Program-made: the position numbers and the translations under genes
Source of the DNA: Nocardioidaceae bacterium
GTDB lineage: Bacteria; Actinomycetota; Actinomycetes; Propionibacteriales; Nocardioidaceae
Direction of reading: 5' to 3'
Assembly (NCBI GenBank): GCA_025966335.1
Contig: JAICRS010000001.1
Coordinates: 5,613 to 69,612, forward strand
DNA length: 64,000 bases
The notes under the pieces: model-generated
Seen by the model: the letters and a program-made list of their open reading frames with translations, nothing else
The model's database searches: none
Told to the model about the DNA's origin: nothing
Part shown: positions 1 to 64,000 of the stretch, piece by piece
How the letters are laid out: each line of letters begins with the position of its first letter
Numbering within the stretch: the first letter of the stretch is position 1

Positions 1-2
1 TC

Positions 3-671
3 GCGCCCGTCCGCGCCGCCGTCGGTGACGGAGAGGTACGACGCCTCTCCCTTGTAGGCGCAGACGGTTCGCGTGTCGCTGGGGGTGAACAGGTCCATCC
101 GCACGTCGTCGCGGGGCAGGTACCACCGCACCGGCAGATGCGTCTCCAGCAGAGCCAGCGGAGCCTTCGAGTCCGCGAGCACGACGCCGTCGAGGGAGAC
201 CACGACGTGGCGGTCGCTGCGCAGGACGTCGATCCGCTTGAACGGGTCGTGCGGGTGTCCGATCACCGGCTCGTTCTCCTCGATCCAGGAGAACGCGCTG
301 AAGTCGAGCACGATGTAGCCGGCCAGGTCGGGATCTTCGGGGCGGAACGCCGCGCCGGGGAGCTCCTGCCCGTCGACGCGGACCGAGAGCGCCTCGCCGG
401 GCGTGGTGTGCATCGCGAAGTTCTCCGGCCCGAGGAACGGCGGCAGGTCGGGCGGCGGTGGAGGCGGTGAGAACGGGACGAGCTCGCCGGTGAGGTCGGC
501 CTCGGGTACGGCGTACACAGGCACCCCGCGCCGTGGCTCCCAGACGACCATGGCGCGGGTGGTGTCGGCGATCGTCGTGTCTCCGACCAGAACGCGGACC
601 CGTCGCGGCGTCGGCTCCATCCGCAGCTCGGTGAGGGTGGAACGGACGAGCTCGCCCATGCGCAGCGCCAT
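3..671 (-). CDS. DUF427 domain-containing protein (tandem DUF427), 3' end runs off the window
   Basis: Not in the ORF track because there is no stop inside the window. Manual translation from ATG 671: MALRMGELVRSTLTELRMEPTPRRVRV...GHPHDPFKRIDVLRSDRHVVV...ETHLPVRWYLPRDDVRMDLFTPSDTRTVCAYKGEASY, showing typical DUF427 motifs (HPxDPxxRID, ETxLPxRxY, CxYKGxASY). Confidence 0.8.
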   Translation of the reverse strand, partial: MALRMGELVRSTLTELRMEPTPRRVRVLVGDTTIADTTRAMVVWEPRRGVPVYAVPEADLTGELVPFSPPPPPPDLPPFLGPENFAMHTTPGEALSVRVDGQELPGAAFRPEDPDLAGYIVLDFSAFSWIEENEPVIGHPHDPFKRIDVLRSDRHVVVSLDGVVLADSKAPLALLETHLPVRWYLPRDDVRMDLFTPSDTRTVCAYKGEASYLSVTDGGADGR

Positions 672-723
672 CTGCTGATGGTCCGCCGGGCGCGGGTCGG
701 CGTCAATGCGAACCGGAACAAAT

Positions 724-780
724 GCGCGTCTCACCGGCGAAAAGCGCACGTCTCGACAGCGAAAAGGGCGCGTCTCAACG
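724..780. repeat. Three imperfect 22-bp tandem repeats between divergent genes
   Basis: CGTCTC occurs at 727, 749 and 771; GCGAAAAG occurs at 737 and 759. Confidence 0.7.
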
Positions 781-793
781 GGTATAGGGGGAC

Positions 794-1414
794 ATGAAGA
801 TCTATGCGGACACGTCGACCCGTCGCACCCGGCAGCAGCTCGGGGACCTGCTCGTGCTGGTCTGGGTGTGGTTGTGGGTGCAGACCGCGTTGGTCGTCCA
901 CGACGCGACGATGATGCTGGCCCGGCCGGGGGAGGAGATCGCCGAGGCGGGCGGCGGGATGGCCGAGCGGCTGCGCGAGGCAGGGGCCCGGGTCGACGAC
1001 GTACCGCTGGTCGGTGACGAGGTGCGCGCGCCGTTCGAGGGGGCCGGCGATGCCGCGGACCAGCTGGCGGACGCGGGGACCGCCCAGGTCGAGGCGGTGA
1101 CCGAGCTGGCGTTCTGGCTCGGCCTGTCCGTCGGCGCGATCCCGGTCCTGATCGCGCTGGCGGTGTACCTGCCGCTGCGCTGGCGGTTCATCCGCGAGGC
1201 GACGGCCGCGCAGCGGTTCATCGACAGTAACGCCGATCTCGACCTGTTTGCGCTGCGGGCGATGGCTCGTCAGCCGATGCACCGGCTGGCGCGGATCAGC
1301 GACGACCCCGCGGGGGCCTGGCGACGGGCCGATCCGGCGGTCGTGCAGGCCCTGGCCGAGCTCGAGCTGCGCGACACCGGCCTGCGTGCCCCGGTCGCTA
1401 GTGTGGCGACATGA
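794..1414 (+). CDS. Conserved actinobacterial membrane protein (2 TM segments), function unknown
   Basis: 206 aa with two hydrophobic stretches (LLVLVWVWLWV; LAFWLGLSVGAIPVLIALAVYL). Stop overlaps the next start (ATGA). Confidence 0.7.
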   Translation: MKIYADTSTRRTRQQLGDLLVLVWVWLWVQTALVVHDATMMLARPGEEIAEAGGGMAERLREAGARVDDVPLVGDEVRAPFEGAGDAADQLADAGTAQVEAVTELAFWLGLSVGAIPVLIALAVYLPLRWRFIREATAAQRFIDSNADLDLFALRAMARQPMHRLARISDDPAGAWRRADPAVVQALAELELRDTGLRAPVASVAT

Positions 1415-2241
1415 GCTCTGTTCCGAACCTGGTCCTCAACAACGGCGTGGAGATCCCGCAGCTCGGCTTCGGCGTGTTCAAGGTGCCGCCCGAGGAGACC
1501 CGGCAGGCGGTGCTGACCGCACTCGAGACCGGATACCGGCACATCGACACCGCCAGGCTCTACGACAACGAGGCCGCGGTCGGTGCGGCGGTCCGCGACT
1601 CGGACCTGATGCGCGACGAGATCTTCGTGACCACGAAGGTCTGGAACACCGATCAGGGCTACGACGCCACCCTGCGTGCCTTCGACGCGAGCATGGAGCG
1701 GCTCGGCCTCGACGTGCTCGACCTCTACCTGATCCACTGGCCGGCGCCGGCGCGTGACCTGTACGTCGACACCTGGCGGGCGATGGAGCAGCTCTATCGC
1801 GACGGTCGGGTGCGGGCGATCGGCGTCTCCAACTTCCAGCCGGACCACCTGCGGCGGCTGCTCGACCGCTGCGACGTGGTCCCGGTGATCAACCAGGTCG
1901 AGCTGCACCCCTACCTGCAGCAGAACGAGGCGCGCAAGGCGCACGAGGAGCTCGGTGTGCTCACCGAGGCCTGGGCCCCGATCGCCCGCGGCGGCGCGCT
2001 GCTGGAGGACCCGGTGATCACCGCGCTGGCCGACAAGCACGCCCGTACGCCGGCCCAGGTGGTGCTCCGCTGGCACATCGAGCTCGGCAACGTGGTCATC
2101 CCGAAGTCGGTGACACCGGCCCGGGTCGCGGAGAACTTCTCGATCTTCGACTTCACCCTCGACGGCGCGGACCTCGCCGAGATCGCCGCCCTGGACCGCG
2201 GTGAGCGGACCGGCCCCGACCCGGACCGGCTCAACACCTGA
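1411..2241 (+). CDS. Aldo/keto reductase (2,5-diketo-D-gluconate reductase-like)
   Basis: Motifs GYRHIDTARLY, FVTTKVWN, LDLYLIHWP, AIGVSNF, NQVELHP, VIPKS. Confidence 0.93.
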   Translation: MSSVPNLVLNNGVEIPQLGFGVFKVPPEETRQAVLTALETGYRHIDTARLYDNEAAVGAAVRDSDLMRDEIFVTTKVWNTDQGYDATLRAFDASMERLGLDVLDLYLIHWPAPARDLYVDTWRAMEQLYRDGRVRAIGVSNFQPDHLRRLLDRCDVVPVINQVELHPYLQQNEARKAHEELGVLTEAWAPIARGGALLEDPVITALADKHARTPAQVVLRWHIELGNVVIPKSVTPARVAENFSIFDFTLDGADLAEIAALDRGERTGPDPDRLNT

Positions 2242-3557
2242 TGGCGAGGTCCACTGCGCGCCAGGACGTCATCATCGGCGTGCTCGAGGACGCGTTCGCG
2301 CCGCTGATGGAGGCCGACCCGCAGGCGTTCCGGGTGAAGTTCCGGAAGATGGCCGCCGACCCGTTCGCGTTCTACCGGGGCACTGCCTGCCTGTTCTACA
2401 ACGACGTCACCCGGATGCGGGACCGCTGGGCGGACGAGCAGACCAGCGCGATCTGGATCCACGGGGACCTGCACGTGCAGAACTTCGGCACCTACATGAA
2501 CTCCGACGGCCGGCTGGTCTTCGACGTCAACGACTTCGACGAGGCCTACATCGGGCACTTCTCCTGGGATCTTCGACGGTTCGCGGCGAGTCTGGCGCTG
2601 ATGGGCCGGCAGAAGGCGCTGCCGGAGGCGGCCGTGCGCGAGCTGATCGCCACCTACCTCGAGGCCTACCTGGCCCAGGTCGACCACTACGTGCACTCCG
2701 AGGACGACGACGACTTCGCGCTGCGGCTGGAGAACACCACCGGTCCGGTCCTCGACGTGCTGCTCGAGGCCCGCGGCTACAGCCGGGTGGAGATGCTCGA
2801 CGCGATGACCCGGCTCGAGGACCATGTCCGGGTCTTCCACGAGGACGCCACGGTCCGCCGGCTCGGCCGCGCGGAGCGGCGCACGGTGCTCAACGCCTTC
2901 GAGAGCTACCTCACCACGATCCCGGAGTCGAAGCGGTTCGACCGCGAGCTGTTCTACGAGGTGCGCGACGTCGTCGGCAAGTCCGGGTTCGGGATCGGCA
3001 GCGCCGGGCTGCCGGCCTACAACGTGCTGGTCGAGGGGTTCAACCAGTCACTGGACAACGACGTGGTGCTGTCGATGAAGCAGGCGAACGTGCCCGCCGT
3101 CAGCCGGTTCCTGGACAGTGACGCCGTCGAGCGCTACTTCGGCCACGAGGGGCACCGCACCGTGGTCAGCCAGCGGGCACTGCAGGTGCACACCGACCCC
3201 ATGCTCGGGCACACCAAGATCAACGGCGTCGGGTACGTCGTGTCGGAGATCTCTCCCTACGAGGCCGACCTCGACTGGTCGAACATCAACGAGCCGGACG
3301 AGATGGCGCAGGTGGTGGAGCTTCTGGGCCGGGCCACCGCGAAGGTCCACTGTGCCTCCGACGAGGACAGCGAGCAGGACCTGGTCGACTTCCAGACCGA
3401 GCACGCCATCGCCGGGGTCGTCGAGGGACGGCGCGAGGAGTTCGTTGCCGACATCGTGGACTTCGGGATCGACTACGGTGCCCGCGCGCGCAAGGACCAC
3501 AGCCTGTTCGTCGACGCGTTCAGGGAGAGCCGGATCGGCGGAGTCTCCTCCACCTGA
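2241..3557 (+). CDS. DUF2252 family protein (kinase-like fold)
   Basis: Motifs KMAADPFAFYRGTA, IHGDLHVQNFG, FDVNDFDEA, GIGSAG. Start overlaps the upstream stop (TGATG). Confidence 0.85.
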   Translation: MARSTARQDVIIGVLEDAFAPLMEADPQAFRVKFRKMAADPFAFYRGTACLFYNDVTRMRDRWADEQTSAIWIHGDLHVQNFGTYMNSDGRLVFDVNDFDEAYIGHFSWDLRRFAASLALMGRQKALPEAAVRELIATYLEAYLAQVDHYVHSEDDDDFALRLENTTGPVLDVLLEARGYSRVEMLDAMTRLEDHVRVFHEDATVRRLGRAERRTVLNAFESYLTTIPESKRFDRELFYEVRDVVGKSGFGIGSAGLPAYNVLVEGFNQSLDNDVVLSMKQANVPAVSRFLDSDAVERYFGHEGHRTVVSQRALQVHTDPMLGHTKINGVGYVVSEISPYEADLDWSNINEPDEMAQVVELLGRATAKVHCASDEDSEQDLVDFQTEHAIAGVVEGRREEFVADIVDFGIDYGARARKDHSLFVDAFRESRIGGVSST

Positions 3558-3570
3558 CGGTTCGCCCGGC

Positions 3571-4758
3571 TCAGGCCGTCCGGTTGGCACCCGCGCTCGG
3601 TTCCGCGGACAGGAAACCGGGGGAGGGCCAGCCCCGCCGGTCGAACTCCGCGCCGATCGCGGCGCGGACCGCTTCGCCCTGCGCGCGCGGGACGAGCGCG
3701 ATCGCGGAACCACCGAACCCGCCGCCCGTCATCCGGGCGCCGAGGGCACCGTGCTCGACAGCGGTGTCCACGACCGCGTCCAGCTCCGGCGTGGAGATCT
3801 CGAAGTCGTCGCGCATCGAGGCGTGCGAGGCGCAGAACGTGCGGCCCAGTCCGGCAAAGTCCGCGTCCCCGATCTGGTCGACGGACTCACGCACCCTCCC
3901 CATCTCCGAGAACACGTGCCGGGCCCGGCGGCGTACCCGCTCGTCGGGCAACGCCGACAGGGCTGCGTCGGCGTCGTCGACCTCACGCAGCGACGCGACA
4001 CCGAGCGAGTCCGCGGCGCTCTCGCAGTCCCGGCGACGCGACTCGTAGCCGCCGTCGCTCAGCGTGTGCGAGGACCGGGTGTCGACGACGAGCAGCTCGA
4101 GCTCCGCCGCGCTCGGGTCCCACGGAACCTGCCGGGTGCTCCCGTCGCGGCAGTCGAGGAGAAGCGCGTGCTGGGGTTGCGCGAACAGGGACACAGTCTG
4201 GTCCATCCCGCCGGTGGGTGCGCCGGCGACCTCGGTCTCGGCGCGCATGCACGCGGTGACCAGGGCGCGGCGCACCTCGTCGTCGGCGTCCGTGCCGGCG
4301 ACCGCACACAGACCGAGCGCGACCGAGCACTCCAAGGCCGCCGAGCTCGACAGACCCGAACCGACCGGCACCCTGCTGTCGACCATGATGTCGAGACCGG
4401 GCAGGTCCCAGCCGAGCTGCCGCAGCGCCCACACCACCCCGGCGACGTAGGCCGCCCAGCCGTCCACGTCGCCCGGGCCGAGGGCCTCGAGCTGGCCGGA
4501 CCAGGGCTGGTCCTGCTGCAGGCTGGTCACCCGCACCTCATCGTCGTCGCGGGCGGCCAGGGCGGCGTACGTCGCGTGCGGCAAGGCGATCGGCAGGCAC
4601 AACCCGTCGTTGTAGTCGAGGTGCTCCCCGATCAGGTTGACCCGGCCCGGTGCCCGGAAGACGCCGAGCGACGGTACGCCGTACTCGCGGGCGAACCTCT
4701 CGCTGAGGGCGTCGGCGATCGCGGCCGGCCGGCCCGGCGAAACTTGGTCGAGGGACAT
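3571..4758 (-). CDS. galK: Galactokinase
   Basis: Motifs APGRVNLIGEHLDYNDG, PVGSGLSSSAALE, GGMDQ, GARMTGGGFGG. Start placed at ATG 4758, with TAGGCT 7 nt upstream. Confidence 0.95.
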   Translation of the reverse strand: MSLDQVSPGRPAAIADALSERFAREYGVPSLGVFRAPGRVNLIGEHLDYNDGLCLPIALPHATYAALAARDDDEVRVTSLQQDQPWSGQLEALGPGDVDGWAAYVAGVVWALRQLGWDLPGLDIMVDSRVPVGSGLSSSAALECSVALGLCAVAGTDADDEVRRALVTACMRAETEVAGAPTGGMDQTVSLFAQPQHALLLDCRDGSTRQVPWDPSAAELELLVVDTRSSHTLSDGGYESRRRDCESAADSLGVASLREVDDADAALSALPDERVRRRARHVFSEMGRVRESVDQIGDADFAGLGRTFCASHASMRDDFEISTPELDAVVDTAVEHGALGARMTGGGFGGSAIALVPRAQGEAVRAAIGAEFDRRGWPSPGFLSAEPSAGANRTA

Positions 4759-4810
4759 GCCCGCCAGCCTACGGGCGGCCGTCGGGCAGGCGGCTGACAG
4801 AATCGCCGGC

Positions 4811-5194
4811 ATGGCCGATGAAACCGATGGTCCCGACGAGCGGCTCGTCGAGCTGGCGCACCAGATGTTCGACCTCGCGCGGGCCGGCGAACGGGACCAG
4901 CTCGCGGCGTACGTGGACGCCGGGGTGCCGGTCGACCTCACCGACGCCGACGGGAACACGCTGCTGATGCTGGCCGCCTACCACGGCCACGCCGACACGG
5001 TGCGGATGCTGGCCGAGCACGCCGCCGACGTGAACCGGGCGAACGACCGGGGACAGACCCCGCTCGCCGGCGCCGTGTTCAAGGACGAGCCCGACGTGGT
5101 CTCGGTGCTTCTCGGAGCGGGGGCGGACCCGGATGCCGGTACGCCGACGGCGCGGGAGACCGCGACGATGTTCGGCAGGGACGACCTGTTCTGA
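4811..5194 (+). CDS. Small ankyrin-repeat protein
   Basis: Ankyrin repeats GNTLLMLAAYHGHADTVRML and ADVNRANDRGQTPLAGAVFK. Start at ATG 4811. Confidence 0.9.
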   Translation: MADETDGPDERLVELAHQMFDLARAGERDQLAAYVDAGVPVDLTDADGNTLLMLAAYHGHADTVRMLAEHAADVNRANDRGQTPLAGAVFKDEPDVVSVLLGAGADPDAGTPTARETATMFGRDDLF

Positions 5195-5373
5195 CCGCCG
5201 GAGGCACAGCGGCCGGGATCGTGGACCCCGGCCGGCTGCGCTTGCGCCAACCCCCCGGCAGCCCTTGAAGCCTTGCTGCCCGACGAGACGACGACAAGAC
5301 CCGTTCTGACTAGTCCTGGCATTCCCAGGGGTGGCGCGAACAACCCTGGGGTCGCACCCTGCGAACCCTGTAA

Positions 5374-6822
<1,449 letters not shown>

Positions 6823-6834
6823 ACCCGTGGACAG

Positions 6835-6866
6835 AGACAGACCCCGCCCGGAGGCGGGGCCTGTCT
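6835..6866. terminator. Hairpin between convergent guaB1 and BCCT genes
   Basis: GACAGACCCCGCC-cgga-GGCGGGGCCTGTC. Confidence 0.65.
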
Positions 6867-6881
6867 GCCTTGGTCGAGCGG

Positions 6882-8654
6882 TCAGCGCGCGATGTCCGCG
6901 GGCTTGCTCGGGTGGTCGTCGCCACCGGTCAGCACCGACTCGTCCGAGGGCTGCACGGCCAGCGCGAAGTCGTCACCGTGCCGGGTGACACCGGTGACCA
7001 CGGCCTGCTCCACCGCGTCGCGCGCGTAGCGCCTGCGCACGATCATCGGGTCCTGGCGCAGGTCCTTGACCAGCGCCACCGCGAGGCCGATCATCACGAT
7101 CGCGAACGGCAGTGCGGCCACGATCGTGATGTTCTGCAGGCCGGACAGGGCGGAGTCCCCACCGACCAGCAGCATCACCGCGGCGACACCACCGGTGGCG
7201 CAGCCCCAGAAGATCACGGTGGGCCGGCTCGGCTCCAGTGAACCGCGCTCGGAGAGGGACCCCATCACGATCGAGGCGGCGTCGGCGCCGGAGACGAAGA
7301 AGATCGCGACCAGCACCATCACCAGGACGCTGGTGACCGTGGCGATCGGGAGCTCACCGAGCATGTTGAACAGCTGGGCCTCGACGGAACCTGCTCCGGC
7401 CAGGTCGGCGCCGTTCTGCTGGAGGTTGATCGCGGCACCTCCGAAGATCGCGAACCAGACCAGGCTGACCAGGCTCGGCACGAGCAGCACGCCGGTGACG
7501 AACTGGCGGATGGTCCGCCCCCGCGAGATCCGGGCGATGAACATGCCGACGAACGGAGTCCACGACAGCCACCAGGCCCAGTAGAAGACCGTCCACCCGG
7601 ACAGCCACTCCGCCATCGCGTCGCCGCCGGAGGCCTCGGTCCGTGCCGACATCATCGCCAGGTCCTGGAAGTAGCTGCCGACCGACGTCGGGATGAGGTC
7701 GAGGATGAACACGGTCGGGCCGGCCACGAACACGAACACGGCGAGCGACAGCGCGAGCACCATGTTGATGTTGGACAGCCACTGGATGCCCTTGGCGACG
7801 CCGGACACGGCGGAGAAGATGAACGCGATGGTGAGGACGACGATCACGCCGACGAGGATGCCGTTGCCGATCGTGCCGATGCCGGAGACGATCTCCAGCC
7901 CGCTGCCGATCTGCAGCGCACCCAGGCCCAGCGACGCCGCGGAGCCGAACAGGGTGGCGAAGATCGCCAGGATGTCGATCACCCGGCCGGCCGCGCCGCT
8001 GGCGCGCTTCTCGCCGATCAGCGGCGCGAACGCGGAGCTGATCAGCTGGGAGCGGCCCTTGCGGAACACGCCGTAGGCGATCGCGATGCCGACCACCGCG
8101 TAGATCGCCCACGGGTGAAGCGTCCAGTGGAACAGCGTGGTGGCCATCGCGTTCTGCACGGCCTGGGGGTCGCCCACCTCACCGGTGCCGGGAGGCGGAG
8201 CCATGAAGTGGGACAGCGGCTCGGTGACTCCGTAGAACATCAGGCCGATGCCCATCCCGGCGCTGAACATCATCGCGATCCACGACACGGTCCGGAACTC
8301 GGGTTCCTCGTCGTCGTTGCCGAGCGGGATGTTGCCGAACCGTCCGGCGGCCAGCCAGATCACGAAGACGACGAAGCCGGAGGCGGCGAGCACGAACAGC
8401 CAGCCCATGTTGTGCACGGTCCAGTCCAGGGCCGTGCCGGATGCGGAGCCGAGGCTCGGCGTGTTGAGAAAGCCCCAAAGCAGGAAGCCGACCGCGATGG
8501 CGGCGGTGACACCGAAGACGACCTTGTCCAGCTTCTGGGAGGTGCGGTCGTGGGTGTCGTCGACCGGACTCTCCAGCGCGGGGTGCGCCGGCTCGTTGCC
8601 TGGGTCTTGAGGGTTGTTCCGGGGGTTTTGTTCTGTGCTTACTTGGGTAGCCAC
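6882..8654 (-). CDS. BCCT family (betaine/choline/carnitine) transporter
   Basis: Motifs SWIAMMFSAGMGIGLMFYG, FHWTLHPWAIY, WTVFYWAWWLSWTPFVGMFIARISRGRTIRQF; about 12 TM segments. Confidence 0.95.
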   Translation of the reverse strand: MATQVSTEQNPRNNPQDPGNEPAHPALESPVDDTHDRTSQKLDKVVFGVTAAIAVGFLLWGFLNTPSLGSASGTALDWTVHNMGWLFVLAASGFVVFVIWLAAGRFGNIPLGNDDEEPEFRTVSWIAMMFSAGMGIGLMFYGVTEPLSHFMAPPPGTGEVGDPQAVQNAMATTLFHWTLHPWAIYAVVGIAIAYGVFRKGRSQLISSAFAPLIGEKRASGAAGRVIDILAIFATLFGSAASLGLGALQIGSGLEIVSGIGTIGNGILVGVIVVLTIAFIFSAVSGVAKGIQWLSNINMVLALSLAVFVFVAGPTVFILDLIPTSVGSYFQDLAMMSARTEASGGDAMAEWLSGWTVFYWAWWLSWTPFVGMFIARISRGRTIRQFVTGVLLVPSLVSLVWFAIFGGAAINLQQNGADLAGAGSVEAQLFNMLGELPIATVTSVLVMVLVAIFFVSGADAASIVMGSLSERGSLEPSRPTVIFWGCATGGVAAVMLLVGGDSALSGLQNITIVAALPFAIVMIGLAVALVKDLRQDPMIVRRRYARDAVEQAVVTGVTRHGDDFALAVQPSDESVLTGGDDHPSKPADIAR

Positions 8655-8786
8655 GAGATCCGGCGCTGCGGCACAGCGCCCCTCCGATCAACGATTGGGG
8701 ACATGAACAGCCTGACGAATCTGTCTGATCTGGTTGCGTGATGCAAGTTGGGACTCCCGGGTGTGCGCCGGGTCACCCAGAGGTGT

Positions 8787-8812
8787 TACCCACGGCTGGT
8801 GTGTCCTACACC
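8787..8812 (-). promoter_or_regulatory. Possible SigF/SigB-type stress promoter for the BCCT gene
   Basis: Minus strand reads GGTGT-N16-GGGTA, about 130 nt upstream of the BCCT start. Confidence 0.4.
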
Positions 8813-9705
8813 ACAGGAACTGTGGTGATGGAAACCAGCGAGTGCGCATCCGCGCCGTTCGGCCGGGCCGACCGGCAGGTCAGCTGTTCCCAGCTCTCCG
8901 GGTCGCTGCACACCTCCACCTGCCAGCTCCGCTCACCGTCGGTGAACACGGCCATGGTGGTCGTCCCCGAACGCACGCGCGAGACCAGGGTCAGTGCGTC
9001 GGTGCGCAGCTGCCCGATCTCCTCCCGCAGGAAGATCTCGGCGGCCTGGACGGGGAACGGGTAGCCGCACCGGCCCCGCAGATGCGCCAGGTCCAGGGTG
9101 CCAGCCAGGTGGCCCTTGGCCAAGGGAACCGCGGTCTCCGGCTCGACCCGGCCGTAGTACAACCCGTCGGGGAGCACCAGCAGGTTCCCTGCGAACCGGT
9201 CACCGCCGATGTGCGAGACCTCCCAGGTCTGCTCGGGCAGATGCGCATGCAGCGCGGCGGCCACCGGCCGGCCTCGTTCGGCGCAGCACACGTCGTGCCG
9301 GCCGTGGGTACAGACCAGGAACAGCGGTGAGTCGTGCGCCGTCAGGCCGGGGGACCGGCCCCGGCCGAGCTGGTCGAGGTCGAGGTCCAACAGGGAGGCC
9401 GGGTCGTCGACCGTGCAGGTCTCCAGCCAGGGCTCGTGCACGGCGGCGAAGGCCGCGAACACCGTCAGCTCGCCCGGACTTGAACGTCCGTGCCGCCGGA
9501 TCATCAGCACCCGGACGCCGGCGCGCCGGGCGCGGGCGGCGAGCTCGGTCTTGACCTCAACAGGTAGCCGGTTGTCGCTGACGGCGTCGATCCCCCAGGG
9601 ACCGGGGTCCTCGACGAGCAGGAACGACCGGACCGTCGACGCGGTGCCGGCCTGCGACTCGCCGCGTGCCTCGCTGGCCGTCGAGCAGCGGAAGGAAGGA
9701 CTCAA
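8806..9705 (-). CDS. Sucrase/ferredoxin-like (thioredoxin-like [2Fe-2S], Apd1/Aim32-related) protein
   Basis: Motifs LVEDPGPWG, FLVCTHGRHDVCCAERG, WEVSHIGGDRFAGNLLVLPDGLYYGR, HLRGR. TTG start overlaps the JmjC gene stop (TTGA, 9702-9705). Confidence 0.88.
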   Translation of the reverse strand: MSPSFRCSTASEARGESQAGTASTVRSFLLVEDPGPWGIDAVSDNRLPVEVKTELAARARRAGVRVLMIRRHGRSSPGELTVFAAFAAVHEPWLETCTVDDPASLLDLDLDQLGRGRSPGLTAHDSPLFLVCTHGRHDVCCAERGRPVAAALHAHLPEQTWEVSHIGGDRFAGNLLVLPDGLYYGRVEPETAVPLAKGHLAGTLDLAHLRGRCGYPFPVQAAEIFLREEIGQLRTDALTLVSRVRSGTTTMAVFTDGERSWQVEVCSDPESWEQLTCRSARPNGADAHSLVSITTVPVV

Positions 9706-10829
9706 CCGACGACCCGTAGCAGCCCTTCGCGGACCAGGCGCCTGCTGAGCACGAGCCGGCTCTCGGGGTCGAGCCAGTCCGCCAGGTCCGCGGGGCGGAA
9801 CGTGGCGCTGTCACGGATCCATCGAATCGGCGCGGCCAGGTAGAGCGGGATCCGCAGCTCCCGGTCGCCGAGGAGCACGCGGAGGCGTCCGTCGTGCTCG
9901 GACACGACGCAGGCGGTGCCGGCCCGCCGCTCCAGGACGGTGCTGTCGTCCAGGGCGGTCATCGCCAACCGGTCCTCGAGGCCGCCACGCAGGACCGGGT
10001 TCCGGCTGCTGAGGAACCGGGCGGCCTGCTGGTCGGTGAGCGTCTCCGGGTCCTGCTCCATCACCTGCTCGGCCAGCGAGTGCAGGTGGGCACCCAGCTC
10101 ATCCACCATCCGTGACGGGTCGTCCAGATAGCCGGCGGGGAGGCGTCCGTCGTACCGCTCGTCCGTCAGCAGCTGGGTCGTGACCCGGCCGAGCAGATCC
10201 CGCCAGGTCAGCTGGTTGATGCCGATCGTCACGTGCAGGGACGCGGTGTCCTGCGTGCGCGCGGCGTGCGGGGTGCCGGTCGGGAGGTACATGCTGACTC
10301 CCGGCTCGAGCAGGATGTCGCGCGCGCCGCTGTCGTCGTGCACCTCCCATTGCTTGGACCCGTGGGTCTGGAAGACGAACACGTCGTGGGTGTCGCTGTG
10401 CAACGCGAACCCCTGTGAGCCGGGCGGGGTCAGGTAGGCGTTGGCCTGGCACGGGTGACCGAGGGCGAGCTCGAGGTCACGGACCAGGTCGGACAGCGGC
10501 GGCCAGTAGCGGTGCAGCCCCTGCAGGACCACGGTGGCGCCGTCGTCGAACAGGTCGAGCACCTTGCGTCCGTCCACGAGCCCGGTGAGCGGCTGGCCGG
10601 CCAGCGAGGCGGATCGGATGAACCGCGAGGTCGGCAGCACCGTCCCGTCCTTCGCGATCCGTAGGGCGGGCGCGCGCAGCGCGGTGCTGGTCAGCAGCAG
10701 GTCGACATCGCCCAACGAGAGCAGGGAGGTGAGCCGATCAGGATCCGTGTGGTGGACATGGATGTGGCGCGCCCAGACCTTCGCGACGAAGCTCTGGGCG
10801 TCACCACTGAGCAGGGCAAGCGCGTCCAA
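9702..10829 (-). CDS. JmjC/cupin-4 Fe(II)/2-oxoglutarate oxygenase, ROX (YcfD/NO66/MINA53)-like
   Basis: ANAYLTPPGSQGFALHSDTHDVFVFQTHGSKQW (HxD), YLPTGTPHAA (distal His), SLHVTIG, and a winged-helix-like C-terminal tail. Start set at TTG 10829; the ORF-track extension to 11018 is an off-frame reading of the upstream peptide repeat. Confidence 0.88.
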   Translation of the reverse strand: MDALALLSGDAQSFVAKVWARHIHVHHTDPDRLTSLLSLGDVDLLLTSTALRAPALRIAKDGTVLPTSRFIRSASLAGQPLTGLVDGRKVLDLFDDGATVVLQGLHRYWPPLSDLVRDLELALGHPCQANAYLTPPGSQGFALHSDTHDVFVFQTHGSKQWEVHDDSGARDILLEPGVSMYLPTGTPHAARTQDTASLHVTIGINQLTWRDLLGRVTTQLLTDERYDGRLPAGYLDDPSRMVDELGAHLHSLAEQVMEQDPETLTDQQAARFLSSRNPVLRGGLEDRLAMTALDDSTVLERRAGTACVVSEHDGRLRVLLGDRELRIPLYLAAPIRWIRDSATFRPADLADWLDPESRLVLSRRLVREGLLRVVG

Positions 10830-10839
10830 GACGTCGGGC

Positions 10840-11085
10840 TCAGGCGTCCGTCCCGTCGGCATCGGTCGAGTCGCCGTCGGTGCTGTCGGTGGAGTCGCCG
10901 TCGGTCGCGTCCGCGTCCGTGCCGTCCGCGTCGGTCGAATCCCCGTCGGTGCTGTCGGTGGAGTCGCCGTCGGTCGCGTCCGCGTCGGTGGCGTCCGCGT
11001 CGGAACCGGGGGCCTCAATCGGGGCGCCCTCCCCGCTGGTCTGCATGTCCTCGTCGCGCAGCGGCTCGTCGGGAGTGGTCGTCAT
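10840..11085 (-). CDS. 81-aa acidic repeat peptide, candidate precursor/substrate of the adjacent JmjC enzyme
   Basis: Strong RBS GAAGGAGGAGCA before ATG 11085. Sequence MTTTPDEPLRDEDMQTSGEGAPIEAPGS followed by DADAT-DADAT-DGDST-DST-DGDST-DADGT-DADAT-DGDST-DST-DGDST-DADGT-DA. The two 69-nt repeat copies differ only at synonymous positions. Confidence 0.85.
   Translation of the reverse strand: MTTTPDEPLRDEDMQTSGEGAPIEAPGSDADATDADATDGDSTDSTDGDSTDADGTDADATDGDSTDSTDGDSTDADGTDA
10849..10986 (-). repeat. Two tandem 69-bp copies encoding DADATDGDSTDSTDGDSTDADGT
   Basis: Copies at 10849-10917 and 10918-10986 differ at 5 nucleotides, all third-codon synonymous in the peptide frame. Confidence 0.92.
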
Positions 11086-11135
11086 TGCTCCTCCTTCGGG
11101 TGGCGGCGCGGGTACGCCGGGCCTGTCCCGCAACT

Positions 11136-11160
11136 TACCCGAGCGGTCAGGGCCTCAAAC
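11136..11160 (-). promoter_or_regulatory. SigF/SigB-type general-stress promoter motif for the peptide-JmjC-ferredoxin operon
   Basis: Minus strand reads GTTT-gaggccctgaccgctc(16 nt)-GGGTA, 50 nt upstream of the peptide ATG. This matches the GTTT-N15-17-GGGTA consensus of actinobacterial SigF/SigB-like sigma factors. Confidence 0.6.
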
Positions 11161-11185
11161 AGAGGTGCCGCGTAGGCTGCCGCGC

Positions 11186-11737
11186 ATGCCGGCTCGACAT
11201 CTGCTCATCGTCTCCGCCACCCGCGCCGAAGCAGCACATGTGCCGGCCGGGTTACCGGTAGTGGTCACCGGTCTCGGCAAGACCGCGGCGGCGACCGCGA
11301 CCGCTCAGGCACTTGGGCGAATGGACCGGAACGGGCTGACGGTGGTCAACATCGGCACCGCGGGCGCGCTCCGCGAGGAGCTGGACGGGATCCACTTGCC
11401 GGGCACCGTGCTCAACCACGACATCAACGCGGCTGCGATCCGCGCGCTCGGCTACGACCCTCAGGAGCGGCTCACCGTCGACGACGGTGACGACACCGTG
11501 CTCGCCACCGGCGACGTCTTCGTGACCGACCCGGTCGTGCGTGATGCGCTCGCAGAACGTGCCGACCTGGTCGACATGGAGGGTTACGCCGTCGTCTACG
11601 CGTGCCGGCACTACGACGTCCCGGTCCGGCTGGTCAAGCACGTCTCGGACGGCGCGGACGAGACCGCGTTCGACTGGCCGTCGGTGGTGGCTGCCAGCGC
11701 GCGGGCGTTGGGGGAGTGGCTGCGGCTCAACGTGTGA
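11186..11737 (+). CDS. Nucleosidase / purine-nucleoside-phosphorylase superfamily protein (MTA/SAH nucleosidase-like)
   Basis: Motifs VVTGLGKTAAA, VNIGTAG, LATGDVFV, LVDMEGYAV, KHVSDGAD. Start ATG 11186 after TAGGCT-N7. Confidence 0.85.
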   Translation: MPARHLLIVSATRAEAAHVPAGLPVVVTGLGKTAAATATAQALGRMDRNGLTVVNIGTAGALREELDGIHLPGTVLNHDINAAAIRALGYDPQERLTVDDGDDTVLATGDVFVTDPVVRDALAERADLVDMEGYAVVYACRHYDVPVRLVKHVSDGADETAFDWPSVVAASARALGEWLRLNV

Positions 11738-11747
11738 GCCACGCGGG

Positions 11748-12443
11748 CTAACGACCCCGGCGTCGTCCGCTCGCACCGCTGCGGCCGGAGCGTGAGCCGG
11801 CTGGGCGTTCCGGCCGCCGCTGACGGACCTTGCTCCTCTGCGGCGTGGCGTCTTTCTGAGGCACGGCCGCGCCGGCGTCGCGTGAGCTGCGCTCGGTGCG
11901 GCCGCGGACGATCCCGATGAAGGTCTCGATCCGGGTGTCCGTGGCGTCGGTCGGCCAGGCGAGGCCGATCTGCGACTCCGGCGTGCTCGCGAGGGGGACC
12001 GCGACGACGTCCTTGCGGTTGTAGAGCCGGGCCACCGACTTCGGGACGATCACAATGCCGGTCCCCGCGGCGATCGTCTCGAACGCCTGCCTCATGGTGA
12101 TGGCCGGCGGTTGCAGCAGGTGCTCGTCGGCGAGGTCGTCGAAGGTGACCTCGTCGAGCACGGTGGCCGGGTGGTCGAGGGGGACGACCACGACCGGAAC
12201 CTCGCGGTAGAGGGGGATCAGGTTGAGGCCGTCCCGCTCGACCGGCAGCCGGACGAAGCTCATGTCGGCCCGTCCGTCCTGGAGCACCGCGAGCTGGTCC
12301 TCCTCCTCGACCGGCAACAGCTCCAGCGGATCGTGGGGCATTCGCTGTGTCCAGGTCCGCGACCACTTGCCCGGTGTCACGCCCGGGACGAAGGCGACTC
12401 GCAGCGGCGTACCCGTCTCGGGGAGGGCGGGACCATCGGTCAT
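11748..12443 (-). CDS. Stand-alone LysR substrate-binding-domain protein (no HTH)
   Basis: Motifs LRVAFVPGVTPGKW, ADMSFVRLP, LIPLYRE, IAAGTGIVIVPKSVARL, FIGIVRGRT, then an Arg-rich tail. Start ATG 12443. Confidence 0.8.
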   Translation of the reverse strand: MTDGPALPETGTPLRVAFVPGVTPGKWSRTWTQRMPHDPLELLPVEEEDQLAVLQDGRADMSFVRLPVERDGLNLIPLYREVPVVVVPLDHPATVLDEVTFDDLADEHLLQPPAITMRQAFETIAAGTGIVIVPKSVARLYNRKDVVAVPLASTPESQIGLAWPTDATDTRIETFIGIVRGRTERSSRDAGAAVPQKDATPQRSKVRQRRPERPAGSRSGRSGASGRRRGR

Positions 12444-12608
12444 AGGGCTCACGGTAGTGCAGCCGGTTCGACGCGATGGCGCCGAGTTGCGTCGGTTTCG
12501 AGTAGCCCATCTGTGCACCGGCCTGAACCCATCATGTCTATGGGCACGCCGTCCGGCCCTGCTTAGCGTTGATCTAGTCGTTCTTCCGGTAGCCAGAGGA
12601 GGCCTCCG

Positions 12609-14750
12609 ATGAAGACACCCACCCGCTCGCCAAGGGCCGCGATCATCGGAGTGGCTGCTCTCGCGCTCCTCGCCCCGCTGACCGGTGTCGCGTCGAGCGC
12701 ACCTCCCGCCACGGTGCAGCAGCGGCCCGGGCCCTCAGCCGGGATCGGGGATCCGTACTTCCCGCGGGACGGGAACCGCGGCTACAACGTGAGGCACTAC
12801 GGGCTGAACCTGCAGTACCGGCCGGCTTCGGACCGGCTCGCCGGCACTGCCGTGATCACCGCGCGCGCCCGGGCCCGTCTCACCCGGTTCAACCTCGACC
12901 TCGACGGGCTGCGGGTCCGTTCGGTCCGCGTGAACGGGCGGACGGCGACGTGGAGCCGCAGTCGCGGCGAGCTGCGCGTGAACCCGGCCGGGCGCGCGAT
13001 CAGGAAGGGCACGCGGTTCCGCGCGGTGGTCCGCTACGCCGGGGTCCCGCAGACGATCAGCGATCCCCAGCTCGGCGACTCCGGTTTCATCCACACCGAC
13101 GACGGTGCGCTGGTCATCGGTCAGCCGCACGTCGCTGCCACGTGGTTCCCCGTCAACGACCACCCGATCGACAAGGCCGCCTACACGTTCCGGATCACGG
13201 TCCCGAACGGTCTGGAGGCGGTTGCGAACGGCGTGCTCCAGCAACGGCGGGTGCACGACACGACGACGACCTGGGTGTGGAAGGCGCGCGCCCCAATGGC
13301 GTCGTACCTCGCCACCGCCAACGTCGGAGAGTTCCGACTGCGCTCCTACCGTGAGAACGGCATCCGGTTCTGGGACGCGATCGACCCGGACCTGTTCGCT
13401 CCGGTGGCCCGACCGCGCACGGGCCAGCGGTTCGCCATCGCGGGGCAGGGCAATTCGGCGTACAAGCGGCTCGTCCGGACCATCGCCGTCCCCGCCGAAG
13501 GCGCGCAGCTGTCCTTCTGGGTCAAGCGCGACACGGAGCGCGGCTTCGACTTCATGCTGGTGGAGGCGCGTCCGGCCGGCACGAACGACTGGACGACGCT
13601 GCGCGACCAGAACGGCCACACCACCCGCCGCACTGGCTTCGCGTGTGCGGATCTCGTGTTGCTCCACCCGTTCCTCCGGCACTACCTGACGGTCGGTGAG
13701 CGGCGCTGTGCCACCCGCGGCTCCACCGGTCGCTGGTGGGCGGCCAGCGGTCGGAGCAAGGGTTACGAGCAGTGGACGGTGGACCTCTCCCGGTACGCCG
13801 GCCGCCGGGTCGAAGTCTCGATCAGCTACCTCACCGACTTCTTCATCGAGAACTACGGCCTGTTCGTCGACGACATCGAGGTGTCGACGGGACGGGGCAG
13901 CACGTCGTTCGAGGACGACGGCACCCCGATGGATGGTTGGACCGTAGAAGATCCGCCGAAGGGCAGCCCGAACAGGCCAGCCGAGTGGGAGGTCGGAACC
14001 GTCGCGCAGGCACCACCACCGCGGGGGGAGGTCGCGACCGCGTCCTTCGCCCGGCAGGGCGAGATCCTCTCCTTCCTCGCGCGTCGGTTCGGTCCGTACC
14101 CGTTCACGGTAGCCGGAGGCATCGTGGACGACCGTCCGCTGCCCTTCGCCCTGGAGAACCAGACCCGACCCGTCTACGGATCCTTGTTCTTCGGCAACCA
14201 GCGAGATGCCGACCTAGTGGTCGTGCACGAGCTCGCGCACCAGTGGTTCGGCGACAGCCTTGCCGTGCGGCGGTGGAAGCACATCTGGCTGAACGAGGGC
14301 TTCGCGACGTACGCCGAGTGGTTGTGGCAGGAACGGGAGGGCATCATCACCGCCCAGCGGCAGTTTCGGAACCTCTCGTCCATCCCACCGCGAGACCCGT
14401 TCTGGCATCTCGAGATCGGCGATCCGGGGCCGGACGCACTCTTCGACTTCCCGATCTACATGCGCGGCGCGATGACCTTGCACCGGCTGCGGCAGCGGGT
14501 CGGTGACGACGACTTCTTCCAGATACTGCGCCGCTGGCACCGGTCCCGGGCGGGCGGCAACGTCGCGACCGCCGGCTTCATCCGACTCGCCGAACGCATC
14601 TCGGGCCGGAACCTGGACCCGCTTTTCGACGCCTGGTTGTTCACGGCGAGCAAGCCGCGATCTGCTCGGCCGGGCGCGGTCGCGCGCCTCGGGGAGCGGT
14701 CGTCGCCGCTGCCTGGACTCGTCGTGCGGCATCCGGCGCGAGGCAGGTGA
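12609..14750 (+). CDS. Secreted M1 family zinc aminopeptidase with an inserted beta-sandwich domain
   Basis: Signal peptide; GIGDPYFPRDGNRGY, WFPVNDHPIDKA, PMASYLAT, ALENQT, HELAHQWFG-x-IWLNEGFATY (HExxH-x18-E), YMRGAMTLH. Confidence 0.9.
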   Translation: MKTPTRSPRAAIIGVAALALLAPLTGVASSAPPATVQQRPGPSAGIGDPYFPRDGNRGYNVRHYGLNLQYRPASDRLAGTAVITARARARLTRFNLDLDGLRVRSVRVNGRTATWSRSRGELRVNPAGRAIRKGTRFRAVVRYAGVPQTISDPQLGDSGFIHTDDGALVIGQPHVAATWFPVNDHPIDKAAYTFRITVPNGLEAVANGVLQQRRVHDTTTTWVWKARAPMASYLATANVGEFRLRSYRENGIRFWDAIDPDLFAPVARPRTGQRFAIAGQGNSAYKRLVRTIAVPAEGAQLSFWVKRDTERGFDFMLVEARPAGTNDWTTLRDQNGHTTRRTGFACADLVLLHPFLRHYLTVGERRCATRGSTGRWWAASGRSKGYEQWTVDLSRYAGRRVEVSISYLTDFFIENYGLFVDDIEVSTGRGSTSFEDDGTPMDGWTVEDPPKGSPNRPAEWEVGTVAQAPPPRGEVATASFARQGEILSFLARRFGPYPFTVAGGIVDDRPLPFALENQTRPVYGSLFFGNQRDADLVVVHELAHQWFGDSLAVRRWKHIWLNEGFATYAEWLWQEREGIITAQRQFRNLSSIPPRDPFWHLEIGDPGPDALFDFPIYMRGAMTLHRLRQRVGDDDFFQILRRWHRSRAGGNVATAGFIRLAERISGRNLDPLFDAWLFTASKPRSARPGAVARLGERSSPLPGLVVRHPARGR

Positions 14751-14776
14751 GCCTTCCTCTGTCGACTTGGGCCACC

Positions 14777-15231
14777 ATGACTCAACCCATCTTCGAGCTC
14801 AGCTACCAGGAGTGCGTGGAGCTGCTGTACACACCGAGGTCGTCGGCCGCGTCGCGGTCCACACCCGGCTCGGCACCCGGATCATTCCGGTCAACTACTC
14901 GATCGTCGACGATGCGATCGTGTGGCGCACGGCTCCCTACAGCGAGCTGGCGATACTTGGTCCAGGCGTGGAAGGGGCCTTCGAGATCGACCGCATCGAC
15001 CATGACCTCCGCCAGGGATGGAGCGTCATCGCCCATGGGGTTCTCGAGGTCGTCGACGATCCGGAGGAGGTCGCCCGCATCCGCTGTGTGGAAGACCCGG
15101 CACCGTGGGCGGCCGGCCTGCGTCACCTGTACATGCGCCTGCGCTACAAGGACCTGACCCTCGCACTCATCCGGCGTTCAGTCGTCTGTGCGGCGTACCC
15201 GAGTCGCCGCCCGGCTGAGCATGAGCCGTGA
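14777..15231 (+). pseudogene. Frameshifted pyridoxamine-5'-phosphate-oxidase-like (FMN-binding split barrel) gene
   Basis: ATG 14777 gives MTQPIFELSYQECVELLYT. The family-like continuation EVVGRVAV...IIPVNY...IVWRTAPYS...AFEIDRID...GWSVIAHG...PAPWAAG is in another frame, implying a 1-nt loss near 14830-14835. Confidence 0.7.
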
Positions 15232-15642
15232 CTGGCTGGTCAGGAACCAGTTCGCCGTCTTCATCGTGTCAGCGGGACTCCGCAACTTCGATCGGCGGGA
15301 CACCCGTCGTCGAGTAGGCCAGCGCTGGCGTTCGGCATCACGTCTCGGCCGAGAATCTGAGGTCGCGCCACCCTGGATGAACCGAAGGGGCACCACCGGC
15401 GACGCCACCCGGCAAGCAGGAGCTTGTTCTGCCGGGCTCGCCAGTCAGTCGCAACGGCACCGAAATCTCGAGCGCAGGGTGCCGTTGCGACTGAGTCCGC
15501 TCCTGACGGGATCTAGGGCGTCGATTGTCCAGCCCGATTTATTCCCAAGAACGATCCGCAGAGTTGGTCCAGTCGATGAAGTGGCGGAAGCACCCGCCAG
15601 CCTCGCGGACCTCCGCGATCGGACCAACAGGAGAGTCGAATC

Positions 15643-17910
15643 ATGACCCACCGCTCCCACCCGCCGGGCGTACACGCACCGCAGCGGAACACGCATCGCA
15701 GGGGCCTCGCCAGCGGGCTGCTCCACTCCATGACGAAACACACGCGAGCGACCGCGGCGGTCCTCACCACGATCGGGCTTGTCGCGGCCGGGGCAACCGT
15801 CGCCACGGCGGATGTGACCACACCGAACCCGCAGACCCTGAAGGCGGTCGGGCCGGTCAGCCCCGAGCACGGGTTCCCGGTCTGGTACGAGGACAGCAAC
15901 GGGCTGCGGCTCGAGCAGTGCCTCGACACCACGAATCCCTACTGTGACCCGGCCTTCCTGATGGAAGAGATGCCGAACGGGCTGGAGCCGATCAGCTTCC
16001 CCGGCAACTGGCCGATGGAGTCCTTCTACCACCAGGTCGGCGCAGTGGTCGATGTCCCCAGTGGTGGCCTCGGCTATGTCGCGGCGCTCGAGGCGACCTT
16101 TGCCAACGAGGCCGTCCAGGAAGGCGACCAGGTGGTCTTCGGTCGCGTCCGCTTCGACCTCGATCTTCCCGGTGCCGGCACCTACAAGGTGACCCACCCC
16201 TACGGCGTGGACACCTTCAACGTCTCCGAGGCCGAAGCCGACGGTTTCCGCTACGTCGAGGACATCACCCCCGCGCCCGGCAACTTCGCGCTGGCGATGA
16301 AGTCGCGGATCAACCCGTTCCTCGTCCGTGAGGGCGGCATCATCACCGATGCCAACGGCAACAAGTACATCGGTGACCCCGCCGAGGAAACCCGGGTGAC
16401 GGGCAGCCCGCTCGGCACCAACTACTTCAAGGTGGAGCTGCTCAACGCTGACGGCACCGCTACGGTGATCGGTGAGACGGACGTCTTCGGCCTCATGGGC
16501 AAGGTCTCCACGAACTCCGGCGTCAACGCCGGCAAGGCGATCCTCAACGACTCGGCCGCGGGCAAGTTCCTCGACGTCTTCGCGGGCACCGACGCCGGTG
16601 ACGTGATCACTGTGGAAGGCACCGGGTTCGAGAAGACCACCTTGCAGAGTGAGGCGGGAAGGTACTCCGCAAGGATCCCGTTGACCGGGACGGACACCCC
16701 GACCACGGTCAAGGTCACGAACGAGAGCGACGTCCCGGCGGCCTCGAAGACCATCACGGTCACCGACGAGGTGGTCGTCTCGGGCGCGGTCTATGACACC
16801 GGAACCGACCTGCTCACCGTCACGGCCAGCTCCACCGACACGACCGAGCCGCCGGTGTTGACCCTGGATGGTCTCACCGGTACTGACGGAACCGCGGTCA
16901 CCGTGGGCGCCGGCGGAACTGCCCAGGTGAGCCTGCAGGCTGCGCCGGTGAACGTGAAGGTCACCTCAACTGGCGGTGGTGCAGACATGGCTCCCGTCAC
17001 CATGTCGGGCGGCGCCGCTGCCGCACCACTACCGACGACGGCCGTCGCGGTTGCCAGCTCGAGCCAGGTCGACATGGGGGGAGCGGTCACTCTGGACGGC
17101 AGCTCGTCGCAGAACGCCTCGACCTACGCCTGGGCCCAGACGGCGGGCGAGACGGTCGCGCTGACCGACGCCGACAAGGCTATGGCCAGCTTCACCGCAC
17201 CGAGCACGCCAGGTGAGCTTACGTTCACGCTGACCGTCACGGACGCCGCCGGCGGAACCGTTACCAGTGCGCCGCTGGCAGTCACCGTGGTGGACCCGAA
17301 CGCCGAGCCGCCGGTGACGGAGGAGCCGCCGCCGCCGTCGACCGACCCGGTCGCGGACGCCATCACGTCCCTGGAGAGCGCCATGGTGGGCGAGTCGGTG
17401 ACGATCTCCGCCGTCGACAATCCGAACAACGCCTCTCTCATGTGGAGCGAAGCATCCGGAGCCGTCACGATCGCGGACCCCGCGGCCAAGTCGTTCACGT
17501 TCAAGATGCCGGACGTGACCCAGCCGCTGGTGTTCAACCTCACGGTCACCGGCGCCAGCGCTGACGGCATCACGCCGGGGGCGACCGCGACCGACAGTGT
17601 CACCGTGACTCCGAAGGTCGATGTGCTCACTGTCGACTCGGCGCAGTACAGGGCGGACAAGCGGGAGTGGCGGATCAGCGGCACGGCCAGCATCAGCACG
17701 GTCAACCAGGTCTCCGTCTACCTGCAGAAGACAAATGGCACCAGGACGCTGCTCGGCACCTCTCCGGTGTCCGCACCCATCGCACCGGCCACGGTCGGCG
17801 ACTGGGGCATTCGGGTCCGAGGCGGCGCAACGTCGGTGGCCGGCGACACGCTGACGGTCGAGTCGTCCCGAGGCGGTGAGCTGACCGGAGTCACGATCAG
17901 CCGACGCTAG
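15643..17910 (+). CDS. Secreted Ig/PKD-like multidomain protein with a Cys-containing N-terminal domain of unknown function
   Basis: RBS AGGAGAG; hydrophobic signal AAVLTTIGLVAAGATVATA; N-terminal GPVSPEHGFPVWYEDSNGLRLEQCLD..C; PKD/K319-like repeats (VTLDGSSS..YAWAQTAG..FTLTVTD); Pro-rich linker. Confidence 0.75.
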   Translation: MTHRSHPPGVHAPQRNTHRRGLASGLLHSMTKHTRATAAVLTTIGLVAAGATVATADVTTPNPQTLKAVGPVSPEHGFPVWYEDSNGLRLEQCLDTTNPYCDPAFLMEEMPNGLEPISFPGNWPMESFYHQVGAVVDVPSGGLGYVAALEATFANEAVQEGDQVVFGRVRFDLDLPGAGTYKVTHPYGVDTFNVSEAEADGFRYVEDITPAPGNFALAMKSRINPFLVREGGIITDANGNKYIGDPAEETRVTGSPLGTNYFKVELLNADGTATVIGETDVFGLMGKVSTNSGVNAGKAILNDSAAGKFLDVFAGTDAGDVITVEGTGFEKTTLQSEAGRYSARIPLTGTDTPTTVKVTNESDVPAASKTITVTDEVVVSGAVYDTGTDLLTVTASSTDTTEPPVLTLDGLTGTDGTAVTVGAGGTAQVSLQAAPVNVKVTSTGGGADMAPVTMSGGAAAAPLPTTAVAVASSSQVDMGGAVTLDGSSSQNASTYAWAQTAGETVALTDADKAMASFTAPSTPGELTFTLTVTDAAGGTVTSAPLAVTVVDPNAEPPVTEEPPPPSTDPVADAITSLESAMVGESVTISAVDNPNNASLMWSEASGAVTIADPAAKSFTFKMPDVTQPLVFNLTVTGASADGITPGATATDSVTVTPKVDVLTVDSAQYRADKREWRISGTASISTVNQVSVYLQKTNGTRTLLGTSPVSAPIAPATVGDWGIRVRGGATSVAGDTLTVESSRGGELTGVTISRR

Positions 17911-17960
17911 GGCGCATCACCTGATCCCGGGAACGCAGATCCGGGATCACGAACCCAAGG

Positions 17961-17997
17961 ACACGACCACCCGGCCAATGCGGCCGGGTGGTCGTGT
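17961..17997. terminator. Perfect 16-bp-stem hairpin between convergent genes
   Basis: ACACGACCACCCGGCC-aatgc-GGCCGGGTGGTCGTGT. Confidence 0.8.
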
Positions 17998-18015
17998 GTT
18001 GTCTGTCGTGTCAGG

Positions 18016-18663
18016 TCAGGGGATGCTCGCGAAGGCTCGGACGGGGAACGTCGCCAGGCCGCGTACCTTCGGGGGAACCGCGGTGAAGCGCGCACCCGTG
18101 AGCGGCAGCTCCGACAGGCGCGTCAGGTGTTCGACGACGGGGATCCCGGCGGCGAGCAGGAGGCTGTGGGCCGGACGTTCACCGGTGCTGGTCCCGTCGA
18201 TGTTCACCGAGTCGATGCCCACCAGCACGGCATCCCGGTCGATCAGAGCCAGGGCGCCGTCCTCGGTGAGGTGGGGATGCGCCGGGTCCCCGTAGTGCTC
18301 GCTGCCCCAGTGCCGGTCCCACCCGGTTCGGAGGAGTACGGCGCTGCCGCCCACCACGAGCCCGGAGAAGGCGGAGGGACCGATCGGTCCAGCGGCGTCG
18401 ACGACGACGGCCGGAAGGTCCGCGCAGCTCTGCAGGGACAGGCCGGTGAGGTCGTATCCATCCCGGTACCGATGGGCGGGTGTGTCGAGGTAGGTGCCGG
18501 TGTTGGCGATCATCTCGATGCGGCCGATGGCGAATTCGGTGCCGGCGGCGTAGTGCTCGTGTGACGTATCAAAGCTCAGGTACTCGCCGATGTGGGGGCC
18601 GGGAAGGCCCGGATAGGTCACCATCTCGTGTTCGATGTAGTGGCTGAGATCGACGAGAGGCAT
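18016..18663 (-). CDS. Cyclase family protein (kynurenine formamidase/KynB-like fold)
   Basis: Motifs LVDLSH, ANTGTYLDTPAH, VLLRTGW, LVGIDSVNID, IPVVEHL, FPVRAFA. Start ATG 18663. Confidence 0.85.
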   Translation of the reverse strand: MPLVDLSHYIEHEMVTYPGLPGPHIGEYLSFDTSHEHYAAGTEFAIGRIEMIANTGTYLDTPAHRYRDGYDLTGLSLQSCADLPAVVVDAAGPIGPSAFSGLVVGGSAVLLRTGWDRHWGSEHYGDPAHPHLTEDGALALIDRDAVLVGIDSVNIDGTSTGERPAHSLLLAAGIPVVEHLTRLSELPLTGARFTAVPPKVRGLATFPVRAFASIP

Positions 18664-18736
18664 ACCCGCATCATGACAGAGGAGCAGACTGATGGCGGTA
18701 CCACGACCGCCCGCCCATACGACTGAGGGAACTGCC

Positions 18737-19942
18737 ATGGCGCTGGACACCACCATCACCCCGTTCGACGTCGACCGGGCACGCCGCGACACGCCGGGTG
18801 CCGCCAAGGTCGCTCATCTGAACAACGCGGGTGCGGCGCTGATGCCGACATCGGTGAGCGACGCCGTCATCGCGCACCTCCGCCTCGAGTCGGAGATGGG
18901 TGGCTATGAGGCCGCGGCGGTCGCGCACGACCAGGTCGAGCACACGTACGGCGCCATCGCCCGGCTGATCGGCTGCGAAGCGGACGAGGTCGCGGTCGTC
19001 GAGAACGCCACGCGGGCATGGGACATGGCCTTCTACGGGCTGACGTTCGGCCCGGGGGACCGGATCCTGACCGCCCGAGCCGAGTACGCCAGCAACGTGA
19101 TCGCCTTCCTCCAGGTCGCGCGGCGAACCGGCGCCGTCGTCGAGGTCGTCGACAACGACGAGTCCGGACAGGTTTCCGTCGAGGACCTGCGCCAGCGGCT
19201 GAACGACGGTAAAGGCCCCGTGCGACTGGTCGCGATCACGCACGTGCCGACGCAGGGCGGTCTGGTCAACCCCGCCGAGGAGATCGGAGCCGCCACCAGA
19301 GAGGCCGGTGTGCTCTTCCTGCTCGACGCCTGCCAGTCCGTCGGCCAGCTGCCCGTCGACGTCGAGCGCCTAGGGTGCGACTTTCTCTCGGCGACCGGGC
19401 GCAAGTTCCTGCGCGGTCCGCGCGGCACTGGCTTCCTCTACGTCCGTCGCGACGTGCTGGACCAGGTCGAGCCGCCCTTCCTGGACCTGCACGCGGCGAC
19501 CTGGACCGCCCCGGACCAGTACCAGATGCGCCCCGACGCGCGTCGCTTCGAGAACTGGGAGACCAACTACGCGACGAAGATCGGGCTCGGCGTCGCCGCG
19601 GACTACGCCCTGTCCTGGGGACTGGATGCGCTCGAGGCCCGCGTCACCGGGCTCGCCGATCGGCTACGCGAGCGACTGGTGGGCACGCCGGGTGTGCAGG
19701 TGCACGACCAGGGTGAGCGCCGCTGCGGCATCGTCACCTTCACCCTCGACGGCGTCCCTGCCCAGCAGGTGCAGCAGCATCTGGCCGACAGGGGCGTCAA
19801 CGTCAGTGTGTCGCTCGTCGACTACGCCCGCCTCGACCTGCCGGACCGCGGCCTGCCGGACCTGGTCCGCGCCTCGGTGCACTACTACAACACCGACGAC
19901 GAGCTGGACCAGCTCGTCGTCGGGCTTCCGCCTCGGATCTGA
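18737..19942 (+). CDS. PLP-dependent class V aminotransferase / C-S lyase-like enzyme
   Basis: Motifs HLNNAGAAL, LLDACQSVGQ, SATGRKFLRGPRGTGFL (PLP Lys), RASVHYYNT. Confidence 0.88.
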   Translation: MALDTTITPFDVDRARRDTPGAAKVAHLNNAGAALMPTSVSDAVIAHLRLESEMGGYEAAAVAHDQVEHTYGAIARLIGCEADEVAVVENATRAWDMAFYGLTFGPGDRILTARAEYASNVIAFLQVARRTGAVVEVVDNDESGQVSVEDLRQRLNDGKGPVRLVAITHVPTQGGLVNPAEEIGAATREAGVLFLLDACQSVGQLPVDVERLGCDFLSATGRKFLRGPRGTGFLYVRRDVLDQVEPPFLDLHAATWTAPDQYQMRPDARRFENWETNYATKIGLGVAADYALSWGLDALEARVTGLADRLRERLVGTPGVQVHDQGERRCGIVTFTLDGVPAQQVQQHLADRGVNVSVSLVDYARLDLPDRGLPDLVRASVHYYNTDDELDQLVVGLPPRI

Positions 19943-19987
19943 CCTCGGGCGAGAGTGCTGGCCAGGTGCCGCGTCTAGAGGGGTCGC

Positions 19988-21298
19988 TCAGGAGTTGCCG
20001 AGCAGCGCCTCGTCGAAGTGGGCGATCACGCGCTGCTCGTACGCCGCCGCCTCGTCCCGGATCGCGGCGGTGTGGTTGGCCTCGGGCAGCTCCCACAGCT
20101 CCACCGGCTCTTCGGCCGCTTCGGCGTAGACCCTGTTCATCGCGATCTCCATGGGGATCGACCCGGCCGCGATCAGCAGCAACGGGGTGGGGGAGACCTG
20201 CGCGGCGAGCTCGGCCAGCCTGGGAGGCGGGGTGCTGCCGGAGAGCAGGGCGGCTGTGGCCGTCACCGGTGCCATGTAGGCGTTCACCCATCTGTCCGCC
20301 GGTGGGATGTCGCTGAACGAGCTGGCAGTCGCACCGTCGGCGACGATCGCCTTGAGCCGCTTGTCCTCGGCCCCCACCTCGATCAGCACATCGGCTCCGG
20401 TCGACAGTCCCAGCGCCCCTATGCGTCCGGGCTCGACATCGCCCCGTGTGCCGAGGAAGTCGATGGCGCCTGCGACGTCGTGACGCCAGTCCCAGCCATA
20501 GCCGTTCGGGCTGCCCTCGCTCCGGCCGGCCCCGCGTGCGTCGTAAAGGAGCACGCCGTACCCGTGATCGGCCAGCAGCCTCGCGTGCTGGATGGAGCCC
20601 AGCCGGTCCCCGCCGGCGGAGTTCACCAGGATCACCGCGGCACCGTTGCGCGACGGTGAGTACCAGCCGGAGAGCTCGAGGCCGTCCGTGGAGTCGAACG
20701 TGACCGTCTCGTAGGCGTCGCCGGGCGGCGCGCCGATGGGGTCACGGAAGAGGTGCGTCTGGCCGATGCCGACGCCGATCGGCATGACTATGTAGACCAC
20801 CAGGACCGGTGTGGCCACGACGGCCACTCCACGCACCGCCCACCGCCGCCGCGCGCTCACCTGCCGTTCACCGCGGTGAAGGAACGGCAGTGCGGCCGCC
20901 ATGACCAGCATCACGACCCCAGCGGCCGCGGCCAGCACGCCGGTGATGTCGCTGTTCGACGGGCCGTCGACGCTGATGTGCATCACGTGCAGGGCCCCGT
21001 TCGTGAGGGCAGCGCCGCCGAAGAGCAGGGCCATGGCCGCTCGGAGGCCGGTGCGGAGCCGACCGAACAGCAGGACGCCGGTCACGGCGAGCGCGGTCAC
21101 CACCAGCAGGGCCGGCAGGTGCTGCGTCACGGGGACGCCGGGTTGCCGGTTGAGGACCGCGTCGTCGAGTGCGTGGATAAGCCCGATCGCGGTTGTGATC
21201 GCGAAGACCCGGTGGGCCAGGTCGTGGCGCGGGGCGGTGCGTTCCCCGTCGTCCCGAGTGACACGCCGTCCGGTGTGGGCGGTAGTTGCCGTCGTCAT
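19988..21298 (-). CDS. Membrane-anchored alpha/beta hydrolase
   Basis: About 5 N-terminal TM segments, then LSGWYSPSRNGAAV, YDARGAGRSEG, GLSTG nucleophile elbow and a C-terminal ANHT His. Confidence 0.82.
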   Translation of the reverse strand: MTTATTAHTGRRVTRDDGERTAPRHDLAHRVFAITTAIGLIHALDDAVLNRQPGVPVTQHLPALLVVTALAVTGVLLFGRLRTGLRAAMALLFGGAALTNGALHVMHISVDGPSNSDITGVLAAAAGVVMLVMAAALPFLHRGERQVSARRRWAVRGVAVVATPVLVVYIVMPIGVGIGQTHLFRDPIGAPPGDAYETVTFDSTDGLELSGWYSPSRNGAAVILVNSAGGDRLGSIQHARLLADHGYGVLLYDARGAGRSEGSPNGYGWDWRHDVAGAIDFLGTRGDVEPGRIGALGLSTGADVLIEVGAEDKRLKAIVADGATASSFSDIPPADRWVNAYMAPVTATAALLSGSTPPPRLAELAAQVSPTPLLLIAAGSIPMEIAMNRVYAEAAEEPVELWELPEANHTAAIRDEAAAYEQRVIAHFDEALLGNS

Positions 21299-21341
21299 GG
21301 TTGCTCCAGAGGTAGTCGGCCCGGTCGGTCAGGCGCACCCA

Positions 21342-21450
21342 CGACGCTATGGATTTACGAGCCCGGAAAGCACCGGGCTGGCCGCTCGTCGAACGGTCGG
21401 CGGCCGCACGTCGGCGGCGGTCAACCCCCGATGCGACATGCGGGAAACAC
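21342..21450 (-). promoter_or_regulatory. Regulated promoter for the hydrolase gene (motif shared with 29533-29644)
   Basis: Minus strand reads GTGTTTCCCGCAT ... GCGGCCAGCCCG-N24-TAGCGTCG. Confidence 0.65.
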
Positions 21451-21496
21451 CCTCGTCCGCTATGCCGGGTTCCTCCAGGATGGGTGGAGGAGGTGG

Positions 21497-21868
21497 ATGG
21501 TGCCGAACGTGCGGGTGCTGATCGTCGACGACCAGGCGCTTTTCCGGCGAGCGGCCGCGGCCGTCGTCGACGCGACGGACGGGTTCGTGCTGGTCGGGGA
21601 GGCGGTGGACGGCGAGGCCTCGTTGGCCGCGACGCGGGAGAACCGGCCCGACCTGGTCCTGATGGACGTGAACCTGCCGGGCGCGGACGGCATGGAGGCC
21701 ACCCGCCGGCTTCGCGCCCTGGACGGTGCTCCGGTCGTGGTGCTTCTGTCCACCTACGAGCTCAGCGAGCTTGGGGATGACCCACTACGGTGCGGTGCTG
21801 CGGCCTACGTCCCCAAGTCCGACTTCGACGCCGGCCGCCTCCACGACATCTGGGACGCCGCCCGGTGA
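21497..21868 (+). CDS. Single-domain response regulator (receiver only)
   Basis: VRVLIVDDQ, PDLVLMDVNLP, VVLLST, YVPKS. No output domain. RBS GGAGGAGG. Confidence 0.87.
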   Translation: MVPNVRVLIVDDQALFRRAAAAVVDATDGFVLVGEAVDGEASLAATRENRPDLVLMDVNLPGADGMEATRRLRALDGAPVVVLLSTYELSELGDDPLRCGAAAYVPKSDFDAGRLHDIWDAAR

Positions 21869-23899
21869 CGACAGCGGAAGCAACAGCTCCAGACGAACGC
21901 GTCGGTCCCGGACAGTGCTCTCGAGCGTCCCGGACAGAGCCGCGGCACGGTCCTGCAGGTGGTCGGTGCTCGGGGGTCCGATGGGGCCGGCCGGTCCGTG
22001 GATCTCCAGCGCCAGTACGTCGTTGCGCACGGAAAGGCGCACGTTCGCCGGGCCGCCGATCTCGCCGATGAGCTCCACGGCGCAGAAGTAGGCGGTGCTC
22101 TCCACACGGGGGTCGAACCGACGGTCCGTCGACGGGTCAGCGGCCAGGCTGCCGCGCCCTGATCGTTCGAGGTAGCCGGCCAGTGCGGGCGCCAGCCCAC
22201 GACGCGCGAGCTGCGTCGGGAAGACGCCACGGGTCAGGGACCGCAGCGATTCCAGGGCGGTCTGGGTGTGCACGGTCAGCTCGTCGACGTGTCGACCGGT
22301 CTGGTCCGGCGAGGAGGCTGGTTGTGCTCGTGGGTCGTTGATCAGTCCGTCGAGGCCCTCTCCGACCCGTTGCAGGTGGGGGAGGACCGTGCGCGCCAGG
22401 TTGGCCTCGAACCGTTGCCGTGCCGCGATCTGGGCCTGGTCGAGCCGGCGAGCCGAGGCGGCGAGCTCGTCGGTGCTGCGACGCAGCTGGCTGACCCGGT
22501 CGATCAGTGCCGACTCGAGCCGGATGTTCCGCAGCGCCCGCCCCAGCTGGAGGACGAAGTCGTCGACAAGTCGTTGCTCGTCGGGTCGTAGCCCGGCGCC
22601 GGCGGGCAGGGTCAGCGAGAGACTGCCGAGCCGGCCCTCTCCGTCGATGACCGGAAGCAGCGCCGCCGGTCCGGAGCCAGCACTGCGGCCGTCCGGCCAG
22701 CTGACCTCGCTCGACGCCCGGCCAGGTACGTCGACCCGGATGCTGACCCCGCGAGCGCCCACTGCGCGGGCCACCGATTCCGCGACACGGCGCAGCAGCT
22801 CGTCGGTGTCGGGCGACTCCTGGAGTCGTTTGCTGAACTCCGCGAGCTCCACGTAGGGAGCGGCGCGGGCGCCGTACACGAGCCTGTCAGCCAGCCGTTC
22901 GGCTTTCTTGCGTACCGGCTGGAACGCGAGGGCGACCAGAGCCGTGGCGAGCAGGGACGGCCAGAAGAGTCCCCGGGTGAGTGGGAAGAGCTCACCGATG
23001 AGGACGACCAGCGCGATGTACCCCACAGTGACGAAGCCCGACAACGCCGCAAGAGTGATTGCCCGGTTGATGAAGATGTCGATGTGGTAGAGCCGGTAGC
23101 GAAGGATCGCGATACCGGTGAACAGCGGAACGCACACGTAGGCGACCATCACCGGCAGCGGAAGGATCCATTCCGGGGCGCTGCCGGCGACGAGGATGAC
23201 GTTGCCGACCACACCGGCGGCCAGAACGACCGCCGCGACGGTCATCCATCGCAGCTGCGTCCGCTCGTCGCCGTGGGCACGCCGCAGCCGTAGCAACAGC
23301 GAGACGGCCGCCGCCAGGACCCCGACGCCGATCAACAGGGACGCCGACGACAGGACGGCGACCAGGACCGGCCCCGGCTCTCGTCCGACAAGCTCTGCGT
23401 GACGGTCGAGCTGGTCGGGCATGACGGTGCCGACCGCCGCGGTGCTCACCAGCAGCCCGATCACCGGTGCAGCGAGCGCCCACGCCCACCGCCGGGAGGC
23501 GAGGCGGCCGTCCGGAGCCAGCAGGAACAGGACCGCGAGCAAGGCGATCACGAACAGTCCGCCGGTCTGGAGCGAGAACCAGATCGCCAGGTGGCCGCCG
23601 GGTGCGGAGCCGAGCTCACCCGACAGTGCGCTGTATCCGTAGGCACGCAGGGCGAGCCCGAGCTCGCTGAGCAGCTGGCCGACGACGAAGAGCCAGCCGA
23701 TCGGGTGAGCGGGGTAGCGCGCCACGATCACGGCCCCGACGAAGGCACCGGCGATCGCCCCCACCGTCACCAGCGGGAAACCATCGGCGACGACATCCGT
23801 GCCGAACACCGGCCGTCGCGACGCCACGAGCAGCGCCACGTGGACCGCCGCAACAAGCACGGTCAGGGCGAACAACGACCAGGCCAGACGCACCCGCAT
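21785..23899 (-). CDS. Multi-pass membrane histidine-kinase-like protein with degenerate H-box and ATP boxes (pseudokinase)
   Basis: About 9-10 TM segments (AILRYRLYHID), a GAF-like region, then a HisKA_3-like region ARQRFEANLARTV (no His) and a HATPase-like region AYFCAVELIGEIG lacking the NxxKH and DDGxG boxes. Confidence 0.78.
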   Translation of the reverse strand: MRVRLAWSLFALTVLVAAVHVALLVASRRPVFGTDVVADGFPLVTVGAIAGAFVGAVIVARYPAHPIGWLFVVGQLLSELGLALRAYGYSALSGELGSAPGGHLAIWFSLQTGGLFVIALLAVLFLLAPDGRLASRRWAWALAAPVIGLLVSTAAVGTVMPDQLDRHAELVGREPGPVLVAVLSSASLLIGVGVLAAAVSLLLRLRRAHGDERTQLRWMTVAAVVLAAGVVGNVILVAGSAPEWILPLPVMVAYVCVPLFTGIAILRYRLYHIDIFINRAITLAALSGFVTVGYIALVVLIGELFPLTRGLFWPSLLATALVALAFQPVRKKAERLADRLVYGARAAPYVELAEFSKRLQESPDTDELLRRVAESVARAVGARGVSIRVDVPGRASSEVSWPDGRSAGSGPAALLPVIDGEGRLGSLSLTLPAGAGLRPDEQRLVDDFVLQLGRALRNIRLESALIDRVSQLRRSTDELAASARRLDQAQIAARQRFEANLARTVLPHLQRVGEGLDGLINDPRAQPASSPDQTGRHVDELTVHTQTALESLRSLTRGVFPTQLARRGLAPALAGYLERSGRGSLAADPSTDRRFDPRVESTAYFCAVELIGEIGGPANVRLSVRNDVLALEIHGPAGPIGPPSTDHLQDRAAALSGTLESTVRDRRVRLELLLPLSSPGGVPDVVEAAGVEVGLGDVGRSTAP

Positions 23900-23900
23900 G

Positions 23901-25229
23901 TCAGGTCGCTTCCACCGGAGCAGGGGCTGCCGCGGGAATGTCCGCCACCACCGTGGTACCGCCTGCGGAGCGGCGTACCTGGACGTCGCCACCAACCGAG
24001 GCCACCCGCTCACGCATGTTGGCCAGTCCGCGTCCCTGCCCTACGTTTCCCGCGCCGGGGTCGATGCCGATTCCGTCGTCGTCGACGGTGAGCACGAGCC
24101 GTCCGGCCTCCTCGCGGAGGCGGACGTCGATTCTGGACGCATCCGCGTGCTTCGTGGCGTTCTGGACCGCCTCGAGGGCGCAGAAGTAGAGCGTCGCCTC
24201 GACGTCGGGATCGAGCCGACTCATCTCAGGCACCGTGACCCGCACCGGGACCGGGTTCGCAGCTGTCGCGACCACGAGAGCGGGCGCGAAGCCGCGTTGG
24301 GTCAAGGTCTCGGGGGCTGCTCCGCCGGAGATGATCCGGAGCGTCCGGACCGCATCGGTGACGGCGTGCCGCTGCTCACGCAAGACGTCCGTCGTGCGGA
24401 CCGGATCGGTGACGATCAGTGCCTTGGCGACCTTGAGGTTGATCGCCAACGCCACGAGCTGTTGCTGGGCACCATCGTGGATGTCGCGCTCGAGACGTCG
24501 ACGTTCGAGGTCCTGCGTCGTGACCAGCTCGTCCCGGATGTGGCGCAGCTCCAGCTCGCGCGCGGTGAGCTCCTCCAACCGAACCGCAAGCTCCGCCCGC
24601 AGCTGCGCGCTCTGCAGCACCATGCCTGCCTGGGCGGCCAGGCCACCGAGCAGCCGGTCCTCGACGGGCGTCATGGGACGGCCGGCTCGCTCCCTCACCC
24701 TCAGCACACCCAACGGTCTGCGGGCATGGGACACCGTCACCGTCCGGATGCCCTCGTCGGAGTCGCTGCCGTAGAGCGGCGGAGGCTTCTGGTCCCCCTC
24801 GACGTCCGGCGGGTACGTCGCCATCAACGTCAACCGGCCGTCGACGAGCACCCAGACCTGTGCCCAGGCGACCCCGGTGCCCGAAGCCAGCATGCGTGCC
24901 ATGACGGCGGGCGCCCGCTCGCCGGAATCGCTCCGTGTCATCTCGTGGGAGAACTCGGCGAGGACCTCGTACGGCGTACGGTCCGATCGGCTGAACCTGC
25001 GGGCCGCACGCCGCTCGGCAAGGTTCCTGACCGGCTCGACGATCGAGGCCACCACTGCCGTCGCCAGCACGGACAGTCCCAGGTGAGGTGAGTCCAAGCG
25101 GCCGATCAACAGGCCTCCGCCGAGTACCACGACGACGTAGACCGACAGTACCGTGCCGGCCGCGGCCACCCAGCCGAGAACCACCTCGGGGCGCGGCGCC
25201 CGGGTGGCGAGGACGCCGACGGCGCTCAT
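23901..25229 (-). CDS. NarX/HisKA_3-type sensor histidine kinase with GAF-like domain
   Basis: Two TM segments; ERRRLERDIHDGAQQQL (H-box), EAVQNATKHA (N-box), DDDGIG (G1), GRGLANMRER (G2). Start ATG 25229. Confidence 0.9.
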   Translation of the reverse strand: MSAVGVLATRAPRPEVVLGWVAAAGTVLSVYVVVVLGGGLLIGRLDSPHLGLSVLATAVVASIVEPVRNLAERRAARRFSRSDRTPYEVLAEFSHEMTRSDSGERAPAVMARMLASGTGVAWAQVWVLVDGRLTLMATYPPDVEGDQKPPPLYGSDSDEGIRTVTVSHARRPLGVLRVRERAGRPMTPVEDRLLGGLAAQAGMVLQSAQLRAELAVRLEELTARELELRHIRDELVTTQDLERRRLERDIHDGAQQQLVALAINLKVAKALIVTDPVRTTDVLREQRHAVTDAVRTLRIISGGAAPETLTQRGFAPALVVATAANPVPVRVTVPEMSRLDPDVEATLYFCALEAVQNATKHADASRIDVRLREEAGRLVLTVDDDGIGIDPGAGNVGQGRGLANMRERVASVGGDVQVRRSAGGTTVVADIPAAAPAPVEAT

Positions 25230-25458
25230 GGCACGAGTGTGCTCCCCGCACCCGCCGCCCGTCATGTGATTGGCCGCCCCGGATCTGGGCGGCTGACCGC
25301 ACACATCGCGGCGGGTGGCCCCGTGACGGCCTTCGCCCAGCAGGTGGTCATCCTCGGCGGATGTGCGCGCGACCCCATGCCGTTCGGCGGCGCGGACCCC
25401 TGAAATGGAGGTCATCCGGTCGACGGCGGCCGGTGTCCGTCGAACCAGGAGCAACAGG

Positions 25459-26211
25459 ATGACCACCTTCGCAACTCCCACTACCACGTCAGCAGCGGCC
25501 CGGGCGACAGGCGTCACCAAGGCCTACGGCACCGGCGACGCACGAGTGCTGGCGCTCGACGACGTCACTGTGACGATCGAGTCGGGCAAGTTCACCGCGA
25601 TCATGGGGCCGTCGGGCTCCGGCAAGTCGACGCTGCTGCACGTCCTCGCCGGTCTGGACCGCCCCACCGAAGGCAAGATCCACATCGGCGGAGCCGAGAT
25701 CACGACGATGAACGACCGCGAGCTCACCCTGCTGCGCCGCGACCGGATCGGCTTCATCTTCCAGGCGTTCAACCTGCTGCCCACCCTGACCGCAGCGGAG
25801 AACATCGCCCTGCCGTCCCGGATCGCCGGCCGCAAGCCCGATCCGCTATGGGTGCAGTCGATCGTCGAGACCGTGGGCCTGGGCGCCCGGCTCTCCCACC
25901 GGCCGTCCGAGCTCTCCGGCGGCCAGCAGCAGCGGGTCGCAGCGGCGCGAGCGCTGGCCACCAAGCCCGACATCGTCTTCGCCGACGAGCCGACCGGCGC
26001 CCTGGACTCACGTTCGGGGGAGGAGCTGTTGCGCTTCCTCCAGCACGCGGTGCGCGAGATGGGACAGACGGTCGTGATGGTCACCCACGACCCGGAGGCC
26101 GCCGCCCACGCCGACCGGGTGCTCTTCCTCAGCGACGGCGACATCGTCGACGAGATGGCAAGCCCCACGTCCGACCAGGTCCTCGACTACATGAAGAAGC
26201 TAGGAGCCTGA
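25459..26211 (+). CDS. ABC transporter ATP-binding protein (LolD/MacB/FtsE type)
   Basis: GPSGSGKST, IGFIFQAFNL, LSGGQQQR, FADEPTGALD, VTHD. Confidence 0.93.
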   Translation: MTTFATPTTTSAAARATGVTKAYGTGDARVLALDDVTVTIESGKFTAIMGPSGSGKSTLLHVLAGLDRPTEGKIHIGGAEITTMNDRELTLLRRDRIGFIFQAFNLLPTLTAAENIALPSRIAGRKPDPLWVQSIVETVGLGARLSHRPSELSGGQQQRVAAARALATKPDIVFADEPTGALDSRSGEELLRFLQHAVREMGQTVVMVTHDPEAAAHADRVLFLSDGDIVDEMASPTSDQVLDYMKKLGA

Positions 26212-26214
26212 ACC

Positions 26215-28752
26215 ATGTTGAGTGCAACGATCAAGGGGATGCTGGCGCACAAGCTCCGGCTCTTCCTCACCGCCACCTCGATCGCCCTCGGTGTGGCCTT
26301 TCTCGCGGGCACGCTGATGCTGAACAACAGCATGCAGCGCGCCTTCGACGACCTGTTCGCAAGCGTCAGCTCGGGGATGGACACGGTCGTCAGGGGGGAG
26401 GCGGCCAACGCGCAGGCGGCCGCCGCCGACGAGCGGCCCGCGGTGCCCGCTGCGGTCCTCGACGAGGTACGCGGCATCGAAGGTGTCGCCGCTGCCGAGG
26501 GGCGGGTCGAGGGCTATGCCCTGCTCACCGACTCGCACGGCAAGCCGATCCAGCCCAACGGTGCTCCGACGCTGGGGACCAACCTCAGCGAGGATCCCGC
26601 CCTGCGCGGTGAGGTCACGTTGCGCTCCGGACGCGCACCGCAGGCTGCCGACGAGGTGGCGGTCGACGCCACCTCCGCCAAGGAAGGCGGCCTCGCTCTC
26701 GGATCGCAGGTGAAGGTCCTGTTCCAGGGTCCGGCCCAGACGTTCACCCTGGTCGGCATCGTCGGCTACGGCGACGAGGACGACCTCGGTGGGTCGACCA
26801 CGGCGTACTTCGAGCGCGAGACCGCTCAACGGCTGCTGGGCAACACGGGCACGTTCGACACAGTCGTCGCGAAGGCGGCCGACGGTATGTCGGAGAGCGA
26901 GCTCGCCGAACGTGTTGACGCCGCCCTGCCGAACGGGTTCGAGGCACTGACCGGTGAGGCGGTCGCAGACGAACGTGCGGACGCCGCGAAGGACAGCCTC
27001 GGGTTCCTGACCATCGCTCTGACGGTGTTCGCCGGGATCGCACTCTTCGTAGGGTCGTTCATCATCTGGAACACCTTCTCGATGCAGGTGGCCCAGCGGT
27101 CCCGCGAGCTGGCGTTGCTGCGCGCGATCGGGGCAACCCGGCGGCAGGTCATGCGGACGATCCTCGCCGAGGCAGTGCTGCTCGGGCTCGTCGCGTCCGC
27201 AATCGGGATCGTTCTCGGCGTCGGAATGGCGAGGGGACTGACCGGTCTGATGGACGGCTTCGGCTTCTCGCTGCCCACGGCCGGGCTCCAGGTCCAGGCG
27301 AGCACTGTTGCGATCGGTCTGGTCGTCGGCACGGTGATGACGGTCATCGCCGCGGTGGCGCCGGCTCGTCGCGCCACCAAGGTGCTTCCCGTAGAGGCAC
27401 TGCGGGACGCTGCTCCGGTGGCAGAGCGGTTCTCCCGGTTGCGGCTGGTCATCGGTGTCGTCCTCATCGGATCCGGTGTCACTGGCCTGCTGCTCGCGCT
27501 GTTCGGCCCGGCGCCGGTGATCTTCCTCGCTGTGGGAGTCGTCGCCGCCGTCCTCGGCGTCACCACGCTGGCTCCGTTGTTCATGCGGAGGCTTGCGGCG
27601 GCGATCGGCTGGCCGCTGCGCAGCAGGGGTCTGCCAGGCGATCTGGCCCGGCAGAACGCCATGCGCAATCCCAAGCGAACGGCGTCCACCGCGATGGCGC
27701 TGGTCATCGGGTTGACCATGGTCTCGACCGTCTCGGTGTTCGCGGCCTCGCTCAAGGTCTCGTTCACCGACGTGCTGTCCAGCTCGTCCCACGGCGACCT
27801 GTACGTGCTGACCCCCTCGAGCCAGGCGCCGGGCTACAGCCCCGAGGTCACCGCAATGGTGCGGGAGGTGGACGGGGTCGCGACGGTGTCACCGACTGCC
27901 TTCGGCCAGGCGGAGTTCAACGGGAGCCGCGCCCCGTTCAACTCCATCGACCCCGGCACAGTCGAGCAGGCGATGGACCTCGGGGTGGTCGAAGGAGACG
28001 CCGGCTCGCTGACCGACACCGGCATACTCGTCAACGAAGACGCCGCGCAGACCAACGGCTGGGAGCTCGGTGACTCCGTGCCGGCCGCATTCCCCGGCCA
28101 CCCCGACGTCCGCCTGGAGGTGCAGGGTGTGATCGACGGCAGCGGTTTCGTCAACGCCGACTACGTGATCAGCGGCGAGGCGCACACGGCCTTCATGCCC
28201 GACCGCCTCGAGGGAACATCAGTCGTTCTCGTCGAGGAAGGGGAGGACGTCGCGGTCGTCGAGGAGCGGATCGCTGAAGCGCTCGCGAACCAGCCGGACG
28301 CGACGGTCATGGACCAGGCGGAGTTCGAGGGTGCGATGGCGGCACTCATCAACCAGCTGCTCGGCCTCGTCACCGTCCTGCTGCTGCTCGCTGTCGTGAT
28401 CGCGCTGCTCGGCATCGTCAATACGCTCGCACTCTCGGTGTTCGAGCGGACCCGCGAGCTCGGTCTGCTCCGGGCGGTCGGTATGACGCGGGGTCAGGTT
28501 CGCGCGATGGTGCGGTGGGAGTCGGTGGTCATCTCGGTCATCGGTGCCCTGCTCGGAGCGGGTCTGGGGATCGGGCTCGGCGTCGCTCTCACCCGGGCGC
28601 TCGCCGACGAGGGGATCGACCAGATCGCGGTGCCCGCGACACAGCTCGGGCTGTACGTGGTCGCGGCCGCCCTCGCCGGTGTCATTGCCGCCGTCGGACC
28701 GGCTCGCCGTGCCTCGAACGTCGACGTGCTCAGGGCGGTGGTCACCGACTGA
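26215..28752 (+). CDS. FtsX-like (type VII) ABC exporter permease, duplicated architecture
   Basis: Two FtsX repeats (NTFSMQVAQRSRELALLRAIGA; NTLALSVFERTRELGLLRAVG) with two extracytoplasmic loops. Confidence 0.92.
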   Translation: MLSATIKGMLAHKLRLFLTATSIALGVAFLAGTLMLNNSMQRAFDDLFASVSSGMDTVVRGEAANAQAAAADERPAVPAAVLDEVRGIEGVAAAEGRVEGYALLTDSHGKPIQPNGAPTLGTNLSEDPALRGEVTLRSGRAPQAADEVAVDATSAKEGGLALGSQVKVLFQGPAQTFTLVGIVGYGDEDDLGGSTTAYFERETAQRLLGNTGTFDTVVAKAADGMSESELAERVDAALPNGFEALTGEAVADERADAAKDSLGFLTIALTVFAGIALFVGSFIIWNTFSMQVAQRSRELALLRAIGATRRQVMRTILAEAVLLGLVASAIGIVLGVGMARGLTGLMDGFGFSLPTAGLQVQASTVAIGLVVGTVMTVIAAVAPARRATKVLPVEALRDAAPVAERFSRLRLVIGVVLIGSGVTGLLLALFGPAPVIFLAVGVVAAVLGVTTLAPLFMRRLAAAIGWPLRSRGLPGDLARQNAMRNPKRTASTAMALVIGLTMVSTVSVFAASLKVSFTDVLSSSSHGDLYVLTPSSQAPGYSPEVTAMVREVDGVATVSPTAFGQAEFNGSRAPFNSIDPGTVEQAMDLGVVEGDAGSLTDTGILVNEDAAQTNGWELGDSVPAAFPGHPDVRLEVQGVIDGSGFVNADYVISGEAHTAFMPDRLEGTSVVLVEEGEDVAVVEERIAEALANQPDATVMDQAEFEGAMAALINQLLGLVTVLLLLAVVIALLGIVNTLALSVFERTRELGLLRAVGMTRGQVRAMVRWESVVISVIGALLGAGLGIGLGVALTRALADEGIDQIAVPATQLGLYVVAAALAGVIAAVGPARRASNVDVLRAVVTD

Positions 28753-28764
28753 GGTCAAGGAGGA

Positions 28765-28800
28765 CGGCCCTCCCCACGAACGGCGGGGAGGGCCGCTTCT
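28765..28800. terminator. Hairpin between convergent permease and regulator genes
   Basis: CGGCCCTCCCC...GGGGAGGGCCG followed by CTTCTCTT. Confidence 0.7.
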
Positions 28801-28805
28801 CTTGC

Positions 28806-29489
28806 TCACCGGCGTTTTCCGAACGGCCCTCCGGCTTCGAGGAACGCGAGCACCGCGCTGACCCGGCGGTTGACCTCACCCTCCTCACTGAGCCCGAGCT
28901 TCTGGAAGACGGCGGTGATGTGCTTCTCGACCGCCCTCTCGCTCATGAACAGGGTCTTGGCTATCGCGGCGTTGCTCAGGCCGGTGGCCATCTGCTGCAA
29001 CACCTCCGCCTCGCGTTCGGTGAGTCCGAGCAGCGGTGAGCTCGTCTGGGCGGAACCACGGACGAGCAGACCCTCCACGATCTTCGGGTCGAGAGCCGAC
29101 CCTCCGCGCGCTACCTCGTGCAGCGCACGGACGAGCTCGTCGATCTCCGAGACCCGCTCCTTGAGCAGGTAGCCGAGTCCGGCGACCCCGTCCTTCAACA
29201 GGTCGAACGCGTAGTCCTCCTCCACGTACTGCGAGAGCACCACCACGCCTGTATCCGGGTAACGAGCGCGAACGGCACGGGCGGCGTCGATGCCCTCGGT
29301 CGTGAAGGACGGTGGCATCCGGATGTCGGTGAGCACCGCGTCGGGCCGGTGTCTCTCGACGGCGGCCATGAGCGACGGTGGGTCCTCGACCGCCTCCAGC
29401 AGCTCGACGGCGGCGGACGTCTCCAGGAGCGCCGCCGTGCCCTGTCGCACCAGGAAGTTGTCGTCGGCGAACACGATCCGCAGCGCCAT
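28806..29489 (-). CDS. NarL/LuxR family DNA-binding response regulator
   Basis: IVFADDNFLVR, LTDIRMPP, YLLKER, LTEREAEVL..MATGLSNAAIA..AVEKHI..FQKLG. Confidence 0.93.
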   Translation of the reverse strand: MALRIVFADDNFLVRQGTAALLETSAAVELLEAVEDPPSLMAAVERHRPDAVLTDIRMPPSFTTEGIDAARAVRARYPDTGVVVLSQYVEEDYAFDLLKDGVAGLGYLLKERVSEIDELVRALHEVARGGSALDPKIVEGLLVRGSAQTSSPLLGLTEREAEVLQQMATGLSNAAIAKTLFMSERAVEKHITAVFQKLGLSEEGEVNRRVSAVLAFLEAGGPFGKRR

Positions 29490-29532
29490 ACCGCTGACCC
29501 TAACGGCCCGACGACCGCTGCGTGGCCGGCCA

Positions 29533-29644
29533 GTGTGTTTTCCGCATCCCGGGCCGGTGGTTTTCCGCATCGCGTCCTCGTGGCCGCGGCTGTTCGTGCA
29601 GCGGCCAGCCCGATACCGCCGGAAGCCTCCAGCTCCTAGCGTCG
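29533..29644 (+). promoter_or_regulatory. Direct-repeat operator and promoter for the membrane protein gene at 29721
   Basis: Direct repeats GTGTGTTTTCCGCATC (29533) and GGTGGTTTTCCGCATC (29556), then GCGGCCAGCCCG (29601)-N24-TAGCGTCG (29637). Confidence 0.68.
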
Positions 29645-29720
29645 ATGACGTGCCCCGGGCCAGTCCGCTGACACGGTGTCGGCGGCCACGAGATGGCCGG
29701 GTCGAGGGAATGAGGTCGGC

Positions 29721-30641
29721 ATGAAGGATGTACTCGCGGAGTCAGCCCGTATCGGACGGTTCGTGCCCGTTACGGCCTACCAGCGCCTCGGCTACCTGAT
29801 CGGCGTTCTGCTGATGACGAGCGGTGTGTTCCATCTGGGGGTCTACCTCGTCGACGGGGGCTCCTGGGAGGGACCGCTCTCGTGGCGCAAACCCGTCGTC
29901 TTCGGGCTCTCGTTCGGTATCACGTTGCTCACGGTCACCTGGCTGACCGGTTTCCTGCGTCCGCGCCGGACCGTCGGTTGGCTGGTCGTCGGTGTGTTCG
30001 GTCTCGCCGCCCTGGGCGAGGTCGCGCTGATCTCCATGCAGACGTGGCGTGGCGTCGCCTCTCACTTCAATGACACGACCACCTTCGACTCGGCCGTGTT
30101 CTCCGCGATGGGAATGCTGGTCAGCATCGTGGCGCTGGTGACTGTGGTGGTCACCGTCTGGGCGTTCGTCCGGCTCGACGCGCCCGCCCCGCTGGCACTG
30201 GCGATCCGGCTCGGGCTGGTCCTGATGCTGGTCAGCCAGGTGGTCGGGGCACAGATGATCGCCGAAGGAGGAAATACCTTCGGCGGCTCCGGCGCTCTCA
30301 AGGTGCCGCATGCCCTCACACTGCATGCCATTCAGGTGCTGCCTGCTCTGGCCCTACTCCTGCTGGCGTCCGAGTCCTCGGAGCGTCGGAGCCTTCGGAC
30401 CGTCGGCCTGGGTGCTGCCGGCTATCTCGGCCTGATCTCCTCGACGATGGTGCAGACCTATGCGGGTCGAGCCCCTCTCGACCTCAACCTCGCCTCGACC
30501 GCGCTTGCGGTCATCGGCTTGGGCCTGCTCGGCACCAGCGGCGTTCGGGCGCTTCTCGGCGCCGCCCGTCGCGCCCGCTCGTCGATAACCCCTCCGCCGA
30601 CCCCACCGGTGGGTCCTGCGATCCAGGGCGGGACGGGCTGA
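29721..30641 (+). CDS. Multi-pass membrane protein of unknown function
   Basis: About 8 hydrophobic segments; conserved-looking WEGPLSWRKP..FGLSFG, QTWRGVASHFN, PHALTLHAIQ. Confidence 0.75.
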   Translation: MKDVLAESARIGRFVPVTAYQRLGYLIGVLLMTSGVFHLGVYLVDGGSWEGPLSWRKPVVFGLSFGITLLTVTWLTGFLRPRRTVGWLVVGVFGLAALGEVALISMQTWRGVASHFNDTTTFDSAVFSAMGMLVSIVALVTVVVTVWAFVRLDAPAPLALAIRLGLVLMLVSQVVGAQMIAEGGNTFGGSGALKVPHALTLHAIQVLPALALLLLASESSERRSLRTVGLGAAGYLGLISSTMVQTYAGRAPLDLNLASTALAVIGLGLLGTSGVRALLGAARRARSSITPPPTPPVGPAIQGGTG

Positions 30642-30689
30642 CTGCCTGGGGTACTGGGTCCTCGGCGGTTGCGAGGGAGGTGTCGCCGG

Positions 30690-30716
30690 ACTTATGTTTG
30701 ACCGGTAGACAGAACT
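30690..30716. promoter_or_regulatory. Putative ROK-repressor operator (copy 1)
   Basis: AT-rich ACTTATGTTTGACCGGTAGACAGAACT just upstream of the GH63 gene; 19 of 27 nt identical to 38863-38889. Confidence 0.6.
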
Positions 30717-30729
30717 AGCTAGGAGCTCC

Positions 30730-32094
30730 ATGACGCCTCCCACGGCAGGTGCCAGGCCAGGCCGCAACCGGCTCCGCAGGGAGGCGGTTGCGGCGCGGGC
30801 TGCCTATGTGTTGCGCAGCAACGACGTGGGAACGATGACCACCGCCGCGCCGCTGCTCTACCCGCACATGTGGAGCTGGGACGCGGCGTTCATCGCCGTG
30901 GGGCTGGCCTCGGTTGCCGTGGAACGCGCGATGCTGGAGCTCGACACCCTCCTCTCGGCGCAGTGGACCAACGGGATGGTTCCGCACATCGTCTTCTCGC
31001 CGGAGTCCGACAGCTACTTCCCGGGGCCGGAGCGCTGGGAGTGCTCGCGACTGGCCGCGGCCGCGCCGGAGATGCCGGAGACGTCCGGCATCTGTCAGCC
31101 GCCGGTCCACGCCCTCGCCCTCCTGCGGATCCTCGAGGCCAGCGAGGCACAAGGCGGCGATGCAGGGCAGGCGGCCTTTCTCGACCGCACCTGGCCGCGG
31201 CTCGTCTCCTGGCATCGGTGGCTGGCGACCGCGCGGGACCCGGAGGGCGTCGGGCGGGTCACCATCCACCACGGCTGGGAGTCCGGCATGGACAACTCCC
31301 CGCGGTGGGACGGACCATATGCGCGGATCGAGGTGCGCGCGGACCTGCCGCCGTACGCACGGAAGGACACCGCCTTCGTGCTCGACCCGGGGGAGCGTCC
31401 GACCGACGAGGAGTACGACCGTTACCTCTGGCTGGTCGAGGAGATGCGACGAGCGCGGTATGACGACGCGCAGGTCCGTGCCAGCGCGAGCTTCGCCGTC
31501 GAGGACGTGTTCTTCTCGGCGGTACTTGCCGTCGCCTGCGAGGCTCTGGCCGATGTCGGGGCGCACTCCGGCATGCCGGCAGCGGAGGTGGACGAGCAAC
31601 GCGCGCTCGCTGAACGGTTCCGCCGTGGCGTGTGGCAGTCCGTTCACCCGGACACGGGCCTGGCCCGGGACCGCGACGTGCGCACGGGGGAGTGGTTGTC
31701 GACCGACACGATTGCCGGGTTCGCGCCGCTGCTGTGCGGGGGAGATCCCGCGGCGGAACGCCGGTTGCTCGACGTCTTCGAGTCTCCGGAGTGGTGCGGC
31801 CATCCGGACTTCCAGGTTGCCCTCCCGCCGAGCACGGCACCGGGGTCACCGGACTTCCGTGCCCGGCAGTACTGGCGCGGGCCGCAGTGGCCGGTGATCG
31901 CCTGGCTGTTCAGCTGGGCGTTCCACCGGCACGGCTGGGCCGCACACGGTGACCGCCTGGCGGCCGAGGGGCTCGAGCTGCTGGCCCGCGGTGAGTTCGG
32001 TGAGTACTACGAGCCCTTCGCCGGGGAGCCGCTCGGCAGCAGCCACCAGTCCTGGACGGCCGCGGTCGCTCTGGACTGGCTCAACCACAGCTGA
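30730..32094 (+). CDS. Glucosylglycerate/mannosylglycerate hydrolase-like glycosidase (GH63, MGH1-like)
   Basis: LYPHMWSWDAAF, NGMVPHIVF, TSGICQPPVH, HGWESGMDNSPRWD, YWRGPQWP, FGEYYEP, QSWTAA. Confidence 0.88.
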   Translation: MTPPTAGARPGRNRLRREAVAARAAYVLRSNDVGTMTTAAPLLYPHMWSWDAAFIAVGLASVAVERAMLELDTLLSAQWTNGMVPHIVFSPESDSYFPGPERWECSRLAAAAPEMPETSGICQPPVHALALLRILEASEAQGGDAGQAAFLDRTWPRLVSWHRWLATARDPEGVGRVTIHHGWESGMDNSPRWDGPYARIEVRADLPPYARKDTAFVLDPGERPTDEEYDRYLWLVEEMRRARYDDAQVRASASFAVEDVFFSAVLAVACEALADVGAHSGMPAAEVDEQRALAERFRRGVWQSVHPDTGLARDRDVRTGEWLSTDTIAGFAPLLCGGDPAAERRLLDVFESPEWCGHPDFQVALPPSTAPGSPDFRARQYWRGPQWPVIAWLFSWAFHRHGWAAHGDRLAAEGLELLARGEFGEYYEPFAGEPLGSSHQSWTAAVALDWLNHS

Positions 32095-32119
32095 CCCTCG
32101 AGAGGAGACTGCATCCGGA

Positions 32120-33172
32120 ATGCCGGACATCCCTGAGTACCGCCCTCAGTTCCCGACCGAGCGGCCGCGAATCGCTGTCCTCGGCGTCGGTGCGATCGCG
32201 CAGACGGCGCATCTGCCGGCCTACGAGAAGTACGGGCTCGAGGTGGTCGGCGTCTGGAGCCGCACGCCTGCGACCGCGGAACGTGCACGGGACAGTTTCC
32301 CGTCCATCGGCCGCGTCTACGAGAGCGCCGAGGAGCTGCTGGCCGACCCGGAGGTGGACATCGTCGACCTGGCCACCCGCCCGGAGGGACGGGCGCGCTG
32401 GCTCGCCGCGGCGGTCGAGGCCGGCAAGCACGTGCTGGCCCAGAAGCCCCTGACCCAGGAGCCGGACACGATCAGGCCGGTGCTGGACCAGGCCGATGCG
32501 GCGGGGGTGCGGATCGCGGTCAACCAGAACGCGCGGTGGGCACCCGGCTGGCGCCTCGCCACCAGGCTGGTGGAGCAGGGTGCCATCGGTGAGGTGGTCG
32601 GCGTGACCCACCTGCACGACAAGCCGTTGCCGCCGATCGCGGGCACCCATTTCGACGACGTGCCACACATGCTGCTCGGCGACTACCTCGTGCACTGGCT
32701 CGACATCACCCGCTGCTGGCTCGCGGGGAAGGACGTGGCCTGGCTCCGCGCGTCCGACCATCGCGTCCCGGGCCAGCCGGTGACCGCCAAGAACCCGTGG
32801 TCCGCCACGGTCGAGGCGGTTTGCGGCGACGGCGCGAGCGCACTGGTGCGGGTGGTCGGTGATGTGCGGACCCGCACCCCGTCCTGCCCGTACTGGATCC
32901 ACGGCACCGAGGGCAGCGTCCGCGGCAGTCTGCTGGGCCGGGACTTCGTCGAGCTCGAACGAGGCGGCACGACCACTCGGTACGCGACCGAGGGGCAGTG
33001 GTTCGTCGACGGCTTCGCGGGCGCGATGGGCGAGCTGATGTACGCGATCGCGGAGGGACGAGACCCCTACCACTCCGCTCGCAACAACCTCGCCACGTTG
33101 GCGCTGGTCGACGCCGCGCGCACCTCGGCATCCCGCGACGGTGCCCGGATGGATCTCGGGCTGGCGCTGTGA
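32120..33172 (+). CDS. Gfo/Idh/MocA family oxidoreductase
   Basis: IAVLGVGAIA, ELLADPEVDIV, AGKHVLAQKP, NQNARWAP. Start ATG 32120. Confidence 0.88.
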   Translation: MPDIPEYRPQFPTERPRIAVLGVGAIAQTAHLPAYEKYGLEVVGVWSRTPATAERARDSFPSIGRVYESAEELLADPEVDIVDLATRPEGRARWLAAAVEAGKHVLAQKPLTQEPDTIRPVLDQADAAGVRIAVNQNARWAPGWRLATRLVEQGAIGEVVGVTHLHDKPLPPIAGTHFDDVPHMLLGDYLVHWLDITRCWLAGKDVAWLRASDHRVPGQPVTAKNPWSATVEAVCGDGASALVRVVGDVRTRTPSCPYWIHGTEGSVRGSLLGRDFVELERGGTTTRYATEGQWFVDGFAGAMGELMYAIAEGRDPYHSARNNLATLALVDAARTSASRDGARMDLGLAL

Positions 33173-34503
33173 ACGGGCGCCCGTTCACCCCGGTCGACGA
33201 GTGCCCGGTCGACGTCTCGCAGGCACGTGTCTACGAGCACGGCTGGCAGAGCTGGAGCCCCACCACGACGTACCGGGTGACCGACACCTCGGCCCGTCCG
33301 GCGCTCGGCTGGCAACAGGTGATGCGGTTCCGGCCGGAGACGCCCGCACCGGCCACCGGCTTCCAGGCCGAGGGCCTGCTGGTGGTCGAACCCGCGCCCG
33401 GGCGACAGCGCGTGTACGCCGCTGCGGACCCGCGCACCGAGATCCCGTCCATCCGGGCCGCGCTGCACGAGAACCGGCTGGTCGTGAGTGCCGACGGCCC
33501 GGTCCGCAGCCACGACACCGAGGGGACGCTCGGGCGGGCGCTGGAGGGGTACGGCGACGAGTCCGCCGCGCTCATCGGCGTCGAACCGCGGCCTGCACCC
33601 ACCGTCTGGTGCTCGTGGTACCGCTACTTCCTGGACGTCACCGAGGACGACATCGTCGCGAACCTCGACGCCATCGAGCGCGACGACCTGCCGGTCGAGG
33701 TGGTCCAGGTCGACGACGGCTGGCAGGCCATGGTCGGCGACTGGCAGAGCCTTTCCGACCGGTTCCGGTCGCTGCGCGACCTTGCCTCGAGGATCCGCGA
33801 CACCGGCCGCAGGGCCGGGATCTGGTTGGCCCCGTTCACCGCGCTCGAACACAGCGAGCTGGCGCGCCGCCGACCGGGATGGCTGCACGGTGCGGCGGGG
33901 TGGAACTGGGACCAGCAGATGTGGGGCCTCGACCTCGAGCGTGGTGACGTGCGTGACCATCTCGGCGAGGTGTTCGGCACGCTGCGGGCAGCCGGTTTCG
34001 ACTACTTCAAGCTCGACTTCCTCTACGCCGGCGCGCTCGCAGGAACCGGTGGCCGTGGCGGGCCGGAGGCGATCTCGGCGTACCGCTCGGGCCTGCGCAC
34101 GATCCGGGAGGCGGTCGGTCCGGAGTCCTACCTCCTCGGGTGCGGCGCACCGATCCTGCCCAGTGTGGGGCTGGTCGACGCGATGCGGGTGTCACCGGAC
34201 ACCTACAACCCCACCGACGTCGACGACGGCCACAACCCCCTGCGGGGGCAGGCGTGCATCGAGGGCCGCGCCTGGCAGCAGGGACGCTTCTGGGTCAACG
34301 ACTCCGACTGCCTCATCGTCCGGCCTGGGTTCGGCCGGCGCGAGGAGTGGGCGCGTCTGATCGAGCGGTACGGCGGCCTCCGCTCGTGCTCGGACCGGAT
34401 CGAGGAGCTCGACGACTGGGGCCTCGACACCCTCCGTCGGTTGCTCGGGTCCCCGCCACCCCCGACCCCGTTCCGCACCCTTCCCGAAGCCCTGGAGAAG
34501 TGA
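33169..34503 (+). CDS. Glycoside hydrolase family 36-like alpha-galactosidase (clan GH-D)
   Basis: GWQSWS, WCSWYRY, VQVDDGWQ, GIWLAPF, FDYFKLDFLY, LLGCGAP, MRVSPD, WVNDSDCL. GTG start overlaps the upstream stop. Confidence 0.85.
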   Translation: MNGRPFTPVDECPVDVSQARVYEHGWQSWSPTTTYRVTDTSARPALGWQQVMRFRPETPAPATGFQAEGLLVVEPAPGRQRVYAAADPRTEIPSIRAALHENRLVVSADGPVRSHDTEGTLGRALEGYGDESAALIGVEPRPAPTVWCSWYRYFLDVTEDDIVANLDAIERDDLPVEVVQVDDGWQAMVGDWQSLSDRFRSLRDLASRIRDTGRRAGIWLAPFTALEHSELARRRPGWLHGAAGWNWDQQMWGLDLERGDVRDHLGEVFGTLRAAGFDYFKLDFLYAGALAGTGGRGGPEAISAYRSGLRTIREAVGPESYLLGCGAPILPSVGLVDAMRVSPDTYNPTDVDDGHNPLRGQACIEGRAWQQGRFWVNDSDCLIVRPGFGRREEWARLIERYGGLRSCSDRIEELDDWGLDTLRRLLGSPPPPTPFRTLPEALEK

Positions 34504-34510
34504 GTCCGCC

Positions 34511-35557
34511 ATGCCCTCCGTCGTGCAGTTCACCGAGCCCTACGTCGTCGAGCTGGTCGATACTCCGCGCGTCGAGCTGCCGGCGGGATATGTACGCGTG
34601 GAGACCTGGTTCTCCGGCATCTCCGCCGGCACCGAGCTCACGGCCTACCGCGGTTCGAACCCGTACCTGACCAAGACCTGGGACCCGGAGCGACGGCTGT
34701 TTCTCGAAGGTCAGCCGACGTTCGGGTACCCGGTGTCCGGCTGGGGGTACTCCGAGGTGGGCCGGGTGGTCGAGGTGGCTGCCGGGGTGACCTCTCCGCG
34801 CCCGGGGGACGTGGTGGCCGGGATCTGGGGCCACCGCAGTGAGGGCGTGTTCCCCGTCGACGCAGCGCACTGGCGGGTGCTGCCCGCAGCCATGGACCCG
34901 ATGCACGGCGTCTTCGCCCGGGTGGGTGCGATCGCGCTCAACGCGGTCCTCGCGGCGGAGGCCCGGCTGGGGGAGAACCTTGCGGTGTTCGGACAGGGTG
35001 TGATCGGCCTACTGGCCACCCGGCTCGCCCGACTCAGCGGCGCGCGGGTGGTCGCGGTCGACGCGCTCACCGACCGGCTGGAGCGAGCGGAACGGATGGG
35101 CGCCTCCGATGTGATCGACGCCCGCATCGAGGGCGGCGCGGGAGCGGCGGTGCGGGCCCTCACCGGCCTGGGGGTGGACAGCGCCATCGAGCTCAGCGGC
35201 AGCTACCGCGCCCTGCACGAGGCGGTGCGCAGCGTGGTCGTGGACGGGCGGGTGGTCGCCTCGGGGTTCTACCAGGGCGATGGCGAAGGGCTGCGGCTCG
35301 GCGAGGAGTTCCACCACAACCGCGTGCAGATCGTCGCCAGCCAGATCGGTGGTGCGCCGCTCGCGCTCGGCCCGCGCTGGAACCAGCGCCGGTTGGTGCA
35401 CACCTTCCTGGACCAGCTCGCCACCGGTGCGGTCGACGTCACGCCCCTGGTGACGCACGTGCTCGACGTCGCCGAGGTCGCGACCGCGTTCGAGACCCTC
35501 GATCGGGGCACGGGCGACACCTTGCAGGTCGTGCTTCGCTTCCCCGCGGCCCCGTGA
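34511..35557 (+). CDS. MDR-superfamily (alcohol-dehydrogenase-like) oxidoreductase
   Basis: SGISAGTELTAYRG, GYSEVGRV, VFGQGVIG Rossmann motif. Confidence 0.85.
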   Translation: MPSVVQFTEPYVVELVDTPRVELPAGYVRVETWFSGISAGTELTAYRGSNPYLTKTWDPERRLFLEGQPTFGYPVSGWGYSEVGRVVEVAAGVTSPRPGDVVAGIWGHRSEGVFPVDAAHWRVLPAAMDPMHGVFARVGAIALNAVLAAEARLGENLAVFGQGVIGLLATRLARLSGARVVAVDALTDRLERAERMGASDVIDARIEGGAGAAVRALTGLGVDSAIELSGSYRALHEAVRSVVVDGRVVASGFYQGDGEGLRLGEEFHHNRVQIVASQIGGAPLALGPRWNQRRLVHTFLDQLATGAVDVTPLVTHVLDVAEVATAFETLDRGTGDTLQVVLRFPAAP

Positions 35558-35563
35558 CGAGGC

Positions 35564-36478
35564 TCAGCCCTTCTCTGCCCCGGCCGTCAGCCCCTCGGTC
35601 AGCAACCGCTCGGTGGCGAAGAACAGGATCACGATCGGCAGCGTGAGCACCACCGAGCCGGCCATCAGCACGGTGGTGGGGATCTCGATGCTGCCCGCCA
35701 GCTGGGACAGGCCCAGGGACACGGTCCACCGGGACCGGTCCTCGACCAGGAACAGCAGCGCGAACAGGAACTCGTTCCAGGCGATCATGAACACGAACAG
35801 GCCGTTGGCCATGATCGCGGGCAGCGCCAAGGGAAGGCTGATCCGGCGCATGATGCCCAGGCGGCTGCAGCCGTCCAGCGCCGCGGCCTCCTCGAGGCTG
35901 ACCGGGATCGTCTCGAAGTAGTTGCGCAGCATGTAGATGGACACGGCGACCGTCTGCGAGACGTAGACGATGATCAGGGCCACCAGCGCGCCACGCAGGC
36001 CGAGCTTCGTGAAGCCCACGAACAACGGCACGGCGAGCAGGATGCTCGGGAAGAGGTACACCGCCAGGAAGAGCACACTGACCTGCCGGTGGCCGAAGAA
36101 CTTCAGCCGGCTCACGGCGTACGACCCGGGAATCGCGAACAGCAGCGTTGCGGCCACCGTGCCGACCGCGATCACGAAGCTGTTCTGGATGAAGTTGACG
36201 AAGCCCTGTCCGCCCTCGGAGACGGGCTTGAGCACCGACGCGTAGGTGCCGAAGTCGAGCTCGCCGCTGTCCGGCCAGAGGTCACCCGGGTCCTGGATCA
36301 CCGAGCTGAGGTCGCGGACCGACAGCAGCACCATGTAGAGGAACGGGAACGCGGTCAGCAGGATCAGGGCCGCGATGACCACCCAGCGCAGGACGCCGAA
36401 GACCAAGCTCTCCACCCGGTCCCGGGACCAGGGTCGGGACGAGCGTGCCGGACGGTCTGTGCGCGTTGCGGTACTCAA
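35564..36478 (-). CDS. Carbohydrate ABC transporter permease (MalG-like)
   Basis: EAA motif IPVSLEEAAALDGCSR; AWNEFLFAL. TTG start overlaps the upstream stop. Confidence 0.9.
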   Translation of the reverse strand: MSTATRTDRPARSSRPWSRDRVESLVFGVLRWVVIAALILLTAFPFLYMVLLSVRDLSSVIQDPGDLWPDSGELDFGTYASVLKPVSEGGQGFVNFIQNSFVIAVGTVAATLLFAIPGSYAVSRLKFFGHRQVSVLFLAVYLFPSILLAVPLFVGFTKLGLRGALVALIIVYVSQTVAVSIYMLRNYFETIPVSLEEAAALDGCSRLGIMRRISLPLALPAIMANGLFVFMIAWNEFLFALLFLVEDRSRWTVSLGLSQLAGSIEIPTTVLMAGSVVLTLPIVILFFATERLLTEGLTAGAEKG

Positions 36479-37419
36479 CTGACGTCCTCCCGGGGTGCGA
36501 AGCGGAAGTAGATCGTGACCAGCACGATGAGCACGGCCGCGAGCACCAGTGCCTGTGCCGACGCCGCACCGATGTCGCCGCGGGCGATCAGGTAGTTGAA
36601 CACCCGGATGCTGACCACCTCGGTGCCGGCGCCACCTCCGGTCAGCAGGTAGATGTCGTCGAAGTTGTTGAACGTCCAGATGAAGCGGAGCAGGGCCAGC
36701 ACCGCGATGGTGGGCAGCAGCTGGGGGAGCAGGATGTAGCGGAACCGTTGGGTCAGCGTGGCGCCGTCGACCTTCGCGGCCTCCTCCATGTCGCCCGGCA
36801 CCGCCTGGAGGCGGGCGGTGAGGAACAGGAAGGCGAACGGGAACGAACGCCACATCTCGAAGAGGATCACCGATATCAGCGCCACTGGTATCGAGAAGTC
36901 GAGGCCGAGGAGCGAGACCTCCTTGCTGCGCTGGCTGAGGAACGCGATCGGCTCGTCCCAGCCGAGCAGGCGGGTGCCCCAGTAGTTGATGATCCCGAAC
37001 TGCGGGTTGAGCATCACCGACCACACGAAGGTGGCCGCGACCACCGGAGCGACGTACGGGAGCAGCATCATCGCCCGCACCACGGTGCGCCCCCGGAAGG
37101 CCTTGCGCAGCGCCAACGCCGCCACCAGGCCGAGCCCGACGGCGAGCGACGTGCCGCACACCGAGTAGATCAATGTGGTCAGCAGCGCGTCCCAGAACCC
37201 GTCGGAGGTCAGCACCTCCTGGAAGTTCTCCAGCGTGTAGTCACCGAACAGGCCGGCCGACTGCAGCTGGATGAGCCGGAGCTCCTGGAACGACAGCATC
37301 ACCGTCCACAGGATCGGCAGCACCACGACGGCCAGGACGATCAGCACCGTCGGCGAGATGAGCAGCAGCCCGGCCCGCGCGTCGGACCGCGCCAGCGACC
37401 CTCGTGGCGCCTTGGTCAC
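36475..37419 (-). CDS. Carbohydrate ABC transporter permease (MalF-like)
   Basis: LLPYVAPVV, WRSFPF, EEAAKVDGA, FIWTFNNFDDIYLLTGGG. Confidence 0.92.
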   Translation of the reverse strand: MTKAPRGSLARSDARAGLLLISPTVLIVLAVVVLPILWTVMLSFQELRLIQLQSAGLFGDYTLENFQEVLTSDGFWDALLTTLIYSVCGTSLAVGLGLVAALALRKAFRGRTVVRAMMLLPYVAPVVAATFVWSVMLNPQFGIINYWGTRLLGWDEPIAFLSQRSKEVSLLGLDFSIPVALISVILFEMWRSFPFAFLFLTARLQAVPGDMEEAAKVDGATLTQRFRYILLPQLLPTIAVLALLRFIWTFNNFDDIYLLTGGGAGTEVVSIRVFNYLIARGDIGAASAQALVLAAVLIVLVTIYFRFAPREDVS

Positions 37420-38846
37420 TGCAAGGATTCCTGGATCTCCGTGACGGCCTCGTCCGCCTGCTGTGCCGCTTCCTCGGCGCTGAGCTGCCCGGTCGTCACG
37501 CCGTTGACCGACTGCGCCACCGGGAGCTCTCCCAGTGTCGCGCCGAGCAGCTCACCCGCGCCCTGCGTGATGGCCCAGCGCTGGATGGTGTCCGGCGCGG
37601 TGCGGAGGGCGTCCAGCACCTCGGCGGAGTAGAAGTCGCTCAGCGGCGCCTTGGTGTCGACCCCGGCCGGCAGCTCGGCCCACTGGTCGATGAACGTCGT
37701 CGGCTCCTCGGCCGTGCCCTGCCGGGTGGGGATCTTGCCCTCGGGGGCGAAGCCGATCCAGTCCATGTAGCCGTCAGTCATCATGTAGGAGATGAACTCC
37801 TGACTCGCGTCGGCGTTCGACTCCGCGGTGGCCACCCAGGAGACCACCTCGCCGAACTGCGCCGGCTCCTCGCCATCCGGTCCCTGGACCGCGGTCACCA
37901 CGCCACTGTTCTCGGCGAGGTAAGCGGGGTTGTCGTTGCACTGCTGGCAGGTCGGCAACGCGTCGTTCCGCAGACCCGCCATCTCGTCGAGGATGAAGGA
38001 TGACCAGATCACCATCGCGGCGTCCCCCGCGAAGTACGTCGCCCTGGTGGTGTCGACGTCCTGGGCGCCTGGCACCGAGTAGTTCTGGATCAGCTCACCG
38101 TAGAAGTCGAAGGCACCGACACAGTTCTCACTGTCGAGCGGGATGTCGCCGTCGTCGGTGACCAGCTCACAGCCGTTGCCGAGCGCCAAGTGCTCGAAGG
38201 TCTGCTCGGTGAAGACGTCGTTGGGGATGTTGGCCCCGACGAACCCTGCCACCTGCTGGCTGTCCAGCTGCTGGGCAGCGGCCAGGATGTCGTCGTAGGT
38301 CTCCGGTGCGGGCAGGCCGGCCTCGTCGAACAGGTCCTGTCGGTAGACCAGCAGCTGTGCCCAGCCGTCGCTGGGAACCGAGAGCTGCTCGTCACCCTCA
38401 CTGGTGAGGGCCAGTGCCTGCTCGGAGAACGTGTCGGCTCCGAGCTCCTCGACCACGGCTCCCGCGGTCTCGGTGTCGAGCAGGTCGTTGACCGCGAGCT
38501 CACGGACACCGGCCAGGGAGAGTGCACCGATCACGTCCGGCAGCTCACCGGCCGCGGCGGCGGAGGTGAGCAGCTGGCTGTACTGGTCCTCCGCGATCCC
38601 GACCAGCTCGACGTTGATCCCGGTCTCCTGGGTGAACGTCTGGGCGATCTGCTCCTGGGCCTGCATCCGGTCGGGGAGGTTCTCCAGGGTCCAGACGGTG
38701 ATCGCGTTGCCGCCATCCGCGCCGTTCTCGTCGTCACCGCCGCAGGCCGCCAGCGTGACCAGCAGGCTGGTGGCGAGTCCTGTCGCAGCGATCTTCCGCA
38801 GGGCCGGCCGTGAGAACCGGGCGGGACTGGTGTGGCCTGTGCGCAT
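37416..38846 (-). CDS. Carbohydrate ABC transporter substrate-binding lipoprotein
   Basis: Lipobox LAAC; GELPDV, LVYRQDLFDEAGL..PETYDD, FAGDAAM. RBS GGAGG before ATG 38846. Confidence 0.9.
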   Translation of the reverse strand: MRTGHTSPARFSRPALRKIAATGLATSLLVTLAACGGDDENGADGGNAITVWTLENLPDRMQAQEQIAQTFTQETGINVELVGIAEDQYSQLLTSAAAAGELPDVIGALSLAGVRELAVNDLLDTETAGAVVEELGADTFSEQALALTSEGDEQLSVPSDGWAQLLVYRQDLFDEAGLPAPETYDDILAAAQQLDSQQVAGFVGANIPNDVFTEQTFEHLALGNGCELVTDDGDIPLDSENCVGAFDFYGELIQNYSVPGAQDVDTTRATYFAGDAAMVIWSSFILDEMAGLRNDALPTCQQCNDNPAYLAENSGVVTAVQGPDGEEPAQFGEVVSWVATAESNADASQEFISYMMTDGYMDWIGFAPEGKIPTRQGTAEEPTTFIDQWAELPAGVDTKAPLSDFYSAEVLDALRTAPDTIQRWAITQGAGELLGATLGELPVAQSVNGVTTGQLSAEEAAQQADEAVTEIQESLQ

Positions 38847-38862
38847 GGGATCCTCCGCGGTG

Positions 38863-38889
38863 ACTTTTATTCGGCTGTTAGACAAAAGT
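38863..38889. promoter_or_regulatory. Putative ROK-repressor operator (copy 2) between divergent ABC and ROK genes
   Basis: Imperfect palindrome ACTTTTATTCGGCTGTTAGACAAAAGT. Confidence 0.68.
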
Positions 38890-38929
38890 AGGCGACGCCG
38901 AACGAGCAGGTCAAGGTAATCTCTGGTGC

Positions 38930-40153
38930 GTGCGACCCATCGGCAGGCAGCTTTCCTCGGGCACCTCCACCACGGCAGGCCTGATGCCGGTTGGCACCAT
39001 GACGCACGGTGAGGTCCTGCATCTGCTCCGTACGCACGGCCCCCTCACCCGCAAGGATCTGCTCGCGCTGTCCCGGCTCTCACGCACGACGCTGGTCGAG
39101 CGGATCGACACGCTGCAACAGCTTCGCCTGATCAGGGAAGGCCGGCGTGGCGTCGCCGGAACGGGACGCCCGCCTGTGCTGCTCGAGTTCGACGAGACGA
39201 GCCGGACCACCCTGACCTTCGACGTGGGTGCCGCCCACGCGCTGATCGCGATCACGGACCTCGCGGCTCGCCGGCTGGCGGTACGCGAGCTGCCGATCGA
39301 CCTGACCGGCCGGCCTGCCCCTGTTCTGCGGAAGCTGGTGACGGCCGGTCGACAGCTGTTGGAGACCGCGAGCCCGGACGGTGCGGAGCTCCTCGGAGTC
39401 GGCTTCAGCTTCCCCGGGCTGCAGGGCAGGGTCGACGGCACGATCGAGGCGCCGGCCGTGCTGTCGCACTGGGACGGTCGCCCGGTGGCCGAACCGTTCG
39501 AGCGTGCGTTCGGGAGACCGGTGGTCGTCGCCAATGACGCGCATGCGATGGCCTACGGCGAGTCCGTGGCCGACGGACGTGGCCGCACGGTGATCGTCGT
39601 GAAGCTGGCCACGGGCATCGGGGCGGGGCTGGTGGTGGACGGCCGGCTGCACACCGGCGACTCCCACGGAGCCGGACAGTTCGGGCACATGCGCGTCCCC
39701 GGGCTGGAAGAGGACTGCACCTGCGGCCAGCGGGGCTGCCTGGCCACCGTGGCCAGCGGGCGGGCACTGCTGCGCCGGCTCGCACCGTACGGCGTGACCT
39801 CCCTGCCCGACATCGTGAACGGGGTCGTGTCCGGCGATCGTGCCTGCGAGGAGGCACTGGCCGATGCCGGCCGTGCGGTCGGCACCGTGCTGTCGGGAGT
39901 GGCCACGATGATCGACCCAGGAGTGATCCTGTTCGGCGGCACGCTCGGCGTGCTCGACCCCTTCGTCGACGCGGCCCGCGAAAGCATCCTCGGCCTCACC
40001 TATCCACGCACCGCCCAGGAGATCCATGTCGGCCGCACGGTACTCGGCGACGAGTCGGCGGTCACAGGTCTGGCTGCGATGATCGTGGACTCAGCGCTCC
40101 AGCCGGACGCCGTGGACCACCTGGTGGCGGCCCGGCCCGATGGCGCCGCCTGA
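38930..40153 (+). CDS. ROK family transcriptional regulator
   Basis: N-terminal HTH (GPLTRKDL..LSRTTL..GRPP), VANDAHAMAYGE, GIGAGLV, GQFGH, CTCGQRGCL. Start is uncertain (38930, 38984 or 38999). Confidence 0.9.
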   Translation: MRPIGRQLSSGTSTTAGLMPVGTMTHGEVLHLLRTHGPLTRKDLLALSRLSRTTLVERIDTLQQLRLIREGRRGVAGTGRPPVLLEFDETSRTTLTFDVGAAHALIAITDLAARRLAVRELPIDLTGRPAPVLRKLVTAGRQLLETASPDGAELLGVGFSFPGLQGRVDGTIEAPAVLSHWDGRPVAEPFERAFGRPVVVANDAHAMAYGESVADGRGRTVIVVKLATGIGAGLVVDGRLHTGDSHGAGQFGHMRVPGLEEDCTCGQRGCLATVASGRALLRRLAPYGVTSLPDIVNGVVSGDRACEEALADAGRAVGTVLSGVATMIDPGVILFGGTLGVLDPFVDAARESILGLTYPRTAQEIHVGRTVLGDESAVTGLAAMIVDSALQPDAVDHLVAARPDGAA

Positions 40154-40452
40154 GCCGGGGCGTTCATCGGCAGGGACGACAGTGGCGCCGCTCCGGGCGC
40201 GTCTGCCGTGGTCTCGCCGTACTCGGGCACGCGTGGTCAGGGAGCACCGGCCGCACGAACGTGCAGACTTCCGGCGTCGGGCCGCGAGCTCTCGCGGGAG
40301 GATCAGGGCCGGCCGTGGCTCACTCAGTTGCAACGGCATCCGTCCGGCGAGAATCTGATGTCGTTGGGATCGAGTGAACCCGGGAACCACGGACCCTGAA
40401 GGTGGGTTGCACGTTGCGCTTCCTTCGAACATGGCCCCGCTCAAGGGCGAGG

Positions 40453-40536
40453 TGTCATTGGTGTCCATATGGATGCCAACGACATGTCCGGATGCCGAAA
40501 CCGACGTCGTTCCCGTCCATATGGACGACATTGACA
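40453..40536. repeat. Imperfect long inverted repeat (REP/MITE-like) containing two TCCATATGGA palindromes
   Basis: Left arm TGTCATTGGTGTCCATATGGATGCCAACGAC; reverse complement of right arm TGTCAATGTCGTCCATATGGACGGGAACGAC. Confidence 0.65.
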
Positions 40537-40579
40537 GCCGCGAGGCGCACGGGTGTCAACACACAGGACAGAGCGCCGG

Positions 40580-41620
40580 TTACATCGCTCCGGCTCGAGG
40601 TGATGGGGCCTCCGGGGTCAGCGCACGCCCGGCCTGCTTCGGCGAGAGATGTCCCGCCTCGACCAGCCACCGGATGGTGTCCCGCAATGAGTCCTGCAGC
40701 GTCCGTCCGCTGATGCCGAGGTCGTTCACGGTGGAGGAAGGGTCTGCGACCGTGCCGAGCGAAATGACCCGCGCGCCCTCGAGTGCACCGGGGAGGAACG
40801 ACCATCCGGTCAGGTACCCCGGCAGCACGCCCGGTGTGATCACTCCCATCGGCAGGAGCATCAGAGGCAACCGCCGGCCGGTTACCTCGGACAGCCGGGC
40901 GTGCGGCGCAGCCACGTTCTCCCCGGGCACAAGGAACCGGCCTCCCGGTCGGTCCAGGGCCGCGGCGATGACGTCGGCTGTGTCACGGACGTCGACCCAT
41001 TGCAGACCACCGCGGGGCCAGGTGGGCAGTCGCCCCCGCAGGATGTCGCGCACCACCGCGTTGCTCTCCCCGAGATAGGGGTCGTGCGGGCCGATGATGC
41101 CGCCTGGGTTGACGATCGCCACCGGAGCCCCCGCCTGCTGACGCTCCCGTGCCACCCGCTCGGACTCCACCTTGCTCGTCGTGTAGGGCCCGATCCCGGC
41201 TCCCAGAAGACTTCGGTGGTCCAGGACCGCGCCCTTGTGGAGCAATGCGGCGATCGATGAGACCTGCACGATGCCGCGGCACCCTTCGGCGATCGCAGCG
41301 TCCAGCACGTTCTTCGTTCCGAGCACGTTCTCGTCTCGCATCCGCTTCTCGTCGCGGCGCCGGTAGGAGAAGGTGGCGGCCGCGTGCACAGCCAGGTCGC
41401 AGTCGGCAACGGCCGCCTGCACCGCCGATGCGTCGGTCATGTCGCCCTGGAACACCTCGATGCGAGGATCCTCGATGTCGACACCCAGCGGGCGAAGATG
41501 GTCGCGCAGCCGCTCCGGGGTGCGGACAAGGCCCCGAACCGTATGGCCGTCGTCGAGCAGCCGCGCCGTGGTGTGCGCGCCGAGGAACCCGGATGCGCCG
41601 GTCAGGAGAACTCTGGACAT
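40580..41620 (-). CDS. NAD-dependent epimerase/dehydratase (extended SDR, dihydroflavonol-reductase-like)
   Basis: VLLTGASGFLG, HAAA, NVLGT, VSSIAA, YTTSK, WVDVRD. Start ATG 41620. Confidence 0.88.
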   Translation of the reverse strand: MSRVLLTGASGFLGAHTTARLLDDGHTVRGLVRTPERLRDHLRPLGVDIEDPRIEVFQGDMTDASAVQAAVADCDLAVHAAATFSYRRRDEKRMRDENVLGTKNVLDAAIAEGCRGIVQVSSIAALLHKGAVLDHRSLLGAGIGPYTTSKVESERVARERQQAGAPVAIVNPGGIIGPHDPYLGESNAVVRDILRGRLPTWPRGGLQWVDVRDTADVIAAALDRPGGRFLVPGENVAAPHARLSEVTGRRLPLMLLPMGVITPGVLPGYLTGWSFLPGALEGARVISLGTVADPSSTVNDLGISGRTLQDSLRDTIRWLVEAGHLSPKQAGRALTPEAPSPRAGAM

Positions 41621-41841
41621 GGCGGCCGCTCGTTTCGTTGCTCGGCTCTTCCTCAGCATGCCCAAGCCACAGTTCCGGGACCATAGTCCGAATGGACGGC
41701 CACCGAGGTGACGCACGGAACGCTCAAGGCGACGCGCGATCCGGCGCCCCGAGCGCTGTCGCGAACCAAGCACGTCGGGCTATGGTCGCAGCGTGAGCGA
41801 TGCGCCGATGTGCTCTCGTCCGCCGTTCTCGAAGGAGCCAC

Positions 41842-43569
41842 ATGGCCACTGTCGCTGAGTTCATCGCCGACAGCCTCGTCGCCAGCGGCGTACGTCGTGT
41901 CTACGGCATTCCTGGGGACTCCCTCAACGGCTTCACCGACGCGCTGCGGACCCGCCCGGAACTGGCCTGGGTCCACGTCCGGCACGAGGAGGCAGCCGCG
42001 TTCGCCGCCTCCGCGGAGGCCGGCCTGACCGGCGAGCTCGCGGTGTGCGCCGGCAGCTGTGGTCCCGGGAACCTGCACCTGATCAACGGCCTGTACGACG
42101 CCCAACGCTCCCGGGTGCCGGTGCTGGCCATAGCCGCGCACATTCCCAGCGCGGAGATCGGGTCCAACTACTTCCAGGAGACCCATCCCCAGGAGCTGTT
42201 CCGCGAATGCAGCGTCTACGTCGAGCACGTCGCGCACGCCGAGCAGATGCCCCGCCTGCTGCGGATCGCCATCCGCGAGGCACTCACCAAACGTGGCGTG
42301 GCCGTGCTGGTGATCCCGGGTGATATCGGCCTGGCCAAGATCGAGGCCGAGGCCGAGGCCGAGCGGATCGTCGCCTCGCACGCCCAGACCGTGCCCGACC
42401 CGGCTGAGCTGGCCGCTGCGGCCAGGGTCCTCAACGCCGGCTCGAAGGTGACGATCCTCGCCGGCGCGGGCTGCCAGGGCGCACATGACGAGCTGGTCGA
42501 GCTGGCCGCGACCCTGAAGTCACCGATCGTGCATGCGCTGCGCGGCAAGGAGTTCGTCGAGCACGACAATCCCTACGACGTCGGGATGACCGGGTTGCTC
42601 GGGTTCTCGTCGGGCTATCGGGCGATGGAGCACTGCGACACCCTGCTGATGCTCGGCACCGACTTCCCCTACCAGCAGTTCTTCCCCAAGGGAGCCACGA
42701 TCGTCCAGGTCGACCTGCGCGGCTCGCAGCTGGGTCGTCGCACCAAGGTCGACATCGGTCTGATCGGAGGCGTGAAGGAGACGATCCGTGCGCTGCTGCC
42801 GCAGCTGGAGGCCAAGAAGTCGAGCAAGCACCTCGACGCCATGCTCAAGCACTACGCCAGGACCCGCAAGGACCTGGACGAGCTGGCCACGGCGCGCCGG
42901 GGGTCGAAGCCGATCCACCCGCAGTACCTCGCCAAGCTGATCGACGATGTCGCTGACGACGACGCCGTGTTCATCCCGGACGTGGGGTCACCGGTGGTGT
43001 GGGCGGCTCGCTACGTGCACATGAACGGAAAGCGCCGCCTGATCGGGTCGTTCAGCCACGGCTCGATGGCGAACGCGCTGCCGCAGGGCATCGGCGCCCA
43101 GGTAGCCTTCCCCGACCGGCAGGTGGTGGCGCTCGCCGGCGACGGCGGGCTGACGATGCTGATGGGCGAGCTGGTGACACTGACCCAGATGAAGCTGCCG
43201 GTCAAGGTCGTCGTGTTCAACAACTCCTCGCTGAACTTCGTGGAGCTGGAGATGAAGGCGGCCGGGATCGTCAACTTCGCGACCGACTTGGCCAACCCCG
43301 ACTTCGCCCAGGTCGGCGACGCCCTGAACGTGAAGGGCTGGCGGGTCGAGCGGTCCAAGGACCTGCCCAAGGCGGTGAAGGCATTCCTCGCGCACGACGG
43401 GCCGGCCATCCTCGACGTCGTGACAGAGCGGCAGGAGCTTTCGATCCCACCGGCGGTGTCCCTGGAACAGGCGAAAGGATTCGCGCTGTTCGCCGTCCGC
43501 ACGGTGCTCTCCGGCAAGGGCACCGAGCTCATCGACCTGGCGCGGACGAACATGCGACAGATCTTCTAG
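41842..43569 (+). CDS. poxB: Pyruvate dehydrogenase (quinone) / pyruvate oxidase
   Basis: YGIPGDSLNG, VRHEEAAAFAA, GSCGPGNLHLINGLYDA, YFQETHP, GSMANALPQ, TPP motif GDGG...NNSSLNFVELEMKA. Confidence 0.93.
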   Translation: MATVAEFIADSLVASGVRRVYGIPGDSLNGFTDALRTRPELAWVHVRHEEAAAFAASAEAGLTGELAVCAGSCGPGNLHLINGLYDAQRSRVPVLAIAAHIPSAEIGSNYFQETHPQELFRECSVYVEHVAHAEQMPRLLRIAIREALTKRGVAVLVIPGDIGLAKIEAEAEAERIVASHAQTVPDPAELAAAARVLNAGSKVTILAGAGCQGAHDELVELAATLKSPIVHALRGKEFVEHDNPYDVGMTGLLGFSSGYRAMEHCDTLLMLGTDFPYQQFFPKGATIVQVDLRGSQLGRRTKVDIGLIGGVKETIRALLPQLEAKKSSKHLDAMLKHYARTRKDLDELATARRGSKPIHPQYLAKLIDDVADDDAVFIPDVGSPVVWAARYVHMNGKRRLIGSFSHGSMANALPQGIGAQVAFPDRQVVALAGDGGLTMLMGELVTLTQMKLPVKVVVFNNSSLNFVELEMKAAGIVNFATDLANPDFAQVGDALNVKGWRVERSKDLPKAVKAFLAHDGPAILDVVTERQELSIPPAVSLEQAKGFALFAVRTVLSGKGTELIDLARTNMRQIF

Positions 43570-43586
43570 CGCGGTCCGGAAACGAC

Positions 43587-43610
43587 AAAAGACCCGGTCA
43601 GACCGGGTCT
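43587..43610 (-). terminator. Intrinsic terminator downstream of tRNA-Leu (may also serve poxB)
   Basis: Minus strand AGACCCGGTC-T-GACCGGGTCT followed by TTTGTCGTTT. Confidence 0.7.
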
Positions 43611-43617
43611 CCTGGAG

Positions 43618-43703
43618 TGTCCGAGGGGGGACTTGAACCCCCACGCCCGATAAAGGGCACTAGCACCTCAAGCTAGCGCGTCTACCTATTCCGCCACCCG
43701 GAC
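43618..43703 (-). tRNA. tRNA-Leu (anticodon GAG)
   Basis: GTCCGGGTGGCGGAATAGGTAGACGCGCTAGCTT-GAG-GTGCTAGTGCCCTTTATCGGGCGTGGGGGTTCAAGTCCCCCCTCGGACA: acceptor stem, D-loop GG, long variable arm, TTCAA T-loop. CCA is not encoded. Confidence 0.96.
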
Positions 43704-43818
43704 AAGGTGTCGCACCTACAACTCTAGATCGAGCCGTAAGTGCGGCGGTAACTCTAGCAAAGAACCGCCCGGGAACTTGCATCGGGCGAGGCTTTCGGAA
43801 GCCTGTAAGGATGTCTCC

Positions 43819-45138
43819 ATGAGCACTCCGTCGCAGCCCGCGCCGCCGTACGACCCGGCGGCCGAAGTGGTCGAGATCTGCCGTGACCTGATCCGGATGG
43901 ACACCACGAACTTCGGGGACAGCTCCGGGCCCGGTGAGCGCAAAGCCGCCGAGCACGTCGCGGGTCTGCTCTCGGACGTCGGGATCGAGCCCGAGCTGTT
44001 CGAGTCCGAACCGGGGCGGACCAGCGTGGTCGCCCGCTGGGGTGGACAGGAGGGTGATCCGCTACTTCTGCACGGGCACCTCGACGTGGTTCCCGCGGAC
44101 GCCGACGACTGGCAGGTCCACCCGTTCTCCGGTGAGATCCAGGACGGCTACGTCTGGGGCCGCGGCGCGGTGGACATGAAGGACTTCGACGCGATGCTGC
44201 TGTCGGTCGTACGCGCCCGGGCCCGTGCCGGCGTCGTACCGGACCGGCCGATGGTGCTCTGCTTCACCGCCGACGAGGAGGCCGGCGGGCACAAGGGCGC
44301 CGAGCACCTGGTCAAGAACCACGCCGACCTGCTCGCCGACTGCACCGAGGCGATCGGCGAGGTCGGCGGCTTCAGCACCACGGTCCGCGGTCAGCGGCTC
44401 TACCTCATCGAGGCCGCCGAGAAGGGGATGGCGTGGATGCGGCTGACCGCCAGGGGCAACGCCGGGCACGGGTCGATGCGGCACCCGGACAACGCGGTCA
44501 CCGAGCTCGCGGCCGCGGTGGCCCGGCTCGGACAGCACGAGTGGCCGGTGCGGCTGACGCCGTCGATGCAGGTGCTGCTCTCCGCGGTCGGCGAGATCGC
44601 CGGCGTCGCGGCAACCCCGGAGAACGCGGAGTCGCTGGTCCAGGAGTTCGGCTCCGCGACCCGGATGCTGGGTGCGGTGATCAAGCACACCACCAACCCG
44701 ACGATGCTCAAGGCCGGCTACAAGGTGAACGTGGTGCCCGGCGAGGCCGTGGCGCACGTCGACGGCCGGTTCCTGCCCGGCTACGAGGACGAGTTCTTCG
44801 CGACCCTCGCCGAGCTGCTCGGTGAGAACATCTCGGTCGACTACGTCAGCAAGCAGGCCGGCCTGGAGACCACCTTCGACGGCGACCTCGTCGACGCGAT
44901 CACCTCCTCCATCCTCGACGAGGACCCGGAGGCGAAGGTGGCGCCGTACCTGATGTCCGGGGGAACCGACGCCAAGCACTGGGACAAGCTCGGCATCCGC
45001 TGCTTCGGCTTCGCGCCGCTGCGGCTGCCGGCCGACCTCGACTTCACCGCGTTGTTCCACGGGGTCGACGAGCGGGTGCCGGTGGACGCGCTGGAGTTCG
45101 GGGCCAGGGTGTTCGACCGGTTCCTGGACCGCGCCTGA
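43819..45138 (+). CDS. M20/M25/M40 family metallopeptidase/deacylase
   Basis: LLHGHLDVVP, WGRGAVDMK, ADEEAGG, GHGS, GGTDAK, FHGVDER. Confidence 0.92.
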   Translation: MSTPSQPAPPYDPAAEVVEICRDLIRMDTTNFGDSSGPGERKAAEHVAGLLSDVGIEPELFESEPGRTSVVARWGGQEGDPLLLHGHLDVVPADADDWQVHPFSGEIQDGYVWGRGAVDMKDFDAMLLSVVRARARAGVVPDRPMVLCFTADEEAGGHKGAEHLVKNHADLLADCTEAIGEVGGFSTTVRGQRLYLIEAAEKGMAWMRLTARGNAGHGSMRHPDNAVTELAAAVARLGQHEWPVRLTPSMQVLLSAVGEIAGVAATPENAESLVQEFGSATRMLGAVIKHTTNPTMLKAGYKVNVVPGEAVAHVDGRFLPGYEDEFFATLAELLGENISVDYVSKQAGLETTFDGDLVDAITSSILDEDPEAKVAPYLMSGGTDAKHWDKLGIRCFGFAPLRLPADLDFTALFHGVDERVPVDALEFGARVFDRFLDRA

Positions 45139-45144
45139 GGCGGG

Positions 45145-45387
45145 TCAGGCGAAGACGGTCGCGCGCTGCCGGATGATCTTGCGGCGCAGCACGACCTTGC
45201 GGGTGCCGTCCGGGTAGATCCGCACCCGGTCCAGCTCCCAGCCACCGTGCTCGGCGCGGTCGACCAGCATCCGGGTGACGACGTTGCGGGAGAACTCCCG
45301 GGAGAGCGTCAACCGCTCGAACTCGTACTCGACTCCCGGACCGAGGGCCCGGCGCTTCGCGGTGGTGGCGATCGGTGCGCGCGACAT
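45145..45387 (-). CDS. DUF5703 family small protein
   Basis: VEYEF..L....SRN.....L...AEHGGWELDRVRIYPDGTRKVVLRRKI, in the usual position between the M20 and AKR genes. Confidence 0.8.
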   Translation of the reverse strand: MSRAPIATTAKRRALGPGVEYEFERLTLSREFSRNVVTRMLVDRAEHGGWELDRVRIYPDGTRKVVLRRKIIRQRATVFA

Positions 45388-45431
45388 GACGACATGGTGA
45401 CACGAGCCGATGGGCGAGCGCGGCAGATGTC

Positions 45432-46385
45432 TCAGGACTCGTCGGAGGAGACGTCGTCGAGCGCCTCGATGATCTCCTCGGGCAGCTCGCACTCCTCGAC
45501 GGTCAGCGACCCGCGCAGCTGCGCTGCGGTGCGGGCACCGACGATCGGCGCGGTGACCCCGGGCCGGTCCCGGACCCAGGTCAGCGCGACCTCGAGCGGT
45601 GACCAGCTCAGCCCGTCCGCTGCCCGCGCCACCGCCTCCACGACGCGGGCGTTCCGCTCGGTGAGGTAGGCACCGACGAAGTTCGAGAAGTGCGGGGAGG
45701 CGGCCCGGGAGTCGGCAGGCGTCCCGGTCCGGTACTTCCCGGTCAGCACGCCCCGGCCGAGCGGTGACCACGGCAGGACGCCCATCCCCATCGCCTCGGC
45801 GGCGGGCAGCACCTCGGTCTCCACGGCCCGGTTCAGCAGCGAGTACTCCACCTGGTTCGAGGCGAGCGCGGCACGCCCGGGCACGGCCCGCTGCCAGGTC
45901 GCCGCCTGGGCGCTCTGCCAGCCGGTGTAGTTCGAGACCCCGACGTACGACGCGCGCCCGGTCGTCACCGCGTAGTCCAAGGCGGTCAACGTCTCCTCGA
46001 GGGGAACGTCGTCGACCCACGTGTGCACCTGCCACAGGTCCACGTGGTCCACGCCCAGCCGCTTCAACGACGCGTCGAGCGTGCTGATCAGGAATCCCCT
46101 GGAGGTGTTGGTCTCGCGCGCACCCCGTGCCCGGCTGATCCCTGCCTTGGTCGCGATCACCACGTCCTCGCGGGCGACGACGTCACCGATCAGTGAGCCG
46201 ATCAGCTCCTCGGAGGCTCCGTCTCCGTAACCTGCAGCGGTGTCGATCAGGGTGCCGCCGGCCTCGGCGAACGCGACCAGCTGGTCACGCGCCTCGTGCT
46301 CGTCGGTGTCGCGGCCCCAGGTCAGCGTGCCGAGGCCGAGCCGGGAGACCTTGAGGCCGGTGCGACCCAGGAACCGTTGCTGCAT
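45432..46385 (-). CDS. Aldo/keto reductase
   Basis: LGRTGLKVSRLGLGT, IDTAAGYG, IATKAG, VDLWQVH, GVSNY, NQVEYSLL, WSPLGRGVLTGKY. Confidence 0.92.
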   Translation of the reverse strand: MQQRFLGRTGLKVSRLGLGTLTWGRDTDEHEARDQLVAFAEAGGTLIDTAAGYGDGASEELIGSLIGDVVAREDVVIATKAGISRARGARETNTSRGFLISTLDASLKRLGVDHVDLWQVHTWVDDVPLEETLTALDYAVTTGRASYVGVSNYTGWQSAQAATWQRAVPGRAALASNQVEYSLLNRAVETEVLPAAEAMGMGVLPWSPLGRGVLTGKYRTGTPADSRAASPHFSNFVGAYLTERNARVVEAVARAADGLSWSPLEVALTWVRDRPGVTAPIVGARTAAQLRGSLTVEECELPEEIIEALDDVSSDES

Positions 46386-46524
46386 GGAAGGCACGCTATC
46401 GAGGGTCGGCTCGATCGGTCCGTTCGCCTCGCCGTCGGACACGTCACATGTACGCCTGCGCCGTACGGCCACCACCGGTGCGTAGGCTTTCCGAGGCGAT
46501 CGACGCATCCGACTAGGAGAGTAC

Positions 46525-47349
46525 GTGCTCGACTTCCTCAAGGCCGTGGTCCTCGGGATGCTCCAGGGACTCACCGAGTTCCTGCCGATCTCGAGCAGCG
46601 CGCACCTGCGGATCTTCCCCGAGCTGTTCGGCTGGGGCGACCCCGGCGCCGCGTTCACCGCCGTGATCCAGATCGGCACCGAGCTCGCGGTACTCATCTA
46701 CTTCCGCAAGGACATCTGGCGGATCGCGTCGGCCTGGGTGCAGTCGCTCTACCGGCCGGACCTGCGCGGCACTCTCGACTCCCGGATGGGCTGGTACATC
46801 ATCGTCGGCTCGCTGCCGATCGTGATCCTCGGTGTGCTGCTCAAGGACATCATCGAGGAGGACTTCCGCAACCTGTGGATCATCGGCACCACGCTGATCG
46901 TCCTCGGGATCATCCTCGGCATCGCCGACCGGGTCGGCCGGAACGAACGCGCGATCACCCGGATGTCGCTCAGCCACGCCATCTATCTCGGCCTCGCGCA
47001 GGCGGCCGCACTGGTGCCGGGGGTGTCCCGTTCGGGCGCGACGATCAGCATGGGCCGGTTCCTCGGCTACGACCGGGAGGCCGCGACCAGGTTCGCGTTC
47101 CTGCTCGCCATCCCGGCGGTGGTCGGCGCGGGAATCTTCGAGCTCAAGGAGATCCCCGGCGGCGACAACGCCTACGGCCCGTGGCCCACCCTGGTCGCGA
47201 CGATCGTGTCGTTCCTCGTCGGGTACGCCGCGATCGCGTGGCTGCTGCGCTATGTGAGCACGAACTCGTACCTGCCGTTCGTGGTCTACCGGATCGCTCT
47301 GGGCGCCTTCACCCTGACCATGGTCAGCCTCGGTTACATGGCCGCCTGA
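46525..47349 (+). CDS. uppP: Undecaprenyl-diphosphate phosphatase
   Basis: QGLTEFLPISSSAHL, IQIGT, PGVSRSGATI, FAFLLAIP. Confidence 0.96.
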   Translation: MLDFLKAVVLGMLQGLTEFLPISSSAHLRIFPELFGWGDPGAAFTAVIQIGTELAVLIYFRKDIWRIASAWVQSLYRPDLRGTLDSRMGWYIIVGSLPIVILGVLLKDIIEEDFRNLWIIGTTLIVLGIILGIADRVGRNERAITRMSLSHAIYLGLAQAAALVPGVSRSGATISMGRFLGYDREAATRFAFLLAIPAVVGAGIFELKEIPGGDNAYGPWPTLVATIVSFLVGYAAIAWLLRYVSTNSYLPFVVYRIALGAFTLTMVSLGYMAA

Positions 47350-47353
47350 ACCG

Positions 47354-47401
47354 ACTTGTCAGGGTCTGCGTCCCCTATGGGGGCACTACGCCCTGACAAG
47401 T
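47354..47401. repeat. Intergenic palindrome/hairpin between convergent uppP and corA
   Basis: ACTTGTCAGGG...CCCC-tat-GGGG...CCCTGACAAGT. Confidence 0.7.
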
Positions 47402-47404
47402 GGG

Positions 47405-48385
47405 TCAGAGCCAGCCGGAGCGTTTGAAGAGGCGGTAGAGGGCCACCGAGGCGACCAGCATCAGCAGCAGGGCGAGGTAGTAGCCGTAGTCCCAGCCCAG
47501 CTCGGGCATGTTCTCGAAGTTCATCCCGTAGATGCCGGCGATCAGCGTGCCGACGGCGGCGATCGCGACCCAGGCGGAGATCTTCCGCATGTCCTCGTTC
47601 TGCTGCACGCTGATCCGTGCCAGTGCCGCGTCGAACGCCGAGGAGAGCAGCCCGTCGAGCGAGTCGATCGCCTCGGAGACCCGGACCACGTGGTCGGCGA
47701 CGTCCCGGAAGAACGGTGCCGCCTCGGCGGTGATCCCCGGGACGACGCCGGACGCGAACCGCTTCATCGGCTCCTTCAGCGGGTTCACCGCCCGGCGCAT
47801 CTCGGCCAGCTCGCGCTTCAGCACGTAGATCCGCGGCGCGTCGTCGCTGCGGGCGGGGGAGAACACCGAGGCCTCCACCTCGTCGACGTCCTCCTCGAGG
47901 GAGGAGGCGACCGACTCGTAGCTGTCGACCACCCGGTCGCAGATCGCGTAGACGACCGCCGACGGACCGTGCCCGAGGACCTGCGTCTTCCCCTCCAGAT
48001 CGAGCCGGGCCGAGTGCAGCTCGGTGCCCTCACCGTGCCGGACGCTGACCACGAAGTTCGGGCCCACGAACAGGTTGATCTCGCCGGTCTCCACGGCATC
48101 GAGCTCGTCGACGTACCAGAGTGTCTTGAGCACCAGGAACAGCGCGTCGTCGTACCGCTCGAGCTTGGGACGCTGGTGTGCCTTGAGCGCGTCCTCGACG
48201 GCGAGTGGGTGCAGCTCGAACAGCGACGAGACGGCGTCGAGCTCGTCGGCCGTCGGCTCGTGCAGTCCGACCCAGACGAAGTCGCCGTCGCCGCGGGCCG
48301 CGTCCCGGACCGCGCCAAGGTCCTCCCTCGGGCAGTCGACGGGGACCCGGACACCGTCGCGGTAGAGCGCGTTGTCAACGATCAC
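47405..48385 (-). CDS. corA: Magnesium/cobalt transporter CorA
   Basis: FVWVGLHEP, LHPLAVED, HQRPKLE, QNEDMRKIS, YGMNF signature, MPEL. Confidence 0.95.
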   Translation of the reverse strand: MIVDNALYRDGVRVPVDCPREDLGAVRDAARGDGDFVWVGLHEPTADELDAVSSLFELHPLAVEDALKAHQRPKLERYDDALFLVLKTLWYVDELDAVETGEINLFVGPNFVVSVRHGEGTELHSARLDLEGKTQVLGHGPSAVVYAICDRVVDSYESVASSLEEDVDEVEASVFSPARSDDAPRIYVLKRELAEMRRAVNPLKEPMKRFASGVVPGITAEAAPFFRDVADHVVRVSEAIDSLDGLLSSAFDAALARISVQQNEDMRKISAWVAIAAVGTLIAGIYGMNFENMPELGWDYGYYLALLLMLVASVALYRLFKRSGWL

Positions 48386-48417
48386 CCGCTCAGGTTACGG
48401 CCACTACGCTCTGAGCC

Positions 48418-49125
48418 ATGGCAACTGTGATCCTGGCCCGGCACGGACGCACCACCGCGAACGCCACCGGTGTCCTCGCCGGCCGCGGCAAGGGTGTGCA
48501 CCTCGACGAGCTCGGCCTGGCGCAGGCCCGATCGGCGGGGGAGCGGCTGGCCGGCCTGCCACTCGCGGCCGTGGTGACCAGCCCGCTCGAGCGATGCCGG
48601 GAGACGGCCCGGGAGATCAACGCGCTGCAGCCGGCGCCGCTGAAGGTCGCCACCGAGCGCGGTCTGCTCGAGTGCGACTACGGCAGCTGGACCGGCCGGG
48701 AGCTGAAGTCGCTGGCGAAGGAGAAGCTGTGGCAGACCGTGCAGGCCCATCCGGCCAACGCTCGGTTCCCCGAGGGGGAGTCGATGGCCCAGATGATGGC
48801 GCGCAGCGTCGCGGCGGTGCGCCACTGGGACGCGCGGCTGGAGGAGCAGCACGGCCCGGACGCGGTGTGGCTCGCGGTCAGCCACGGGGACGTGATCAAG
48901 TCGATCCTCGCGGATGCGCTCGGCATGCACCTGGACCTGTTCCAGCGGATCGTCGCCGACCCGGGTTCGCTCTCGGTGATCCGGTACACCGCGCTGCGTC
49001 CGTTCGTGGTGTCGGTGAACTCGCACGCCGGCGACCTGTCGGTCCTGAAGGTCAAGAAGCGGCGCCGCCGGCGCGGGGACAGCGATGCCGTCGTCGGTGG
49101 CGGTGCCGGCGGCCGGACCGCATAG
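48418..49125 (+). CDS. Histidine phosphatase family protein (MSMEG_4193-type putative phosphomutase)
   Basis: LARHGRT, SPLERCRETA, ECDYGSW, SHGDVIK; lies in the mshC neighbourhood. Confidence 0.9.
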   Translation: MATVILARHGRTTANATGVLAGRGKGVHLDELGLAQARSAGERLAGLPLAAVVTSPLERCRETAREINALQPAPLKVATERGLLECDYGSWTGRELKSLAKEKLWQTVQAHPANARFPEGESMAQMMARSVAAVRHWDARLEEQHGPDAVWLAVSHGDVIKSILADALGMHLDLFQRIVADPGSLSVIRYTALRPFVVSVNSHAGDLSVLKVKKRRRRRGDSDAVVGGGAGGRTA

Positions 49126-49135
49126 GGTCGGATCC

Positions 49136-49723
49136 ATGGCTCCCGTAGTGCACAGCTTCGACCCGCCGGAACGTTTCGTGGCCGGGACTGTCGGCCCGCC
49201 CGGACAACGCACCTTCTTCCTGCAGGCGCGCTCCGGACCGCGGGTCACCAGCGTCGCCTTGGAGAAGCAGCAGGTCTCGGTGCTCGCCGAGCGGATCGAC
49301 GAGCTGCTCGACGAGGTGATGCGCGCGGGGGAGGGTGAGGCCACGGTCCCGGCGGTGGCGCCGGTCGGACTGGAGGACGGTGACCCGCTCGAGCAGCCGA
49401 TCGTCGAGGAGTTCCGGGCGGGCACGATGACCCTGTCCTGGGACGCCGCCGACGAACGGATCGTGGTCGAGGTGTTCCCGTTCACCGAGGAGGCGCTGAT
49501 CAGCCCGGACCAGCCGGAGGAGGAGATCGACGAGCCGGACCCCGAGGAGATCCTCCTCGTCCGGCTCCCCGCGGGGCTCGCCCGCGCCTTCACCAAGCGG
49601 GCCCTGTCCGTGGTCGCCGCGGGGCGCGCTCCGTGCCCCTTCTGCGGCGGACCGGTCGACCCCGAAGGCCACCTGTGCCCCCGCGCCAACGGGTTCCGCC
49701 GCACCGGTGGATCACCCGCGTGA
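49136..49723 (+). CDS. DUF3090 family protein
   Basis: FDPPERFVAGTVGPPGQRTFFLQA, ALEKQQV, C-terminal GRAPCPFCG..DPEGHLCPRANG. Confidence 0.9.
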   Translation: MAPVVHSFDPPERFVAGTVGPPGQRTFFLQARSGPRVTSVALEKQQVSVLAERIDELLDEVMRAGEGEATVPAVAPVGLEDGDPLEQPIVEEFRAGTMTLSWDAADERIVVEVFPFTEEALISPDQPEEEIDEPDPEEILLVRLPAGLARAFTKRALSVVAAGRAPCPFCGGPVDPEGHLCPRANGFRRTGGSPA

Positions 49724-50507
49724 CGAGCTCGCCGTCCTCACCGGCGGCGAGCTCGAGCTCAAGGGCAGGATCCTGCCGGCCTCCAACCTGACCTTCTTCG
49801 GCGAGGTGAGCCTGGACCAGCGGTCGGTGCGGTGTGTCTACAAGCCGGTGACCGGCGAGCGTCCGCTGTGGGACTTCCCCGACGGGACGCTGGCGGGCCG
49901 GGAGGTCGCTGCCTACACCGTCTCGGAGGCGCTCGGCTGGGACGTGGTCCCGCTGACGGTGCTCCGCGACGGACCGGCCGGCAGCGGCATGGTCCAGATC
50001 TGGCGGGAACCGGACCCGGACCAGGACCCGATCGACATCGTCCCCGTCGGCAGCGTCCCGGACGGCTACCGGCACGTGCTGGACGCCGTCGACGGAGCCG
50101 ACCGCCCGGTGTCCCTGGTGCACGAGGACAGCGCGCCGCTGCGCCGGATGGCGGTGTTCGACGCGGTGGTGAACAACGCCGACCGCAAGGGCGGCCACGT
50201 CCTGGCGATGACCGACGGTCACCGGTTCGGCGTCGACCACGGGGTCACCTTCCACATCGACGACAAGCTGCGGACCGTCTTGTGGGGCTGGGCCGACGAG
50301 GCGCTCGACCCGGCCGACGGGCAGGCGCTCGAAGCGCTCATCGAGGACCTCGAGGACGCGCGAAGCGAGCTGGCCGGCACCCTGAACCGGCTGCTGGCCG
50401 CGGAGGAGGTGCGGGCGCTGCGGACCCGGTCCCGACGGCTCCTCGACGCCGGCCGCATGCCGCTGCCGTCGGGACAATGGCCGGCAATCCCGTGGCCTGC
50501 CTTCTAG
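49707..50507 (+). CDS. SCO1664 family protein (PI3/4-kinase-like fold)
   Basis: ASNLTF, VYKPVTGERPLWDFPDGTLAGRE, NNADRKGGH, DHG, LRTVLWGW, WPAIPWPAF. Confidence 0.9.
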   Translation: MDHPRDELAVLTGGELELKGRILPASNLTFFGEVSLDQRSVRCVYKPVTGERPLWDFPDGTLAGREVAAYTVSEALGWDVVPLTVLRDGPAGSGMVQIWREPDPDQDPIDIVPVGSVPDGYRHVLDAVDGADRPVSLVHEDSAPLRRMAVFDAVVNNADRKGGHVLAMTDGHRFGVDHGVTFHIDDKLRTVLWGWADEALDPADGQALEALIEDLEDARSELAGTLNRLLAAEEVRALRTRSRRLLDAGRMPLPSGQWPAIPWPAF

Positions 50508-50530
50508 CGTCGGTTGGCTAGGCTGCGCAC

Positions 50531-51754
50531 ATGCGCGCCTGGCCCACCACCGATGTTCCGAAGCTCGAGGGCTTCGGATCTGCACCCGCCGTCCACGTCT
50601 TCAACACCGCCACCGGAACCGTCGAGCCGACGACGCCGCAGGGCCGGGCCCGGATGTACGTCTGCGGGATCACCCCCTACGACGCCACCCACGTCGGCCA
50701 CGCGGCGACCTATGTCGCTTTCGACCTGCTGAACCGCGCCTGGCGCGACGCCGGCCACGAGGTCAGCTACGTGCAGAACGTCACCGACGTGGACGACCCC
50801 CTGCTGGAACGGGCCACCGCCACCGGCGTCGACTGGGCGGACCTGGCCGAGCGCGAGACCGAGCTGTTCCGGGAGGACATGACCGCGCTGCGGGTGCTCC
50901 CGCCCGACGAGTACGTCGGAGCCGTCGAGTCCATCCCGCTCGTCGTCGAGGTGATCCAGCAGCTGCGCGACAAGGGCTTCGTGTACGACGTCGAGGGCGA
51001 CCTGTACTTCGCCGTGCATTCCGACCCCCGTTTCGGGGAGGTCTCCGGGCTCAGCGAGCAGGAGATGCTGGCGGTGTTCGGTGAGCGCGGGGGAGACCCG
51101 GACCGCCCCGGCAAGAAGCACGCGCTGGACTGCCTGCTCTGGCAGGCCGAACGCCCCGGCGAGCCGGCCTGGGACTCGGTGCTGGGTCGAGGCAGACCCG
51201 GCTGGCACATCGAGTGCTCCGCGATCGCGCTGCGCTTCCTGGGCGAGGGCTTCGACGTCCAGGGCGGGGGCAGCGACCTCGCGTTCCCGCACCACGAGAT
51301 GAGCGCGTCCGAGGCACAGGCCGCTTTCGACGGCCTCACCTTCGCCCGGGCCTACCTGCACGCCGGCATGGTCGGCTACCAGGGCGAGAAGATGTCGAAG
51401 TCCAAGGGGAACCTGGTCTTCGTCTCCACGCTGCGTGAGTCGGGGACCGACCCGATGGCGATCCGGCTCGCCCTCCTTGCCCGGCACTACCGCGCGGACT
51501 GGGAGTGGACCGATGCCGACCTGGAGCGGGCCGAGGCACGCCTCGCCTCCTGGCGTGACGCGGTGCAGCACGCCTCCGACCAGCACGCACGACAGCTGGT
51601 GGACGTCGTACGCACCTGCCTGGCCGCCGACCTCGACGCACCGGCCGCGCTGGCCGCGATCGACGCGGGGGCGGCCGGCTGGCACGACGGCGACGGCGCG
51701 GGCGCGGACACCGTGCAGCGGCTGCTCGACGCCAGGCTCGGGGTCCGGCTCTAG
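50531..51754 (+). CDS. mshC: Cysteine:GlcN-Ins ligase (mycothiol biosynthesis)
   Basis: [61 protein letters not shown]; no tRNA-anticodon domain. Confidence 0.95.
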
Positions 51755-51769
51755 CTGGGCCGGCCGCGG

Positions 51770-52621
51770 CTACCCGTCGTCGGTCTCGCGGCGCTTGAGG
51801 TACCGCTCGAACTCACGCGCGATGGCCTCGCCGCTCGCCTCCGGAAGCTCCGCGGTGTCGCGGGTCTCCTCGAGCGCACGGACGTAGTCGCCGATCTCCT
51901 CGTCCTCCTCCGCGAGCTCGTCGACCCCGCGCTCCCAGGCCCGGGCCTCCTCCGGCAGGTCCGCCAGCGGGATGCTGATCTCCAGCAGGTCCTCGAGCTG
52001 GCCGAGCAGCGCCAGGGTCGCCTTGGGGCACGGCGGCTGCGCCACGTAGTGGGGGACCGCTGCCCAGTAGGAGACGGCCGGCACGTCCATCTGCGTGCAG
52101 GCGTCCTGGAACACACCGACGATGCCGGTGGGTCCCTCGTAGTTGGACTGCTCGAGCTTGAGCCGGTCGGCGAGGTCGGGCTCGGTGGCCGTGCCGGTGA
52201 CCGGGATCGGGCGCGTGTGCGGGGTGTCGGCCAGCAACGCGCCGAGGGTCACCACCAGCTCGGTGCCCAGCTCGTCGGAGGCCGCGAGCAGCTCGGCGCA
52301 GAACTGCCGCCAGCGCATGTTCGGCTCGATGCCGCGCAGCAGCACCACGTCGCGCGAGGCGCCCGGCGGTCGGGCGACCGAGATCTGGGTCGAGGGCCAG
52401 GTGATCCGGCGCATGCCGGAGTCGTTCGTGCCTACCACCGGCCGGTTCATCTGGAAGTCGTAGAAGTCCTCGGGATCGATGGCGGCGACCACCTTGGCGT
52501 CCCAGACCTTGATCAGGTGGTCGACCACGGAGGACGCCGCATCCGCGGCATCGTTCCAGCCCTCGAAGGCGGCGATGAGAACCGGTGACACCAGCTCCGG
52601 GACTTCTTCGATCTCGATCAC
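51770..52621 (-). CDS. PAC2 (proteasome assembly chaperone-like) family protein
   Basis: AAFEGWNDAA, IDPEDFYDFQ..RP, GIEPNMRW, LGALLADTPHTRP, YEGPTGI, WAAVPHY, IAREFERYL. Confidence 0.92.
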   Translation of the reverse strand: MIEIEEVPELVSPVLIAAFEGWNDAADAASSVVDHLIKVWDAKVVAAIDPEDFYDFQMNRPVVGTNDSGMRRITWPSTQISVARPPGASRDVVLLRGIEPNMRWRQFCAELLAASDELGTELVVTLGALLADTPHTRPIPVTGTATEPDLADRLKLEQSNYEGPTGIVGVFQDACTQMDVPAVSYWAAVPHYVAQPPCPKATLALLGQLEDLLEISIPLADLPEEARAWERGVDELAEEDEEIGDYVRALEETRDTAELPEASGEAIAREFERYLKRRETDDG

Positions 52622-52825
52622 CCGGACAGCCTAGTGCGCGACCGGCGCCGGGGCGGCCGGGACGGTGTGCGACGCGGACGGGATTTCTCCGGGCTGACAC
52701 ACTGTGAGACAGCGATGTCAGGATGCGATACGTACGTCGGCCCGCGACGCCGCCGCCCCTATCGTGACTGAGACGCCTCGTCGACGGACCGTCGACGCGC
52801 CCCGACCCGGACAAGGACGCCCCTG

Positions 52826-56569
<3,744 letters not shown>

Positions 56570-56578
56570 CGGCGGCCC

Positions 56579-57238
56579 GTGCACGATCCCTGGCCGGCGG
56601 CCGTCCTGTGGGACATGGACGGGACCCTCGTCGACACCGAGCCCTATTGGATCGAGTCCGAGTTCGAGCTGGTCGAGCAGCACGGCGGCACCTGGAGCCG
56701 CGAGCACGCGCTGAACCTGGTCGGCAACGACCTGCTCGTCTCCGGCCGTTACATCCGCGAGCACGCCGGCATCGACGTCGAGCCGGACCGGATCGTCGAG
56801 GAGCTGCTCGACCGGGTGGTCGCCCGGGTGGAGCGGCGGGTCCCGTGGCGCCCGGGGGCGGTCGACCTGCTGGTCGACCTGCGCGCCCACGACGTGCGGT
56901 GCGCGCTGGTCACGATGTCCTACCGGCGCTTCGTCGAGCCGATCCTGCGAGTCCTGCCCGAGGGCACCTTCGAGGTGGTGGTCACCGGTGACGCGGTCAC
57001 CCAGGGAAAACCGCATCCCGAGCCCTACCAGAAGGCGGCCGCCGTCCTCGGTGTCCCGCCGGCCGCCACCCTGGCGATCGAGGACTCGAACACCGGTGCC
57101 CGCTCGGCCGAGGCCGCCGGCTGCACGGTCCTGGTCGTTCCCAACCACGTGCCGGTGCTTCCCGGGCCACGGCGCGTGTTCGCCGACACACTGGACGAGT
57201 TGGACTATTCGACCCTGCCGCGACCGATATCCGGCTAA
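56579..57238 (+). CDS. HAD family phosphatase
   Basis: WDMDGTLVDTE, LVTMS, GKPHPEPY, IEDSNTG. Confidence 0.92.
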   Translation: MHDPWPAAVLWDMDGTLVDTEPYWIESEFELVEQHGGTWSREHALNLVGNDLLVSGRYIREHAGIDVEPDRIVEELLDRVVARVERRVPWRPGAVDLLVDLRAHDVRCALVTMSYRRFVEPILRVLPEGTFEVVVTGDAVTQGKPHPEPYQKAAAVLGVPPAATLAIEDSNTGARSAEAAGCTVLVVPNHVPVLPGPRRVFADTLDELDYSTLPRPISG

Positions 57239-57362
57239 TCGTTGCCAGATTGCGACCGTGTCCCGGCCGCGATGTTGTGGAACAGGCCCGACTCGTGAGA
57301 GTAATGTCCACGGCACTCCGCTCCTACATCCGTGTAGGAGCATGTATTCGTGAGGTGGAAAG

Positions 57363-58982
57363 TTGAACCGCAGACGAGGACTACTGGCAGTCGCCAGTGC
57401 GGGCGTCTTGATCGCCACGCTTGCAGCGTGTGGTGACGATGCGTCCAATGGAAACGATGGCGCCAGTGGCTCCGGCGAGAGCTGGATTCTCGGTACGACC
57501 GAGTCCGTCACCGCCATGGACCCCGCCGGGTCGTACGACTTCGGCTCGTGGAACATGCAGTACAACATCTTCGAGCAGCTGATGACCGTCCCCGCCGGCC
57601 AGAGCGAGCCGCAGGGCGACGCCGCCGAGTCGTGCGAGTACGACGACGCGCAGACCGTCACCTGCACGCTCAAGGACGGCCTCAAGTTCTCCAACGGCCA
57701 CGACCTCACCTCCTCGGACGTGAAGTTCTCCCTGGAGCGCAACATCAGCATCGCGGACCCCAACGGCTCCTCGGTGCTGCTGGGCTCCATCATCGAGCCC
57801 GACTCGGACCCCCAAGCCGTGGCCGAGGGCGCGATCGAGACCCCGGACGACAAGACGATCGTCTTCCACCTGAACAAGCCGGACACCACGTTCATCAAGG
57901 TGCTGTCGACCGCGACCACGTCGATCGTCGACGAGGAGGTCTTCCCGGCCGACAAGCTGCTCGGTGACGACCAGGTCGTCGGCTCGGGCCCCTACAAGCT
58001 CAGCCAGTACAAGCCCGGCGAGCAGGCGGTCCTCGAGGCGAACGAGACCTACGAGGGCGACCGCGCCCCGCAGAGCCCGCAGATCTTCGTCACCTACTTC
58101 AGTGACACGGCTCCGCTCAAGCAGGCCGTCGAGAGCGGCCAGGTCGACATCGCCTGGCGCACGCTCAGCCCGACCGACCTCAACGACCTCGAGGGCAGCG
58201 ACTCCGTCGAGGTGATCAAGGGCGAGGGCTCGGAGTTCCGCTACTGGGTCGCGCAGATGAACAACCCGGTCGTCGGGGACACCCCCGAGGGCAAGGCGGT
58301 CCGCCAGGCGGCCGCGCAGATCATCGACCGCGCTGCGATCGCGCAGGACTCCTACAGCGGCACCGTCGAGCCTGCCTACTCCATCGTTCCCCCGGGCTTC
58401 GGTGGCCAGAAGGACTCGTTCGAGACCAAGTACGGCGAGCCGAGTGTCGAGGCCGCCGAGAAGCTGCTCGCCGACGCCGGTGTGCAGACGCCGGTCAAGC
58501 TGACGCTGGGCTACACGCCGACCCACTACGGACCGAACGCTGTCGACGAGGCCACCCAGTTCGCAGCACAGCTCAACGACAGCGGGCTGTTCGACGTGAA
58601 CACCCAGGACGCCGAGTGGGAGCAGTACCAGACGCTCTACAAGGAAGGCGCCTACGACCTGTTCATCCTCGGCTGGTACCCCGACATCCTGGACGCGGAC
58701 AACTACCTGACCCCGTTCATCCGGGACGGTGGCTTCTACGCCAACGGGTACTCCAACCCTGAGGTCAACGAGCTGCTCGACGCCGAGCTCGCGGAGACCG
58801 ACACCGGCGAGCGCGAGGAGATCATCGGCGAGCTGCAGGACATCGTGGCCGAGGACGTGCCGCTGATCCCGTCGTGGAACGGTCAGAACGTGGCCGTGGC
58901 GAACAACAGCATGGAAGGCGTCGCGGACACCCTCGACCCGACGTACATCTTCCGGTTCTGGATGATCAGCAAGAACGGTTAG
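57363..58982 (+). CDS. Peptide/nickel-type ABC transporter substrate-binding lipoprotein (family 5)
   Basis: Lipobox LAAC; LKDGLKFSNG..LTSSDVKFS, GSGPYKL, VRQA, GWYPD. Confidence 0.92.
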   Translation: MNRRRGLLAVASAGVLIATLAACGDDASNGNDGASGSGESWILGTTESVTAMDPAGSYDFGSWNMQYNIFEQLMTVPAGQSEPQGDAAESCEYDDAQTVTCTLKDGLKFSNGHDLTSSDVKFSLERNISIADPNGSSVLLGSIIEPDSDPQAVAEGAIETPDDKTIVFHLNKPDTTFIKVLSTATTSIVDEEVFPADKLLGDDQVVGSGPYKLSQYKPGEQAVLEANETYEGDRAPQSPQIFVTYFSDTAPLKQAVESGQVDIAWRTLSPTDLNDLEGSDSVEVIKGEGSEFRYWVAQMNNPVVGDTPEGKAVRQAAAQIIDRAAIAQDSYSGTVEPAYSIVPPGFGGQKDSFETKYGEPSVEAAEKLLADAGVQTPVKLTLGYTPTHYGPNAVDEATQFAAQLNDSGLFDVNTQDAEWEQYQTLYKEGAYDLFILGWYPDILDADNYLTPFIRDGGFYANGYSNPEVNELLDAELAETDTGEREEIIGELQDIVAEDVPLIPSWNGQNVAVANNSMEGVADTLDPTYIFRFWMISKNG

Positions 58983-58989
58983 CTCAGCG

Positions 58990-59025
58990 AAGGGGGAGGA
59001 CGTGCGAGGGCGCGTCCTCCCTTTT
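58990..59025 (+). terminator. Intra-operon hairpin after the substrate-binding gene (partial terminator or mRNA stabiliser)
   Basis: GGGAGGACGTGC-gagg-GCGCGTCCTCCC followed by TTTT. Confidence 0.65.
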
Positions 59026-59046
59026 CCCCTGTCAGGAAGGAACCAG

Positions 59047-60069
59047 ATGAGCGCGGGATCGGGATCGCTGCCTCGTTACATTCTCCAGCGGCTGCTGCTG
59101 ATCATTCCCATGATGTGGGTCCTGATCACCGTCGTGTTCATCCTGCTCCGGGTTGCTCCGGGTGACCCGGTCTCGGCGGCCGTGGGCGGCAAGCTCGACG
59201 AGGAGGCGCTGGACCAGCGTCGCGCCGCGCTCGGCCTGGACCGGCCGTTGTACGTGCAGTACCTGGAGTACCTCGGGAACGTGGTCCGGCTGAACTTCGG
59301 CGAGACCATCTCCGACAACCGGCCGATCATCAACATCATCCGCGACAACGGCGGCGCCACGCTGACGCTGACGCTCGGCGCCTTTCTGTTCGCGCTGCTG
59401 ATCGGCATCCCGCTCGGACTGTACGCCGGCCGGCGCCGCGACACCGCCTCGGACGTGTCCATCCGGATCTTCGGCGTGATCACCTACGCCGCCCCGATCT
59501 TCTGGACCGGGCTGCTGCTGGTCATCCTGGTCGCCCCCACCGGGTGGCCGACCTTCGACATCGCCTCACCGATCACCAAGTTCGAGGTGGAACCGGTCAC
59601 CCGGATCATCCTCGTGGACGCGATGATCGCCGGGAACTGGGACGCCGTCATCGACATCCTGCAGCACCATGTGCTGCCCTGCTTCACGCTCGGGCTGCTG
59701 CTCGCCGGTGTCTTCATCCGGCTGGTCCGGGTGAACATCCTCCAGACGCTCAAGGATGACTACGTCGAAGCCGCCCGCGCCCGCGGCATCGCCGAGCGGC
59801 ACGTGATCCGGCGGCACGCGTTCCGCAACGCGCTGGTGCCGGTGATCACCGTGATCGGCCTCCAGGTGGCGTTGACGATGTCCGGTGCCATCCTGACCGA
59901 GAAGACGTTCAACTGGCCAGGGCTCGGCACCCAGCTGGTCGACTACCTGACCGCGCGCGACTACGCCGCGGTGCAGGGCATCGTCACGTTCATCGCGATC
60001 GTCGTGGTGATCACCAGCGTGCTGGTCGACGTCCTCAACGCCGTGATCGACCCCCGAGTGAGGTACTGA
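59047..60069 (+). CDS. Peptide ABC transporter permease (DppB/OppB-like)
   Basis: PGDP, LGLDRPLYVQY, DYVEAARARG, HAFRNALVP, EKTFNWPGLG. Confidence 0.92.
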   Translation: MSAGSGSLPRYILQRLLLIIPMMWVLITVVFILLRVAPGDPVSAAVGGKLDEEALDQRRAALGLDRPLYVQYLEYLGNVVRLNFGETISDNRPIINIIRDNGGATLTLTLGAFLFALLIGIPLGLYAGRRRDTASDVSIRIFGVITYAAPIFWTGLLLVILVAPTGWPTFDIASPITKFEVEPVTRIILVDAMIAGNWDAVIDILQHHVLPCFTLGLLLAGVFIRLVRVNILQTLKDDYVEAARARGIAERHVIRRHAFRNALVPVITVIGLQVALTMSGAILTEKTFNWPGLGTQLVDYLTARDYAAVQGIVTFIAIVVVITSVLVDVLNAVIDPRVRY

Positions 60070-61064
60070 TGCTCACAGGTCTCATCTCCCCGTTCCGCCG
60101 GACCAGCGGGATGGCCCGGTGGATCCTGGTCTCCGGCCTGTTCATCACCGGGGTCTTCATCGCGTTCGCGCTGTTCGCGCCCTGGATCGCGCCGTACGAC
60201 TTCAACCAGCAGACCGTGGACGGCGTCAAGTTCGACAAGATGGCGCCGCCGGACGGCGACCACTGGTTCGGCACCAACGACCAGTTCTACGACGTGCTCT
60301 CCCGGGTGATCTGGGGAGCCCGGACCGCGGTCGAGGTGGTCGCCCTCTCCGTGATGTTCTCCGTGGTGATCGGCGTCCCGCTCGGGCTGCTGTCCGGGTT
60401 CGTCGGCGGCTGGGTCGACCGAGTGCTGGTCTTCCTGATGGACTCGCTGTACGCGATGCCCTCGCTGCTGCTCGCGATCGTGTTCTCCTTCCTGCTTCGC
60501 GGACCGCTCGGCGGCGGCATCATCGCCGCGGCCCTCTCGCTGACAGCGATCTACATCCCGCAGTACTACCGGGTGGTGCGCAACACCACCGTCAGTGCAC
60601 GGGAGGCGACGTACGTCGAGGCGGCGCGCGCGATCGGCGCGAAGAACGGCACGATCATGGGTCGCTACCTGTTCGGGAACGTGATCCAGTCGGTCCCGGT
60701 GATCGGCACGCTGAACGCGGCGGACGCGATCGGCACGCTCGCCGCACTCGGCTTCCTCGGCCTGGGCATCCAGCCGAACGAGGCATCGGAGTGGGGCTAC
60801 GACCTGAGCCGCGCCCTCGACGACGCCGCGGCCGGGATCTGGTGGACCACCGTCTTCCCCGGGATGGCGATCGTGCTGCTGGTGACCGGGTTGACCCTGG
60901 TCGGTGAGGGGCTGAACGAGACCGTGAACCCGGCGCTGCGCAAGCGGAGGCTGCGCCCGGTCCAGCTGCCGCCGCACGAGCCGAGCACCTACCTGGCCGA
61001 GAAGGACGACACCCGGTTCGCCGTCGGCGACCGGGAGACGGTCGAGAAGAGGGACGAACGATGA
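60069..61064 (+). CDS. Peptide ABC transporter permease (DppC/OppC-like)
   Basis: HWFGTNDQ.YDVLSR.IWGAR, YVEAARAIGA, LGFLGLG, EWG, WW..FPG. Confidence 0.92.
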   Translation: MLTGLISPFRRTSGMARWILVSGLFITGVFIAFALFAPWIAPYDFNQQTVDGVKFDKMAPPDGDHWFGTNDQFYDVLSRVIWGARTAVEVVALSVMFSVVIGVPLGLLSGFVGGWVDRVLVFLMDSLYAMPSLLLAIVFSFLLRGPLGGGIIAAALSLTAIYIPQYYRVVRNTTVSAREATYVEAARAIGAKNGTIMGRYLFGNVIQSVPVIGTLNAADAIGTLAALGFLGLGIQPNEASEWGYDLSRALDDAAAGIWWTTVFPGMAIVLLVTGLTLVGEGLNETVNPALRKRRLRPVQLPPHEPSTYLAEKDDTRFAVGDRETVEKRDER

Positions 61065-62137
61065 CCGAGATGACCGACAGGTCGGCGAGCACCGCCACGT
61101 CCGGTGGCCCGGTGATCGACGCCCGCGACCTCCGGATCTGGTACGGCACCGATCGGGGCCCGGTCAAGGCCGTCGACGGGGTGAGCTTCACCCTCCGCAA
61201 GGGCGAGATCCTGGGCCTGGTCGGTGAGTCGGGCTGCGGCAAGTCCACCCTCGGCCGCGGCCTGCTCGGACTGCTGCCGGAAGGCGCCAAGATGGACGGG
61301 CAGCTGCGCTTCAACGGCGAGGACCTGCTCGCGCTGCCGAAGAAGCAGATGTTCGCCAAGCGCGGCGCGGAGCTCGGGATGATCTTCCAGGAGCCGCTGA
61401 CCCGGCTCAACCCGCTGATGCGGATCTCCGAGCACTTCGAGGAGACGCTGAAGGCCCACGAGAAGCGGATCGGCAAAGCCGAGATCGAGCGTCGGTCGAT
61501 GGAGGTGCTCCGGTTGATGGGCATCCCGCCGACCCGCTTCCGCTCCTACCCCCACGAGTTCTCCGGTGGAATGCGGCAGCGGTTGATGATCGCGTTGTCG
61601 CTCGTGCTGCGACCGTCGTTCGTGGTGGCCGACGAGCCGACCACCGCGCTCGACGTACTCGTGGAGGCGCAGATCATCCGGATCCTGCACGACCTGCGGC
61701 GTGAGTTCGACACCTCGCTGCTGCTGATCACCCACAACCTGGGCATCATCGCCGAGGCGTGCGACCGGGTCGCGGTGATGTACGCCGGCGAGGTCGTCGA
61801 GATCGGCGACGCGCGCGACGTGTTCGCCGAGCCGCAGCACCCCTACACCCGGGAGCTTCTGCGCTCCACGATCTCGCTGGCCTCGACCGGTCTCAACTTC
61901 ATCCCCGGTGCGCCACCGGACCTGGTGGACCCGCCTCCGGGCTGCCACTTCCACCCCCGCTGCCCGGACGCGATGAACGTGTGCGCCACCACGCACCCGA
62001 TCCAGCGGGAGATGAAGAACGGGAGCCGCACCCAGTGCTGGGCGGCCGATCTCCGGAACGGCTACGCCCAGGACCTGACACCCGAGCAGACCACGCCGCT
62101 GAGCCGCGAGGAGATCTCCGTTGCAGACGAAGCCTGA
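61061..62137 (+). CDS. Peptide ABC transporter ATP-binding protein (DppD-like)
   Basis: GESGCGKST, YPHEFSGGMRQR, ADEPTTALD, HPYT, C-terminal C-x-FHPRC-x6-C-x17-C. Confidence 0.93.
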   Translation: MTEMTDRSASTATSGGPVIDARDLRIWYGTDRGPVKAVDGVSFTLRKGEILGLVGESGCGKSTLGRGLLGLLPEGAKMDGQLRFNGEDLLALPKKQMFAKRGAELGMIFQEPLTRLNPLMRISEHFEETLKAHEKRIGKAEIERRSMEVLRLMGIPPTRFRSYPHEFSGGMRQRLMIALSLVLRPSFVVADEPTTALDVLVEAQIIRILHDLRREFDTSLLLITHNLGIIAEACDRVAVMYAGEVVEIGDARDVFAEPQHPYTRELLRSTISLASTGLNFIPGAPPDLVDPPPGCHFHPRCPDAMNVCATTHPIQREMKNGSRTQCWAADLRNGYAQDLTPEQTTPLSREEISVADEA

Positions 62138-63476
62138 GCCCGCCGTCGTCGGCGACGACCTGATCGAGATGTCCGAGCTCGAGGTGCACTACGAGCTCCG
62201 GGGCGGCACCCTGTCCCGGCTGCTCGGGGTGGGCGCCGGCACGGTCAAGGCCGTCGACGGGGTGAACGTCACGCTGCGCAGGGGAGAGGTGCTCGGTGTC
62301 GTCGGCGAGTCCGGCAGCGGCAAGACGACGCTCGGCCGCGCACTGCTCGGCCTCGCGAAGTCGACGCGCGGCACGATCACCTACCGCAAGCCACGTGCCG
62401 GCGGGGAGCACCCCGAGCAGGTGGTCTCGAAGATGTCGGCCCGCGAGCTCCGTGAGCTGCGCACCGACCTGCAGATGGTCTTCCAGGACCCGCACGCGGC
62501 GCTGAACCCGTCGATGAGCATCGAGACCGCGGTCGGTCACCCGCTGAAGATCCATGGCATCGCCTCCGGTGAGGAGCTGCGCAAGCGGGTCGCCGCGGCC
62601 CTGGAGCGGGTCGGGCTCTCCCCGGCCGAGCAGTTCATGCGCAAATACCCCTCCGACCTCTCCGGCGGCCAGAAGCAGCGGGCGGTGATCGCCCGGGCGA
62701 TCATCCTCGACCCGGAGGTGCTCGTCGCCGATGAGCCGGTGTCGATGCTCGACGCGAGCGTCCGCGCGAAGATCCTGCAGCTGATGCTGGACCTGAAGGC
62801 CGACCTGGGCCTGACCTACGTCTACATCACGCACGACCTCGCGACCGCCAAGTTCTTCTGCGACCGGATCGCGATCATGTACCTCGGCCGGATCGTCGAG
62901 ATCGGCCCCACCGACGAGATCTTCGCCGATCCCAAGCACCCCTACACCAAGGCGCTGCTCAAGGCCATCCCGGAGCCGGACCCGCACAAGGTGGTGCCAC
63001 GCGACCTGCCACGCGGCGAGATCCCCGACGCGGCGAGCCCGCCGCTCGGCTGCTCGTTCCACCCGCGCTGTCCCGAGGCCGTCGCCGAGTGCGGCTGGGA
63101 GTCCCGCGACCTCCGCAACCTGCTCGAGGAGCACTGGACCCGGCAGGACCCGTCGGTCTACGAGTCCGAGCAGGGCCTGGTGGGCGACCTCGGCGTGCTC
63201 GACAAGCCGCAGAAGCGGGTGACGATCGGCAAGGGAGCCGACTCGGCACGCGTCCGCCAGCTGCTCGACCGCGCCCGGGCCGAGAACCCGTCGGAACCGC
63301 TGTGGCGCGGCGTGGACGAGGTGCGGGAGACCGAGGACGGGGTCGAGGTGGTGTTCCACAAGGGCTACGACCCCTTGCTGAGGCCCTCCGGTGGTGTCGA
63401 GGTGGCCTGCGTGCTCTATCCGGAGCCGGTCACGCCCGAGCCGGCACGGCCGGAGGACGACCGCCACGGGTCGTAG
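62121..63476 (+). CDS. Peptide ABC transporter ATP-binding protein (DppF-like) with a C-terminal insertion
   Basis: GESGSGKTT, LSGGQKQR, ADEPVSMLD, HPYTKAL, CSFHPRC..C, then 105 aa before VAC. Confidence 0.9.
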   Translation: MQTKPEPAVVGDDLIEMSELEVHYELRGGTLSRLLGVGAGTVKAVDGVNVTLRRGEVLGVVGESGSGKTTLGRALLGLAKSTRGTITYRKPRAGGEHPEQVVSKMSARELRELRTDLQMVFQDPHAALNPSMSIETAVGHPLKIHGIASGEELRKRVAAALERVGLSPAEQFMRKYPSDLSGGQKQRAVIARAIILDPEVLVADEPVSMLDASVRAKILQLMLDLKADLGLTYVYITHDLATAKFFCDRIAIMYLGRIVEIGPTDEIFADPKHPYTKALLKAIPEPDPHKVVPRDLPRGEIPDAASPPLGCSFHPRCPEAVAECGWESRDLRNLLEEHWTRQDPSVYESEQGLVGDLGVLDKPQKRVTIGKGADSARVRQLLDRARAENPSEPLWRGVDEVRETEDGVEVVFHKGYDPLLRPSGGVEVACVLYPEPVTPEPARPEDDRHGS

Positions 63477-63553
63477 TACCTCCGGACAATTGTGACTCGC
63501 CCCGGCCAGGACACACGCTGTTCTCCTCAGACCCCCTCCAGAGGAGCAAAGCA

Positions 63554-63940
63554 ATGAAGGTGCGAACCATCGCAGGCGCCGGCGCAGCCCTCGCCATGAC
63601 CGTCGCCATGGTCGGTACGCCGGCGGTCGCCAACGACGACGACGTGATCCGGACCGGCTCGTGCAGTGGCAAGTCGGACTGGAAGGTCAAGGCCAGTCCT
63701 GAGGACAACGGCATCGAGTTCGAGGGCGAGGTGGACAGCAACAAGAACGGCCAGAAGTGGCGGTGGCGGATGAAGCACAACGGCGACCGCACCGCGCGCG
63801 GGGTCGCGACCACCCGCCCGCCGAGCGGCTCGTTCGACGTGGAGCGTTACATGTCGGACATGTCCGGGACCGATCACTTCGTGTTCCGTGCGCGGAACCC
63901 GCGCACCGGCGAGGTATGTCGCGGAACCGTGAAGTTCTGA
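63554..63940 (+). CDS. Small secreted beta-rich protein with a probable disulfide, function unknown
   Basis: RBS GAGGAG; signal peptide MKVRTIAGAGAALAMTVAMVGTPAVA; two Cys (GSCSG, EVCRG). Confidence 0.8.
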   Translation: MKVRTIAGAGAALAMTVAMVGTPAVANDDDVIRTGSCSGKSDWKVKASPEDNGIEFEGEVDSNKNGQKWRWRMKHNGDRTARGVATTRPPSGSFDVERYMSDMSGTDHFVFRARNPRTGEVCRGTVKF

Positions 63941-64000
63941 GCTCTCCGGGCGTCATACTGATGCCCCCGGGCTTGGAGGACCGTCGTGCGACTGATCAGG

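Follow-up and report, generated by a model that had tools for sequence, protein, structure and literature searches.

A 64,000-nucleotide window of a Nocardioidaceae bacterium contig (JAICRS010000001.1) was found to encode three ORFs, all on the minus strand, in the order peptide, JmjC oxygenase and sucrase/ferredoxin-like protein. The peptide gene (10840–11085) encodes 81 amino acids and is preceded by a Shine-Dalgarno sequence, GGAGG (11090–11094), and by a SigF/SigB-type promoter-like site, GTTT-N16-GGGTA (11136–11160), that was recognised by its match to the consensus. The second ORF (9702–10829) encodes a 375 amino acid Fe(II)/2-oxoglutarate (2OG) oxygenase with the NO66 fold, as judged from profile (PF08007) and structure matches, and the third (8806–9705) encodes a 299 amino acid protein that matched PF06999 above the cut-off. 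The TTG start of the oxygenase gene at 10829 is 10 nt past the peptide stop codon, and its own stop codon overlaps the TTG start of the ferredoxin-like gene in the sequence TTGA (9705–9702). These coordinates agree with the initial annotation, which had described a co-oriented, tightly packed trio led by an 81 amino acid peptide with a ribosome binding site. The gene caller's start for the oxygenase, ATG 10862, gave a 386 amino acid form. In L031, a relative with 95% identity, this ATG does not share the reading frame of the oxygenase, and the first 9 residues of the longer form were modelled at pLDDT <50, therefore TTG 10829 is the better start; the oxygenase residue numbers given below are those of the 386 amino acid form. 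RNA runs matched at most 0.25 of words, only as short contigs and with mixed identity.

The leader of the peptide contains L9-R-D-E-D-M14-Q-T16 (residues 9–16; 11038–11061, minus strand), a motif delimited by alignment conservation and a predicted interface. It is followed by a linker and a 53 amino acid core (residues 29–81) which, as had been noted from the sequence, is composed only of D, A, G, S and T and includes 21 Asp. D-x-D-x-T pentamers are interspersed here with D-S-T trimers, and a 69-nt tandem repeat (2.3 copies, 92% identity) spans the core-coding DNA. The peptide had no Pfam or NCBIfam match, its exact sequence was absent from a 15-billion protein collection, and both it and the oxygenase were absent from the ESM Atlas. 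A leader-plus-Asp scan of the genome (78% complete) revealed no second precursor. Alignment of homologous peptides showed a shared leader, L-x-D-[DE]-[DE]-[MI]-x-T, before a variable core of 13–36 Asp, which is the combination of conserved leader and changing repeat number that had been anticipated. All 139 leader calls contained L/V/I-x4-M/I/L/V, a pattern that the search expression itself demands, and 11 loci gave no leader call. An SD-like word was present upstream of 105/113 homologous peptides.

The cores held 2441 Asp compared to 17 Glu and 10 Asn, which argues that Asp itself, and not charge, is kept. Asp was the sole residue with three or more copies in each of the 140 post-leader regions (minimum 7); Thr was found in 140/140 (minimum 1), Gly in 139/140 and Cys in 0/140. 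As Asp alone was abundant in every core, β-hydroxylation of Asp is our best guess for the modification, and a fairly probable one. SmaO β-hydroxylates Asp in the DGDG motif of its precursor (PMC12186529), and CinX and CanE are named as precedents for Asp β-hydroxylation on precursors (PMC11575548). Aromatic cross-linking of the core is unlikely because F, W and Y never reached three copies and were missing from most of the 140 regions. The peptide could also act in its unmodified state, docking on the oxygenase as an acidic peptide that binds Ca2+ or other metals or has a regulatory role, with another protein or another residue (e.g. Thr) as the true substrate. Disordered peptides rich in Asp, Gly and Thr can bind cations without modification, and the co-fold described below gives leader binding only. 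However, the EF-hand-like DxDxDG of calcium-binding repeats was rare in the 140 regions (15 occurrences in 13 regions, against 1008 of DxDxxD), Glu is kept out of the core, and the repeat number is free to vary as in multi-core precursors. We consider an unmodified peptide very unlikely.

The oxygenase family was present, with a patchy distribution, in 74/401 genomes of an even sample of Actinomycetota. An Asp-rich ORF was directly upstream of the oxygenase gene in 68/68 evaluable in-family genomes of this sample, in 80/80 GTDB loci (the best 80 of 168) and in 58/58 held-out metagenome loci, 57 of which had the leader. The equivalent test at stand-alone sucrase/ferredoxin genes gave 0/43; this, together with the recurrence in relatives, shows that the layout is not due to chance, and the peptide is very probably the dedicated partner of the oxygenase. 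The initial annotation had also proposed a check for a sucrase/ferredoxin gene downstream of the JmjC homologues. This was found in most genomes but the gene was missing or a remnant in 7/69, so the ferredoxin-like protein is not strictly required. Clustering of 2085 ORF calls from flanks of 1.5–4 kb, using a crude GC-based ORF filter, revealed no conserved fourth gene; neither a protease nor an exporter was a conserved neighbour within these flanks, and an ATP-grasp ligase, the mark of graspetides, was found neither among the neighbours in the window nor as a conserved fourth gene. Among 150 distant representatives, the few long ORFs that could have been fusions of the enzyme with the peptide or the ferredoxin were apparent frameshifted read-throughs. 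A large orphan ‘cupin’ enzyme family thereby gains a genetically encoded candidate substrate, the gene for which is mostly overlooked by gene callers.

The oxygenase consists of a catalytic domain, a helical dimerisation region and a C-terminal β3-α3 domain of winged-helix/RRE order. PF08007 was matched in 93/93 family enzymes, a set that spans three core types. The HxD...H triad reported from the sequence corresponds to H155, D157 and H199; both His residues and the 2OG-binding Lys, K170, were present in 93/93 enzymes and D157 in 92/93. A further eleven residues of the catalytic domain (R63, R68, Q114, R118, Q139, N141, Y143, H159, D160, H210 and G214) were invariant in the 93. The best structural match of the model was NO66 (Z 27.8, rmsd 5.6, 364 residues aligned, residues 8–386; Foldseek E 3e-24), followed by MINA53 (Z 22.8) and YcfD (Z 19.1 and 18.2). 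NO66/RIOX1, MINA53/RIOX2 and YcfD share the full three-part architecture and the metal and 2OG residues, but these closest characterised folds act on ribosomal proteins, in which they hydroxylate His or Arg (PMC6182338), whereas the enzyme described here has an attached peptide gene and different pocket residues. Compared to NO66 (L299C/C300S variant sequence), N141, Y143, T145, H210 and T212 are the same and Q114, R118, Q139, H159 and G214 differ.

In the model the C-terminal domain runs through strands 319–323, 326–330 and 335–339 and then helices 340–351, 357–360 and 366–378, the three strands and three helices thus following the order of an RRE. Co-folding gave a leader-domain score of 0.67 (best control 0.02), passing a mark that was reached by 116/157 solved pairs and 2/215 mismatched pairs; as RRE-leader complexes are already solved, this pass may reflect likeness to known complexes. 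The runs, for which the input alignments were built within this analysis, shared at least 22% of contacts, with a partner pLDDT of at least 38. The leader motif is predicted to pair with strand 335–339 and helix 366–378, the closest pairs (335-17, 336-16, 337-15, 338-14 and 339-13) giving an antiparallel register, and L9 is predicted to contact 339, 342, 364, 367, 368, 371 and 372. The co-fold, a check suggested by the initial annotation, positioned the leader on the C-terminal domain; no placement within the active site was obtained for the core, and the fold of the peptide itself was uncertain.

Conservation was higher in the interface columns (0.71) than elsewhere in the C-terminal domain (0.56). 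Four loci had no canonical leader (L119, L120, L121 and L123), and their enzymes were the four rows lacking L364/D365/S368/V371/E379; as the four loci form one clade, this joint loss counts as one event. PqqD (PF05402) was not matched in the 93 members at E 0.1, and in whole-model fold searches for RRE likeness the catalytic domain filled the match lists. From the model, the oxygenase is predicted to recognise the leader through its C-terminal domain. Linkage, leader conservation, co-fold and co-loss give good support to the earlier proposal that a ROX-fold oxygenase works together with a precursor made of leader and core. Automatic annotation names the enzyme ‘NO66’ or ‘L16 Arg81 hydroxylase’, and these names, like the lead of NO66, MINA53 and YcfD among the structural matches, would suit an ordinary ribosomal oxygenase (uL16/uL2/uL15 type) with incidental neighbours. 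That is highly improbable given the patchy occurrence of the family, the peptide that always accompanies the enzyme, the joint loss of leader and pocket and the five invariant residues that differ from NO66. Additionally, more distant relatives of the oxygenase occur in RiPP-type clusters (LanM, YcaO, TfuA, peptidases). The role of the ROX winged-helix domain is called unclear in a review (PMC6182338); a leader predicted to dock on this domain makes what it binds testable.

Leader-binding JmjC RiPP hydroxylases are already known. In MppG/MppE of Moorena the 2OG hydroxylase likewise carries HxD...H and ends in an RRE domain; MppG needs an L(X)4L leader, modelled as an extra strand, which resembles the L-x4-M described here, and its hydroxylation is leader-dependent and repeated, as is proposed here (bioRxiv 10.64898/2026.10.04.756588). 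As described there, MppG differs in tailoring within a lanthipeptide cluster, in its long folded Nif11 leader and in making two hydroxylations on a cyclised core. In the unit described here the oxygenase is the only one, the leader is short, the core is linear, and there is no cyclase, protease or exporter, the comparison being one of described features. CzlI (curacozole) and BipG (biphenomycin) are also JmjC enzymes that act on RiPP precursors, but in single-site tailoring of Phe or Orn within large clusters (PMC11575548, PMC12707348). The SmaO/SmaX pair of a graspetide cluster shares Fe/2OG-dependent Asp β-hydroxylation and an adjoining second Fe protein; however, SmaO acts on two Asp only, its cluster has ATP-grasp and double-Gly export, and SmaX is an HD-domain protein, unlike the ferredoxin-like partner here (PMC12186529). 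SmaO is not termed JmjC in the main text of that paper. The Asp-repeat peptide/oxygenase/ferredoxin-like system was not found in the literature searched.

The middle domain of the ferredoxin-like protein has a thioredoxin-like ferredoxin fold (1f37; Z 8.7, rmsd 2.8, 95 residues aligned). C132, C140, C141, H165 and D169 (HxGGD) were invariant, and C7 and C277 were present in at least 90%. Apd1/Aim32 share PF06999, the fold, CX8C and the first His of the ligand motif CX8C...HX3H (PMC8482512), but in C132-X8-C141...H165-X3-D169 the second His is replaced by Asp, and there is an additional C-terminal domain (residues 214–299). The protein had been annotated as a [2Fe-2S] carrier of the Apd1/Aim32 type; with Asp at the second ligand position such a site cannot be assumed. 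HxGGD was found in 59/61 oxygenase-adjacent copies compared to 5/44 stand-alone copies, of which 39/44 had HxGGH, and in a quick tree the adjacent ferredoxins grouped as a separate branch (SH-aLRT 94). L203 and L208, the only stand-alone HxGGD copies away from a contig edge, adjoin iron-siderophore uptake genes (FecCD and Peripla_BP_2, respectively), which hints at a role in iron handling; iron genes were beside just 5/43 stand-alone loci overall.

The His-to-Asp change in this separate branch, and the size of the 299 amino acid multi-domain model, which exceeds that of a bare electron carrier, would fit a two-step tailoring in which the HxGGD protein converts β-hydroxy-Asp further (e.g. to aminomalonate, a keto acid or dehydro-Asp). 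SmaO/SmaX turn the Asp of DGDG into aminomalonate in two Fe-dependent steps (PMC12186529). This reading is unlikely, since the predicted fold of the partner is that of thioredoxin-like [2Fe-2S] ferredoxins rather than HD-domain enzymes, the two HxGGD copies beside iron-uptake genes have no peptide, and 7/69 systems lack the partner.

Neither a signal peptide nor a fixed double-Gly site was seen in the peptide alignment, and the product is probably cytoplasmic; the annotated absence of signal peptide, protease and exporter from the operon extended to the relatives (flanks of 1.5–4 kb). Bufferins are Cys-based, MNIO-modified, exported RiPP metallophores for metal stress. They share with this unit the idea of a stress-linked, enzyme-modified metal-binding peptide, but the peptides here have neither Cys nor a signal peptide. 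Cleavage and export of the core by unlinked proteases and transporters, to give an extracellular peptide siderophore or signal, is distinctly unlikely given these absences from the core family. It draws on an oxygenase relative on a Streptomyces clavuligerus plasmid that adjoins a 48 amino acid peptide, similar in its leader and containing D-x-D-x-x-D motifs, at a locus that also encodes an S9 peptidase together with an ABC transporter, and on curacozole, for which host proteases may substitute (PMC11575548).

In the mechanism that we favour, the C-terminal domain of the oxygenase would bind the L-x4-M leader of the peptide, and the enzyme would then add a β-hydroxyl to many Asp of the repeat core. 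The modified peptide, probably staying in the cytoplasm, would bind Fe(III), and the ferredoxin-like protein would possibly reduce the bound iron for release. This explanation as a whole is somewhat more probable than its rivals together; its last part, iron buffering with the ferredoxin-like protein as reductase, is tentative. If true, it would constitute an undescribed peptide-modification system, possibly keeping iron inside stressed cells; it would represent a RiPP class in which one hydroxylase works repeatedly along a linear repeat of Asp, would provide a means of installing β-hydroxy-Asp under leader guidance, and might include a new set of Fe-S ligands. More speculatively, and on balance doubtful, the unit may represent a new widespread RiPP class defined by the NO66-fold oxygenase, with the winged helix as RRE and 13–36 hydroxylated Asp forming an intracellular iron sink of ribosomal origin that is unloaded by a ferredoxin with a previously unseen Cys2/His/Asp cluster; the winged helix of human NO66/MINA53 would then be an inherited leader-type reader.

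The promoter-like site ends 50 nt before the peptide start and is an exact match to the SigF/SigB consensus GTTT-N14-19-GGGTA (PMC4694148). The strict motif was upstream in 4/77 loci of a Nocardioidaceae-rich set and 1/60 of a phylum sample. A relaxed motif was found in 26/77 of the former (shuffles 3.0, maximum 10) and was barely enriched in the latter (8/60; shuffles 2.0, maximum 7); these counts include kin and are not independent. A putative SigF-type promoter is thus present upstream at this locus but not phylum-wide, and general-stress control of the unit in Nocardioidaceae is reasonably likely on this sequence evidence. Neither cupin nor sucrase is named in the main text of PMC4694148, and a search of the SigF-regulon literature with cupin was empty. 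Genome-wide there were 29 motif sites, fewer than in shuffles (56–68), and the same motif was upstream of a sigma-70 gene, a glucan enzyme and MFS genes.

The three ORFs of the initial annotation were recovered with the same coordinates and sizes, all on the minus strand: an Asp-repeat peptide of 81 aa (11085–10840), a JmjC oxygenase of 375 aa starting at TTG (10829–9702) and a sucrase/ferredoxin-like protein of 299 aa (9705–8806). The peptide core, residues 29–81 with 21 Asp, was composed only of D, A, G, S and T, as had been described. The ATG at 10862, which gives the 386-aa oxygenase on record, was disfavoured as a start because a relative at 95% identity has it in another reading frame and because the added N-terminal residues were unstructured in the model; oxygenase residue numbers below are those of the 386-aa form. 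The closest named relative was a Nocardioidaceae genome (locus L031). At 44 of 113 peptide–oxygenase junctions (e.g. loci L033, L039 and L047) there was no in-frame ATG, GTG or TTG between −4 and +25 nt from the peptide stop, and in some of these loci the oxygenase may start farther away or at a non-standard codon. A BCCT betaine/choline transporter gene (6882–8654, minus strand), which fits an osmotic-stress theme, lies 151 nt downstream of the trio on the same strand. It was not among the conserved neighbours of homologous loci, in which no fourth conserved gene was found. A secreted-looking 755-aa protein rich in Thr/Val/Ala repeats is encoded at 15643–17910 (plus strand).

The initial annotation had proposed that the three genes form one system, and they did co-occur. 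Oxygenase matches at E 1e-20 or better were present in 74 of 401 genomes of an even Actinomycetota sample, 73 of which were inspected; the unpublished G048 lay outside this set and the unpublished G088 was excluded from the counts (n = 72). Against an enzyme profile built partly from the same sequences, 69 of the 72 scored at least 340 bits and three at most 210 bits. An Asp-rich ORF ended just upstream of the oxygenase in 68/68 evaluable in-family genomes (in G338 the contig begins within the oxygenase gene), although that of L119 was acidic but non-repetitive and that of L012 looked frameshifted; none was found just before the enzyme in the three distant genomes. The ferredoxin-like gene followed the oxygenase in 62 of 69 genomes, being missing in G349, G147, G290, G302, G317 and G230 and a remnant in G130. 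In locus sets selected by similarity and rich in kin, both neighbours were found at 80/80 GTDB loci (the best 80 of 168), and 80 metagenome loci fetched afterwards had the peptide in 58/58 cases with sufficient upstream DNA (the leader in 57) and the ferredoxin in 43/43 with sufficient downstream DNA. The same upstream peptide test at 43 stand-alone ferredoxin genes gave 0/43. Seven peptides, with chosen start codons, were queried in a collection of 15 billion proteins and none was present (0/7).

Alignment of the peptides revealed the conserved leader and variable core that had been anticipated. The leader consensus was L/V/I-x-D-[DE]-[DE]-[MI]-x-T, and the 111 cores analysed (one from G088) were 33–100 aa long and 37.5% Asp, with 2441 Asp against 17 Glu and 10 Asn in total and an Asp spacing that alternated between 2 and 3. 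Asp was the only residue with at least three copies in all 140 post-leader regions (minimum 7); Thr occurred at least once in 140/140 and Cys in none of the 140. A Gly-rich ADGG/HDGG core type was found at eight loci and a DDENLD type, without an adjacent ferredoxin, at three. These alternative types tracked enzyme clades in a quick tree.

The oxygenase model (pLDDT 94) matched NO66 best, followed by MINA53 and YcfD; as these matches were whole-chain, the enzyme has the ROX architecture, as set out in PMC6182338. Its last domain consists of three strands followed by three helices. PMC12710340 defines RREs by this order and also describes RRE-like folds on PF08007 proteins with bacterial relatives in RiPP-like contexts. 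When enzyme, Fe and peptide were co-folded, the score was 0.67 (best control 0.02), a mark reached by 116 of 157 solved pairs and 2 of 215 mismatched pairs; the runs had at least 22% common contacts and a peptide pLDDT of at least 38. As solved RRE–leader complexes exist, this pass may stem partly from likeness to them. The confident contacts were confined to the leader, peptide residues 5, 8–11 and 13–21 lying on enzyme residues 285–286, 333–342 and 364–379, with leader residues 13–17 predicted to pair antiparallel to strand 335–339. The core was left unplaced. The canonical leader was absent at four loci (L119, L120, L121 and L123), where the peptide is leaderless or odd, and these are the same four in which the last enzyme domain was shortened and the pocket residues were gone; this check on the sequences agrees with the docking model, and it counts once because all four loci are one clade, a leader-independent form. 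The catalytic residues, including three Arg, were invariant across core types and mostly preserved in 150 distant representatives. In one 821-aa protein (P0247) an oxygenase unit of the family occurs twice in tandem.

No paper on the peptide, JmjC and ferredoxin trio was found in the literature searched (main texts, few subscription journals), in line with the initial annotation, to which no characterised pathway was known, and parts of the system have precedent in MppG, CzlI, BipG and SmaO. The trio works like a RiPP system in which peptide modification is predicted, and is a candidate new RiPP class. The oxygenase shares the ROX fold, yet is probably not a ribosomal hydroxylase. It would anchor on the leader, as the predicted docking suggests, and most likely hydroxylate Asp C-beta repeatedly along the core. 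The modified peptide would likely stay inside the cell, because no signal peptide, protease or exporter was found with it.

The ferredoxin-like model (pLDDT 96) had a thioredoxin-like ferredoxin domain at approximately residues 125–215 and a further domain at 214–299 with middling structural matches only. The annotated likeness to Apd1/Aim32 thus held for the domain but not for the ligands, as CX8C...HX3D, with Asp for the second His, replaces the CX8C...HX3H given for Aim32 in PMC8482512. Among rows longer than 150 aa (one adjacent row from G088; two short stand-alone matches dropped), Asp occupied the second ligand position in 59 of 61 oxygenase-adjacent copies, the others being one Cys and one truncated, whereas His did so in 39 of 44 stand-alone copies. 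Three of the five stand-alone Asp copies lay at contig edges and grouped among adjacent copies; the other two adjoined genes for iron uptake (FecCD or Peripla_BP_2). Of 43 stand-alone ferredoxin loci, 5 were flanked by iron genes (92 of 135 candidate ORFs scanned), and these neighbours at most hint that the ferredoxin-like protein reduces or releases iron. Siderophores use beta-hydroxy-Asp to ligate Fe(III), and for this reason we tentatively favour, as one possible function, an iron buffer with the ferredoxin as reductase. The main rival is that the ferredoxin-like protein would perform a second chemical step, for which SmaO/SmaX offer a precedent (PMC12186529). At L168, L172, L176, L203 and L208 the stand-alone sucrase/ferredoxin gene has an IucA/IucC, ferritin-like, FecCD or Peripla_BP_2 gene as a neighbour, and the family may include ferric-siderophore reductases. 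The source genome has a second, unlinked sucrase/ferredoxin gene (L211, G000:C210), with genes for gyrase B and carbonic anhydrase nearby.

A DUF2383 gene and a sigma-70 gene, which we take to be general-stress genes, were located near ferredoxin-less type-C loci (L112:4815–5258 and L113:4934–5638). In the window, a SigF-type site, GTTT-N16-GGGTA, lies upstream of the trio (11160–11136, minus strand) and fits the M. smegmatis SigF consensus given in PMC4694148. A relaxed, post hoc motif was enriched in Nocardioidaceae-rich loci (26/77 versus 3.0 in shuffles) and weak in the phylum sample (8/60 versus 2.0, maximum 7); genome-wide, SigF-type sites were fewer than in shuffles.

More distant relatives of the oxygenase occur in RiPP-type clusters. 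A related cupin adjoins a LanM gene at L160 and another lies in a YcaO/TfuA/methyltransferase/carbamoyltransferase cluster at L165. At L125:2947–5769 (G134) a distant JmjC relative is followed by a 101-aa ORF, which has no Pfam match and looks like a long-leader precursor, and then by a YcaO gene. A recurrent cluster on Streptomyces plasmids (L161, L162 and L164) encodes one or two related cupins with a carbamoyltransferase, DinB and S9/M13 peptidases. On an S. clavuligerus plasmid (L159:4769–6164, NZ_CP065235.1), a related cupin gene follows that of a 48-aa peptide, which has D-x-D-x-x-D motifs and a similar leader. Genes for an S9 peptidase and for an ABC transporter are next to them, and this is possibly an exported version of the system.
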